Source: Epiperipatus broadwayi (taxonomy: Eukaryota > Animalia > Onychophora). From it: a DNA stretch of 64,000 nt. The stretch lies in contig JAQFVV010000006.1 of NCBI GenBank assembly GCA_028023455.1, forward strand, positions 2,480,001 through 2,544,000, in the 5' to 3' direction. Made by a program: the position numbers and the translations under genes. Below are positions 1-64,000 of the stretch, one piece after another. The notes under the pieces are model-generated. The model saw only the letters and a program-made list of their open reading frames with translations. It made no database searches and was not told the DNA's origin. Each line of letters begins with the position of its first letter. Positions within the stretch are counted from its first letter, which is position 1.

Positions 1-199
1 TATATTATTATTATTATTATTTTTTGCTTTGGTTACTATTTGTAATAAATTTAGATTGTTAAAAGTTTACTAGTTGGAAGATCATTTCAAATAAATATTA
101 CTGACTAATACATATGTGAAATCTCACTACCAGATTAATACATAACTATCGATTATTTTTGCCCTAGGATTTTTAATATAAAGATAATAAACTAGGAAA

Positions 200-1010
200 T
201 CTAAAGGTTGCTAGATGAAAACTCAATTTATCACTTCTGGTATTTTGAATATCATATGATTTCAAGCAATGCACTATTGAATTACAAAACTCAATCTGTT
301 ACTCCTAGTACTTGAGCATCATGTGATACACAACAACTAACTATTATATTTACTTATGCTGTGTAATGCAATGATAAAACTCAAAATCTAAACATTTTTG
401 AATCATTGCCATTCCTGAGACCTGGACATCAGCTGACCTTGAGCTAGGAACCATTAAAATTCTTGTGCCATTTAATGCTAGGATAGAAGCACAAATTGTG
501 AATTAAAAGATTTTGATGAAAATCAAATCTGTGATGGGTGTTTGAACAACTGTTAGATTACATTTGCTCTTGACTGTTTAATGCAAAGGTAAAATGCTTA
601 ACTCTGGATCTGAAGCATTCATGGATCAAACACGATCTTGTGATGCTTGGATGTTTTAACATCACATTATATGGTTTTTCTATGCATTTAATGCAAAGAT
701 TGAAAGATAAACTCAATAAAGTTTCTGAATCAAACCTAATTTGTGATCCCTGGGCCAGGATATCATGTGATCTTGAGTAAGTAACCATTAGACTGCTTTT
801 GCTCTGTGCTGTTTAGTGCAATGATAATGTGACATACTTGAGATACAACTACTGCATCAAAACTCAACCTGTCACTCCTGCTACTAGAACAGCACATCAT
901 CTCAGTTAACCACTAGATTATTTTGTCTTATGCTGCTTGAGGCAAAGTAGAGTGATGGATTCAAGATCTGAAAATTCCTGTATCAAACTCAACCTGCCAC
1001 TTATAAGGTT
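200..1010. repeat. Highly diverged tandem-like repeat region (recurring tttaatgcaa...aaactcaa motifs)
   Basis: Motifs such as aaaactcaa(t/c)ctg and tttaatgcaa(a/t)gat recur several times at irregular spacing. Similar sequence occurs near 51180-51420. Confidence 0.4.
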
Positions 1011-2344
1011 TAAGATAACCTAACCCTGTTATAATCCAACTTATTGAAAGCAGTAGTATAGTATAAAGCAGAAAAATGATATAAAACAGACAGCTGGAGA
1101 AAGAATAACAGCAAACTACATGTTTAATTAAAACATGTTTTTATCAGACAAATATGTATGTATGCATATGGTATGTACATATATATATATATATATAATT
1201 AAATAGTTTTTTCAGACAAAAGTAAATACTGATAATTTTATATTGTTGATGTATCACAGTGTAATTAGACAAAACATCATTTAAAAGCTAGCATAACAAA
1301 TCATGCTATCTAGCAATAGTATATACCTAAACCATCTTTAAGTTAAAATTGGAGGCCCTTAATATATTACCCTAGAATTTATAAGAGTTGTAGATTAAAA
1401 CTAATACTTTGCATTATAACACTTCTTTCTAAATATTTTCACAAGTAAACAAATTTCTCCTTTAAAAAATTGTATATAATAAAAAAAATTGTATATAATA
1501 ATTAAATTGTAATGGACTTTTTGTTGTAGGCATTGATGATTTGATGTATTTTTTATACGTTTATTAAGATTAATTTCATCTATGATGTAAACAGATAACC
1601 ACCCAATTAAAAACTTGCATTGCAAACCAAAATTATATTTTTTATTAATAGTATTTGACTGACCCTCTTTTAATAAGCTAAAGGTGGAATCAATTTTCAG
1701 TTTATTAGCCTAGATTTTAAAAGATTAATTGTTTTTCATATTGGTAGTATTTAGGTATGGACTGCTTTTATGTATTTACATTTATTTATAAATAAATCAC
1801 CAACTCTGTTCCAAATATCCAACATGTATATAAATATTACAGAGAGTAAAAAGTTTTAAAATAAAAATAAATACTAATTCACTAAGCACTTTCGTTACTG
1901 TATACCAGATTCATGGTGACTAATTTAAACTGAAGGGTTAATATTCCAGTTCATGCTCAATGGAACACTCATATTACATTAATTAATGATGTCATTAAAC
2001 TTAGCAATAAACAGCCTTTTTCAACTTTAGGCTCATTGCAAATAGCACTAATTATATGAGGAAAACATTCGTTCCCATTAGTTTTCTTATGATTAAAATA
2101 TGCTTAGATTTTATTTTAGATTTCCTATATTGATAAACATATTGCCACAATCTTATTGATATATTAGCCTTCCTTTCTGCATAATAAATAGCATTACAAC
2201 CAGACTCTAAGCAAATAATTGAATATACAAACAACTTCATATTTATCATCACCATCCACAGTATCTTTTGAATTACTTATCAACCTATTTAAACATAAAG
2301 GTTGATATATTATTTCAAAGGATAATGTAGATGGTGATGATAAA

Positions 2345-2673
2345 TATGGAGTTGTTTGTATATTCAATTATTTGCCGTGAGTCTGGTTGTAATGCTATTT
2401 ATTATGGGGCAGCAAAAGCTAATATATCAACGAGGTTGTGGCAATATGTTTTATCAATATAGGAAATCCAAAATGGAATCTCAGGTTAATTCAGTATTTT
2501 TTAATCATGAGAAAATTAATGGGGATGAATGTTTTCCTCATATGATTAGTGCTATTTGCAATGAGCCTAATGATAGGAAGAGGAAGTTGAAAGAAGCTTG
2601 GTTTATTACTAAGTCTAAAGATGTCTTTAATCAACATAATATGAGTCCCAGTGATCATGCACTGGAACATTAA
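2345..2673 (+). pseudogene. Frameshifted PLE GIY-YIG endonuclease C-terminal domain
   Basis: Combining frames and the minus-arm ORF 2052-2255 gives GVVYSIICxESGCNAIYYG..KANISTRL..Y.YQYRKSK...KRKLKEAWFI...VFNQ*. This matches the PLE GIY-YIG pattern VY.I.C..C...YxG, R, E, N. Confidence 0.8.
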
Positions 2674-2691
2674 CAATTCAGTTTAAATTAG

Positions 2692-2731
2692 TCATCATGA
2701 ATTTATTATCAGTACTGAAAGTGCTTGGTGA
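2692..2731 (+). ncRNA. Decayed variant hammerhead (A3/U8 core) in PLE pLTR; mirror copy at 1879-1919 (-)
   Basis: TCATC ATGAAT..GTACT GAAA GTGCT T GGTGA. Helix I is TCAYC/RGTGA and helix III is AGTGCT (AGCGCT after CpG decay). Confidence 0.6.
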
Positions 2732-3414
2732 TTAATATTTATTTTTTATTTTAAAACTTTTTACTCTGCATAATGTTTATATATGTGTTTGGCTTTATTA
2801 TCATCTGCTGATTAAAAGTTATAATTGACTATTTGTTTAACCTGCTTTGAAAACAGGTTATATTTGCATGTTTAGTCAGGTTTATTTAAACTTCTTTGAA
2901 TTAAAAATCTCACTCTGTTTAGTTAAATTGTAATCTTTAGGTATATAAACACATTGGTCCATAGATAAGGATAGATATCCATATTTATTGTAAAAAGGAG
3001 GTTGCCTTGACAACAGATTGAGATTCTTATTAGTATTGTTTAGGTGTAGACTGCTTTAATATATTTACATTTATATATATGTAATTGATATGGAAGTTAT
3101 GATCATTTCTTATATATATATATGTGTGTGTGTTAAGGGTGTTAGTGTAAGTTGTTTACAAAAACAAGTTTTGCAATCTATGTAATAATAGAAAATTATA
3201 GCTAGTCAATTTTCTAGATCATTATTTGATGTAATTTTCCAATTTGAGTTATTCCTTTAACAAAATTTAACATTTAAATTTTGAAGGGCTTTAATTACTT
3301 TAGATGACAATCTTTTTTTATGAAAAGGCCCTAAGAAGAACTTCATTCATCTTTGAAGATTTTATTGGATGTAATTTTATCTATTTAAAAGTTAGTAGAA
3401 TGAAATATTTCTAG

Positions 3415-3517
3415 TTTTTTTTAAGTGTCATAGCATCGGCCGGCACGCGAACCCGCAACCTGAGCAACTGCCTGCAAGTGCAAGGCAGTCGTGCTGACCT
3501 CTAGACTACCAATGCAA
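3415..3517 (-). mobile_element. tRNA-Gly-derived SINE
   Basis: Minus strand GCATTGGTAGTCTAGAGGTCAGCACG...GCGGGTTCGCGTGCCGGCCGATGC followed by the family tail tatgaca and an A-run. Contains A and B boxes. Confidence 0.8.
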
Positions 3518-3539
3518 GATGAATATTTATTTAAATTTC

Positions 3540-4320
3540 ATTTTCAAAATTAAGAACTAATTTAGGGTTAGACAGTGTTAAAGAAAGAAAAATAAAAGTT
3601 AAAAAAAATTATTTACTGGAGTAGATAAAAAAGTCATGCTTGTTAACCAGTAGAAATTGTTTCTGTTTTGCTGTAACAAACTTTTTAGGACTTGTCTTCT
3701 TAGAAATAGATATTTTAAAATAAAAAAAATCTACTTCTAATCATGTAGTTTTTTTGTTATTTTACAAAAAGATTGCATAAATAATGTTTAATATGTAAAC
3801 AAATTACTGAAAATTACAATTTACATAAATTAACATATGTTTTTGAATATTTTGTCTTGGGCTAAACAATCCACTAATCAGAAATTGCCATTTTTATTGA
3901 CATCAGAATTGGACATGTGTAACAGCTTTCTTATACAAATTAGACATCATAATTGTATAAAAGTTCATATAATGCTGACATCTTCAGATTTTTTTCAATT
4001 AATAATTTTAAAATGGTAACTGCAGTGAAATAAAGCTTTACATGGTAACATAAGATTTGGATATGCTTAAAACAATGCAGAGAAGATATTGCAATTGCAA
4101 TACCACTGTGATGCCAAAAATAGCAACAAATTTGTAGCATTAAGATAGTTTTTGCATATAATATCAAAGTGCACTGTTAGTGCATTTCTTGCCATGCCTG
4201 TGACCTGGAGTTTGAATTCAGGCTGAGTACATTTGTTTTTCAACAAACTTGGGATTTTTTCAGAAAAGAGAACTAGATAATCATCCTCCCATATTAACAA
4301 TTTACACCATATTTGTTGGA
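3540..4320. repeat. Interspersed AT-rich repeat of unknown class; related copies at ~23480-24470, ~45070-45580 and ~56560-56900
   Basis: Shared segments, e.g. atgctgacatcttcagattttttt / gatgtcagcattatatgg and aaacaaattactgaaaattacaatttt, in both orientations. Confidence 0.55.
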
Positions 4321-4440
4321 AAATGAATATCTAACTATTTTAGCTAGAACTGAAATCTCATGTGCAATGTGGATAGACATAGCAAGCAATGGTTACTCTA
4401 TCAGAATCCTGTAAATACCTATATATATATATATATATAT

Positions 4441-5565
4441 ATGTTCAAAAGATGGCGCTATACCAAAACCGCCGAACAAGTGTAAGATTTGTTTTACATA
4501 AACGAAAAAAGAGTCAGAAATTAACTACCTCTTTCATTTGCTCACCTCCAGATCAGCTGATTTCAAGCTGGTTTGCTCTCCTCAGTGGGGGATAGAGTAT
4601 AGAAACTAGATCTAAAACACTGACTCTCAAGTGTTTATGCAAAACGTTTCTATCAGATTGCAGCATGAATTTTCAGACCGGTAAAGTCTTCAAACTCAGC
4701 CTAGCAAGCCAGATATTTATATGGGTCTGATCTCAGTTCAGAATCACCATATAATCAAAGTCTCTGCAATATATATCATTGCAAGAAAACTTTAAAGGTA
4801 CATTTATGAAAAACAAAAACAAGTTAATCACGTAACCTGCTATCACTTGTTATTTATGTTCAAAAGATGGCGCTATACCAAAACCGCCGAACAAGTGTAA
4901 GATTTGTTTTACATAAACGAAAAAAGAGTCAGAAATTAACTACCTCTTTCATTTGCTCACCCCCAGATCAGCTGATTTCAAGCTGGTTTGCTCTCCTCAA
5001 ATGAAAGAAGTAGTTAATTTCTGACTCTTTTTTCGTTTATGTAAAACAAATCTTACACTTGTTCGGCGGTTTTGGTATAGCGCCATCTTTTGAACATAAA
5101 TAACAAGTGATAGCAGGTTACGTGATTAACTTGTTTTTTGTTTTTCATAAATGTACCTTTAAAGTTTTCTTGCAACGATATATATTGCAGAGACTTTGAT
5201 TATATGGTGATTCTGAACTGAGATCAGACCCATATAAATATCTAGCTTGCTAGGCTGAGTTTGAAGACTTTACCGGTCTGAAAAATTCACGCTTGCAATC
5301 TGATAGAAACGTTTTGCATAAACACTTGAGAGTCAGTGTTTTAGATCTAGTTTCTATACTCTATCCCCCACTGAGGAGAGCAAACCAGCTTGAAATCAGC
5401 TGATCTGGGAGTGAGCAAATGAAAGAGGTAGTTAATTTCTGACTCTTTTTTCGTTTATGTAAAACAAATCTTACACTTGTTCGGCGGTTTTGGTATAGCG
5501 CCATCTTTTGAATATAAATAACAAGTGATAGCAGGTTACGTAATTAACTTGTTTTTGTTTTTCAT
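4441..5565. mobile_element. Young non-coding PLE-type pLTR element: ~416-bp unit, partial tandem copy, then inverted copies (1.1-kb palindrome), flanked by (TA)n
   Basis: 4441-4856 is repeated from 4857 to 4999. 5000-5565 is its near-identical reverse complement. It carries three HHR copies. Confidence 0.9.
5367..5409 (+). ncRNA. Minimal type-I hammerhead ribozyme, canonical core; copies at 4546-4590 (-) and 5'-truncated 4961-4999 (-)
   Basis: CCCA CTGAGGA GAGC aaacca GCTT GAAA TCAGCTGAT C TGGG. Helix I CCCA/TGGG, helix II GAGC/GCTT, palindromic helix III ATCAGCTGAT, AUC cleavage triplet. Confidence 0.9.
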
Positions 5566-7254
5566 ATATATATATATCAAAAACCAGTCAACACTTAGAC
5601 AATCCCAACATCAATAACAATCAACAATTTCTAACCGTTAACAAGACAATCTTTTTTTAACGATAAGGATGGAATATATATATATTAAAGTAGATAATAA
5701 ACATGATGTGCATTAACCAAAGAACCACGGGCACAAATATTCCTTCAAGTTTTTAATGTGGAGTTATATATGAGATATAACTAAACAAATTATTGCCAAT
5801 ATTTTTATTTTTTTTATTATATATTGTTATTTCACACACATTAATAACATTGCTAAATTAAGGTCTACCATTAACTATCATTCGCATAACTCTAGTAAAT
5901 GTTTGTTTTAATAAAGTAGTTGTACATACATACTAGTAATGCATGTTGTTACTGCCATATATTGCACCCCTGTTCTTTTGCATACAACACTGACATTTAT
6001 ATTTTTGTAATCATTCTTAGTACTTCAATAAAATTTTGTTTGATTTTCTATTATCCTTTTTTTTTAGTGTAATTGAGCAAACTATCAAAACCTCACCACC
6101 AGGAAATTGGCAAGTCCTGAGAGGGTGTTCTGCCTGTTCTTGAACTATTTCTTTATGTAGATCTATTGGAAAGATGTATGCTGTGCATTGGGCCATTTTT
6201 GTGTTGTTTTAACTTAACCATTACTTATCTATAATCTTTACACTTTAGGTTATGGGATTAGAATGGGTTACTTTTATATACACATCTTTCAATGCCCATA
6301 GGGTACTTCTGGAAACAATTGTGTTTATTGATGTTGATTTTTACTTATTAGTTCATAAATGGTGGCAAGTAAGAGCAAACTTCCGTTGATGATGATCAGG
6401 TCCCCAGTATTGTATTTCCTAATCGTTCTACTTCCCTTCAGTCAGAAAATATAACGAATATATATATATAATTTATGGCTGATTACTTTTATACGGTTTA
6501 ACGATTTGTTTGGAGATCTTTAAAATGTAATGTCAGTTTTTCTAACGATAATGTTAACTATAGTTTTTGATATCTGATAAAATGTCAATTGTTGAATTGT
6601 CTTGAAAAGGTAAAAAAATAAAAATAAACAAACATTTTCTAGCATTTCACATTGACTTTTTTATGTTTATTTTCCAAGAATATTAAAATTCAAATGCGAG
6701 GTATTATTATGCAAATCTAAGAATATTTTCTTTTTTAGCTTTTGAAAAACATCGCCGAAGATTATTAAAAGTAAAATGTTAATTTTTCAACATTAGCAAT
6801 TTGATTTAGAAGCGGAAAAAATAATGATAATAAAAACATAGTTTTAGAATTTTATATTCATTTTAAAAGTTCAACACACTTGTATGTGTGCAGCATTTGA
6901 ATACTGTTAATTTATCGTACAAATTGTTCACTCCATTATTTTTTGCATATTTGTAAAGTCCTATAAATATCTTAATATTTTATTGTGAATTTGAGGATAG
7001 ATTTTGCAGTAAAGGTAGTTGTTTTACTTTATGGAAAATACAAGAAAACTAAGGAAATACAATTTTGATCACTCTTTTTGGTAAGATGGATGAGGATAGA
7101 CTAAATGTTCAAGTTAAAAGATAGCATTATAAAGTAGATAGAATTACCGATCGGCATATTCTAAATAGTGATGCCAAAATATCTGATGTACCAATGAATA
7201 CTGCTTCAGTTATACGCTATTCAAAAACAAAGTAAACAAACAAAAAATATAATA

Positions 7255-7870
7255 ATTTGCTATCTACATATACTGAATAATGGTCAAGATATGTGTAAGA
7301 GATTGTGGTCTAGGCCAACTGATGAGTGCTGGTTCAGTATGAAATGTGTATCGTGGAAATCATACATCTTTTTCACTTGTCTTTTGTCATATGTTTATGA
7401 TTACACCCTCCGTAAAGTATTAAGAGTGGATAAAAACCAGTCCCCACTTTGCATGAGAGTTCTGTAGTGAAAATTATGCTACAGAAATACTATTCATTAA
7501 GTGGATGATTTCTAATCTAATGAATGATTAATAAAATTTATTAATATACTTCGGACAAGTAGTTTGTGTCGAAATTGTGAGAATAGAAAGTTCGATGCTT
7601 ATCAAACTGTATTAATTTCCCTATCTATATTTACTGAACATATAAGTGTAAGAAAATATGATCTGAGTAAACTGATAAGTGCTGATTCAGCACAAAATAT
7701 GCATTCTTAGTGGTTATATGTTTATAATTACATCCTTGTAAAAGGTGTTAAAAGTAGATAGAAATGAGTCTCAACCTGTGTGAGAGTAGTGTAGCTAAAA
7801 TTACACTACAGAAATATTATCCATTATTTGTTAATCTCTTGTCTAATGAATGACTAATAAAAATTAATAT
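7255..7870 (+). mobile_element. Retrozyme-like ~353-bp tandem unit (about 1.7 copies), one HHR per unit (7315-7356; ~7668-7712)
   Basis: CCAA CTGATGA GTGCTG gtt CAGTAT GAAA TGTGTAT C, repeated in decayed form 353 bp later along with the surrounding sequence. Confidence 0.75.
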
Positions 7871-8079
7871 ATTAACATTTTATGATTCTATATCACCAAA
7901 CTATATTTCAGTGGCCATTTTTGATGTTTTTAACACTCTTGGTAACTAATACGATTTTGTTTAATTAACTTTATCTTTTTCATGTGAAGTATGTTGAAAG
8001 GCTTAGATATTTTTTTCTTTGTTTTTTTTTAAAATTTTTTTTTTCAAAAGTTTTATTTGATGAAATGCTTTATAAGTAT

Positions 8080-8810
8080 AATTTAAAAATATAAAATATA
8101 AAATGTGCTAAAATGCACCAACACACAAAGCTGAAAACAAAGAAATATTAATACAGATTGATACAAACTAAATATCTCTATCTAACTATGTGGTTAAGCA
8201 CTTTCGAGGGCCAGAGTCCTCATATTCATAGCTTTCACACACCCCCAACTCCAAAAAAACTAATCAATAATACCAAAGACAGCTTACCACCTTCGCTAAT
8301 ACCTCAGGTAGTTTATAATATTGACTGCCCTGAAACACATTGTATGGCATCGTATTATGGTTAAACCAGGAACTTTTTTCCACTAAGCTATCTCAACACA
8401 CATACTCCTATAATAAAGCACTAACAGACACTTCTTGTAATTCAGTTTTTGCACAGCATTGCAGCTTAGCTGGTCATGATTGCCTACCTAAAGACCTAGT
8501 GGTTATTTGCAGAGCAGTCCAATCTCAAGAGATAGATCAAAGAAGCTTACTTTATCACTAAAGATAACTTAATAAACAGAAAATACTTTTGTTATAAGAT
8601 CTCCAGGAAATGGAATATGTAACTATCTCATTTGCATCATTCTTAATCAATTTATTTATTCACAAGATAGCTATGAATATGAGGACCCTGGCCTTCGAAA
8701 GTGCTTAGCCACATACTTAGATACAGATATTTAATTTTTATCAATTTGTATTAATATTTCTTTATCTTCAGCTTTGTGTGTTAGTGCGTCTTAGTGCATT
8801 TTATATTTTA
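8080..8810 (+). mobile_element. 5'-truncated PLE: inverted pLTR (8080-8235), GIY-YIG remnant (8240-8600), pLTR (8665-8810)
   Basis: ORFs 8158-8364 and 8340-8561 give QVVYNIDCPETHCMASYYG*TR...LSQHTYSY...VFAQHC. The two flanks are inverted repeats of each other. Confidence 0.85.
8670..8709 (+). ncRNA. Variant hammerhead with AUGAAUA core (A3-U8); mirror copy 8192-8233 (-)
   Basis: GCT ATGAATA T GAGG accctggc CTTC GAAA GTGCT T AGC. The mirror copy has helix II GAGG/CCTC. Confidence 0.75.
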
Positions 8811-9000
8811 CACTTTGAAATAATTAGCCACAAAGTCTAAACTCTTTGCTTATTTAAGTATAATTTAAGAGAATTTATACTTTCCTAATGAATTTAAAGT
8901 TATTGATTTGTAGTGAAAGAAATATTCATAATTAGAAGGAGGCCATATGTTCAAAAAGAATGATCTATCAATGAAATCATGAAAAGTATATTAGTTTTAT

Positions 9001-9135
9001 AGTTGTATGAGTTACTATATTAATAAGACAATGAATTCATTGATTACATGGTAGGAACCAGTAAGTATTATAGTTGTATGAGTTACTATATTAATAAGAC
9101 AATGAATTCATTGATTACATGGTAGGAACCAGTAA
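9001..9135. repeat. Near-perfect tandem duplication, period ~71 bp
   Basis: agttgtatgagttactatattaataagacaatgaattcattgattacatggtaggaaccagtaa occurs twice. Confidence 0.9.
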
Positions 9136-9799
9136 AATGTTTCTGGTAGATACTTCATTGCCCATTTTATTTAAAAAAATAAGGCTAACCTACATTAATG
9201 TTAATAACCACTTTTTAAAAAAAAAAAAATTGTTTATATTGTAATCTTAATTTGTATACATATACTATACACATAAATAAGCATCTGTGTTATACATATA
9301 TGCACTTATTGAAAGGTGCGCATTACAGTGCAATAAACAATAAATATTGTAAACAAATCTTAAAGATGAAATGTGAGTCTATTATCTCTATTAATAATAT
9401 ACTGGGGGGGGGGGGAGAGTTGGAACAAAATATTGCATGTTATGGTTTCACTATATGTGGAAGTATTTATTATTCATAATTACCATAAATGTTATCAATT
9501 TTTTAAGACTTTGATTTGGGGAGAGGTGGAATAGCGATGCTTACTTATAAGAGTGTAATGATGCTAGCCCTGTTCTTTAGAGCAACTCTTAAATTTTATT
9601 TGTAACATTTCAAATGACAAATACACAATGTAATAATCCAAAGTTCTATCACACACTGCTTACAATTTTTGATAGCTGTTATGCAAAACATAGCAGAATA
9701 GAGGTGCACCCATGTCCCAGAACATAACAGAATACAGCTTTTCCCATATTTACTGACATTTGATTTAACATCTCATGGATAATAATGAACTGTATATAA

Positions 9800-10130
9800 T
9801 ATGCTTTGAATTTATCCGCTCTACTTTGAATACTTTTTAGCAATAGTTTTTATTGTACATATATGCATATGCAATCTTTGTTTCGACTCTTCTGCAGTCT
9901 TCTTCAGAGCCACACAATTAAAGTAAATGTGGATCTGAAGAAGTTCACAGGACAGTCAAAACAAGATTGGCTCTGAAGAAGACTGCAAGACAGTCAAAAC
10001 ATAAGATTGTATATGCATGTGTACAGTAAAAGGTTTTTGCTAAAAAGAGTTCAATGTAGAGTGGATAAATTGAATTTTTATATAAGATATTACAGCAAAA
10101 TAAAGGAAGTGATGAATTTGGTAATATAAT
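9800..10130. mobile_element. Fold-back element with three CUGAAGA HHR cores (9878-9911 -, 9935-9965 +, 9973-10005 +); same family as 56270-56500
   Basis: CTGAAGA A GACT..AGTC GAAAC with helix II GACT(G)/(C)AGTC. The arms are inverted repeats. Helices I and III are poorly supported. Confidence 0.7.
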
Positions 10131-11194
10131 ATGCTTATTGAACATATATTATTTTATAGAGAAACTTAACTCCAATACACAGACCGTAATAATAATAATT
10201 CACAAATCAAATCTTAATATAATCATTTTAACAAACTTGTAAATATCCCTCACTTTCTTGTATCAATGTTAATTTAATTATTAGAAACAAAATGGTCCAC
10301 TTTTATAAGTTTGTTGGAGCCTAACTAGTGAATTATTATTATGGTTTGGGCATTGGAGTTAGTCAGCCCAAATAATTATATTATTAGTGCTACACTTCTA
10401 ATAGATATTGTTTATTATATGCATTTTATTAAACTTATGGTAATTTTAATTTAAATGTTTTGCATATTTATATTCACACCTATGATACAATTTAATGAAA
10501 AAAAATAAAAGGGACAGTCTTAGTGCAGTTCATTCACACTGTCCCTCATCATTGAATCGACCCTTCAGTCTAATGATGATGATAAATTATTAACAAATAA
10601 ATAGAATAATGCATTTACAAAAATGGCAGTTACAGTCCATAGAGAGCGAGCAATACATGACTGTCTGCATGTCCAATGAAATGACTGGGTGAGAAATAGT
10701 TAATAATGAAAATATGGATGGAGAATTTGTTATGGGGGAAGGAAGCAGAGATCATTGTGCAATTAATTAATTTTTGAATAGGCTTTCGGTTGAAGTTTTA
10801 ATAGTAATTTGGAAAACATGGGAAGATATATCTAGAATATGAAGAATACCATAGCCTTTATTGGAAATACAATTAAAATTATTTTAAAAATGAAATTAAG
10901 AGTGCCATGGTGTTGTATGTCACTACCTGAGGTTCAATTCCCAGTTGAATGAAATTTGGAAATTCTACCTTTTCATGAACAAGTTTGGGATTAGTTCTTT
11001 GGATAATCAGAATTTGCTTGACCCAAATGGTCATCTAGTTACAGGTCAAGAAATTGGCAAGTAAAAGATAAAAACATTTATAGGTCATCTATCTGAAAGA
11101 AAAAAATCAAATTTACTCAGTCCCGTTTTAATCCCATATCATTGATATTGATTACAAAATACAATTTTATGCTTGAGTAAAGATATACATTTCT

Positions 11195-12130
11195 TTAGTG
11201 ATTAAAACATTGAATCATCAAGGTATAGATGCAAGATATTGTCATATTCTGAAGAATATTTATCAAGACAACAGAAATGATTAACATTTGAGAAGGGTAT
11301 AAGACAGATTGATTTCATATCTCAAAAACTTTTTGCATTAGTTTTGCAAGAAGTAATTTATAGGTTAAATGGAAAGCTATGGAAATAAAAGTACATGGAG
11401 ATTATTTAAGTCACCTAAATTTTTCAGAAATCGTGATTGTTTTTGTGAATCATGCTTCAGAGCTTAAGGAAATGTTGCAAAAAGTGATCAAGGGAAAGTG
11501 AGTAGGACTAAAGATGAATGCTAAAAAGATTAAAGTAATATTCAATGAATTTTTAAATGAGAAGAAAATATTTATAATGATGAATTGTAAAAAGTTAACA
11601 ATTACAAATATCTTGGTCAGGTTATTAATAGAAATGGAAACATGATGAAAATAATCATAGAATTAAATTTGGATTGAGTACTTTTGGTAGAAATAATGTT
11701 AAAAAGAAATATGCTTGTTTGAAAAGAAACCTTTTAATAGATCTGTTTTGCCACTTTTTTACTTATGGATCTGAAACTTGGACAATTAACAGAAGAACAA
11801 TACACAGACTTCAGACCACTTGATGAAGTATGGAGAAATGCATAGTAGTAGTAATGGGAAGAGATAGCTGAAAGAACAAACAGTTGTTAATGGAATCATT
11901 GAAAGAATTAAGAGACTGAAGTGGAATTGGCTGGACAAATTGCTAGAAGAGATGATAGTTGAAATTGCAAACCAGATTTTAAGATGTAAAAGATTTAGAA
12001 AGCGACCACAGGTGAGATGAGTGTAACAAGGCCATGTGCCTGAGTGATGTGGAGAAGAGATGTTATTGAAGAAGATGATTGAACATGGAGAGACCTTTCA
12101 GTGGATTGATAATGGTGATGATGGTGATGA
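11195..12130 (+). mobile_element. RTE-clade LINE, decayed 3' ~1 kb
   Basis: Homologous to the RT C-terminal region at 13730-14720 (tatggatctgaaacttggaca = YGSETWT). Ends in a gat/ggt-type tail. Confidence 0.85.
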
Positions 12131-12646
12131 AGGATTTGTGATGGCACTTCCACAATTTTCTATTCTTTTATTTATTACTTGTCAAACCATGGGTAACTGA
12201 AACACTGGAGAATGTATTATTATGGGATGTTTAGAGAGCTACTATATATGATTAATGGCAAATTGGTTTTTTTTAATTGGCAACAAATCAGCTGTAATAT
12301 AAATATATTTTTGCCTACTCATGATAATTAAGTATAGTATATAGAATTATTTATGACTATTTGTTTTGTTTAAAGATATTTTAAATTTTATCGTTGGAGT
12401 CCGGTAATGAGAAATTATTAAAATTTCATTTTACAGGAAGTCATGCTCTGAAAATTTTTGACTTTAATAATGCTCTCATTCACTTTATATTTTAAATATT
12501 TTCCTTAATTTGTTTTTAAATTTTAGTTATATTTTTATTAATAAATAAAACCATTTAATTATGAAAGATTTGCAGGTGTGATTTTACTTCCTTTTTGCAT
12601 GTACTACTTTTTTCTATCAGACATCTTTAATTCACTTCACTTTAGA

Positions 12647-12745
12647 CGAGAGGTCAGTGCAGCCGCTTTGCAAGCAAGCAATTGGTTGCAGACAGTTGTT
12701 GTGGGTTCACCTTTTGGCCGATGCTATGACATATGAAATAATGTA
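12647..12745 (+). mobile_element. tRNA-Gly-derived SINE, decayed
   Basis: gaggtcagtgcagccgctttgcaagcaagc...ggttcaccttttggccgatgctatgacatatg. Confidence 0.65.
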
Positions 12746-13724
12746 AAAGTAAACATTTTTTAACTTTCTTAAAGTTTGTAAGTATAGGCTTGCATTATAT
12801 TACTGATAATAAAATGACAAATATTAATTTTTTTTTTTTATAAAAATGTTATAATACTTAATTGTGACCCACATTGCATCGATTATTAGAATTCAACTGA
12901 CTATATTACTTGTATTTGAAAAAGTTTATAGAAAAAAAGTATACACACTGCACATGTATATATTGTGTCACCTTGTAGATAATTCATTTTACTTCCCAAC
13001 CACATTTTTAAATTCATAGTATGGATTATAGTTTTTAATCCATTTTTTTTGTAATATTTGTATTTTTTAAAAAACTCACAGAGAATTCATTTACAAAATG
13101 ATTACAGGTATGCATAATTTTAATTATTATATGTTATGTTGTATCAAACATGCTTATTTTGATGCAAAACTACTTTTAATTAAAAAAAATAAAAAATAAG
13201 TTTATCACTACAATATTAGTTACATTTTTTAATCTTAGTTTTTAAAAGTTGGTCAAATAATAATATATGCAATATATATTATTTCATGCAACAATATATG
13301 TAATGTGCACATTCTATAAATTTACCAAATTCAATCAGTATAGGGATTTGAACTCAGGATTTTTAAGAGCTGGTTCTGCACAAAATGTGTATTGGGGATC
13401 CTGTATCTTTTTCATATATGTGTGATCATGTCTATTGGTTGCTTAAGATAGAGTGGAGAATGAATAGACTGAAAAATCCTGAGTTCAAATTCCTTTATTT
13501 ACATATATAAGAAACATTTATTGTAAGCAAATTCCATACTGCCTTAGAATTACAAATTCAGTCAATTATTGGATTTTGCCTTTTCATTTTTAACAATATT
13601 AAAATAAATACTTGAAATATTGTTATACAATTAATAATTATTAATAATTAATAATTATTTTCAACATTTGAAATCCTTTTAAGTGTATAAGAGATTCTAC
13701 TTTTCAGAAAAAAATTGTTTTTTC

Positions 13725-14720
13725 ATCATCATCATCACCCATTATCAGTCTACTGCAAGATGAAGGTTTTCCATCTTCTCTGATCTTTAGCTTCTCTTCT
13801 CCACAGCACCCCTGCACACTTTCTTATTTCATCCATCCATCTCACGTGGTCTCTTTCTGGGTCTTACAATGTTTAAGATTCCAATTGTCCATCTATTATC
13901 ATCTCTTCTAGCAATATGTCCAGCCCAACCCCACTTCAGTTTTTTAATTTTTTCAATGAGATCAGTAACACCTGTTTGTTCTCTTACCCATACATTGCGT
14001 TTTTGATCTCTTCTTGTTACTCCTAACATGCATCTTTCCATACTTCTTTGAGTGGTCTGAAGTCTCTGTATTGCTCTTCTATTAAGTGTCCAAGTCTCAG
14101 ATCCATAAGTAAGAACTGGTAAAACACATTTATTAAAAACCTTTCTTTTCAAACACATAGGCAGATTTCCTTTTAGTATCAAGTTATTTCTACCGAAAGC
14201 ACTCCAACCAAGTTTAATTCTATGATTAATTTCATCCATTATGTTTCCATTTGCATTAATAATCTGACCAAGGTATTTGTTACTGTTAACTTCTTCTAAT
14301 TCATCATAATCCATCTTTATGTTCACATTTTGAGCAAATTGATTAAACATTACTTTAGTCTTTTTAACATTTATCTTTAGTCCTACTTTTCTACTTTCAT
14401 CTGACATTTCTTGCAACTCTGAAGCATTATTTGGGAAAACAACTACATCATCTGCAAAATCTAAATGACTTATTTTAAATAATCTCCATTTACTTTCACT
14501 CCTTTAGTTTCTCATTTTAATCCACAAAATACTTCTTGCAGCACTGCTGTAAAAAGTTTTGAAGATATGGAGTCACCTTGTCTTACACCCTTCTCAATGT
14601 TGACTTTCCTAGTATCATTATGTAATCTAATTGTTGCTGTTGCATTTTTATAAATATTCTTTAAAATATGACAATATCCTGGATCTATACCTTGATGATC
14701 CAATGCTTTATGGAGCACTT
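13725..14720 (-). mobile_element. RTE-clade LINE 3' fragment (RT C-terminal half) with (GAT)n tail
   Basis: ORFs 14512-14718 (KGVRQGDSISSKLFTAVLQ) and 13829-14416 (GLKINVKKTKVM, YLGQII, CVLPVLTYGSETW, KWGWAGHIARR) are typical RTE RT. Tail catcatcatcatc at ~13727. Confidence 0.95.
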
Positions 14721-15479
14721 AATACTTTTTAACAATATATTATTAAGTTATGAGAAAATTGTGTTTTTAACATATGCATAAAAAAGTCCATAAACATTAT
14801 AGTAACTAACTTCTTAAAATATATTTACTTGCTATTTAATTTTGAAACAATATAATTATAGAAATATAATAAATAAGTACATTTTCTTTAATAAACACAT
14901 GAACATATTAAGTCTGAATGTCTATTTCCAAATACACTGAAAAATACTTTTTTTTTTCAAGAGAGTATTGTTTAACTGAAATAACTACTTCAGAAGTTTC
15001 ATAATTGACTGATTAACATTATTATATGCATAAATATTACCACTAAGTTAATGTTTTAGGGCCTTTTTATTTTCAGAGAATTAACAGAATTATCAATAGT
15101 TTATCTTTGATATTTCCTTGTCTAATTTTACACAGGTAAGTTAAGGTTTGTGGAGCTCATCCCAGCTAAGGAAAGTAAAAAAAATATCAGTTTGATCAAA
15201 TGGGTGATGCTATTTTTCTTAGACTATTGCTGGTAGTCAAACAACTGTATCTTAGAAAAGTAAATGTAAATAATTTGAAGCTTAAAATACATGCTTAACT
15301 TTTATATATGTAGTATTTTGTTTGTTTAGAGTTAGTAGCAAAGTAAAATTATTTTTTAACATAATTACTGTTTAAAATGTTTTTAAAATTACTACATATA
15401 ATGGAAGTCTTTTAAAATTGTTTGGTTATTAATATTATAATGGAATTAAAAATATTTTTGTCTCAGCCTTCACTAATAT

Positions 15480-15640
15480 AAAGATATAGGGTATATGAGC
15501 ACGGACTTTCATGTAACCCATCACTCTATCTCATATCACTGATACACTTGAATGCATATATGTCAAAAACAAATGAGATAGAATAGTGAGTGGTGGATCA
15601 TGTGAAAGTCTGGACTTATATACCCTATATATTATATATA
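15480..15640. repeat. Hairpin made of two inverted ends of the family-A tRNA-like segment; similar hairpins at 13320-13510, 22005-22170 and 24835-24985
   Basis: gactttca...atctcata ... tatgagat...tgaaagtc arms, some with a B-box-like GAGTTCRAATCCC. Confidence 0.7.
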
Positions 15641-16237
15641 TTGATACAGATATATAATAAGCCTATATTTCAATTAATATAAAGATAGAAAGTTTTTTCT
15701 GTCTGACTATGTGAGTTTTTAATCTTTAAAAAAACATTAATAATCATAAAAATAAAAGGTATTTTTATTTATTAATAAAAATGTTATTGAACAAAATATA
15801 TATATATATAAAATGAAAAAATAATTTTTCAATTTGATAAACATAACTTTAAAAATTTCCATCACATGTAAATAGTTATTGTATTTACAAATAAATTCTT
15901 ATCCTTTGATTATATCTGCTATCTAGGAACAAAAACTACATTAGAGATTTATTATCATTTCAAATAAACATAAGTGGTACAAAACAAGTAATATCAATTT
16001 AGGTAAATGGTACAAAACTATACTAAATAAGTAAGATGAGTTTAGGACATATAACCACTGTAAACAAAATATAAAAGGCAAAATCACTCTACATTGAATC
16101 CATAATAATCTTGGAAAGATTTAGCTCTTATATCCCACTATCCAATTTAGTGCAGTGTCAAAGGAGAAATTTAAGATCTAAGAAATGTGAAAAAATCTGA
16201 TCAATTAGACAGGAGTTTTGTATTATATACATCACTT

Positions 16238-16345
16238 TTTTTTTCATATGTCATAGCATCGGCCGGGACGCGAACCCACAACTGTCTGCAACCAACTACT
16301 TGCTTGCATGGCGGCTGCGATACCTCTCGGCTAACAACGCAAGAC
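16238..16345 (-). mobile_element. tRNA-Gly-derived SINE
   Basis: catatgtcatagcatcggccgggacgcgaacc family signature. Confidence 0.8.
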
Positions 16346-17214
16346 TATATACATCACTTTGATGCTCAAACAACATAAGTGACAAATGTATGCAATTACA
16401 TGTATATACACAGCTTTTATTATTTTATTGCAATATTTTTTTATATATATATTTTAAATTATATTACAGTAGCTCTTTTTTTTTTATCTTTTCTGCATTG
16501 ATAGCTCCACTATCCATGTTTAGTTACAGTTTGAAAAAGTATTAAAAAAAATACACAATCTTCACTTTGAATCTTTAAATTTCCATCTGTCTGAGCGTAC
16601 AATGAAGCAGCTCTACTCTTCACCCATAATTGTTTTTCTTTGTTGATTTACTACTATATATTTTTTTTGTAACCTTAATTTTTTTGTGTTTATTATTTTT
16701 GATAAGGTCTGCATGTGTAGATTTTAAAAATTGAATTATATTATAGATGCGCATTTATATGCTAAACATGAATTGGTTACTGGTATTCCTGGTTTCAGCT
16801 ATCCATAGAAAGGCTGGGAGTGAAACAGGCAATGGATGCAGAGGGATTATTGACATGTAATCCGCACAATTTTAAAACAAAATTTATTTATTTTATTTTT
16901 GTTATCTATTATGTATATGATTAAAAATAGGCTTGAAATATCTCACTGGAGAGAAAAAATGTTCTCAGCAATTTTTAAGATGGAGCTGGCAAATATTGCA
17001 AGTGAGGGGGAGGAGTGAAGTTTTGAATGTTTGTATTTTCCCATACAGCTTAGAATAGCTACATAATGTTTAATTGCCTTGATTACATAGATGATAATCT
17101 TAAACTTTTCTAATAATCTTCATCTAGTTGGGTAAAAGAATAATTACAATTTTAAAAGTTACACAATTATGGTGTAAAAATAATGACCATTATGCATTAA
17201 CTGCAAATATCATT

Positions 17215-17625
17215 TATATTAAATGGATTATGTCCTGTACATGAGGGGTCAGATTGACCTTGGGTCAACATGAGTGTGACAAGCATCTCAGCCTCAGGGT
17301 GGCCTTTGAACATTCCATCAGATTTTCAATTAGGTGGATGGTTGAAGAGTTGGAGTGTGGAGTAGATTGAAGCCTGTCCATTAAAATATGAGGTTTGGCT
17401 ATCTTAATATATATCTGAGCACTTATAGCATATATATGTAGAGATGGTAATCTGGACCAACTGATGATTGCTGGTTTAGCATGAAATACGTATATTGGTG
17501 ATTATTTATCTTTTCACCATATATGTGTTCAAGTGTATTAGTGTTATGAGACAGTGTGGAGAGTAGTGGGTCATGTGAAAGTCTGTGCTCATATATCCTA
17601 TATATTACATATATAGACAGGTATA
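17215..17625 (+). mobile_element. Family-A HHR-containing SINE/retrozyme-like element; HHR at 17456-17499
   Basis: ACCAA CTGATGA TTGCTG gtt TAGCAT GAAA TACGTAT A TTGGT, with palindromic helix III ATACGTAT. Closely similar to 53085-53470. Confidence 0.85.
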
Positions 17626-17705
17626 TAATAAGTTTGTGTGTTTCAGTTATATCATTAGTTATTGTGGCTGCACCACCATGAAGTACTTTGTGTGCATATC
17701 TAGTG

Positions 17706-19171
17706 TAGTGATTCCCAACCTGTGGTCCTAATACTCCCAGGGTACATGGTGAACTAGTTGGGACACATGAAGATAATATTGGTAATGGAGGAAAACACCA
17801 AAAAAGGAATTAAAATAAAAAACACAAAAAAAAATTGAAAAATTTTGATTTACAAAAGTTGCTCATATGAAAGTTGTCATGAAACTACCCACAACTAGGC
17901 ATGTTGTGTGATTGTGCATACATTCACCCTATCTTTGTCAAAAACGATCATTGTGTTTGAAAATGGTCTATCATTTTAGTGTCTAATTGTGTGTCAAATG
18001 AGTAATACGTATTAAATCTATTCAACAAATTGTTTTTCAACAAGCCAAAAAACTCAATTCCTGAAGAAAAAACATTGATTGGATTTTCGATGGATTCTTT
18101 TTTATACTGTGATTTAAAAAAAAAGAAAAAAAATATCATTAACTTTTGGGCAGCAGGGACAAAAGAGCACCAGGAATTCAGTGATAAAGCAATAAAATGT
18201 TTATTACCTTTCATGAACACAGAGCTTGTCGTGCATTCTCGTCTTATGTGTATATTAAGAATAAATATTGCAATGCTGGATAGACAGAGATTATGTCTAT
18301 TTGAACCTGGTTTTAAAAAACTAGGATCCATGAAACAAGCTCAAGGATCGCATTAAAATTATTAAGAGCCATGTTGAATTAATTAAAAAATTGTTAAATA
18401 TAAAATCAAAAATAAAAGTCAATAAATGTCATTAGATTAATGTGAATCGTTTTATTATTTAGATATATGAATTTTTTTTCTACAATACAGGCTTTTTCAT
18501 ATCTGCACTCCAATATGTAATGTATAAGGGGTTTGAACTCAGACTTTCACATGACTCTCAACTACCCACGCTATCTCATACTGCTGATACACTTGATCAC
18601 ACACATATTGAAAAGATAAATAATCACCAATATAATATTTTGTGCTAAACCAGCACTTGTCAGGTGGTCCAGAATATCTCCACTCCATCAATGCTTAGCT
18701 TATATTAAGATAGCCAGTCTTCATATTTTAATTGAGAGGTTTCAATCCACTCCAACCTCTAATTCTTAGCCATCCATGCCATTGAAAATCTGATAGTGGA
18801 ATGCTCAAAGCCTACATTGGTGCCAACCTTCTCATCCTACCCATATTTACCATAAGTCACTCTGACCCCTCATGTACAGGACGTAATCCATTAATATACA
18901 TATATGAGGGATGGGCAGACCTTACAGCACTATATTTTAATATATGAATTTTTTCTACAGCACAGGCTCTTTCGTACCTGCACTCCAATATGTAATATAT
19001 AGGTGGTTTGAACTCAGACTTTCACACGACCCTTAAAAAAATTTGAAAAAAAAAAACTTTTTTGAGGAATGGATGAAGATAATTAAGAGAGGGGATACTT
19101 GTCAATGGATACTTGAGAGGGAAAAAGCTAATCAAGGGGTTCGCGAGAGAAAAAAAGGTTGGGATTTTCTG
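17706..19171 (+). mobile_element. Internally deleted Buster-type hAT transposon with a nested family-A insertion
   Basis: TIR-like ends tagtgattcccaacct / aggttgggattttctg. 8-bp TSD atctagtg / atctagag (NNNTANNN). ORF 18030-18356 ends FW...FSDKAIKCLLPF...KQAQGSH, a Buster/ZBED5-type C-terminus. Confidence 0.85.
18460..19020 (-). mobile_element. Family-A element with terminal direct repeat (period ~480-500 bp); decayed HHR ~18627-18672
   Basis: 18460-18560 is repeated at ~18940-19020. Minus strand reads ctggaccacctgacaagtgctggtttagcacaaaatattatattggt. Confidence 0.75.
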
Positions 19172-19989
19172 ATCTAGAGGGTTAAATAATTAATAATGTT
19201 GTTGATTCACTGTTGTGTGTCTTATAGTTTTAGTTGATAATTCATTTACTGACTAGTCATCCTACCCATATTCAGCTAAATTTCTAAAATATATTCGAAA
19301 TTTTTCTTATACTTTTGACATAATTTATTTAAGAGTATAATTTAGAATATCTAATAAACATCACTACTTGGAAAGAGAAAATGTAATGCGTTGGTATGTG
19401 TTGTGCCCAAGTTAAACTACTTACTGTAGCTTACTACAGAATATAAAAACAAAGGTTGAAAAAATAAGTCTACCTAACAATCCACATTGCTATATGAAAA
19501 TAAAAGAGCCTATAATGTTTTCAACCCAATCAAAAAAAGAAAAACGAACCTCGGTATCCAATTTTAAATCATTGTTTCCAGATTGATAATATCATTTTCT
19601 ATTACTATCTCATGGTATTGTTTTTTGTTAATAATTAAAAATTCATCTGTTTGTTAAATTTTTCACTCTTATTTTTTATCATTCGCTATTTTTGTTTTTA
19701 AAAAAACAGATTTGAAAATTGTTTTTAACATTATTTAATTAATAAAATAAAAACCTTTATTGTAATTGTCACAAGGCATTGTTGTTATTGAATGGAGTAT
19801 TAATTGTTAGAGACATGTCATTAAATTAATCATTTGAGTAGTTTTTGTTATCTGTTTAATTGTAAATTACAAAAACATTACATATATGAAAGTGAATTCA
19901 TTCATATTTTGCGAGCAATAATTTAACATATTGCCTTTTTTTAACACTAGAAGTACTGTATATATGTGCATGTTTTAGATATAATTAAA

Positions 19990-20360
19990 ACAATATAGGG
20001 GATTTTAACTCAGACTTTCAAGCAACCTTCAACTATCCACAATATCTCATGCTGCTGAGGCACAGGACCACACACGTAGAAAAAATAAATAATCACCAAT
20101 ATATGTATTTTGTGCTAAACCAGCACTCATCAGTTGGTCCAGATTATCATCTCCCATATATATATAATCAGTGCTCAGTTAATATTAAGATAGCAAATCT
20201 TTGTCTTTGTACTTTAATGGACAGGCTTCAATCTGCTCCAACTCTTCAGCCATCCATACCATTGAAAATCTGATGATAAAATGCTCAAATCCCATGCTGA
20301 TGCGAATATTGTTGTTATGCCCATGTTGACTTCAAGTCACTTAAATCCCCCATATTTACA
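19990..20360 (-). mobile_element. Family-A element; HHR at 20095-20138
   Basis: Minus strand ACCAA CTGATGA GTGCTG gtt TAGCAC AAAA TACATAT A TTGGT (G12 lost at a CpG). Confidence 0.8.
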
Positions 20361-20694
20361 ATTAAGTTCCAGGTGTGAGAATGCCTGTATTTCAAATCTT
20401 ACATAATTAAAAGAGGATTAAGTCATCTGGAAAACGTACATCATTTGAGGATGCTAAACATGCACTCTTTCAGTTAACCCAGGTCAATCTCATATATATC
20501 TTCATTTTTTGCTTAGTATTTATTAAATAGCAAATTCATTTCAAGGGTCAAACTTTCAGCACTCATAATTTTGATACTAACAACTTTAGATCAATAAATT
20601 AAAGCTAGACTAGAGATTAGTATATCATTTCTGGTTTTGATATAAATTTTGAAGTTCAAAGATTAATATACCTGATTTATATTTAGATGTAAAC

Positions 20695-21200
20695 ATGTGA
20701 AATAATTCTAAACTAAAATAAAAAGCATGCTAATAGCTCTAACAACCTTTATCAATAAATGTGGCAAGAGAAAGCATTTTAAAATCTCTATCTAGAAAGT
20801 ATCCACTTACCGGTTTCATACAATTGGCTTTCCTCAGTGAGGCACTGAATATTTCAGACACTAGATCTAAAATACCAACTCAAAGCCAGCACTTATGTGA
20901 TAGTTAACTTTTAAATAGAAAATATGAAAGTTTCAGACACCTATATGTCTTCAAATCTAGCTATCTAACTTAAATAGTAATATGGGGTTGAGAAATCTTC
21001 AGCCATACCATTAATAGCCTTAGCAGTATATATATATATATATATATGGTACTGTCTGGAATATCTTAGCACCTCATTGAGGAAAGCTAATAGCTTGAAA
21101 CCGGTCTGAGAATGGGGATAATTTCTAGATAGAGATTTTAAATGCTTTCTCTTGCAGCATTTATCAATAAAGCTTCTTAGAGCTATTAGTATGCTCTTTG
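20695..21200. mobile_element. Older fold-back pLTR element related to 4441-5565; HHRs at 21073-21110 (+) and ~20803-20843 (-)
   Basis: CTCA (C/T)TGAGGA AAGC taata GCTT GAAA CCGGT C TGAG, with palindromic helix III ACCGGT and a GUC triplet. Shares actagatctaaaa and tttcagac..gtcttcaaa with 4600-4700. Confidence 0.8.
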
Positions 21201-24200
21201 TTTTAGTTTATAATTACAAGATTATCAAATTAAGTCACATAATGTATGACTTTATTTTATTTACTATGTGAAATAATTCATCTCTCTTTCTCTGTGTGTA
21301 ATATTTTTTGTATCCCATGTGCATATGAATAATGATATCTGAAAAAGGAAAATGATACCGAAGTAAATAAATATATTGTAAAAAAAAAACATTTTATTTT
21401 TATAAAAAGAACCATCTAGGATTTAAAGTAAAAGCATCAATATGGGTGTGGCGCCTTCTCATCCACCAGCAGTGCAAGTGCAATCATATTGTTCTCAGGT
21501 TTATTCTGTCAATCCCATTCTCATCTAAAATGGAATCTTTATTCTTTAGCTAATATTAGCTTGACACCCATTTAACAAATAACAACAGAGGATTAACTGG
21601 GATGGTTATAGGTCATCAACTTGAAAGAAAAATTCTAAACCTTCTGTCGCCAGAAAAAGAAATTAAAGTTCACCTGCATAGGTTTGAACTTCATATCATG
21701 AACTTTAATTTAATTAATGTTTTCGTAAATTTTTTAAAAAAAGAATATTTAAAAATATTGATATATCATAAAGAATAAGAAAAGTTTGATGATAAAATTG
21801 GAGTGTGTGAAATATTTTATAAAAGTAAGAAAGATCTACTTTAAAGAAATTAGGGGGGGGGGGGCAATTGGAAGTTAGTTTAAGATGAATAATTGTAGCA
21901 ATTTCTTAGAAAAAATTGGAATAAAGCAGCTAATCAGTATCTGTATATATGCAGTCTATTTTTGAGTCAAAAATTATACGAAATTCAGAGAAATTATACA
22001 ATATTGGTATTGACATGACCCACTACTCTCAGTGCCATCTCATATTGCTGACCCACCTGATCACACACATAACGGGTGTTATCGGGTGGGTCAGCAATAT
22101 GAGATGGCACTGATAGTAGTGGGTCATGTGAAAGTCTGAGTTCGAATCCCGCACATATTACATATGTAAATGCATAAACGTTTAAGCCTGTAGTATGTAT
22201 TAATATTGGTATTGGTAAGAATTTGAACATGACATTTCATTTGTTGATTAGAACAATCATTTGTTTTTTGAAACTTAACCAAGAGATTATAATTAGCTTT
22301 TAATTATCTAAAGATAAGCTGTATTTTTTTAAAGGATTTGTTTATTTATCATTAATGATAATTAGTTTTGCATGCACATATGTGTAATTGTTAGACTGGC
22401 TCTCCAATTTTCACCTGATCTCTTGATATTCTGAACACAGGCACCTTTGAAAATTTATTCCTGATTACAGTTGTGATAAATATTAGTCAAATTAATATGA
22501 ATGTAAATTGAATTGACTACCATGCATGGTAATTATTTCTATCTCCAAAACATACTTTGAATGTAGAATGAAAATATACCTTGTTAAATAATCATTTAAG
22601 TAATTGATTTTAATTCCGTTTATTGACTCTGATATTACATTGTGTATATTTCATCTTTCACACTAACATAAATCACATACAATCTTCTTAATACAAGTAA
22701 TATTTTAGCCTATTCTTATCAGTGGTTAATAATGAATACATTTTGGTACAATTGAATAATGGATGTTTTTTTGACAGTGGTCTTCTATTGTCAAACTTTG
22801 GCTATTATACAAGGGGATATTAAAAAATAATTGGAATCATTCTCCAGAGGGTGAGAGCACTGTGTTAGATGCTTCTGTTAGATGCCTCTTGTAGGGACCT
22901 CCTGCACGGTCTGACACCCATCATCATCTTGAGAAATTGCATTGTCATAAAAGTTTTTGTTAATGTGCCTCACTTACTTGTCAAATTTTGTAATGGCTGA
23001 AAAGTTGCGACAACTTGAAAATTCCATTGTTTTTTTTTTAGGGGAAATAGCAGGGGAAACAGTTATAATATATGAAACAGCTTACAAGTAAACTGCTCTG
23101 GAAAAAACACTAGTTTATGAGTGAGTTAATGGAAGTATTAAATTTATCACATCCCGAAAAAGCATAATAAATATCAAGAGAATGCTGGGTTTACATTTAA
23201 GAAATGCTATATGTAACAGAATCATTAAGAGGTGAAGTTAATGTCATACTAAAATGCAAGAATTATCTGTGATTAAGTTCATTTATGACAGTGGTATGCA
23301 TGAATTTATTAGGCAACTACTATTAGCTGGATTCCCGCATATTACTGGCACATCCCTAAACAAGCTTTAATCTGTTTCAAATTTATTTTCTAAACAGCGT
23401 ATTGAATTAATGACATTTCTTAACAGCCTAATTAAAATTTTTGTCAGCTTAAAAAATAAGAATAATAATTTAAATTTTTACAGATTGAATCTCAGTAGAG
23501 GTTATTTCATGTAGATTTTGCAATTTAGGGTGTTAATGATTGCACTGCAAGCACTATATCTTCTCCACATTGTTTTAAGTCTTTGTATAACCTTATCTTG
23601 CCATCCACAGTCTTATTTTACAATTAGTTGGGAAAAAATCTGAAGATGTCAGCATTATATGGACTTTTTAAATAGGGGCAATATCCTAATTTGCATAATA
23701 ATGCCATGAGGGAGTGCATTACAATCACTACATCTCTACATTGTTTTAAGCCTTTTTATAACCTACCTTACCATCCAAAATCTTTTGATATAGTTATGAT
23801 TTTACAATTATTAGTTGAAAAAAATCAGATGTCAGCATTATATGGACTTCTTAGACCAGGGCAGGAGGTAGCCCTATATGACAATAGAAATGACAATTTC
23901 TGATTGGTAGAACATTTTAGCTAGAGAGCAAATAATTGAATAATTTAGATTTATAAACAAAAATTATACTTTTCAGTAATTTATAAACAAATTAAAGATT
24001 GTTGGACAATATTTTTTAAAACCAAAAACTATGTCACTAATAGGAGATTTCTTTGAAAATAACTTTTTTCTTAAAGAGTTTGTTATGGCAACTGGAAGCA
24101 AGTTCTTTTGTGTAAAATAAAATCACTTTTGTCAAAATGGTTTAATAACAAATATTATATTAACTTTCTTTCGTTGATGATAACTAATCCTAACTATGTT

Positions 24201-24989
24201 CTTTTTTTAATAACATAAAATTTAAATATCTAATATTTCATTTTACTAACTTTTTGAATAGATAATTATGTCCTATTACTCTAAGCACCATTTTTATAGA
24301 TAAGAACTCCACTTAAAAATTTATTTTCATATTTTGTAAACATCAAATATTAACATTTAAAATCACTATCATTTGAAAGCTTTCATTTGTAATAAATAAT
24401 GTTAAAATTAATTGAATTGAAAAAATAAAATGTTCAAATATGGAAGATATATACAGCCATATTTCACTTGAGCTCATTCAAATTAGAAAAGTGGACTTTT
24501 CTTCTAGACATGTTAACCCAAAGCTATTTTTTAAACATTACAAATTTTCATTTTACCAAATTATTTTTACCTAAAGATCATGGATTTTAAATGAAGTCAT
24601 TTATCTCATGAATAAGAAAATTGCACAAATAATGTATCATAGTCTATAATATTTTTACTCATTTTCACGTTAATATTTTACAGATAAATCATAATTACAA
24701 ACTCTTGACTTTATAGGTCATATAAATATTAATAGAACACCTGCATATTACATCATTTTTAAACTTTATTTTACCCTAAATAAATAAGATTTGAAATACC
24801 TGGCACTTTTAAACCTGGAGCCTAATTTTAAATATAGGGGATTTGAACTCAGACTTTCAACCCACTTCACTATCCATAGTACTGATACACATGACAACAC
24901 TGCATGTGTGTGGACATATGTATCAGTAGTATGAGATAGTGTTGATAGTGAAGTGATTTGAAAGTCTGAGTTCAAATCCCCTAAATTTA

Positions 24990-26455
24990 TCTAAATAAAT
25001 AAATAGAATGCTCATTCTTGAGAACCACCACTCTCCTTTCTGGATCTATTCAACAATCAATTGCTTAAATCCACTATTTGTTTGTTTTATTAATTCTTAT
25101 TTGTACTTTGTTTAGTAAACCTTATTTGATGTTTTATAGATTTTTTAACAAGGACATCCCTCTTTATTATGTATCAACTGGAAATTCAGTAATTGATGAC
25201 TCTATCAATATTGATAAATCATGTACATGCCATCACTGTATATATGAAAGATTTAGAGATATTTTTTTATAGTGGAGAATTGTTGGACTTAACAGAGTTC
25301 ATTCTTAGGAATGAAAGTGTCATTCTCTCACCCACTTTATTTAATATATTCAATAATTCACTTTACATAATGCTAGCAATAAATGAGAATTAGAACTGAT
25401 TCAAAATTTTATAGAATAGTCTTCCACCGGATTCAGTTCTCTCCCCAAATATATTCATCAATGATTCTTTCAAAATATAATTCCTGGTATAGAAAAGTTT
25501 CTCAATAAAGATATTCAAAGACTGGGATTGTACTCTTAATCCAATGAAGATATACTGAAATTTTCATTTAAGCAACAGGGAATTATTGTAATCTGAAAAT
25601 CTTTTACAATAATAGACTGAAATGCAATTCTACACCATAATTGATTAGGAGTAATTTACGATCATAGCCTAACTTATTTTCCTTATTTAGTTAAGATTAT
25701 ATTAAAATTAATTTCTAGTAATAGCCTCTTTGGAAACCTAGCTGGCACTACTTGGGGTTATCGTTCTAAATACTTTATGGACAGCTTCCTTAACTTTAGT
25801 ATATTCTGCTGGTGAATATGGTGCTCTTGTTTAGAGAAAATGTTCCTATACTAAGCTTCTGGATTCTCATTTAAATATAACAGTGGGCAATACTACTGGT
25901 ATACTCAAGTGTATTTTTATGCAATGATTTCCTGTTAATTTACATATCCCTCTATTAGATATCATAAAAGAAGTTTCTTAACAGAAAATGTATCGAAAGC
26001 TGTTATGCAGATCAAATTCACCAAGAACTCTAGATATGGTTTCACTACTTAAGACTCATCTCAAATCAAGATTTTCTTTTTGGTAGTTCAAATAAAAATT
26101 TACTATCAAAAAATTATGCTATAAAAAAGGGGAATTCTTACGAAGTTTCAAACAAAAGTCTTTTTTCAGACCCAAGAATAAAGCCATCTGGATTTGATCT
26201 TCCTAGGTACAATTGTAGTGTCATGAACAGATTCCGAACTACACATCATTATGCTTATATGTTTTATAGATGACATGTATCTGTCACTGGTATATGTCAC
26301 ATATGGACAAACAGAAACCATGAACCATATGGTTAATTATTGTCAACTTTATAGCTGCAATAGCAGATTTAAAAGCCTTAATAAAGTCATTAGTGATTCT
26401 ATTTCCTGGTTTGAATCCCTGCGGATTGTTTTAAGATATCTTGCTAATACTTAAG
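24990..26455 (+). mobile_element. Heavily decayed non-LTR retrotransposon, probably RTE-X
   Basis: VILSPTLFNIFNNSL (RT) in ORF 25193-25393. C-terminal GQTETMNHMVNYCQL...FKSLNKVISDSISWFESL resembles the RTE-X CxCG..QTM.HIV..CP...A..WL tail. Confidence 0.65.
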
Positions 26456-28814
26456 ATGGCAAAAAAATATCTGTATGCCAAATAATTAAGAGATCCTACT
26501 AGAGAAAAGAAGTATCAATAGTAGTATATTGAGATTATAATGGCCTATAAATAGGTTTGTAAAGTTATACAATAGTAATTGTATGCTAAACAAATAGAAA
26601 TATTAGTAATGCATTTTATTTTATTGTTGCCCTTTATTGTTAAAGTCCTTTGTAGCATAAATTTTATTGTATCCATTTGTCGTGCTTATAATTTGACTAG
26701 TTGACTCGTAACCATCGTAGCTAGCCTCTAATATTGTTTTTAAGTAGGTATATGTCTATTTTTAAAAGGCAAAAATGTCAATGCCATGGGAGAAAACAAT
26801 TGGGATAGCATGTAAATGAGCATTGAACCCATTGGTTTTTACCATTACCATTTATTCCTTCACAATGTCAAAAGATGATGTATACATATACAGCATTCTT
26901 CAACATTATTTCCTAACATTTTTCTTATTTGGAGTTTTTTTTAGAAATAATTTCCCCATTTAGAATTACTAAAATACTATTTCAAATTTAGTAAAGCTTT
27001 ACTACTGTAATAATTTAGAATTGCCATAAATAAATGCGTAGGAAGTAATGTAATTGTCTCATTTGTAATAACCGTTATTATAAATATGAAATAAATTATT
27101 CTTTATTATTGCAAAATATAATTCGTTTTATTTATGGATGAAATAAATGTCTTAAATTATTTCAAACTATGTTGCTTCAAATTTTGTAGATAAAAACGGG
27201 AGAAAAAAAACTAAGCAAAATGTTTATTTGTTTGTTTTTTAACTTAGAAATAAATAAAATGGAAATAAGTTATAATTAATTTTTAACGTATATGTTCAGT
27301 CATTAACGTTAGAAGCTATTCATAAACAAGTATAACTATTATCCAGAAAGAGAGGGGGAAGGTAGAAATATAAAGTACAAAAAGCTAATAAAGAATTTGC
27401 ACAACCAGAGATGCAAAAGCACGCATCTACTGCACACATTGATCCTTTCTTCTGCTGCTTGACTTCCTGCAGCTCTGAGGAATTTCAATACTTTGCCATT
27501 TTTATATAAAATAAACTTTATTAATAGCAAATGTACAAATATTAACATATATACAAAAGAGAGAAAAAATTACATGACGTGTGATACACGAATTATGAAA
27601 ACATAATCATTAAGACTAATGTTTGAGGATAGATGAAAATGATTCTGTTTAATGTATGTGAATGTGTAATTTATATGCTTCATATCATTCTAAAGTAATG
27701 TACAACTATTAAAAATATTATTTTGCCAAATTTTGCTCACAATTTTTTAGATAAGTATTTTAGAGCATACAGATAGTATTATACCATTCCTTAATTCTAC
27801 GAAAATTTGAGCACTATGAATATGACCCTCTAGGTTGAAAGCATGGCCTCAGCTAGTTTTAACTGAAATAAATCTAATCCTTTTTTAAGAAGCAAATGAG
27901 TGCTAGTAATAGAATTATACCACTCATTATTATTTTTTTAAGGATATACTTTTTGTTGTCAAAAATTACAGAGCAGCGAGCAAACCACATGGTTCCGAGC
28001 GTATGAATAATTACCGGACATTATAAGGATGAAAGGTTTTGATATTTTTCTCAAACAATTGTTTAACATTAATTATTTCTTCTGGTTAATTATTACACAA
28101 GATACGTGGTATCCAGATTCAATTCAAATCAGTTAATGAGGAAGGTTTTGGTATGAATTATATCTAAGTTAAACAAAAATTTTAACCATGATTGCGGAAC
28201 ACATATTATGGAATCTGATTCAAGTTTTGGCAATTGGCAGAGTTGACCTTAAATGTATGTTAGGATTTTTTTTTTCATATCTTTAAATGAAACACCAACT
28301 AAGGATTTAATATTATAATTGCCTAACAGAACTGCATGCTCAAGAGTATGATCAGTAAAAAAAGGAATGACTTGTATACGGAAATGAAGGAAGCAATATT
28401 ATTGGAGGAGGAGCGATATCAATTTGCATAATTGTAGTTCTGCATTGTATCCTATTTTCGACTGTTATCTCTCAGTGAAAACAATCATTATATCATTTCT
28501 TCACAATCTCTTTGGAATAATCCCCATAATTTAATGGTGATTGTGTTCTCCATGAAAAGCTAGTTCATGTTTTCTACATAAAATACTTTTTTTAAAATCA
28601 TCTGATTTTCATTCACTTTACATGCGCAATTCAATGAATATTGGCCTAATAATAGTAAATTTAATACCATTTCATCCAGAAAAACCAAAAAAACCTGTAG
28701 AAATATCTATGATTTTGGCATTATATTTTCAGAGTTTCAGCAAGTATTTTGAAGAGAAAATTTTTCAGGGTGTTTATGTTTCAATTACAGTGAAATATAC
28801 TTCTCACTTTTTAT

Positions 28815-29778
28815 AATATATAATATTCTGAAAAATATTTATCAAAATGCAACAGAAATGATTAGATTACATAGTAATACTAGGAAAATTAACATTGAGA
28901 AGGATGCAAGACAAATTGACTCCATATCTCACAAAATTTTTTACATCAGTTTTGCAAGAAATATTTTGTGAATTAAATGGAAAGCTGGTGGAGTAAAAAA
29001 TAAATGGAGATTATTTAAATCATATAGATTTTTCAGAAAATGGTAATTATTTTTAGAAAATAATGCTTCAGAGCTTCGGGAAATGTTGCAATATTTATCA
29101 GATGAAAGTAAGAAAGTAGGATTAAAGGTAAATGTTAAAAAAGACTAAAGTAATGTTCAATGGATTTTTTGAAAAGAAGAAAATAAAGATTGGTAATGAG
29201 GAATATGAAGAAATTAATAACTACAAATACCCCGGTCAGATTATTAATACATTATAGGAACATAATGGATGGAATTAACTGTAGAATTAAATGTTGAAAG
29301 GAAATAGGACTATCTGTTTGAAAAGAAAGGTTTTTAATAGATGTGTTTTACCAGTTCTTACTTATGGATCTGAGACTTGGTTACTTAACAAGAGAACAGT
29401 ACAGAGACTTCAAACCACTCAACAAAGTATGGGAAAATGTGTATTAGGAGTAACAACAAAGATTAGAAAATGAAATATATAGTTGAGAGAGCAAACCAGT
29501 ATTATTGACATCATCGAAAGAATTAGGAGACTAATGAGGAGCTAGATTGGACATATTGCTAGAAGAAATAATAATTTGATGGATGATTGAAATCTTAAAC
29601 TGGATTCCAAGAGATTGTAAAAGACCTGTAAAGAGACTACATGTGAGATGGATGAATGAAATAAGGAAGTGTGCTGAGATTATGTGGAGAAAAGATGCTT
29701 GAGATTAGAGAAACTGGATTAAACTTGGTGAGATTTTCTTTCTGCAGCATCAAAAAAGGTTTAAAATGATGATGATGA
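28815..29778 (+). mobile_element. RTE-clade LINE, decayed 3' ~1 kb with (GAT)n tail
   Basis: ORF 29291-29473 LKRKVFNRCVLPVLTYGSETW. Tail gatgatgatgat at ~29767. Confidence 0.9.
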
Positions 29779-29819
29779 TATATATGTAAGTAAGAGGGGC
29801 TAGTCTAATGCCAACTTTA

Positions 29820-29904
29820 GTAAGCTTGAGTGATTATTGTATGATAGGGTATACACTACTCGTAAGCTTGAGTGATTATTGTATGATAGGGTATACACTA
29901 CTCC
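29820..29904. repeat. Perfect tandem duplication, period ~42 bp
   Basis: taagcttgagtgattattgtatgatagggtatacactactc occurs twice. Confidence 0.9.
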
Positions 29905-30300
29905 CAAATTGTTGAAAGTGGGTAGAAACCTGTGCCTACCTTATATGAGAGTTGTGTGGTGAAATTTATTGAAACTATCAATGCAGATGTTTATACTTCT
30001 ATAACATTACCGTAACACTATTTATTGAATGCAATCTAAATTCTATATTATAAGCTAGGGATAATAAGTTTAATAAATGGTTAGTAATAATCATTAATAT
30101 ACTTAAAGTGGTTTGTGTTAAAGTTGTGAATGCAGTAAGTTTGACACATGTAATCAAACAACAGTAATTTTCTATCTATAAAATACTAAGCAAATATATA
30201 AGAGATTGTGATCTGGGCTAAAACTGATGAGTCCTGATTTAGCATAGACATTTTGGGAATCATTAATTTTTTTCACATGTCTTTGGTCATATCTTTCAGG
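29905..30300 (+). mobile_element. Decayed copy of the ~355-bp retrozyme-like unit (HHR remnant ~30220-30260)
   Basis: agagattgtgatctgggctaaaactgatgagtcctgatttagcat, plus upstream body homologous to 7400-7670. Confidence 0.6.
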
Positions 30301-30439
30301 AATGTATGAACAGAAGTATGAAATATATTAAAAATATAAACAGGAAATTATCCAAAAAATGTCTATATGAAATTAAATTATAACATGCTACATATATCTT
30401 TGCTTGTGTGAAAAAGTGAAGTAGTTGTTTCAAATGTTA

Positions 30440-31800
30440 TGAGAGAGGTTGTTCTAACTTTTGGACTAATGGATTGCTGTGATAATAGATAAGGTTGAAA
30501 GATATGCTGATAAAAACAAAGAACATAATATATATACACACCATGGACATTTATCAAATGATATGTTCACAAAATGTAAATGTGCTTCATATATGATTTT
30601 TCATAAGATTGAAAAGTTGTGCCACCAAGAAATATTACGTAAATATATAATGTGTGAAACCTTGGGTGGTTTTGTGCAGTGGTCAAATGGCAGACCTTGA
30701 AGGTCAAGGGTCATGAGTTACAGCCCAGCATTTATCACTTCCTGCACTTAAGCTACTTACAACCTCCTGAAACAAGAAAGCCATTCCAATATTATTACTA
30801 CTGCAATTTATAAAGGGTATAAAGAAATATTGTCTCTTTTTCCTGCTTATTTTTATTATACAAACATCTATGAATCTGTTCATCCTGTAGATAAGACATC
30901 TATTAAGCTATTTATGAGTGAATGCAGTTGTTCTTAGATTGAAGAGTTTTAAATAATCTTTTTATAGAATATAACAGTGTCTATTATGCCTCTTTAATGA
31001 TTATTTATCATTAAATATATACTGATGATATGAGCTTCATAAAGTTTATGATAGCTCTAAATTGAAATGGCTCACTAAATTATATTAAGAGATTAGCTGG
31101 CTGGCTGACCATCATCAAAGATGAATTGAGCATTTCATTTGAATACATTACTCCGATGCTTAGTCAGTTCCATCTGTCTTCAAGCAAAGAACTTAATATA
31201 TATTATTAGAACCTTGGCATACTAAAGACTGTGCTAGACCAGAAATCCAGTTGCTCTTATTTATAGCATATGTAAGCTAAAGAATTAAGTGCTATTATTA
31301 TGCTGGCATACATCTTCCATTAACTTGGATATTATAATAAAAAGCTGCTGAACAGGGATCGGACCTACCTGTGCAAGAAGATTAGTTAGCTTTGTAATCT
31401 TGAAATGTTTAGAATTTCAGGCCTTAAGCTTGATGCTAGGCTAGGAATTAAAGTTGGTTACCAGATGCATAACCACACTGGCTTCAATTTTGAAATCCAA
31501 ATTCTCATTAATAAAAGGAGGAGAAAAAAAAAACAATATTCCCAAGTGCTTTTATTTTTATCAGTGTGACAGAAGTCATAAAGCTGGTTCGCCATCTTGA
31601 ACTTCAATGTCTGCCGCTTTAACACTGCCCCAAACCATACAGGGCTTCATACTCTCGTAGTCACCCGATATGACAAAGTGCCGCAACATTGCAATCTTGT
31701 AGAAAATCCTATATAAAGCATATTTCCGTTTTGTGAACATGTCTTTTGACAAATGTCCGTATGTGTATATATTTGTTTTGAAATTCAATAAGTTCTTTCA
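30440..31800. repeat. Two homologous copies (30440-30740 +, 31570-31800 -) of a repeat ending in a tRNA-like segment
   Basis: Shared catggacatttatcaaatgatatgttcacaaaatg. Segment gcagtggtcaaatggcagaccttgaaggtc is A-box/anticodon-arm-like. Confidence 0.5.
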
Positions 31801-33224
31801 TCTGTAACTAATAAGTTTATCACATTTCTGTAATAACCACCTTCTGTGATTTATCGTTGGTAAGAGCAGTAATAAATATTGATTTTCTTATGTTTTTTTA
31901 ATGAATCATAACCTTTGAAAATTCTTTTAACTATTTCATTATTTAAAGAAAGAACCCCAGGTATCCTTTGTTATCGATTTTAATTTGGTTCAGTCGATAA
32001 CTTGTTTTCGCATTTTATTACAAAATCTTTTTCTATTTTTTTTTTTTTTTTAGTTGATTGTCTAAATGAGTAGAAACTTTTTTTAAAAAATAGTATATGT
32101 GATATTTTCACAAAGGTGATAATATAAAACTATTTTAAAATATTTATAGCGATTGTAAAAACGTTTGATATTATAAATGATTTAGTTTACGACAGCCTAT
32201 GTATTCAAAGAGCTTCCAAAAACCCCTTTTAGGGGAACCAATAGTCCAAAGCAGTTTTCACCAGGTATTTGATAGCTGGGTGGTAAATATTTGAGTGATT
32301 TTTGGTCTTTGTTTTACTGTCTAACTAAAGATATTTAGATACCCGTTTTTTGATTAATATTTGATGACTAGTTATTGTGGCTAGCAACTTGAGATAAAAT
32401 TCTAAACCTCTTGAGAATTTTACTCAGCTGTTGCATTTGAACCCTGGATTGAAATTACGGAAGTTGGCTGTGCAACTTCTGCACCACAGTAAATTATGTT
32501 GTGGAGATCTTCAATCAATGGAGATTATAAATTTCTGATCATAAACTTAACATGAGTAAACATAAATAAGTTTGTAAAACTATTTCACGATACAAGTTCG
32601 TTCGAATACATTCTAAGATAGTTTTATAAGCTAGATTCCTATGGAGTCGCTTCTATATAAATCTGTAAATAACACTCATCTTTTGTTATATCAGAACCAA
32701 TCTATTTTGTCAGGTTAAAAATGGCTTGTTAATTGTTTTAATAACATATTAAATACTGGGTTTTTCTGTGAGTTTATATTCTTAGCATTATATATTTGAT
32801 AATGCAAAAAAATTATTTACGTGCTCATTAAAATAATTAATATTTCATTTAAATAAATTTGTAAACATGGTTATAATATTTTTTTTAAAAAATATCATTT
32901 AAGTAGAATCAAAGCCCCCCCCCCCCCTTTGAGACTTACTATCCTAATAATAATAGACCTTGGGATGTAGTATCTGCTATCCATGCCATCATTCTGAAGT
33001 GCAATTTTAAACTGAGTGAACTTGGAATTTTTTTTTTTTTTAGGACAAGCAGGCTTAAATTTCTTTTCAGGTAATTAGCTCATGGTTATCTAGCTACTAT
33101 TATCTAGGGAGTAAAGGTCACAGGTTTAATCAGGGTTAGGAAAACATTGTAAGCCAAATGCCAACTGGTGATTATTTTAATGTTCTTTCATTCTTATTTT
33201 ATCCTGCTTTGTAAGAGAAGCCAA

Positions 33225-33705
33225 CTACATTTGTTTTAACTTTTCAAATTTAGACAACTTGTTAGTAATAACATACAAAAAATTGTAATGACATGTTTTG
33301 AGTAGTATTATTTTCTACTCTCTTTCAGGTGTTGCTGGCCTGACCAGTGAAAGTATTAACATAAGATTTAAACTCGGCACCTTTAGATTCTCTAATATTG
33401 AATTTAAGATGTTATGTTGCTGGCCTAACCAGTGATAGTATTAGTATAGGATACAAACTCTCACCTTTAGATTCTGGAATATCAAATTTAAGGCAAATGT
33501 CTTAAAATTTGATATTCAATAATCTAAAGGTGTGAATTCAACTCCTATGCTAATACTGTCACTGGTCAGAGTAGCAACACCTGAAGGAGAGTGGAGAATA
33601 AATAATACTATTCGAAACATTGTGTCATTACTAAACTGTGTTGACTTTTTGTGTGTTATTACTAACATGTTCTTTGTATTTGAAAAGTTTAAATAAAGAT
33701 TAAAA
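33225..33705. mobile_element. Fold-back pair of family-E tRNA-headed HHR elements; HHRs at 33577-33625 (+) and ~33288-33335 (-)
   Basis: ACAC CTGAAGG A GAGTGG..CTATTC GAAA CAT T GTGT. The mirror copy has helix II GAGTAG/CTACTC. Homologous to 54640-54870. Confidence 0.8.
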
Positions 33706-35094
33706 TTTCCTATACTTCAACATTTACTGACAGATGATGACAATAGTCCAACATATTATCACATGTAATATACCATCATCACAAACCTTTAACCCAACTA
33801 CATTCTTTGTAACAGCCAGTTTTGGATTACTAATTGGGTTGGCTATGGTCCAGCAGCCTGAAAACAAAAATTTTGAGCCTGCCTAGAACCTGGAAAATTT
33901 TTCTGAATTTTAGATCTTGAGTCTGAGCAAATAGGCTATCACTTTGCTGCACATCCTTTTGTGTGTCCAATTATAATATACTTGGCATGGCTTCAAGTCA
34001 ATTTTGAATGCTAGATTTTATAATAATTTTCGAGTCACTAAAGGTAATTACATGACCTCATTACTTGCTCATTTCCGGAGCACACTTTGAAATCACAAAC
34101 TCATTTAATTGTATATATATATTGAAAATGTTCACAAAAACTACATTATGTAAATTCTAACTTTTTTATATAATATTGGAGGGGGGAAACATTTGTCTAT
34201 GCAATCTAAAGAATATACAATTTTTAAAAATATCTTTACTTTCATCATAAATATAACGGAAATTCTAATCTTATATATATATCAAAAGCATGTAATGTCT
34301 AAAATGCAATATTTTGAAATCTGCTTGGCCTGGATAAATTTATTTTTTTTTTTAAGTTCTAATCAAATTTACGATTCTTTTTAAGTAACTGATTTATCGC
34401 AAGTATTTGGCTTGAGATCTGTGATGATGACATTTTTTGGTATTAATTATTTGATGAATTATTTCCATCTTTTAATATTAAATATCCATCTTCGGGCGAA
34501 AAACAATACTTCCTAAGCAAGATATCAATGATTAAAAAAAGAGATGAAACCCTAGCGTCAACAAACAAATATAAAGACTCATTGAGCCTTCTCAAAATGC
34601 AGGAATCCGAACCCGATTGACCGGAAAGGGTCAAATAAATTAAAGAACTACAGACCCAATAACACCGTATATGTAGTAATACATACGACAAAGAGAAACG
34701 ACATAACCCAGCAGAGAGAACTGACTAAAGAAAGACTCAAACTACTCCAGATGGCTTAAACTCTTACACATCACTAATGAAGCTTAACCTTTAGTTGACA
34801 TCATGCCTTAGTAATACATAGTTTGTCTGTCTAATAAAAATACTTCAGGATCTCCTGACACTCAACTGTAACCTCTATAAGCCTTGTTCTTTACACATGA
34901 CATCAATCTGTAAGTGGTCTATATCTAAGTATATATGTCATTTGAAATGTATCGCCACTGTAGCTTTTGTAACTCACTGATGTCATCTTATATTTTCGAT
35001 CAATAAAGTTTACTTTGAAAGTATTGAATGTCTTTAGAAAAAAAATTTTTTTGCAAATATATTCAACTGTTAGGAATAACATGGAGATTAATAT

Positions 35095-35240
35095 ATAACA
35101 TGTTTCTAATGGTATTATTCTCTTCTTTTTTTCAAGTGACTTGACCAGTGACGGTATTAGCATAGGGATCAAATTCGGACTTTCAGATTTGTGAATATTG
35201 AATTTATGGTAATGTTCTACCCAACTGAGCATTACTTTGA
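35095..35240 (-). mobile_element. Decayed family-E copy
   Basis: ctacccaactgagca (tRNA head, reverse complement), gaccagtgacggtattagc and a decayed HHR at ~35100-35145. Confidence 0.55.
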
Positions 35241-35409
35241 AACCAATATTCGTAGAATCTAAAGATCTGGATTCGATTCCCAGGATCATTAACCAGACCA
35301 GCTATAAGAAGAAAGAATAATCATACTCAAAACGTTATGCCATATATTAACCCATATTTGGACAGTTTAAATGAGATGTAAAAAAATTTATAAAGACATT
35401 CAATATATT

Positions 35410-35522
35410 TTTTTTCTTTTCATATGTCATAGCATCGGCCGGGAAGCGAACTCCCAACAACCGTCTGCAACCAACTGCTTGCTTGCAAGGCGGCTGCGCT
35501 AACCTCTCGGCTAACAACGCTT
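35410..35522 (-). mobile_element. tRNA-Gly-derived SINE
   Basis: catatgtcatagcatcggccgggaagcgaac family signature. Confidence 0.8.
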
Positions 35523-35799
35523 GCCAAGACATTCAATATTTAATATTAAATGATTGAAATAGTACAATACTTATAACAATGTCGATAACTATTCACTATT
35601 GGAACGTAAATGAGTGTCTAAGTGTTTTTAGATAAATGATAAAACAGGAATGGAAAATCGCTTAAATCCTCACTATCCAGTTGTTAACAAGTTTTCTGAG
35701 TAGTTTTTTTAATAAGCTGTTGTTAAATTTATCATATATAATATTTAAATACATGTATATTATATTATTCCCATCCCTCTCATGTATAATTAAATGGCC

Positions 35800-35991
35800 A
35801 TATTAAGGTCCTATGTGTGATGGAGCAGATTGACTTAAGGTCAACAGGTATAACAATAATATTGGCATCAACAAGGGCTTTGAGCAATTTATCCTCGGAT
35901 TTTCAATGATATGGATGACTGAAGAGTTGGAGGGTGGAGAAGATTGAAGCTTGTCCATTAAATGCTATCTTGATATAAACTGAGCAGTGAT

Positions 35992-36023
<32 letters not shown>

Positions 36024-36190
36024 GAAAATGGTGATCTGGATCAACTGATGAGTGTGGGTTCTGCATGAAATACATATATTGATCATCGATCTTTTTCACT
36101 TGTATGTGGTCATGTGTATCAATTATATAAAATGCATTGGATAGCTGTGGGGAGTTTGAAAGTCTGAGTTCAAGTCCTTATAATTTATCA
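35800..36190 (+). mobile_element. Family-A element; HHR at 36039-36084
   Basis: GATCAA CTGATGA GTGTGG gtt CTGCAT GAAA TACATAT A TTGATC. B-box-like gagttcaagtcc lies downstream. Confidence 0.75.
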
Positions 36191-36273
36191 TATATATATA
36201 TGAGAGAAATGGTCTTTGATTACAAATTGTATTAGTTTTTTCCTCAGTTAATTTGCGCTATTTTTTTAATCAG

Positions 36274-36276
<3 letters not shown>

Positions 36277-36320
<44 letters not shown>

Positions 36321-36347
36321 GTTGTTGTTGTTGTTGTGGTTGTTATT
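36277..36347. repeat. (TAT)n/(TGT)n microsatellite
   Basis: Direct inspection. Confidence 0.95.
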
Positions 36348-36984
36348 GTGAAAATGAAAAAAATATATCAGATTATGAATTTCACACCATCAGTAATAAC
36401 TGAAACACAGGCTTATTCTATACCTGTGTCTATATATGTAATATATAGGGTATATGAGCACAGACTTTCAGATAGTAAGTGTTAGCAGTAACGCATTGAA
36501 ATATCCCCTCTGAATGCAGTTAGTTAAATGTTCGTTCAAGCTGAAATGTAACTGTATAATTATTCAGTGGAACTTCAGTTTTTTTTTTGTGTACATAGTG
36601 TAGAAAAATAAAAAAGTATTTAAATTTATTTTTTTACCGAAACCAAAAAAAAAAAAGAAATTTACTTTCCAAATCGTTAAATTTAAAATTGGCAGATATT
36701 TTTTAAAACTGCATTTACATATAATAGTCATTATTAAAGTTAACAATATAGACCTAATTATTAAGATTGACACCTAAATCATGTAATAGGTATATTTAAC
36801 AACAAAACCAGCTGCTAGTGAATAATTTTTATCATTCAGACCTTGAAATTCAAGTTATTTATATGAACATTGATAGATATGAATTGTATATACACACATC
36901 GTAAAAAAGTATTCAGATTTTTTTTCTTAAGCTATTACAGTACTGACAACCACCTTTCCTATAACATGTTTCAAATAGAAAAAC

Positions 36985-37140
36985 AAGGCAAAACTATCTC
37001 CATACAGTAGTGCCACCCTGTGCCATCCAGAGTAATCAATGGATGCCAGAAGGCTTTGTGCATAAAATCCCTATCTAGTGCCTACTCATCCAATATCCCC
37101 AGACTAGTTTCTGGCTTGTGGCCTTCGTCAGTTTCAAATA
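36985..37140 (-). mobile_element. Family-D HHR repeat; HHR at 37097-37135
   Basis: Minus strand CTGACGA AGGC cacaa GCCA GAAA CTAGT C TGGGG. Confidence 0.75.
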
Positions 37141-38094
37141 GATATGGTCGTATCAGTAGACAGTATATAGTAATGAGATGTTATGTTGTCCTATGACTTT
37201 TCGACCTTCATTTAAGAAAATCCGTGTCTTTGTTCTCTCTTAACATTTTTATTTGTTTTTGTTTTTTTTTTTTTTTGCTTTTATTTTGAGTAGGAAGAAT
37301 TTTTAAAACAAAGAATACAATATACATATAGTAATAATTGGAGCTGTGAACCTTCAAGTGTTAGCTACATTAATTTGACATCTACTTTGCAGATGAAAAA
37401 AATGAATCCATTTTGTCTGAAGCACATGATCTTGGATAATAGATTAAGTGATGATAGTGACATTTATTAGGGCAAACTTCAAATCATTGGAGATATCTAT
37501 GCAGCATCATTTAAATTTGCTTATAATTTAAATTCACCAGGCAGAGTTAATTTCTACTCATTTTAATAATCTTATAAACAATAGGTACATTATTGTGTTT
37601 TCCTGGCTTATATGCAATTAATATTTATTCAAAGTATAAAGTCTTTATTGTTTAATTTCTGCAACTCAGCATACTTCAATATTTGCATGTCATAGTCATA
37701 TTTATGGCATTACTTATCTGAAAGTTATGAATGTATTGTTTTTACTTTTATGTGTTCAAATTCCAGCATGCCCTTTATTATCATTTTATTAGTGGATTGA
37801 TTCAACACATCTGTTAAACTCGTAATGAGCATGTCTCTCAGTTTTTGCTTATGATAATTATATTCTTTGCATATTATCTTTAATTTATCAGAATTAAAAA
37901 TAAGCACACACATTTATATATATATACATATAATAATTATTTCTTACCAGTTTGTTTATGCAGAACAACTTTCAAGTAAAATAAGTAGTACCTACATGTA
38001 TATATATACATTAAATATTCTTTAATTCCAATCCCAATACTCATAAATTTGCAGGCCTCAAAACGTTTTTACATAGGAATTATAATCTTTCTTA

Positions 38095-38355
38095 TTGCAT
38101 TGCCAAACCTAATATCATTTATGTTCTTTATTATTTTTTGTAATGCTTTTTTACAACCTACTATTGACAGTTTTGATTGTGCTAGCAATCTTCTTCAAAA
38201 CTTTTACTTATATTTCCAATCTTGAATTTAGCAGTTAAGATTTGAAATATAAGTAAAAGTTCTGAAGAAGATTGTTGGAGCAATTGAAACTGTCAATAGT
38301 GGGTTGTAGAAAAGCATTGTAAAAGTAATAAAGAACATAAATGATATTAATATTG
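38095..38355. mobile_element. Fold-back element with two HHRs (38259-38297 +, 38163-38201 -)
   Basis: GTT CTGAAGA A GATTG ttggag CAATT GAAA CTGT C AAT (GUC triplet). The mirror copy has CAATC AAAA, so the ancestor was CAATCGAAA. Confidence 0.8.
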
Positions 38356-39814
38356 TATAGGAATTATTGAAATATCCATCAGTGATTTACATAATAGCGG
38401 ATACAAAGATTCAGCTCTTATTCACATCTTTAAAACATTCTCTGCTAAAATTTGGAACAGATCTGCTCAATCTGATGAAAATGCCTGGATAACACTTCAT
38501 TAATATGCTTATTTTAATTCACACGCTGTAGTTGTTGCAGTGTGATCTTGTAGATAGACAGGTAAATAAAAATGAATGGCTTTATTGCTCAGGTGCATAT
38601 AAGAAATTTGTCAGAACCCACATTCTGTGATTCTCAAGATTCAAACCTGCCATGGAATTAAACCTATAGATTAATGGGTATATAGGTAAGTTGATTGATA
38701 AGTAAGTAGGAATGTAGATAGCAGATAAGTGGATGGGTGGGTAATTGTCTTGGCATAAATGTATATTGCTTTCACAATAATAACTATTGTAATCTTATTA
38801 CTCTGCTACTGTGTTTAGAAACAGGACAATTAATATAACCATTTTATGTTGATGGGTCATACCAAGACCAAAAACCAGTTGCCAATATGTTTCCACAAAG
38901 ATCTCTCATAAATTATGATGTTCCTGCAACATTTTTGGTCACATTTTTATTTCAGTGGCAGTTTTTCATAAGGTTTCTCTTGCTATAAATTTTATTTTTA
39001 CTATTTGTAATAACAAAATTGATACCAGGTTGAGTTTGAACCCATTTACTATGTTTTTATCATAATTTTCCCCAAGGTTTCTAATATCAAATCCCATTTT
39101 AGTTTGATCATACTTTTTCCACTGGGTTTCTTGTGTCTTAACACATTACCAACTTTTTCCATACATTGGTGCCATCTAGTGCAAGCCATAGTAATTAATG
39201 GATGTTAAAAGCTTTGTGCATCAAAATACCTATTTAGTACTTATTCATCCAGTATCCAAAGAGTTTCTAGCTAGTGGCTTTCATCAGTGAAAAGCCTTGA
39301 ATCTGTGAGCTTTGCACCTAGAGTATATCATGTGATGTTATAGTGTTTTCTTGTGCTATTTTGATTTTGTTTTTGAGTTTAAAGTCCATGTTTTGCACTT
39401 AGAAATTGTTGCTAAACATTTTCCAAAGAAGTTTGAGCATCAGAAGTGATACAGTTGAGCCATGACCCATAGACCTAGAATTTTTGGGCCCCTCTATTAC
39501 TGCAGTAGACATGAAGGGCAAATATAGGAAGGATTCAAAACCGGAAAGTGACTTTGATTAATTAAATACCTTTTTTAAGCCCCAAAGCTGTTTTATTGTT
39601 GTTTAAGTATACATAAATCCTACCAAATGTGCTTCCCTACACCATTTATCCTTTCTTCATTTTAATTTTTTTTATTTCACCATTTTATTCTCATTCACTG
39701 TAACGACTTTAGACAATATAGTTGAGTTTAAAATGTATTTCCAAACCTATCATTAATATAATTTTTTAAACCACTAAACATCGCATGATCACCATTTCTT
39801 ATGCTTGCTCATAA

Positions 39815-40075
39815 CTGTTATTAAAACAGGCAAAACTCTCCATACAGTAGTGCCACTCAGTGCAAGCCATAGTAATCAATGGATGCCAGAAGGCTTGTGC
39901 ATAAAATCCCTATCTAGTGCCTACTCATCCAATATCCCCAGACTAGTTTCTGACTTGTGGCCTTCATCAGTGAGGAGCTTTGGATCTTAGAGCACTGCAC
40001 CTTCTGGCATCCATTGATTATTCTGGCTTGCACTGAGTGGCACTATTGTATGGAGAGTTTTGCCTGTTTTAATAT
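39815..40075. mobile_element. Family-D element with partial inversion; HHR at 39936-39975 (-). Other family-D pieces at 39140-39310, 46470-46545, 50990-51125, 60780-60880 and 61145-61200
   Basis: Minus strand CCTCA CTGATGA AGGC cacaa GTCA GAAA CTAGT C TGGGG. 39995-40075 is an inverted copy of 39820-39900. Confidence 0.8.
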
Positions 40076-40235
40076 AATTTGTTATTGCAAGTCCCAGGTT
40101 TGTTTTAGTTTTTGATTTAATATACTATGTAGATCTTTTAAAAATAAAACTGTGTACAATTTTGCCACTGTTTGATTTTTTTATGTGCAGATTTTGCATT
40201 TTTATATTTTTTTAAAATAATAATTTGGTACTTGT

Positions 40236-40330
40236 CAAGCGTTTGTGGCCAAGTGGTTAGCACAGCAGCCTTACAAGCAGTTGTCCCCGGGATCGCTTCC
40301 TAGCTGAAGCTTTGACACATATAAAAAAAA
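40236..40330 (+). mobile_element. tRNA-Gly-derived SINE
   Basis: gcgtttgtggccaagtggttagcacagcagccttacaagcagttgtccccgggatcgcttcc...ttgacacatat followed by an A-run. Confidence 0.75.
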
Positions 40331-41036
40331 TAATTTGATACTTGATGTATTAGTCTAGCGGTAAGATTTCACGTACATATTACTTCGGCAATATTTATTT
40401 TGAAAAATAAGGACCTATAACTATATTTACTGGAAATAATACAAACATTTACTGCCATGCATTTACATTTTTGTAAGAAATTATCTTCCACCATCTAAAC
40501 TTAAAAAGATTTTTAATTTTGGAAAATGACTACCTACAACTTTATTTAGTGGAAATAAAACAAACGGATTTATGTTTTTTTGCGAGTAATGATCTTCCAA
40601 TAAGTAAACTTTTAATAATCTAAATTTCTTACAAGTGGTAGCCAAGCCAAAGAAAAATAATATACATACATTTAACCGTGCAATTCTGTTCATTCACAAA
40701 ATGTTGTTTCTTAGCGTCACTGATGTGGACTGAACTTTCTTATCTCGAACCATGTTCTGTTACAAATGGCTACTCTCTTTCGACAATCCTGAACAAAACA
40801 CTACCATTGTTTGACCACAAAATTAGCAGCAAACCCAACATTTTGACTAATCACTTTCTCCTATTGGAATATTATCTAATATTTACTTAACAAAATTAAT
40901 TCATTTTTTTAGAAGATTGTAATATGTTTAATTCGGTCTATTATATGTACATTTGTTTCTGCTGGCAACAATAAATTGTATAGACTTTTTAATTCCAGAC
41001 ATTTTTTAAAAAACATTTGTAACCAATATATATTTA

Positions 41037-43853
41037 TAGAAGTTTGTAACCTGCTTTTCTGCACTAATTGTAATTATTTAGTAAATGTTGAAATATTTAA
41101 CAGCCAAACAGATTTGTTTTATAATAAAGAAATTTATTTTGAAACTAAGTGCTTTCAATGCTGAATAGTATCTTAATGATAGCATTACACAATTAAAGAG
41201 AGTTGAGATCTCATATTAAAGTTATTTTGTGTATTATAACATGAATTAGCATAAAGTTGAATTTTTAGGCCAAAATTTATATTCTAGGGATAAAAATGCC
41301 AGCTACAAATGCTATTTTTTAGAAAGAGGGGTGCTAGTGAATTTTTTGTTTATGGCATGCATATCTTTAGCTATTGACCACACCTTTGTCACCTTTCTCT
41401 TTCTGTCAACCCTAGATAGATCAAAATTGTGGCCTGGTTGCAATTTGCAAATTCTGATTCACTGCTTTTCTTGGCCTGGTTGTATAGATAATTGTGGTAG
41501 GCAAGTCTTGGGGATAAGTTAGCTCTCGTTTCTCCATAGTAAGCCTTTAAGCAATTCGACTCTTTGCAATTAATTTTGTACACAATTTGGTGTAAAACCT
41601 CTAGTTATTTTTTAAATTATTTAATAATTTATTTAAAGATAGTGAGCAAAAACTAATATTGTATTTATCAGTACAAATATTTTTTAATTTTCACACAACT
41701 TTAGAAACTTAAAAGACACTAAACCATTTTTTGTCTTCAGATTGGATGTTTACAAGGTTCAAGATTTTGTCGTAAATAGTTAGCGATTATTGAATTCACT
41801 TTTTTAGAATTGTACTCTGTATTAATTAGCTCTTTATTATATACTTCTATTTTTTTTCTTCAATCTGTTTTGAATTTACACAGCTTCCAGTTTCTATTGA
41901 GAAAACCTTTCTGTCTCATATATTTATTGGGAGAAGGGGGTAATAGATTACAATGTATAATTGCCCTTACATTTAAGGGTTTTAAAACTATCCTATAATT
42001 CAAAACATTATTATGTCTAAGGATATCAAGTCTAAAAGTTTTATATTACGATTATGCTTGTCTTACTTCTTAATAATCCAAATTAAAGAAGTCATAAATG
42101 CTAACTCAAGATGAATTTTAGTAATAGTTTCTTCATCTGTATATATTAATATTATTGTCCATGTATCTGGGGTATAAAAATGTTTAGGCAGACACTCAAA
42201 TTTTGGAATAATTTGATTTTTAAATTTGGTCAACTCCACCAAAAGGGAGTCCCATTAGCCAACCATGATTCATTTTATAGGTTTTATGCACATATCTTGT
42301 TACTAATCTAATTTAGTGTATCTATAACAAAATCTTTTTTTCTGAATGTTATATTTGATTTGCTACAGTATTTCCTCTACAACATTAATTAATTCAGTAT
42401 GAGGAACAGACCCATACAATTCTTTGATATTCAGAGGCAATTTTGTGGCCATTATCTATTTTAAGATTTCGATTTTTTCAACAAACTGATAAGTATACAG
42501 CCAAAATCCAGGTAATCTTTAAGCCAGTATATAATAAGTTTATCTATGTTGTAAAAACAAGAGCTACCAAACTCACGTAGAAGTCAAAGTGGAATTTTTT
42601 CCTTGTGGAGCTTTATAATTAGCAAAGATTCAGGGATCAATGACAGCAGATGGATGTATTTTATAATATTCAGAGTTTGACGGTGAAGGTTTTCTTCAAA
42701 TTAAAGCAATAAATTTATCTTTATCTAGCCTTTAAATTGTAATCTTTTACTTCAATAAAACACAAACCACTAATTTGCTGGCTAATTTTTACATCGTACT
42801 CCTGCCTTTTTAATAACAGACCCTATTGTCCCTATCTTCTTTCAAACAAACCAGGTTTTTAATCATTAATAAAATTTCTAACACAATTAATATTGAGTCC
42901 AATTTTAGGGATAAATCGTAAAATATTAGCAGTATTTTCTATGATTCTTTCTTTTTCCGGGTTGATTTCATACTTAGACTCAAAGTCAGCAACTATCCCC
43001 ATTTCAGGGTGGTGCCATTTATCTTGCAAATGTCTAAATCCACAGTTTAAAACGTTCTCTGCTGTCTCCAGAAATTCAACATTCGAAAGGTTGATCCAGC
43101 TTTTATCACTAGCGGGATTTAGAGTCATGTGGTTTTGTTGTCCAGCTAAAAAAAAATTATTTTTTTTAAATATTTTCTTGTTAAACTGATAGCGATGGAG
43201 CTGAACTTTATGTCAATAATTTTGGGAGTTGTATATTCCAGAACCATGTCGGGTCTTCTTACTTTATCAGCTTTCAATGTGCTGGAAATGCTTTTTATTA
43301 TAGAACTTAAGAAAACATCTTTAAGTTCTTCTGATAACCCTTTCTCGCTGGTAAATGAATCTGTTAATTTCAATGTGATAGCATTCTGGTAAATTTTTTA
43401 CTGGAGACATTTTTTAGAAAACGCAAGACATTCTTGCCTTTTTCATGATCTTTATGCAAATTTTCAGCAGAGCATGATAATGGCCATTTTGTACCATAAA
43501 TAAAACAGAAAATATGTAATTCTTTAGAAGTTTGTAACCTGCTTTTCTGCACTAATTGTAATTATTTATTAAATGTTGAAACATTTAATAGCAGAACAGG
43601 TTTGTTTTATAATAAAGAAAGTTATTTTAAAGCTAAGTGCTTTCAATACTGAATAGTATCATAATATAGCATTATACAATTAAAGACAATTGAGAATCCA
43701 TATTAAAGTTATTTTGCATATTATAGTATGAATTAGCATAAAGTTGAATTTTTAGGAGAAAATTTACATTCTAATGATAGGAATGGCAGCTACAAATGCC
43801 ATTTTTTAGAAAGAGGGGTGCTAGTGTCTTTTTTGTTTATGGCATGCATATCT
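41037..43853 (-). mobile_element. Near-full-length decayed Penelope-like element flanked by ~330-bp direct pseudo-LTRs (41037-41366, 43525-43853)
   Basis: Minus-strand order: N-terminal motif SWINLSNVEF...VLNCGF (42859-43128), RT remnants (KLHKEKIPL, LYGSVP, GWLMGLP, RYMDN at 42154-42168), then GIY-YIG VYKINCKESNCLKAYYGETRANL (41389-41583). Each pLTR holds an HHR-like motif. Confidence 0.85.
43630..43673 (-). ncRNA. Decayed variant hammerhead (A3/U8 core) in PLE pLTR; second copy 41143-41186 (-)
   Basis: GCT AT-ATTA T GATACT attc AGTATT GAAA GCACT T AGC. The other copy reads ATCATTA A. Confidence 0.55.
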
Positions 43854-44694
43854 GTTGTTAAATGTTTCAACATGTACTAAATAACCAATATATATATATA
43901 TGATTATTTTTATCATCTAATATTAACTGTTAAGCATGCTTAGAAAAAGTAATATTGGATGATGGAAATAGTCTAAGGATAGAATTACAACTTAAGTACT
44001 ATCATCACAAATTTTCAAACAGATAGTATATATATAATGAAATCTGATCATATATCAGCTCTAAATACCAAGTTTTAAGTATTTATTGTTTAGGGACCAA
44101 ATGCATGAAAATATTTATGGAGCATGCAAATTTTACCCAACAATGGATATGTATGATGATTGGAATTATGCAAACAGATTTCATAATATATTTATAGATA
44201 TATTTATCTGATTATTATATATGTGCATGTGTGCATGAAACAGGTATTAAATAGTCTACTGTAAAGTAAGGCCTTTTGAGAAAACTTTTCAAGAAATTAG
44301 AGAGAAGATGCTTTTAGCAATCTGGCTTTTTAGCAGTTTATAATGATACTTTTAGTCTAATAATTAACCAGGTTTTAATTAACAAAAGATAATTAGTAGA
44401 TTATCTATGGGCCAGCTACATGAAAGAAGATATTCAAAATCAGAGAAATTTTCCATAACTTATGTTTAGCATCATATAAAGTTCATTATAAATGGGGGGG
44501 TTTGCTTGCAAATAAAAAGTTAAACATTTTAAATAACCCATAATGGTTTGACAGATTTTTCTGTGACATTTTGAAATTAATTGTGAGGTTAAAGTCATTG
44601 CAGCCTGGGCTATTCAGCTATTCCCTAACTAAGAGCAACTAGATATCTATATATTGACTGATATGATTGGGTTGTGCTAATCTGTCATAAGGCT

Positions 44695-44726
<32 letters not shown>

Positions 44727-45629
44727 AAATGTATTTTAATAAGTACATAGCATTTAAAAACTATGTCAAGTACCTATTTAAAACTTTCACAAAAGTAGGC
44801 TGTGATCGCATTATCATATTTGACCATTTTAGATGGCCTGATGATGCTGTGATCATTACTTCCTGTACGTTGTTTTAAAGCATTGTATATGTTAAATTAC
44901 AGTGTGCTACAGGTTGCAGCAATTATTTCTAAGAAGCTTCCATTTGTTATGTATTAATTTTAAAATAAATTCCAAAAGATGTCATCAGCAATATACAGAC
45001 TTTTACGGACCTTTATCTACGACTGACAGCATGTTCTGTTGTTCTGACAACATTATGCAAGAGGTGGTGATTTGTGATTGGCTGATACTTTAGATTCATT
45101 TTTCCTGCAACTAAATGCCACAAAAAAATTGGATTTTCAATAATTTTTAATGACTATGATACAATATTTTTGTAAAAGATGTATTATTAAACCAAAAACT
45201 ATGTCACTAGGGGGGTTTGTCTTTGAAAACATTTTATTTTTAAAAAGACAGCTCTTAGTATATGACATACTTTACAACCTGAAATTGCCACAGAAGTAGC
45301 CATTAGAGGCTACAAAGAAAATCATTTTTGTAAAAACTGTAAGTAAAATATTTCAATAACAATTAATAATTTATTAACTTTTAGAATTTTTTTTGTTTCT
45401 TTGATGATAACTAATTCTAAATATACAATTTTTAATAACATAAAATCCTAATATCTAATATTTCATTCTTTTAACTTTTTTGAATAGATATTGGGAAGCC
45501 AATATGTTTTCTTTCTTTTGTTATCAGTAAGATCTTCAATTAGATACTTATTTTCACAATTTTAAAATATTAATTTTTTAGGTTTTAGAATTTTAGTTAA
45601 TAGAAGGCTTAAATATTTATAATATAGCC

Positions 45630-46166
45630 CAGGGGTCGGAAAATAGTGGCCCGAGGGCTACATGTGGCCCACTAAGAGTTTTTATATGGCCCACCAAGAC
45701 AATCAAAAAAATCCATGTTGAACTGAGATTTCCTTCCCATGTGTGACTGAAGATTCGTCTCATATTTTTCACTAGAATGGTCACATCAATACACATGTGC
45801 AATGCTTTCCATTTGATCTGGTTAATTTCAATTTTGTCTTTGCATTAGCAAATATGTACATTTCCAACTTTAGTGAAACCAAGAACCCTCTGAAAAAATG
45901 TAAAATTGGTGATGAATGTTGTGTGTTTAATGAAGAATGTACAAACAAATATTTCTTTGATAATACAGGGAATAAAGCAGTGTGTTTATTGTGTATGAAA
46001 AAAAGGTGTGGCCTCCACTAACCTTCAGTTCCACAAAGTGGCCCCTGATGTGGCCCTCTCCCAACCTTTGTGGCTCCCCGATGCAGCCTCCCAACCTTTG
46101 TGGCCCCCCGATGTGGCCCTCTTCCAACCTTTGTGGCCCCCAAGCCAAAACAATTGCCCACCCCTG
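45630..46166 (+). mobile_element. Non-autonomous Buster/SPIN-type hAT derivative with internal GC-rich ~33-36-bp minisatellite
   Basis: Perfect 8-bp TSD atatagcc. TIRs CAGGGGTCGG / CAGGGGTGGG. ORF 45797-46021 KKCKIGDECCVFNEECTNKYFF...KAVCLLC is a SPIN-like N-terminus. Confidence 0.9.
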
Positions 46167-46599
46167 ATATAGCCTATAAATAAATGTTGTAATATATGTA
46201 AAAAATAAAGATTTAATTGCACAAAAAAAATCGAACATGGTCTCATAGTAAAAATATTCATCACTAGAGTCTATTCAAGAGTTGACCTGAAAGAATTAAA
46301 GAAATCAAGTTGCTGGAAACATATTTAGGGCCATTAGCATGTGCCACTCTCTGTACTTTTGAGGCTATATGGTTGAAATATAAGAGCAAATCATTAATTA
46401 AGAATATAATGATGGTCCATAAATATAAAAAAGTGGGTGGTTATCATATATATGAATAAATAATGTTATTAAAAACAGGCAAGACTCTCCATACAGTAGT
46501 GCTATTCAGTGCAAACAAGAGTAATCAATGGGTGCCAGAAGGGTTGTTTTTATTACATTGAAAATCTGTATCCCGTTAAATAAATCACAGTTATTTCTA

Positions 46600-46890
46600 G
46601 CATATTAGAAGCTGTAGATCCTGTCCACAATTATGAGAATTACCTCAAAGACATTCTGAAGAAGTGCAATATCAATAGTTCCATTGGGAAGATATGGTAG
46701 AGAATAGAATATATCAGAGAACTACAATTAGATATGGTGTTAAAGTATTTCTGGACGAAAAGTATTTTGCTGGGGAGATTAAAAGATGGCATCACAAAAT
46801 ATCAAGTAAACAAAAAATGGATCTGTATGTTCTCTATATGTGGCATATTTGTGGTTTGCAGATTGATTTGTATAATCATTGCAAAACTTT
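46600..46890 (+). mobile_element. 3' end of an RTE/BovB-like LINE
   Basis: LKDILKKCNIN / HWEDMVENR...RYGVKVF...YVLYMWHICGLQIDLYNHC resembles the RTE C-terminal C..CGR.C.SRIGLYSH region. Confidence 0.6.
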
Positions 46891-47489
46891 TTTAGAATAG
46901 TTTTTTGTCTTGGGGGGGTGGTGGAATGGGTGTACTTATTTTTGATTGGTTGTTTATTGTTATCATTAAAAAACATTAATAACTATTTATGGATTTAGTA
47001 AAATGATAATTACTTTACATGTCTTTATCCTTTGTTAATGTTTATCAATAATGATTATATCAGCACTAGGAATAATAATGTTTAATTATAATTGATGCAT
47101 GTATGTATTTTTCAGGTATTAGTTCAAAGAAATGTTTTCACATTGTGTATTAGAAACAAATTGGTTTGGGACCCTTATTAGACTATACTGAGAGCATAAT
47201 AATTTAAAAATTATATACACTAGGCTATCAATAAAAAATTCACAAGAAATAGAATAGTGCAGTTACAAAACAATAGAGGGCAATCATGTAACTGAGTGCA
47301 TGAGACAAGGAAATATCTGACAGGTAATTTATGATGCCATTCAATAAGAGGTCACACAAAATTTAGACATTAAATTTCTTTATCTAGTACTGAGCTGTCG
47401 AAAATGTGGTATGTGGGAACATGCAACTCATGGTAAGGATTTGTGTGGCCTAGATGTTTTGATCTTTTTCTATCGCTAACCATTAATCT

Positions 47490-47595
47490 TTTTTTTTTAA
47501 ATGTCATAGCATCAGCCGGGACACGAGCCTGCAACCCGGGCAACTGCCTGCAAGTGCAATGCAGTCGCGTTGACCTCTTGACCACCAATGCAAGA
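47490..47595 (-). mobile_element. tRNA-Gly-derived SINE
   Basis: tgtcatagcatcagccgggacacgagcc...gacctcttgaccaccaatgc, same subtype as 3415 and 54170. Confidence 0.8.
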
Positions 47596-48234
47596 CAAAC
47601 CCATCTTGATGTTGATATTATCATGTGATGTTTTACATCACTGTATATCCATGGGTTTTTTTCAAATATAAGATGTGTGAAAGAAGCAAATATGCACGGT
47701 TTTGATCCAACATCCTTGCATTGGGAGGGGTGCATCTCATTACTATGTAATTAGTTCTGTTTCATTATAGTTGTTCTGTTTAACTACCGAAGTTGTGTTA
47801 CTATTGCTCAAATATGCATTGTGATTTTTTTGTGATATCTTTAATAATCTGCTTCTATATTTATTATTTTGTATAAAGTTTTTGAATTACTTGTGGTTGG
47901 ATAGCCTTGCTTTAATATTTTCTTAAACTGTGGATAATTAGCCTGAACATATGGAGGTGAGAGGGAGCACTGCACATTCAATAGTAACACCATTTTGTCA
48001 TTTGTTGCTTCTAAAGTTTTTGCCTCAGAATAGAAAGGTTTTGAAATCATTGTTGCTTTTTGCTCCATTAGGGAAATTTGCTGCACATCCATAAAAGTAA
48101 ATTCTAAATGCTGAGTGCCTTTAATCTAAGCCATTTTAAAAGCTTAATATTCTTCTTTTAATTCTTACTTTTAAAAAGTGAAACAAAGGTGTGACTGCTT
48201 TTTTGAAGATTCAAGTGTTATGTAACCTCTGAAT

Positions 48235-49040
48235 GTGACCAGGTGGAGAATGCACTTCAAAGATAATATGTAATGTAAATTTCACTGCAGAAATATTGTT
48301 GATTAAGTGGATAATCTCTAATCTAGTGAATGACTACTAAAACTTATTAATATACTTTCATCAAATTGTTTGTGTCAAAGTTGTGATGGCAGTAAGTTTG
48401 ACACTTATCAGTGAAAGAGTAGTAATTGACTGCCTATATATACTGAACAATGATAAAGATATGTATGGCAGATTGTGATCTGAACCAACTGATACTGCTG
48501 TTTGAGCATAAAATATGCATTTTGGGGAGTCATACTTTTTTCACATATCTTTGGTCATACATTTATGATTACATCTCCTTCAAAAGATGTTAAAAAGCGG
48601 GTAGAAAACTGTTCCTATTTTATGTGAGAATAGTGAAGTGAAAATTACACTACAGAAATGTTATTCATTAAGTGGATAATCTCTAGTCTAATGAATGACT
48701 AATAAAAGTTATTAATATACTGCCATCAAGTCGTTTGGGTCAAAGTTGTGAGGGCAGAGAGTTTGACACTTGTCAATTAAACTGTAATAATTCCCTATAT
48801 ATATTAAACAATGACAAAGACGTGTAAGAGATTGTGATCTGGGTCAATTGATGAGTGCTGGTCAACATGAAATGTGCATCTTGTAAATCATGCGTCTTGT
48901 TCTTTGGTCATATGTTTCTGTTTACACCACAAGGTGTTAAAAGCAAATAGAAAATATTCCCTACTTTGCTTGAGAGTGATGTAATGAAAATTATACTACA
49001 GAAATATTCAGTATTGGATAATATCTTGTCCAATGAATGA
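48235..49040 (+). mobile_element. Retrozyme-like ~359-bp tandem unit (~2.2 copies); decayed HHRs at ~48485-48527 and ~48844-48885
   Basis: Direct repeat with period 359, homologous to 7255-7870. CAA TTGATGA GTGCTG gtcaACAT GAAA TGTGCAT C TTG. Confidence 0.75.
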
Positions 49041-49986
49041 CTAACAAAAAATTTATGAATGTAGTTTCTAAGACCTTCGATTGGAGAAATTTGAATGATA
49101 ATTGTCGTGTATCTCTATATATTATACATCAAATGAAGTGTTACCTTCTGTTCTTTGTGTCTACAAAATAATAGTAAATGAATTGATTTTCATTTATATA
49201 TTATTCATTATTTTTCTAATATTTGTATTTTTTGCTTTCAATTATTTTGAAAGTAGCTTTTAATTATTTATCGTTTTATTCTTTTTCTTTTTAAAACTTC
49301 ACTGTCGGTTGTGAATAATTTATATGCTTAAATTTTGCCGTCTTTTTTATTTTCTTTTATTATTATTTTTGTGTGTGTTTTTTTTTTAATTAAATTTTTA
49401 TTTTATTTTTACTTTTAACAAAAGAAAGAAAACTGTTAGTATTTTTTTATTTTTATAATTAATTGCGATTTTTTTTAATCGGTTTTTTTTAATGGAATAA
49501 TAATCGGAATATGGATTTTTTTAATGGAATAATAATCGGAATATGGATTTTTTTACAGGTGATATAAAAATAGCTTTAGCGTTAAGGTCACTCATTAAAT
49601 AATTCAGGTACCAGAGGTGATCGCTAGTCCACGATCCACAGACCTTGAAGTCCAAAGTCACTACAATTGCACCAAGCCAAGTTTCTGTTTTATTGATCCC
49701 GTAAATGATATTTTATTTCAGCTATCTGCTGTGTAATAAATTTTACAATAGAGGTTTTGTATATAATTTGTCTTAACAGTTAAGTTCTTGGCAATTTTAT
49801 TAACTTGATTCAACAAATGTACTTTTTTTTTCTCAGTGATGAAAGTTTATTCATCAAAAAAAAACAAAAAAAACAGATACAAATACAGTTAGAAAAAGGT
49901 TTACAAGGGAGTGATTATATGATAAATTGAAATTTCAGAAGCAACATGGAAAGAGGGGAAGGATACATGTGAAAAGGGAGTGGAAA

Positions 49987-50165
49987 GGGGAAACGGTGTG
50001 TAGTCCAGGCCAGTCCGTGATGCATGTCTTCATTGGACATTGAGTCCTATGACAGAGGCTGAGAGGATGGGAGTTGGGGAAACGGTGTGTAGTCCAGGCC
50101 AGTCCGTGATGCATGTCTTCATTGGACATTGAGTCCTATGATAGAGGCTGAGAGGATGGGAGTTG
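49987..50165. repeat. GC-rich near-perfect tandem duplication, period 89 bp
   Basis: ggggaaacggtgtgtagtccagg...gagaggatgggagtt occurs twice, with one difference seen. Confidence 0.9.
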
Positions 50166-52009
50166 GAGGATTGCCCAAGTGTCTGTGAGGATTGGAGGTG
50201 GGGCTAGTTTGGTATCTTTCAACAAATATACTTATTTATCAATTAATAATAAATGTAAGGTAATGGCACTTGTGAATCTTCAAGTAAACCAAGACGGCAT
50301 CCCGTATTTTTGGTAAATATACAGTTTTGAGGGCCTATAATCTACCGAAGATGTGTTCATTGTTAAATTAAAATAAATTTAATAAAACCATCGTTAAATT
50401 TTAAAGAAAGGAGTAAATTCCAATAAATTTTATTAAGAAGCTTTATTTCAATTTTTTTTTACTTATAACGCAACGAGATACTCTTCACATTGTCCTACTT
50501 TGATTTATTCAGTCTGTTTCTTTTTGTCCAACGGTTTTTTGATAAATTGTCATAATGATAAAAATTTGAAACCTTCCTCTCACAGAACTTGATATAGTGG
50601 ACTATTTCCAAGATATGTATTGTGCCCTTTCAAAAAGTATGCTCTAATAGTCACAAATGCTTGCACAGCCCTGCTATGAATAAAATGTATATTTTGTATT
50701 TATATATATATATTCCATTTTTCTGTTAATAAGTTAATCCTGAAAAAAATGTAAATATGAAATACTATGTTTCCTAACAGGTATTTTTTGTAAACATTTT
50801 TGGTGGTCCCCCCTGAAATTGTAGATTTATCAAAAAATGCAGGCTGCCATCTTGGTTTACTTGAAAACTCATAAGTACCAAGTCAGTCTTATAATTATCA
50901 AAACATCACATGATCTCCATTTCATATGCTTGCACATGCTATTTGTGTATGCGATGCAATGCACTGTGGCGTCTCCTTTTCCAGAGTCAGGAATCTCTCA
51001 ACCGCTAAGTACCAAACTCTCCATACAGTAGCTCCACCAAGTGCATCCATTGATTATGAAAGCTTGTACTTGTTAGCATTACCGTATAGAGAGTTTGGCA
51101 GTCTTATAATTGTGTCTGCCTTTCTGTGAAATACACCCTCAAATTATAATACATCTTTGTACTTGCTTGCCATTATACCATGGGCAATAGATTATGGCAA
51201 TCCAATCACTTCTGGTTCTTAGTTATTTTATAAACTATCAAATTGTAAACCATTCTATTATTTTTGCCCTACATGGTTTGGGACAGTACTGTATTGTCAG
51301 ACTCTGAAACTCAAGATCTATAGATCACAATCTAGCTCTGGCATCTTTAGTGTCCAAACGTTTTACGATCTCCTGAGCAATAGTTTACTTGATTATTGTA
51401 ATGCAATTTCAATCCCCTTTTATAGGCATGCAGTGAGATATGATTGTGTGAATTTAATAGCATTTACTCTCTCAAATTACCATGCATGTTTGTGATTTAA
51501 TTATGCATTGACCATGAAATCGCATTTCCTGTAGGAAGTGTATTTATAATCCAAGCACCATTGATGACCTTGCTTTGTGAAGATTTGGTTAATCCTTTTG
51601 CCGAGTAACTGAATGCTTAACTTACATTTAACCATTTAAAAATCTTATTTAAGGTTTTGTACTACTGTTATGGTGAGTAATGAATACCTCCTCTCTATAT
51701 CATGGACACAGTCAGATATGCAGTAGTCTCTCCACCATTTATCATGACTCTGGCCACATTCACTATAGCCATATTCATAATTTCACTCATCCACAATTCA
51801 AAAAAAATATTAATTAAAGAAAACAAATATTAATAAGAAGGAAATTGTATTTATTTATGTTTTAATTTTATTTTAAGTGCATATACAGTTTGATCATTTA
51901 CATGTATGTGTATATATGTTAGATACATTTATTTCATATCCAAATGTATATTTTAAAGCATTTTCGATGCTCAACATCCGTGTCTACGGCCACCATTATT
52001 TTCAAAATA

Positions 52010-53930
52010 AAAATAGTACTCTGAAATTATACATTTGAGTGTATATGCTCCAAAGTACATTCACCTGAAGACTATTTTGTTAAATATTTATTACTGAGTC
52101 TATTTAGTTATTGAACTTAGCTTAACATAGTTGGTTTGCATTAAACGTAATGACAAACAACAAAATTGAAAAGGCATGGTTTAGAACAAATGTAGATTCA
52201 GTTATGATTAGAAAATGTTATAATGCTCAATTTATATTCTGAATATGTGACTGCTTTTGATAATGGTACCCTGCACTAAAATGTGTAAAATTATATTTAA
52301 TGTTTTCAATATTTTTGTCATGGGTGGAACAGCTTCAGTATTAAGTTTAATTTTCACTCTGCATATACAATATGTACACATATCTCTATATATTTTCAAG
52401 TCTTTTTTTGTTTTTATCAGCGTATCTTTCATCTTTAGCTCATTCTTATCACAATCAGTCCAGAATTCAGACCAACCTCTCACACTATAGATACATTAGA
52501 AACATGCTTTTTTAAGTAAATCATATAGCATGTTATAATTTAATTTCATGTACACATTATTTTTAAAGATACTTAAACTTAACTTCATATAATATTTAAA
52601 TATATTTCAAACTTCTATTCCGTCACATATTACTGAATCTAATAATCAAAGACATGTGAAAAAGATAAATGTTCTCCAAGATGAGCATTTTGTGCTAAAC
52701 AAACAATCATCAATTAACCTAGCTCAAAATATCTTACATATATCTTTATCATTTGATCAGTATAGACAGACAGACAGACAGGCAGGCAGGCTACTATACT
52801 TTAATTGACAGGCTTCAAATTTTGTGCTTTACAACTTTGATACAAACCAATTTATGGAAATATATTAATACCTTTTACTAATCATTTATTAAGCTAGATA
52901 TTATCTCTAGCCTAAATATATACTTGGTCTCTCTTCATGAATAATATATCTGCAACATTATAGAAGTATCAATATTTGATTTCCTTGCCCATGTTGATAA
53001 TTTTGATATCTTTCATTACACCACTCTCAAACAGGCTACAGATTGGTGTCTATCCACTTTAGGGTGCACTATAAAATATATAATAACTGAAACACGAGGG
53101 GTCAGATTGACCTTAGGTCAACATGGGTGTGACAAGAATCTCGGCCTTAGGGTGGCCTTTGAGCGTTCCATCATCAGATTTTCAATTGGATGGACGGTTG
53201 AAGAGTTGGAGTGTGGAGTGGATTGAAGCCTGTTCATTAAAGTATGAGGATTGGCTAATCTTAATATATATATATCTGAGCACTTATAGCATATATGTGT
53301 AGAGAGGGTAATCTGGACCAACTGATGATTGCTGGTTTAGCATGAAATACGTATATTGGTGATTATTTATCTTTTCAACATATATGTGTTCAAGTGTATC
53401 AGTGTTATGAGATAGTGTGGAGAGTGGTGGGTCGTGTGAAAGTCTGTGCTCATATACCCTATATATAAAATATATAGTAATATGAAATTATACATTTGAA
53501 TATAAAATGTTCAAAAGTGCTCTGAAATGAACACTGTTACATTAAATATTTATCACTGAGCCTATTTTGTTATTGAACTTTGCTTAATATAAATAGTTTG
53601 CATTGAACATAATGGCAGAAAATAAAATTAAAGAGGCATAGTTCAGTATTAATGTAGATTCAGTTATGATTAGAAAATCGTATAATGTTCAGTTAGATGC
53701 ATTTTGGAAGATGGCCACTTCAATGCATAACTCCAGTTATATTCTGAATATCTGTTTGTCTTTGATAAGGTGCTCAACATTGAAAATGTGTAACGTTATA
53801 TTTAATGCATTCAATATTTTCTTCATGGGTGGGACAGTTTTAGCATTAGGTTTAATTTATTATATTTACAATTTGTGTATACAATATAGAAATATATCTA
53901 TATGTGTGTGTGTCTTAATTTAACTCTTTC
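52010..53930. repeat. Diverged ~400-bp direct repeats (52010-52450, 53480-53900) enclosing a retrozyme-unit fragment (52620-52760 -) and a family-A element
   Basis: tgaaattatacatttga...atgtagattcagttatgattagaaaat present in both. Confidence 0.65.
53085..53470 (+). mobile_element. Family-A element; HHR at 53317-53360
   Basis: HHR text is identical to 17456-17499. Confidence 0.85.
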
Positions 53931-54169
53931 AGATGACTCAGTCAATTAATGCTATTTTTAAAACAGACTATGTTTGGAATGGAAACTAAACATTCAGACC
54001 CAATACTGTAGAATTTACTGAGGCAGTGATGTGATATATTTTTTCAATGCCCCCTACTATATATTGTATATAATAGATAATAGCTCACACTTTATTTATA
54101 AGTTGTTGTTGTTGTTGTTGTTTTTACAATATGTTTTGTTTACTGTACTACCCGTAGATGTAATTCTTT

Positions 54170-54277
54170 TTTTTTTTTTTTAAGTGTCATAGCATCGGCC
54201 GGGACGCGAACCCGCAGTCCGGGCAACTGCCTGTTAGTGCAAGGTAGTCGCGCTGACCTCTCGACCACCAATACAAG
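54170..54277 (-). mobile_element. tRNA-Gly-derived SINE; further copies at 55378-55458 (-) and 55770-55852 (-)
   Basis: gtgtcatagcatcggccgggacgcgaacccgc family signature. Confidence 0.8.
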
Positions 54278-54639
54278 ACTAGATGTAATTCTTTTTAACA
54301 GACGTATATATATATATATATAATATTTCAAATGCGCCATAGCTATATTATTCCAGCTATACTCTTTTTTAAATAAAGCTCAAATTTTAACACTACACTA
54401 CACAGGTATTTTTTTGTATGTAAAATATACATGTACATATTAATAATATAGTATAAACAATATTTTTTTAAAAAAAAAATAATATTGTTAATAATAAATT
54501 GAGATATATACTTACTGCGAGTATGTCTTTACTCATCCACTCAAAAAAATAAACAACTTACTGAACTATATAAGATGTGATATGTTGGATTGTTTCCATC
54601 ATTTATGAGTGAATGTTGAATGTATCGAAAATTTTAAAC

Positions 54640-54866
54640 TTTATTTAAACTTTCCAAATACATCAATACATCGACTTGTTAGTAATAACACACAAATAGA
54701 CAATACAGGTTAGTGATTACACAACGTTTCGAATAGTATTATTCTCCACTCTTCTTCAGGTGTTGCTGGCTTATATGCACAGTGACAATATTCGCTTAGA
54801 AGTTGAACTCGCACCTTTAGATTTTTGAATACTGAATTTAAGGCAAACGCTCTACCAACTGAGCTA
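54640..54866 (-). mobile_element. Family-E element: tRNA-derived Pol III head, hammerhead, PLE-like tail
   Basis: Minus strand TAGCTCAGTTGGTAGAGCG (A box) ... TCTAAAGGTGCGAGTTCAA (B box; T-arm side is tRNA-Phe-like), then the HHR, then a tail ending aagtttaaataaag. Confidence 0.8.
54719..54763 (-). ncRNA. Intact-looking minimal type-I hammerhead ribozyme
   Basis: ACAC CTGAAGA A GAGTGG agaataata CTATTC GAAA CGT T GTGT. Helix I is 4 bp, helix II 6 bp, helix III the palindrome ACGT, GUU triplet, one extra A after A9. Confidence 0.9.
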
Positions 54867-54913
54867 TTCAACTATATCTCTATTTATTTAAATAAAATGG
54901 ATAATGGCATCAA

Positions 54914-55008
54914 GCGATGGTGGCCTAGCGGTTAGCATAGCTGCCTTCCAAGCAGCTGGCCCGGGTTCGCTTCCCGGTCAATGCATTTGACATATGAGGG
55001 AAAAAAAA
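54914..55008 (+). pseudogene. tRNA-Gly(TCC)-derived SINE / tRNA pseudogene
   Basis: GCGATGGTGGCCTAGCGGTTAGCATAGCTGCCTTCCAAGCAGCTGGCCCGGGTTCGCTTCCCGGTCAATGCA has an acceptor-stem mismatch and A58>C, and is followed by the SINE tail tttgacatatg. Confidence 0.8.
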
Positions 55009-56269
55009 GGAATAATGGAGTATTAGCTGTTGATATTTCAGAACAATCCAGTTTTCTGCAGATAAGAACTAACTCTGGCAGATATCCTATTTAAAAATAA
55101 GTTTTTCTATAGTAACTTAGTTGCAATCTCTTTATCAGCAGACATGATATTTACTGTCGTTTTTATGTTTTTAATTGTTTATTAGCTTCAAAGTCATTGC
55201 TAATTACAGCCATTTCAGATTCTGGATTAAAATCTTCGTCCAAATTAAGCTTTATAATGCAATTTTAGAACATTTTACAGATATTTTTTTCTGCCACTAT
55301 TATTGGTAGTTTTTATTTTATTATTTAAAAAGTATTTTACGATTGTTTATAAATTTTGTAAAGCTTCTTCTTATTATTTTTTTCCCATATGTCAAAGCAT
55401 CGACCAGGAAGCAAATCCGGGACAACTGTGCTGACCACTCGACGACAAACGCGTGACGAAGCTTCTTATTTTTAATTTAGAAAACCTTTTACTGAAATGA
55501 AATACTGTAGCATATCAAAGTTTTGGGGGGAAATGCATGCACTTTCAACATAATCCAAAGAAACTTATTTAATAAATGCAACTGTTTAAGTATAAATTTT
55601 AATGTTTGAGAAATTGAATTTAATGAGAGCACTCCAAAATTAAAAAATATCAGATATAATATCGTAAAGTTATTCGGACATGTGAAATTGATTACATTTA
55701 TGAATTTTAATATATTTGTTTTACAGAAGTAGTGTATATTGATACAATATGCATGGTTTCATTATATTTTTTTTCCCATGTGTCAAAGTATCGGCCGGGA
55801 AGCGAACCCGGGACAACTGCTTGTAAGGCAGCTGTGCTAACCACTCGGCCACCTTACCCCATCGGTTTCATTATATTTGTTAACCTGTTTAATAGATAAC
55901 TACTTTTTATTTTGAATGGGACCTAGCGAGACTTTCATTAATATTCCTCCATATTTGAACATTTTATTTTTACAATTAAATCTTTTTTTTCTATATCATA
56001 TATTAATAATCTTAATATTATTTATTGCAAATGTAAGCTTTCAAGCAATAAAAAATTTTAAAATTATTTTTTTTACATTTTAAAAACATGAAAATAAATA
56101 TCTAAAAGACATTCTTACTTATAACAATTAGAACTCAGCATCATCTGATATAATTAACTATTTAAAAAGTTAGGAGAATGAAATATTAGATATTTGAATT
56201 TTACGTTATTATAAGAAGATAAATTTAGGGTTAGTTGTCATTAAAGAAAGAAAAAATAATAAAACTTAG

Positions 56270-56500
56270 AATATATTATTTATTGAATACAATTTATCCA
56301 AACCACTTTTAACACTTTTTAGCAAAAGTCTTTTATTGTACATATATACATTCACCTTATGTTTCGACTGGCCTGCAGTCTTCTTCAGCCAAAACTTAAG
56401 GTGTATGTATATATGTACAATAAAAGGCTTTTGCTAAAAAGTGATTTGGATAAATTGTATTTATATAAGATATTGCAGCAAAATAAAGGAAAGGGTGATT
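56270..56500. mobile_element. Fold-back element whose central spacer is an HHR core (56362-56388 -)
   Basis: Minus strand CTGAAGA A GACTG caggc CAGTC GAAAC between inverted arms. Same family as 9800-10130. Confidence 0.75.
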
Positions 56501-57929
56501 TTGATAATATTATTTATTGTTATTAAAATTTTAGAGGCTTTTCTTTACCATTTTGACAAAAGTGATTTTATTTCATCCAGTAGAAACTTCTGTTTGGCAT
56601 AAACTTTTTAAGAGGGCTTTTTAAAAAAAAAAAAATTTTAAAGTCAACTTTCAATGAGTGACTTAGTTTTCAGTTTACAAAGAAGTCTTTTGCAAAAATA
56701 TTGTATCATAACCTTTAATTTGTAAATAAATTACTGAAATTGCAATTTTTCTTTAGAAATTTAGATTATTCAACAATTTGTCCTTGTGTATAAACATTCA
56801 TGCTAATAGGATTCTGTCAATCTTGGAGAAAGTCCGTATATTGCTGACATCTTTTTTTTTTCAATTAATACATTGAAATTGTTGCTGCAGGAAAAGAGAA
56901 GCTACATACCACTGCAAAACATACTATACGGTTATAGATAGGGTTAAAACAATGTAGAGAATATATAATGAGCCAGAACCATTATAATACCCAAAGTCAC
57001 AAATCTGGGTGAAGCTATCACTAGTTTTTCCTCAAACCATTAAAGAAAACTTAATATTTTCCAAAATTAAAATAGAAAATAATAAAAAACAATGTTTTAA
57101 AACATTTTTGTACCAAACACAAATTTTGCCTTTTTTTACTATCATAATGAATGCCTATATTTATAAATTTTAAAATAATGAAAATAAAATAATTAGCACT
57201 ACAACTGTGATATATAATGAATTATTAACAACCACTAATTGTAATTAATGTTTTACAAATGTTTACTTACTTATTAAATTGAATTAAAAATTAAATTAAG
57301 TGTCATTAGAAAAAGAAAGAAGTATCCAATAAAATTTAAAACGATTTTTTTTAACATGCGCCTTCTTTTAATAAAAAATATAATTAAAATTTTAAAAAAT
57401 TTTTAAAGAAAAAATATAAATTATAAATAAAATGAGTGTTAACCTTTTAACCGCTAATTTTATCATTGGTTGTATCAGATAAAAATCAAATCTTTTAATT
57501 GGCCAACTCACAAACTGAAGACAAAGCCTATTGTTAAAACATATTCGCCTATAATATTAAATTCAACTCAGATACGTTTATAAAAAGTATATAATTAATT
57601 TTTCAGGTTGTGAAGAGAACAAAAGTTCTTTCAAAAATAAATTGCTATTTATTTATTCTAAGATATTCAATATCGGCAACATAAAAGTTATAATGTAAAC
57701 AAAAAGATCGACTTTTACGTTATAGAAAAGTAAATATTTCTTTTTACTACATCTTCAATATATTTACTTAAATCTTCAATATTTTTCGAAAATAATTTTG
57801 TTTTTTTATTATTCTCTCTGAAAATAATTTTAATTTCTCAAAATATTCTTTTACAATAATTAAATCGTATTCGAAATGAAAATCTCAGCGTTTTTCTTTA
57901 TTTTCTTTGATCAGGCAGTTTCTTTGTTC

Positions 57930-58070
57930 TTTCCAGCCAATCAGAATGTCTTTTTCGGCTGAGAGCATGCTAAGAACCAATCACAAATAATGTTCCTTCT
58001 TTGTTTAGGTTTAAATGCGTTTTTTTTCTATTTTTTACTTCTAAAATAAATCGGAAGATGTCACCATCGT
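57930..58070 (+). promoter_or_regulatory. Candidate promoter (two CCAAT boxes plus CGGAAG ETS-like motif) within a CpG-retaining stretch
   Basis: agccaatcag at ~57935, aaccaatcac at ~57976 and tcggaagatg at ~58051. CpGs are visibly frequent in 57340-58170. Confidence 0.35.
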
Positions 58071-58884
58071 ACAGAACTTTTAAAAACGAATTCAATACGT
58101 ATTTAACGAATATTTTCGTATAAAAACTGGCTGAGTTAGAGTGATTTCAGATGTCGACGAGGAGCCTCATAAAAAACAGTCTTTTGATTAACCCACAACA
58201 GATACAATCATTATGCACTCCTAGTATAAATTTTTTTATGCCTTAGTTTTGTCAAAAAATGTTAATTGAGCAGGCCTTCAGACCTGCTCTGTTTGCTTTA
58301 GTGTATAAATCTATGTGCACTCAACCCTTACTGATCAGGTGTGTATGAGTAGATTTATACACTAAACAAACAGTTGGTTTGAATGTTAATTTTACATGTA
58401 TATCCAGAGCTAAAGTATTAATTTATATAATTAGTGTAAATAATGTTTACAACAATAAAAATATATATATATAAAATCCATATTTTCTCTGTAGTCTGAT
58501 TGGTGAATGTATGTGTGTCCAATGACGTATCAAATCCACAACCGTTCAATTTATACAAAGGATGTAATTCACCTTTAAATAAAAAACACTGAAGAAAAAA
58601 ATCTATATGAATGCTTTTAACTACAGAAATATATATATTTTGTGGTAAAGGTTTCCCGCCAGCTGCAACAACAGCCACAAATGCCAATTTGTAATTCGAT
58701 GTTAAGACACTTCCTGCTTTTATGGTCTGTTAGTCCTCTAATACTTAGCAATATTTAATAATAAAAAAAACATATTTACATTAAATCTTTAAAAAAAATT
58801 GTTAAAGCAACTAATTAAAAAAAGTATTACAAATATTATATTTAACTCGGAAATTTTATTCATCAAGTGCATAGTACATATGTA

Positions 58885-59890
58885 ATTAAATAGAAAGGAT
58901 TTCACATGTGTGCTGTACTAATTTATATAAGCTCTATGATGCTGTGTTGAGTACAGGAAAACCCAAACACAAGATAAAAACTATAAAGATATGACTGAAC
59001 ATCTTAACTTTAACCTAAATTTTGATTTATATAGGCCAATTTGAAGCATCTTGGTTTGAGAGGATGAAGATATTACTCTGTTCACTTTTATATCCATTAG
59101 TTTCTTTTATATATTAATATATGTGAAATTTTTCGATTTATTATGAGTCAATTTTAAGAATTAATAGAAACTATATAACTCTGAACTTTTTTATTTATCA
59201 AGTGCAACTTTTCACATATGTGTTCTACTAATTTATATAAGCTCAATGATGCTGTGTTGAGTACAGGAAAACTCAAACCCAAACACAATATAGACTTTAT
59301 AAAGATAAGACCGACCATCTAAAGTAAGCAGAGTAACATCTTCACTGTCTCAAACTAAGACACAGATTGGCCTGTATAAATCAGATTTATGGTTAAAGAT
59401 AAGATGGCCATGTTTATCTATATAAAGTCTATCTTGTGCTTGGGTTTGAGAGTTTTTCGGCACTCAACATAGTATCATTGAGCTTATATAAATTAGTACA
59501 GCACATATGTGAAACGGTGAAAATCCTTTCTATTTAATTATATAATACTATGCGATTGATAAATAAAATTGCAGAATTACATAGTTTTTATTAATTTTTA
59601 AAAGTGACTTGTAGTAAATCGAAAAATTTCACATATATTAATATATGAAAGAAATTAATAGATGTAAAAGTGATCAGAGTAACATCTTTATCATCTCAAA
59701 CTAAGATGCTTCAGATTGGCCTATATAAATCAGAATTTAGATGAAAGATAAGACATCCACTCTTATTTTTATGAAGTCTCTATCTTGTGTTTGGGTTTGA
59801 GATTTCCTGTAGTCAACACAGCATCATTGAGTTTATATAAAGTAGTACAACACATGAAAATATTAAAATCCTTTCTATTTAATTAAATAT
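58885..59890. mobile_element. Tandem-plus-inverted repeat element (~315-bp unit) with pLTR-like architecture
   Basis: 58900-59000 repeats at 59215-59310. 59420-59880 contains the inverted copies. Confidence 0.75.
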
Positions 59891-61552
59891 TATATTTAAC
59901 AATAAAATCAATGTGCATTTAAATAAACTTATAATAAAAATATTACAAAAATGACTTGCATTTTTGTGTCATGATATTAATAAGTGGTAACTAATAATAA
60001 AGCTTTAAAAACTTCCGATTGGTCATGATGCTATTGAAAAAATATATATTTTTTATTCAGTGGGCACTCCAGTAAATATATATTTGAAGCCATAAAGCTA
60101 CCAAATATAACATTTATTTCAAAATATACATTTTACTTTAACTTTATTAAAATTAGGAAATTTATATAATATTAAAATGTTTTGTTTAATTGACATTAAG
60201 TTTTTTTAAAAAATTGTTAAAACAACCAATTATTACAAAAAGCGACAGCTAAAAGCCTGGAGTCTTTGTATTCTGCTGTAACAACAGTCTTTCAGACCAA
60301 TGTACAATTTGCACATTTAAAATCTTTTGTTTAATTTGCATTAAATCTTTTAAAAAAATTGTTAAAGCAACCAATTTAAAAAAACCTGAGCCTTTATAGA
60401 GATGAGTGCATCTGGTTTCATTATAAATGAATGTAAGATAACAATCAAATGATTTGCTAACTTTACTTCTTAATTTTTGTAATTTCATGGTTATATTTTA
60501 TTTTTTATATAAATATTATAATACTTATTGTAAACAATGCTTATAATTTTTAAAAATTAAATTTGAAATGATAATTATGTAAATCAAATACTATTCTTAG
60601 GAGGGGTATGAGATACTGCTTGTAACATTTATGTTATAAAACTTTTAGCCATTGTTGGATAATAGAGACATATACTATCAGAGTGTGATTTAGGATTTTT
60701 TAAATATTAATATATGAAATAATATAAAGGAGTAAAAATTGGCTGCCAGATGTGTAAGTATAATATTTCCATTTTTGAATCCCAGTCTTCTCTGATGAAG
60801 GCAAAAGCCAGCATATGATTGGAGATGTGGATTTTATAGCTCTACACCACCATCTGGTATCCATTAATTACTCAAGCTCCCAATAAATGGCTTCAGAGTA
60901 GCTAAAGGAGAATTAATCTTGGGAAGTGAAAGGTATCTATAATTTAAAATTGATGGCATTAAAATGTAAAATCACTGGCCTAGTGACATATGTAGGTAAC
61001 TAACAAGAAAGTTGATATGGATTTAAAGTCTGAAACTGCTTTTTGACATTTAGGCTATTGGTTTGATAACGAAAGAGAGTAAATACTAGATACTATATTG
61101 TGAAATGAATCACGATCAAGAGATCCAGGTCCATAGTATCCAAACTTTTAACTGATGAAGGCTGTCAGTTAGAAACTATTCTTAGGTTTGGATATGATTA
61201 TCTAATTATTTAGTACCCATTGATGATTCTTATCTTACAAAGGATAGCTGAAATAAAGCTAAGTGAATTAGTAGCGAATGTAAAGTGAATGAATATTAGA
61301 ATTGTAGTGAGTGGCTTTAATATAGTTGATTGTTTACTTGATGACATTTGCACTTTAGATTGGCTCGGTTATATCTGAATTATTAATTTAAAATAATGAA
61401 TTGCATTCAGTTTTTAGTTTTTTATAACTTCTATTATGAAGTCCAAATATGTGATAGTTTTTAATGCAGACTTATTTTGTATATGCTAGAACATAACATG
61501 TCATGTTATTAAAAATGTTATTCTTTTTTAATTATTATTTGTTTTCTTTGTA

Positions 61553-61630
61553 GATTTCTCAAGATGAATTTGATCAAGAATTTATTATAAATGTGGACAA
61601 AAAACCAAAGGACGAAGATAAGAAGACTTG
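61553..61630 (+). CDS. Possible terminal coding exon of an unidentified host gene (ISQDEFDQEFIINVDKKPKDEDKKT*)
   Basis: Polypyrimidine tract and ttctttgtag acceptor, then an open charged-residue frame ending in TGA. No upstream exons identified. Confidence 0.35.
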
Positions 61631-62033
61631 AAGGGACCAAAATACTACTTGATTTATAATGAGTTCATTTGTCCTCATATTGTAAAACATCTTTAAATTT
61701 TAAAATATTATTTTTGTTTTAAAAAAATGTATCTTTATATGTTATGTTGAATTATTTTCATCATCTATCGATAAATGTCTAAAAACATTTAATGATAGAT
61801 GAATGGAAGTGGTCTAACATATAATAACACCTAAAATACCATCATAAGAAACTTTCAGGCAATTACCAATGTATCTATATTTTGATTTAATAAAATTATT
61901 TATTGATAAACCATTGCAGTTTTAAAAAAATTTTATAATAAATAATTTCTTCTTAAGAAAGTATAATTTCAGTGACTAAAGCATGTTGTAGTTTAAATAC
62001 AGATAAATTAATATATTTTTAAAAAATTAAACG

Positions 62034-63399
62034 ACACCTGGGTCTCGTTTTATGCAGTAGATAGGTTCCTCAAAAAACGCACACAAAAGAAATTGCACAA
62101 AAATAGACTTAACTTACCTTGAAAAATGGGGAATAGGTGCTGTAATTTTCCAAAAATTGCACGAAAGCAAAGCAACAACATAAAATTACTTTAAAATTCG
62201 CACAAAAAAAAATAAGGAAGTAAAATATGACTAATAAAAAATTTCAAATTTGAAAAAAAATTGATACAAGACAAACTTTTTTTACTTGTTTATTATCTAC
62301 AGCATTTAATTTTATTCAAAACAATATATTTTTATGCATAATTTACAGTATTTTTAATTTTTTTTATATATGTACAGTATTTTAATTATTATCGCTATTT
62401 GACGATAAGTAAGTTCGTTTGTAAACTACTAAGACATCAGATTCGTCACAAGAGGAAATACAACTAGTGCCAACTTAATTTTTTTAATTGCTCTTATCAT
62501 GGACTCACCTAAACTAAATGTTTTCCGATCACTGTTGATCCTTCCGATTGCGCTAAACGATCTAAAATTGAAAATTTTGTTTCCAAAGAAATTCATTTTG
62601 TTGGGTGTTTTTTTTCTTCTCTGTTAGAATAAACTAAAAGTTTAAAATAAAAATAAGAACTTATGATAATAAAAAAACACCGACTCACCACTGTTGGGCA
62701 AAATTTAATTAAAACTAACAATTAAAAATTAAATTCTTATTTTTGTCTTTAATTTTCAATTCCGTTTAAAAATCAAATTTCATTGTTTTGCGTCGCATTA
62801 TTTTCAGATCACATTACGTAATTTTTAAATTGTTAATTATAATTAAAAATCAGATTTTAATTGTCAAATTTTATTGTGCCCACCACTATAACTAACCTTT
62901 TAAAAATAAACTTGCGGACACTAAATGATTAATTGACTATATACTCTTTTTTAAAAAAGCAAAAATAAAATGTGATTTAAAATGAAAAAAAAACAACAAC
63001 ATGCATAATATAGGCATCTATAACGTTTGAACAGATTTACATTATAATCTTGTAAAATTTAATGTGTATATATAAAATAGGGAAATCCTGATTTTAAGTG
63101 AATTATGAACTTCTTTATTGCATAAAATCTATTACAGTACTATTATAAAACGCTGAAAATATTGAAATTATTAGAGAGAAGTCAAACTCCAATAATGCGC
63201 TATTACTTTAAATATGACATGAGTGCGTGAAATTTATAATATTTAAAGTAATAGCACATTATCGGAGCTCGACTTCTGATCTAATAATTTTTATCACATA
63301 AAAGAAAACCGCATACAAAGATATTAAGAAGAAACATGAAGCGCATAACTTCAAAATCGCATTAAATAAATCCGCATAAAACGAGACCCAGGTGTACTG
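62034..63399 (-). mobile_element. Internally deleted Tigger/pogo (Tc1-mariner) DNA transposon
   Basis: TIRs acacctgggtctcgttttatgc / gcataaaacgagacccaggtgt(actg), followed by TA. Minus-strand remnant DRLAQSEGSTVIGKH..LGESMIRAIKKN resembles a CENP-B/psq HTH. Confidence 0.85.
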
Positions 63400-63764
63400 T
63401 AATTTACACTTACTTCATTGTGACGGATTTAATGACGTTATTTCCTTTTTCCAGAATATTTCTTCAAAAATCATATGGACAATTTTACATTATTATTGTT
63501 TTTTTTTAATCTCATACTATATTTAGCTTTTATTTTACATGTTTTTTTCTTTATCAATTTACATCAATAATACCCTATTACTTTGAATACAACCCCCCTC
63601 CCCCATTTAGACCGCAGTACGATTTTAAGATTGGGAAAAAATCTAAAAATGATTTTATAATAGATACTGAAAAATAGGAAACATTTATATTTACTTAAAG
63701 AGAAACTATTATAATTTTTCTTTTGAATTCAGCATTTTATACTTACCATTTATCCATCATCACC

Positions 63765-64000
63765 AAGTATGAGTAATAAAAAAATTCAAATATGTCCAGA
63801 TAGCATGTGATTCTACACAGTTCCTATCGATGATCATAATACTATGCATATGTGTAGAGCGTAAAACAAGGATAATTGTTGGGAATGCGAGACTAATAGA
63901 AGTAAGATGTTAAAAGATATTCAGTTTGAATTAGTATGAGTAATAAATTCAAAATTGAAATATGACCAGATATGAAGCAGTTTTACACAGTTGCTATCAT
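63765..64000. repeat. Diverged tandem repeat, period ~170 bp, runs off the window
   Basis: agtatgagtaataaa...aaatatg(t/a)ccagata...ttacacagtt(c/g)ctatc occurs twice. Confidence 0.7.

What the first reader, a model, noticed from the sequence alone, without database searches (positions are those of the whole stretch)
8670..8709. Penelope lineage whose hammerhead core carries a compensatory A3-U8 pair instead of C3-G8
Seen: after the GIY-YIG ORF of three separate PLE insertions (six arms: 1879-1919, 2692-2731, 8192-8233, 8670-8709, 41143-41186, 43630-43673) there is a motif with full type-I HHR geometry (helix I, core, helix II, GAAA, AGYRCT, U, helix I'). The core starts with A, not C, and has U at position 8: AUGAAUA at 8.2/8.7 kb, AUGAAU(C/U) at 1.9/2.7 kb, AU(C/-)AUUA at 41/43 kb. 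Helix I and II sequences differ between loci (GCT/AGC vs TCAYC/RGTGA; GAGG/CCTC vs GATACT/AGTATY), so the fold is what is conserved. Established: C3 and G8 form a Watson-Crick tertiary pair in the active hammerhead. Inference: A3-U8 is a lineage-fixed covariation that preserved activity and would be invisible to CUGAnGA searches. I cannot check whether it has been reported before.
Basis: partly seen in the sequence, partly recalled or inferred. Interest (0 to 1): 0.9.

Follow-up and report, generated by a model that had tools for sequence, protein, structure and literature searches.

The report
Penelope hammerhead motif with A3-U8 core
The 40-nt motif behind these decayed Penelope-like retrotransposon remnants is the known minimal, dimer-type hammerhead ribozyme motif with its core C3-G8 pair replaced by A3-U8; the swap is the majority state of a high-copy family, extends a published kind of core covariation (U3-A8), and its cleavage is untested.

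Summary
Only the pair at 8.2/8.7 kb keeps a complete hammerhead layout. The 41/43 kb pair has lost G5. The 1.9/2.7 kb pair lacks A9 and has a damaged helix II.

The 8.2/8.7 kb locus is a textbook Penelope-like insertion. It spans 8086-8855, has a 13-bp target duplication and head-to-head arms, and carries a 39-nt tail on one arm only.

About 100 contigs per DNA run cross the motif when public runs of this organism are laid on it. The well-supported differences there only improve the fold or reflect CpG decay: helix I becomes GGCU/AGCC, helix II becomes GAGG/CCUC, and G12 decays in a third of copies. No well-supported change falls on A3 or U8, so the swap is family-wide and not decay of this copy.

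The architecture matches published Penelope minimal hammerheads and canonical-core copies in this same window. Rfam does not detect the motif.

Natural U3-A8 covariation was published in 2011 and 2014. I found no report of natural A3-U8. Activity is untested.

This scan has already followed up the same variant twice elsewhere in this genome, with the same conclusion.

The parts
8669..8710 (+). Minimal hammerhead motif, A3-U8 core. Layout: helix I (A)GCU/AGC(C), core AUGAAUA, extra U, helix II GAGGAC/GCCUUC, GAAA, loop GUGC, U16.1, U17. The predicted cleavage site lies between 8706 and 8707.
   Evidence: family majority letters (8669 A>G, 8694 T>C, 8697 G>A in 34%)
8192..8233 (-). Mirror copy of the same motif in the inverted arm. 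Helix II is intact (GAGG/CCUC) and helix I has one mismatch.
8086..8855 (.). One Penelope-type insertion. The short inverted arm (8086-8236, - strand) carries only the element's 3' end. The 5'-truncated copy (8237-8855, + strand) carries the endonuclease remnant, the motif and the tail.
   Evidence: inverted repeat 8078-8236 / 8666-8824 at 87%; flanks read; paralogue depth drops at 8858
8073..8085 (.). Left copy of the 13-bp target-site duplication AAGTATAATTTAA
8856..8868 (.). Right copy of the 13-bp target-site duplication
8817..8855 (+). 39-nt tail present on the + arm only, the published Penelope-like insertion signature
   Evidence: PMC8557442 and PMC11167929
8283..8561 (+). Decayed GIY-YIG endonuclease remnant, with a frameshift and a stop near 8362
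   Evidence: paralogue loose ends read as GETRASL
2690..2733 (+). Second locus, + arm: 7-bp helix I, core AUGAAUU (A9 missing), weak helix II
1877..1921 (-). Second locus, mirror arm: core AUGAAUC
2052..2673 (.). Head-to-head GIY-YIG remnants of the second locus (ORFs 2052-2255 on - and 2356-2673 on +)
41143..41184 (-). Third locus, downstream repeat: core AUCAUUA (G5 lost), helix II GAUACU/AGCAUU
43631..43671 (-). Third locus, upstream repeat: core AU-AUUA, helix II GAUACU/AGUAUU (6 of 6 pairs)
41026..43860 (-). Old, internally deleted Penelope-like element with direct terminal repeats (41026-41373 and 43514-43860, 88-89% identical) and a GIY-YIG remnant at 41389-41583

Best explanation
The motif is the minimal, dimer-type, type-I hammerhead of Penelope-like retrotransposons. 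It sits in the 3' region or terminal repeat, downstream of the GIY-YIG endonuclease. In the source copies of at least one high-copy family, the tertiary Watson-Crick pair C3-G8 of the catalytic core has been replaced by A3-U8. Every other defining position is kept. By inference it works, if at all, like other Penelope minimal hammerheads. Two motifs in a multimeric or tandem transcript would pair their quasi-palindromic AGUGCU segments into an extended helix III. Cleavage would follow U17, here between 8706 and 8707, and would probably be slow and helped by the element's protein. The six copies in this window are old, 5'-truncated, CpG-decayed insertions and are themselves dead relics.
For: Shown: the anatomy matches position by position the canonical-core minimal hammerheads in the same window (54719-54763 and 38259-38297), including the extra nucleotide after A9 and G10.1-C11.1. 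Only positions 3 and 8 differ. These are the features Cervera & de la Pena 2014 list for Penelope minimal hammerheads, including paired motifs on opposite strands 100-700 bp apart. Shown: the host is a Penelope-like element, with a 13-bp target duplication, head-to-head arms, a one-sided 39-nt tail and GIY-YIG remnants. Shown: the swap is family-wide. About 1,900-2,000 contigs per DNA run match the stretch and about 100 cross the motif. The majority differences there restore pairing (8669 A>G, 8694 T>C) or are CpG decay (8697), and none of the listed differences is at A3 or U8. Shown: helices covary between loci while A3/U8 stay fixed. Helix II is GAGGAC/GCCCUC at one locus and GAUACU/AGUAUU at another, with three double compensatory changes. 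Helix I is GCU/AGC at one locus and AGUCAUC/GGUGAUU at another. From the literature: natural U3-A8 covariation exists. In a Penelope-like element's hammerhead, the C3G/G8C double mutant, also purine-3/pyrimidine-8, partly restores cleavage (PMC11167929).
Against: There is no cleavage evidence. Nothing in the laid contigs begins or ends at the predicted site. The contig ends at 8698 coincide with the G/A polymorphism at 8697 and look like assembly breaks. Published Penelope minimal hammerheads cleave poorly in vitro, and cleavage was not needed for insertion in vitro. Purine-3/pyrimidine-8 is the less favoured orientation in some contexts (Przybilski & Hammann 2007, recalled from memory, not readable here). 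Two of the three loci carry further core defects (no G5, or no A9), and their family majority could not be checked. The read-laying table is truncated (180 differences not shown), so minority C3 or G8 variants cannot be excluded.
Confidence: 0.7

Rival explanations
1. The motif is a hammerhead-derived structural module that no longer cleaves. The family keeps the fold, for example for recognition by its reverse transcriptase or for RNA dimerisation. A3-U8 is tolerated because catalysis is dispensable.
For: Hammerhead cleavage was not required for target-primed insertion by a Penelope-like element in vitro, and no RNA-seq reads ended at the cut site (PMC11167929). Naiad Penelope-like elements thrive without hammerheads (PMC8557442). 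Minimal hammerheads have very low activity in vitro. Two loci here carry further core changes at G5 or A9.
Against: The replacement is exactly a Watson-Crick-compatible double change at the two positions that pair in the active structure. All other catalytic positions (U4, G5, A6, A9, G12, A13, A14, A15.1-U16.1, H17) remain the family majority. That is what selection for an active core predicts, and it is not needed for a mere scaffold.
Confidence: 0.24
2. A3 and U8 are copy-specific decay of an ordinary CUGANGA hammerhead.
For: The copies are old (arms 87% alike; CpG observed/expected 0.35) and carry other mutations.
Against: Both changes are transversions. They are shared by six arms at three diverged loci. 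They are the majority letters among about 100 paralogous contigs per run.
Confidence: 0.03
3. The resemblance to a hammerhead is chance similarity in AT-rich DNA.
For: Rfam finds no hammerhead here. Minimum-free-energy folds of the short motif are not distinctive.
Against: The two-box pattern occurs 4 times against 0.01 expected, and the strict descriptor once against 0.05. The motif holds a fixed position behind GIY-YIG remnants in Penelope-type insertions, and its architecture is identical to canonical-core copies in the same window.
Confidence: 0.03

Closest known systems
U3-A8 minimal hammerheads of Cercyon Penelope-like elements in Schistosoma mansoni (Cervera & de la Pena 2014, PMC4209133)
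   Same: Same host element type and same place in the terminal repeat. Same minimal architecture: short helix I, extra nucleotide after A9, G10.1-C11.1, and a tiny palindromic helix III implying dimers. The same kind of event, a natural Watson-Crick covariation of the 3-8 core pair, in a high-copy family that is often seen as paired motifs on opposite strands.
   Different: Here the pair is A3-U8, which puts a purine at 3 and a pyrimidine at 8. That is the reverse of both C3-G8 and U3-A8. I found no report of this form in nature.
Canonical-core Penelope or retrozyme minimal hammerheads, including copies in this window (54719-54763, 38259-38297, 5365-5411)
   Same: Every architectural feature and all core positions except 3 and 8.
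   Different: They have C3-G8. The 5365-5411 copy is recognised by Rfam Hammerhead_1 at 26.5 bits, below the gathering score, whereas the A3-U8 motif is not recognised at all.
Engineered 3/8 swaps: C3G/G8C in the Anolis Poseidon element (PMC11167929); all four pairs in type III hammerheads (Przybilski & Hammann 2007, cited in PMC3088659)
   Same: A Watson-Crick pair other than C-G at positions 3-8. The double mutants keep or partly regain cleavage.
   Different: Those are laboratory mutants. Here the swap is natural and fixed in a repeat family, and A-U rather than G-C has not been tested in a Penelope-like context.
Animal non-LTR retrozymes, non-autonomous derivatives of Penelope-like elements (PMC7229834; bioRxiv 10.64898/2026.07.22.740005)
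   Same: The 3' ~270 nt carrying the motif is about 8-10 times more abundant than the coding part. One contig from an RNA library implies a ~160-170-nt tandem or circular unit containing the motif.
   Different: No tandem array of this unit lies in the window. Circularity and transcription are not demonstrated.

Membership tests
Penelope-like-element minimal hammerhead (min-HHR, Cervera & de la Pena 2014) | Lies in the 3' region or terminal repeat of a Penelope-like element, often as paired motifs on opposite strands 100-700 bp apart | tested here: met
   Target duplication, head-to-head arms and one-sided tail. GIY-YIG remnants upstream. Arms about 440 and 770 bp apart. Direct repeats at 41/43.5 kb.
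Penelope-like-element minimal hammerhead (min-HHR, Cervera & de la Pena 2014) | 5' core box N3-U4-G5-A6-N7-N8-A9, with 3 and 8 able to form a Watson-Crick pair (C-G canonical; U-A is a published variant) | tested here: met
   8.2/8.7 kb arms: AUGAAUA with A3-U8, also the family majority. The literal CUGANGA string is not met. The 41/43 kb arms lack G5 and the 1.9/2.7 kb arms lack A9, so those four copies fail this feature as they stand.
Penelope-like-element minimal hammerhead (min-HHR, Cervera & de la Pena 2014) | One unpaired nucleotide between A9 and 10.1 | tested here: met
   U (or A in one arm) in all six arms, and A in the two canonical-core copies of the window.
Penelope-like-element minimal hammerhead (min-HHR, Cervera & de la Pena 2014) | G10.1-C11.1 closing helix II, followed by G12-A13-A14 | tested here: met
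   G-C in both 8 kb arms and in 1877-1921. Elsewhere it is G-U, where C11.1 lies in a CpG with G12. GAAA is present in 6 of 6 arms. G12 is A in 34% of paralogues through CpG decay.
Penelope-like-element minimal hammerhead (min-HHR, Cervera & de la Pena 2014) | Minimal helix III: A15.1-U16.1 around a short palindromic loop, then H17 | tested here: met
   A-GUGC-U-U or A-GCAC-U-U in all six arms. AGUGCU pairs with itself through 4 Watson-Crick and 2 G-U pairs.
Penelope-like-element minimal hammerhead (min-HHR, Cervera & de la Pena 2014) | Short helix I (about 3-5 bp) closing the motif, with helices covarying between families | tested here: met
   3 bp in the 8.7 kb copy, 4 bp (GGCU/AGCC) in the family majority, and 7 bp at 2690-2733. 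Compensatory differences between loci.
Hammerhead ribozyme (catalytic class) | Site-specific self-cleavage after position 17 | not testable with these tools
   Only assembled contigs were available. No ends fall at 8706/8707.
Rfam Hammerhead_1 (RF00163) and the other Rfam hammerhead models | Score at or above the curated gathering threshold | tested here: not met
   No hammerhead match at gathering or at E<=10. The canonical-core control at 5365-5411 also stays below gathering (26.5 against 34 bits), so these models are poor judges of minimal hammerheads.

The most novel reading that the evidence does not exclude
A3-U8 hammerheads form a natural, catalytically competent purine-3/pyrimidine-8 core class. 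They would be fixed in several Penelope-like families and their short non-autonomous derivatives in this animal, possibly giving ~165-nt circular RNAs. Every CUGANGA-based census would miss them, so hammerhead counts in animal genomes would be systematically too low, and the 3-8 pair would be free to take either orientation in vivo.
Probability: 0.35. Interest if true: 0.55.

Novelty: new variant of a known kind. Interest (0 to 1): 0.4.

Why it matters
The C3-G8 pair positions the nucleotide whose 2'-OH acts as the general acid in hammerhead catalysis. Natural sequence variation is the cleanest evidence for which geometries evolution tolerates there. Only U3-A8 has been reported in nature. A high-copy family with A3-U8 would show that the reversed purine/pyrimidine orientation is tolerated too, or else that Penelope-like elements keep the fold without needing cleavage. 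That bears on the open question of what these ribozymes do for the element. In practice, descriptors and covariance models that hard-code CUGANGA miss this class. The step beyond published work is small, though, and the copies in this window are dead relics.

Tried and rejected
1. Rfam at gathering and permissive thresholds found no hammerhead at the motif. A canonical-core control in the window scored 26.5 bits.

2. Protein routes to related elements in other assemblies all failed because the endonuclease remnants are too decayed. Pfam found nothing. The HMMER search of representatives returned only spurious bacterial repeat proteins. The word-indexed homologue search found no candidates for the two pieces tried. 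No cross-species test of the core was therefore possible.

3. A metagenome scan with an A3-U8 descriptor returned 120 stretches. All are consistent with chance, and only two have even 3-bp helices I and II.

4. Thermodynamic folding of monomers and homodimers does not discriminate for such short AT-rich motifs.

5. MAFFT alignments put the second locus and the canonical copies out of register. I therefore counted pairs with an explicit segmentation script instead of the count of structure pairs.

6. Contig ends at 8698 in the RNA library were considered as cleavage ends and rejected. They sit at a polymorphic CpG, not at the predicted site.

7. Lunse et al. 2017, Przybilski & Hammann 2007 and Hammann et al. 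2012 are not held in the library. An earlier report of A3-U8 there cannot be excluded.

Full report
**The observation**

The sequence at 8669-8710 (+) reads, in RNA terms: helix I GCU, core AUGAAUA, one extra U, helix II GAGG(AC)...(GC)CUUC, GAAA, loop GUGC, U, U, then AGC closing helix I. A mirror copy lies at 8192-8233 (-).

The same two-box layout occurs at 1877-1921 (-) and 2690-2733 (+), and at 41143-41184 (-) and 43631-43671 (-).
- GAAAGYRCTT is found 6 times against 0.63 expected.
- ATGAAT...GAAAGYRCTT is found 4 times against 0.01 expected.

All six arms have A at position 3 and U at position 8. Completeness differs between loci:
- **8.2/8.7 kb pair:** only this pair has a complete core. 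The + arm passes a strict structural descriptor (1 hit against 0.05 expected in shuffles).
- **41/43 kb arms:** G5 is lost (a C in one arm, a deletion in the other).
- **1.9/2.7 kb arms:** U or C replaces A9, and only 3 of 4 helix II pairs remain in each arm.

**The host elements**

The 8 kb locus is a single insertion spanning 8086-8855, flanked by a 13-bp target-site duplication (8073-8085 and 8856-8868). It has two parts:
- a short inverted arm that carries only the element's 3' end;
- a longer 5'-truncated copy with a decayed GIY-YIG remnant, the motif, and a 39-nt tail (8817-8855) that the other arm lacks.

Head-to-head arms and a 30-40-bp one-sided tail are the published footprint of Penelope-like elements (PMC8557442; PMC11167929).

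The endonuclease remnants are too decayed for Pfam. The pieces from the second and third loci fall among eukaryotic GIY-YIG clusters in the ESM Atlas. The three remnants match each other over the GIY-YIG N-terminal motif. The 41-43.9 kb locus has direct terminal repeats that are 88-89% identical.

**Copy-specific decay or family state?**

I laid Logan contigs of two DNA runs of this organism on 8237-8900 at 80% likeness or better.
- About 1,900-2,000 contigs per run match the stretch, and about 100 cross the motif.
- The best-supported differences in or next to the motif are three. 8669 A>G (90-97% of depth) extends helix I to GGCU/AGCC. 8694 T>C (92-94%) restores CCUC opposite GAGG. 8697 G>A (34%) is CpG decay of C11.1-G12.
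- No difference at 8673 (A3) or 8678 (U8) is among those listed, although differences with shares of 20-30% are listed at other places.

The window's A and U are therefore the family majority. This copy's own mutations are ones that damage the fold. The caveat is that the table is truncated (180 differences not shown), so minority variants remain possible. The contigs also sample only the family close enough to this copy.

**Comparison inside the window**

The window also holds canonical-core motifs, for example at 54719-54763 (-) and 38259-38297 (+).
- Their layout is identical to the A3-U8 motifs, including the unpaired nucleotide after A9 and G10.1-C11.1. Only positions 3 and 8 differ.
- Between the A3-U8 loci the helices covary. 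Helix II is GAGGAC/GCCCUC at one locus and GAUACU/AGUAUU at another, with three double compensatory changes. Helix I is GCU/AGC at one and AGUCAUC/GGUGAUU at another.
- The 3' regions around the motif are otherwise poorly alignable between loci.

This is the pattern expected of a conserved RNA fold.

**The literature**

- Cervera & de la Pena 2014 defined the Penelope minimal hammerhead by a short helix I, an unpaired nucleotide between 9 and 10.1, a conserved G10.1-C11.1, and a palindromic 15.2-16.2/loop 3 implying dimers. They also noted paired motifs on opposite strands 100-700 bp apart.
- The same paper reported a natural U3-A8 covariation in Cercyon elements, with about 1,300 hits.
- Perreault et al. 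2011 also reported natural U3-A8 and stated that covarying 3/8 variants were already known to be active in vitro.
- Frangieh et al. 2024 showed that in a Penelope-like element's hammerhead the single C3G and G8C mutants are dead and the double mutant partly recovers. They also showed that cleavage needs the protein but is not needed for insertion in vitro.
- 'A3-U8' together with 'hammerhead' occurs in no paper of the searchable library. Three relevant papers could not be read.

**Mechanism**

Shown: the motif belongs by anatomy and context to the Penelope minimal hammerheads, and A3-U8 is the state of its family.

Inferred: A3-U8 is isosteric with C3-G8 and so could still position nucleotide 8, whose 2'-OH serves as the general acid (established knowledge). 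Two motifs would pair their AGUGCU segments into helix III, and cleavage would follow U17.

Not shown: any cleavage. The main rival is that the fold is kept but catalysis is dispensable.

**Standard tools**

Rfam does not see the motif at any threshold. It does see a canonical-core copy at 5365-5411 at 26.5 bits.

**Leads**

The 3' ~270 nt of the element is about 8-10 times more abundant than the coding part. A 200-nt contig from a probable RNA library joins 8723, through 27 nt, back to 8591. That implies a tandem or circular unit of about 160-170 nt carrying the motif. It recalls retrozymes but is unverified.

**Earlier work in this scan**

Two follow-ups elsewhere in this genome (s1-085370, s1-184205) reached the same conclusion. 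My tests were independent of theirs.

**Verdict**

This is a real, family-wide A3-U8 variant of a known ribozyme motif in dead copies of a known element type. It is a modest extension of published covariation, and its activity is untested.

Noticed in passing
window 4436-5572: A young non-coding foldback (arms 98-99% alike) inserted in a (TA)n run. It carries canonical-core hammerheads (CUGAGGA) at 5365-5411 (+) and 4548-4588 (-). The + copy matches Rfam Hammerhead_1 at 26.5 bits. It looks like a retrozyme-like, Penelope-style insertion.
   Followed up: partly
window 54719-54873 (-) and 54914-54985 (+): A canonical-core minimal hammerhead (CUGAAGA plus an extra A, GAAACGUU) lies 35 nt downstream of a tRNA-like head (Rfam tRNA, 29.6 bits). 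This looks like a tRNA-headed SINE-like element. It sits next to a genuine tRNA-Gly(UCC) gene.
   Followed up: partly
window 36039-36084 (+), 38259-38297 (+), 21073-21110 (+), 48845-48883 (+): Further hammerhead-like motifs: two with intact C3-G8 cores and two with U3 (UUGAGGA, UUGAUGA), giving a U-G wobble at positions 3/8.
   Followed up: no
window 8591-8750, seen in run X5: A 200-nt contig of a probable RNA library (depth 25.9, the highest of that run on this stretch) joins 8723 back to 8591 through 27 nt. This implies a tandem or circular ~160-170-nt unit containing the A3-U8 motif. DNA depth rises about 8-fold at ~8582-8604.
   Followed up: no
window 13829-14416 (-): A 195-aa open reading frame that looks like the C-terminal part of a non-LTR retrotransposon reverse transcriptase, read by eye only. 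The window has 29% G+C and a CpG observed/expected ratio of 0.35.
   Followed up: no
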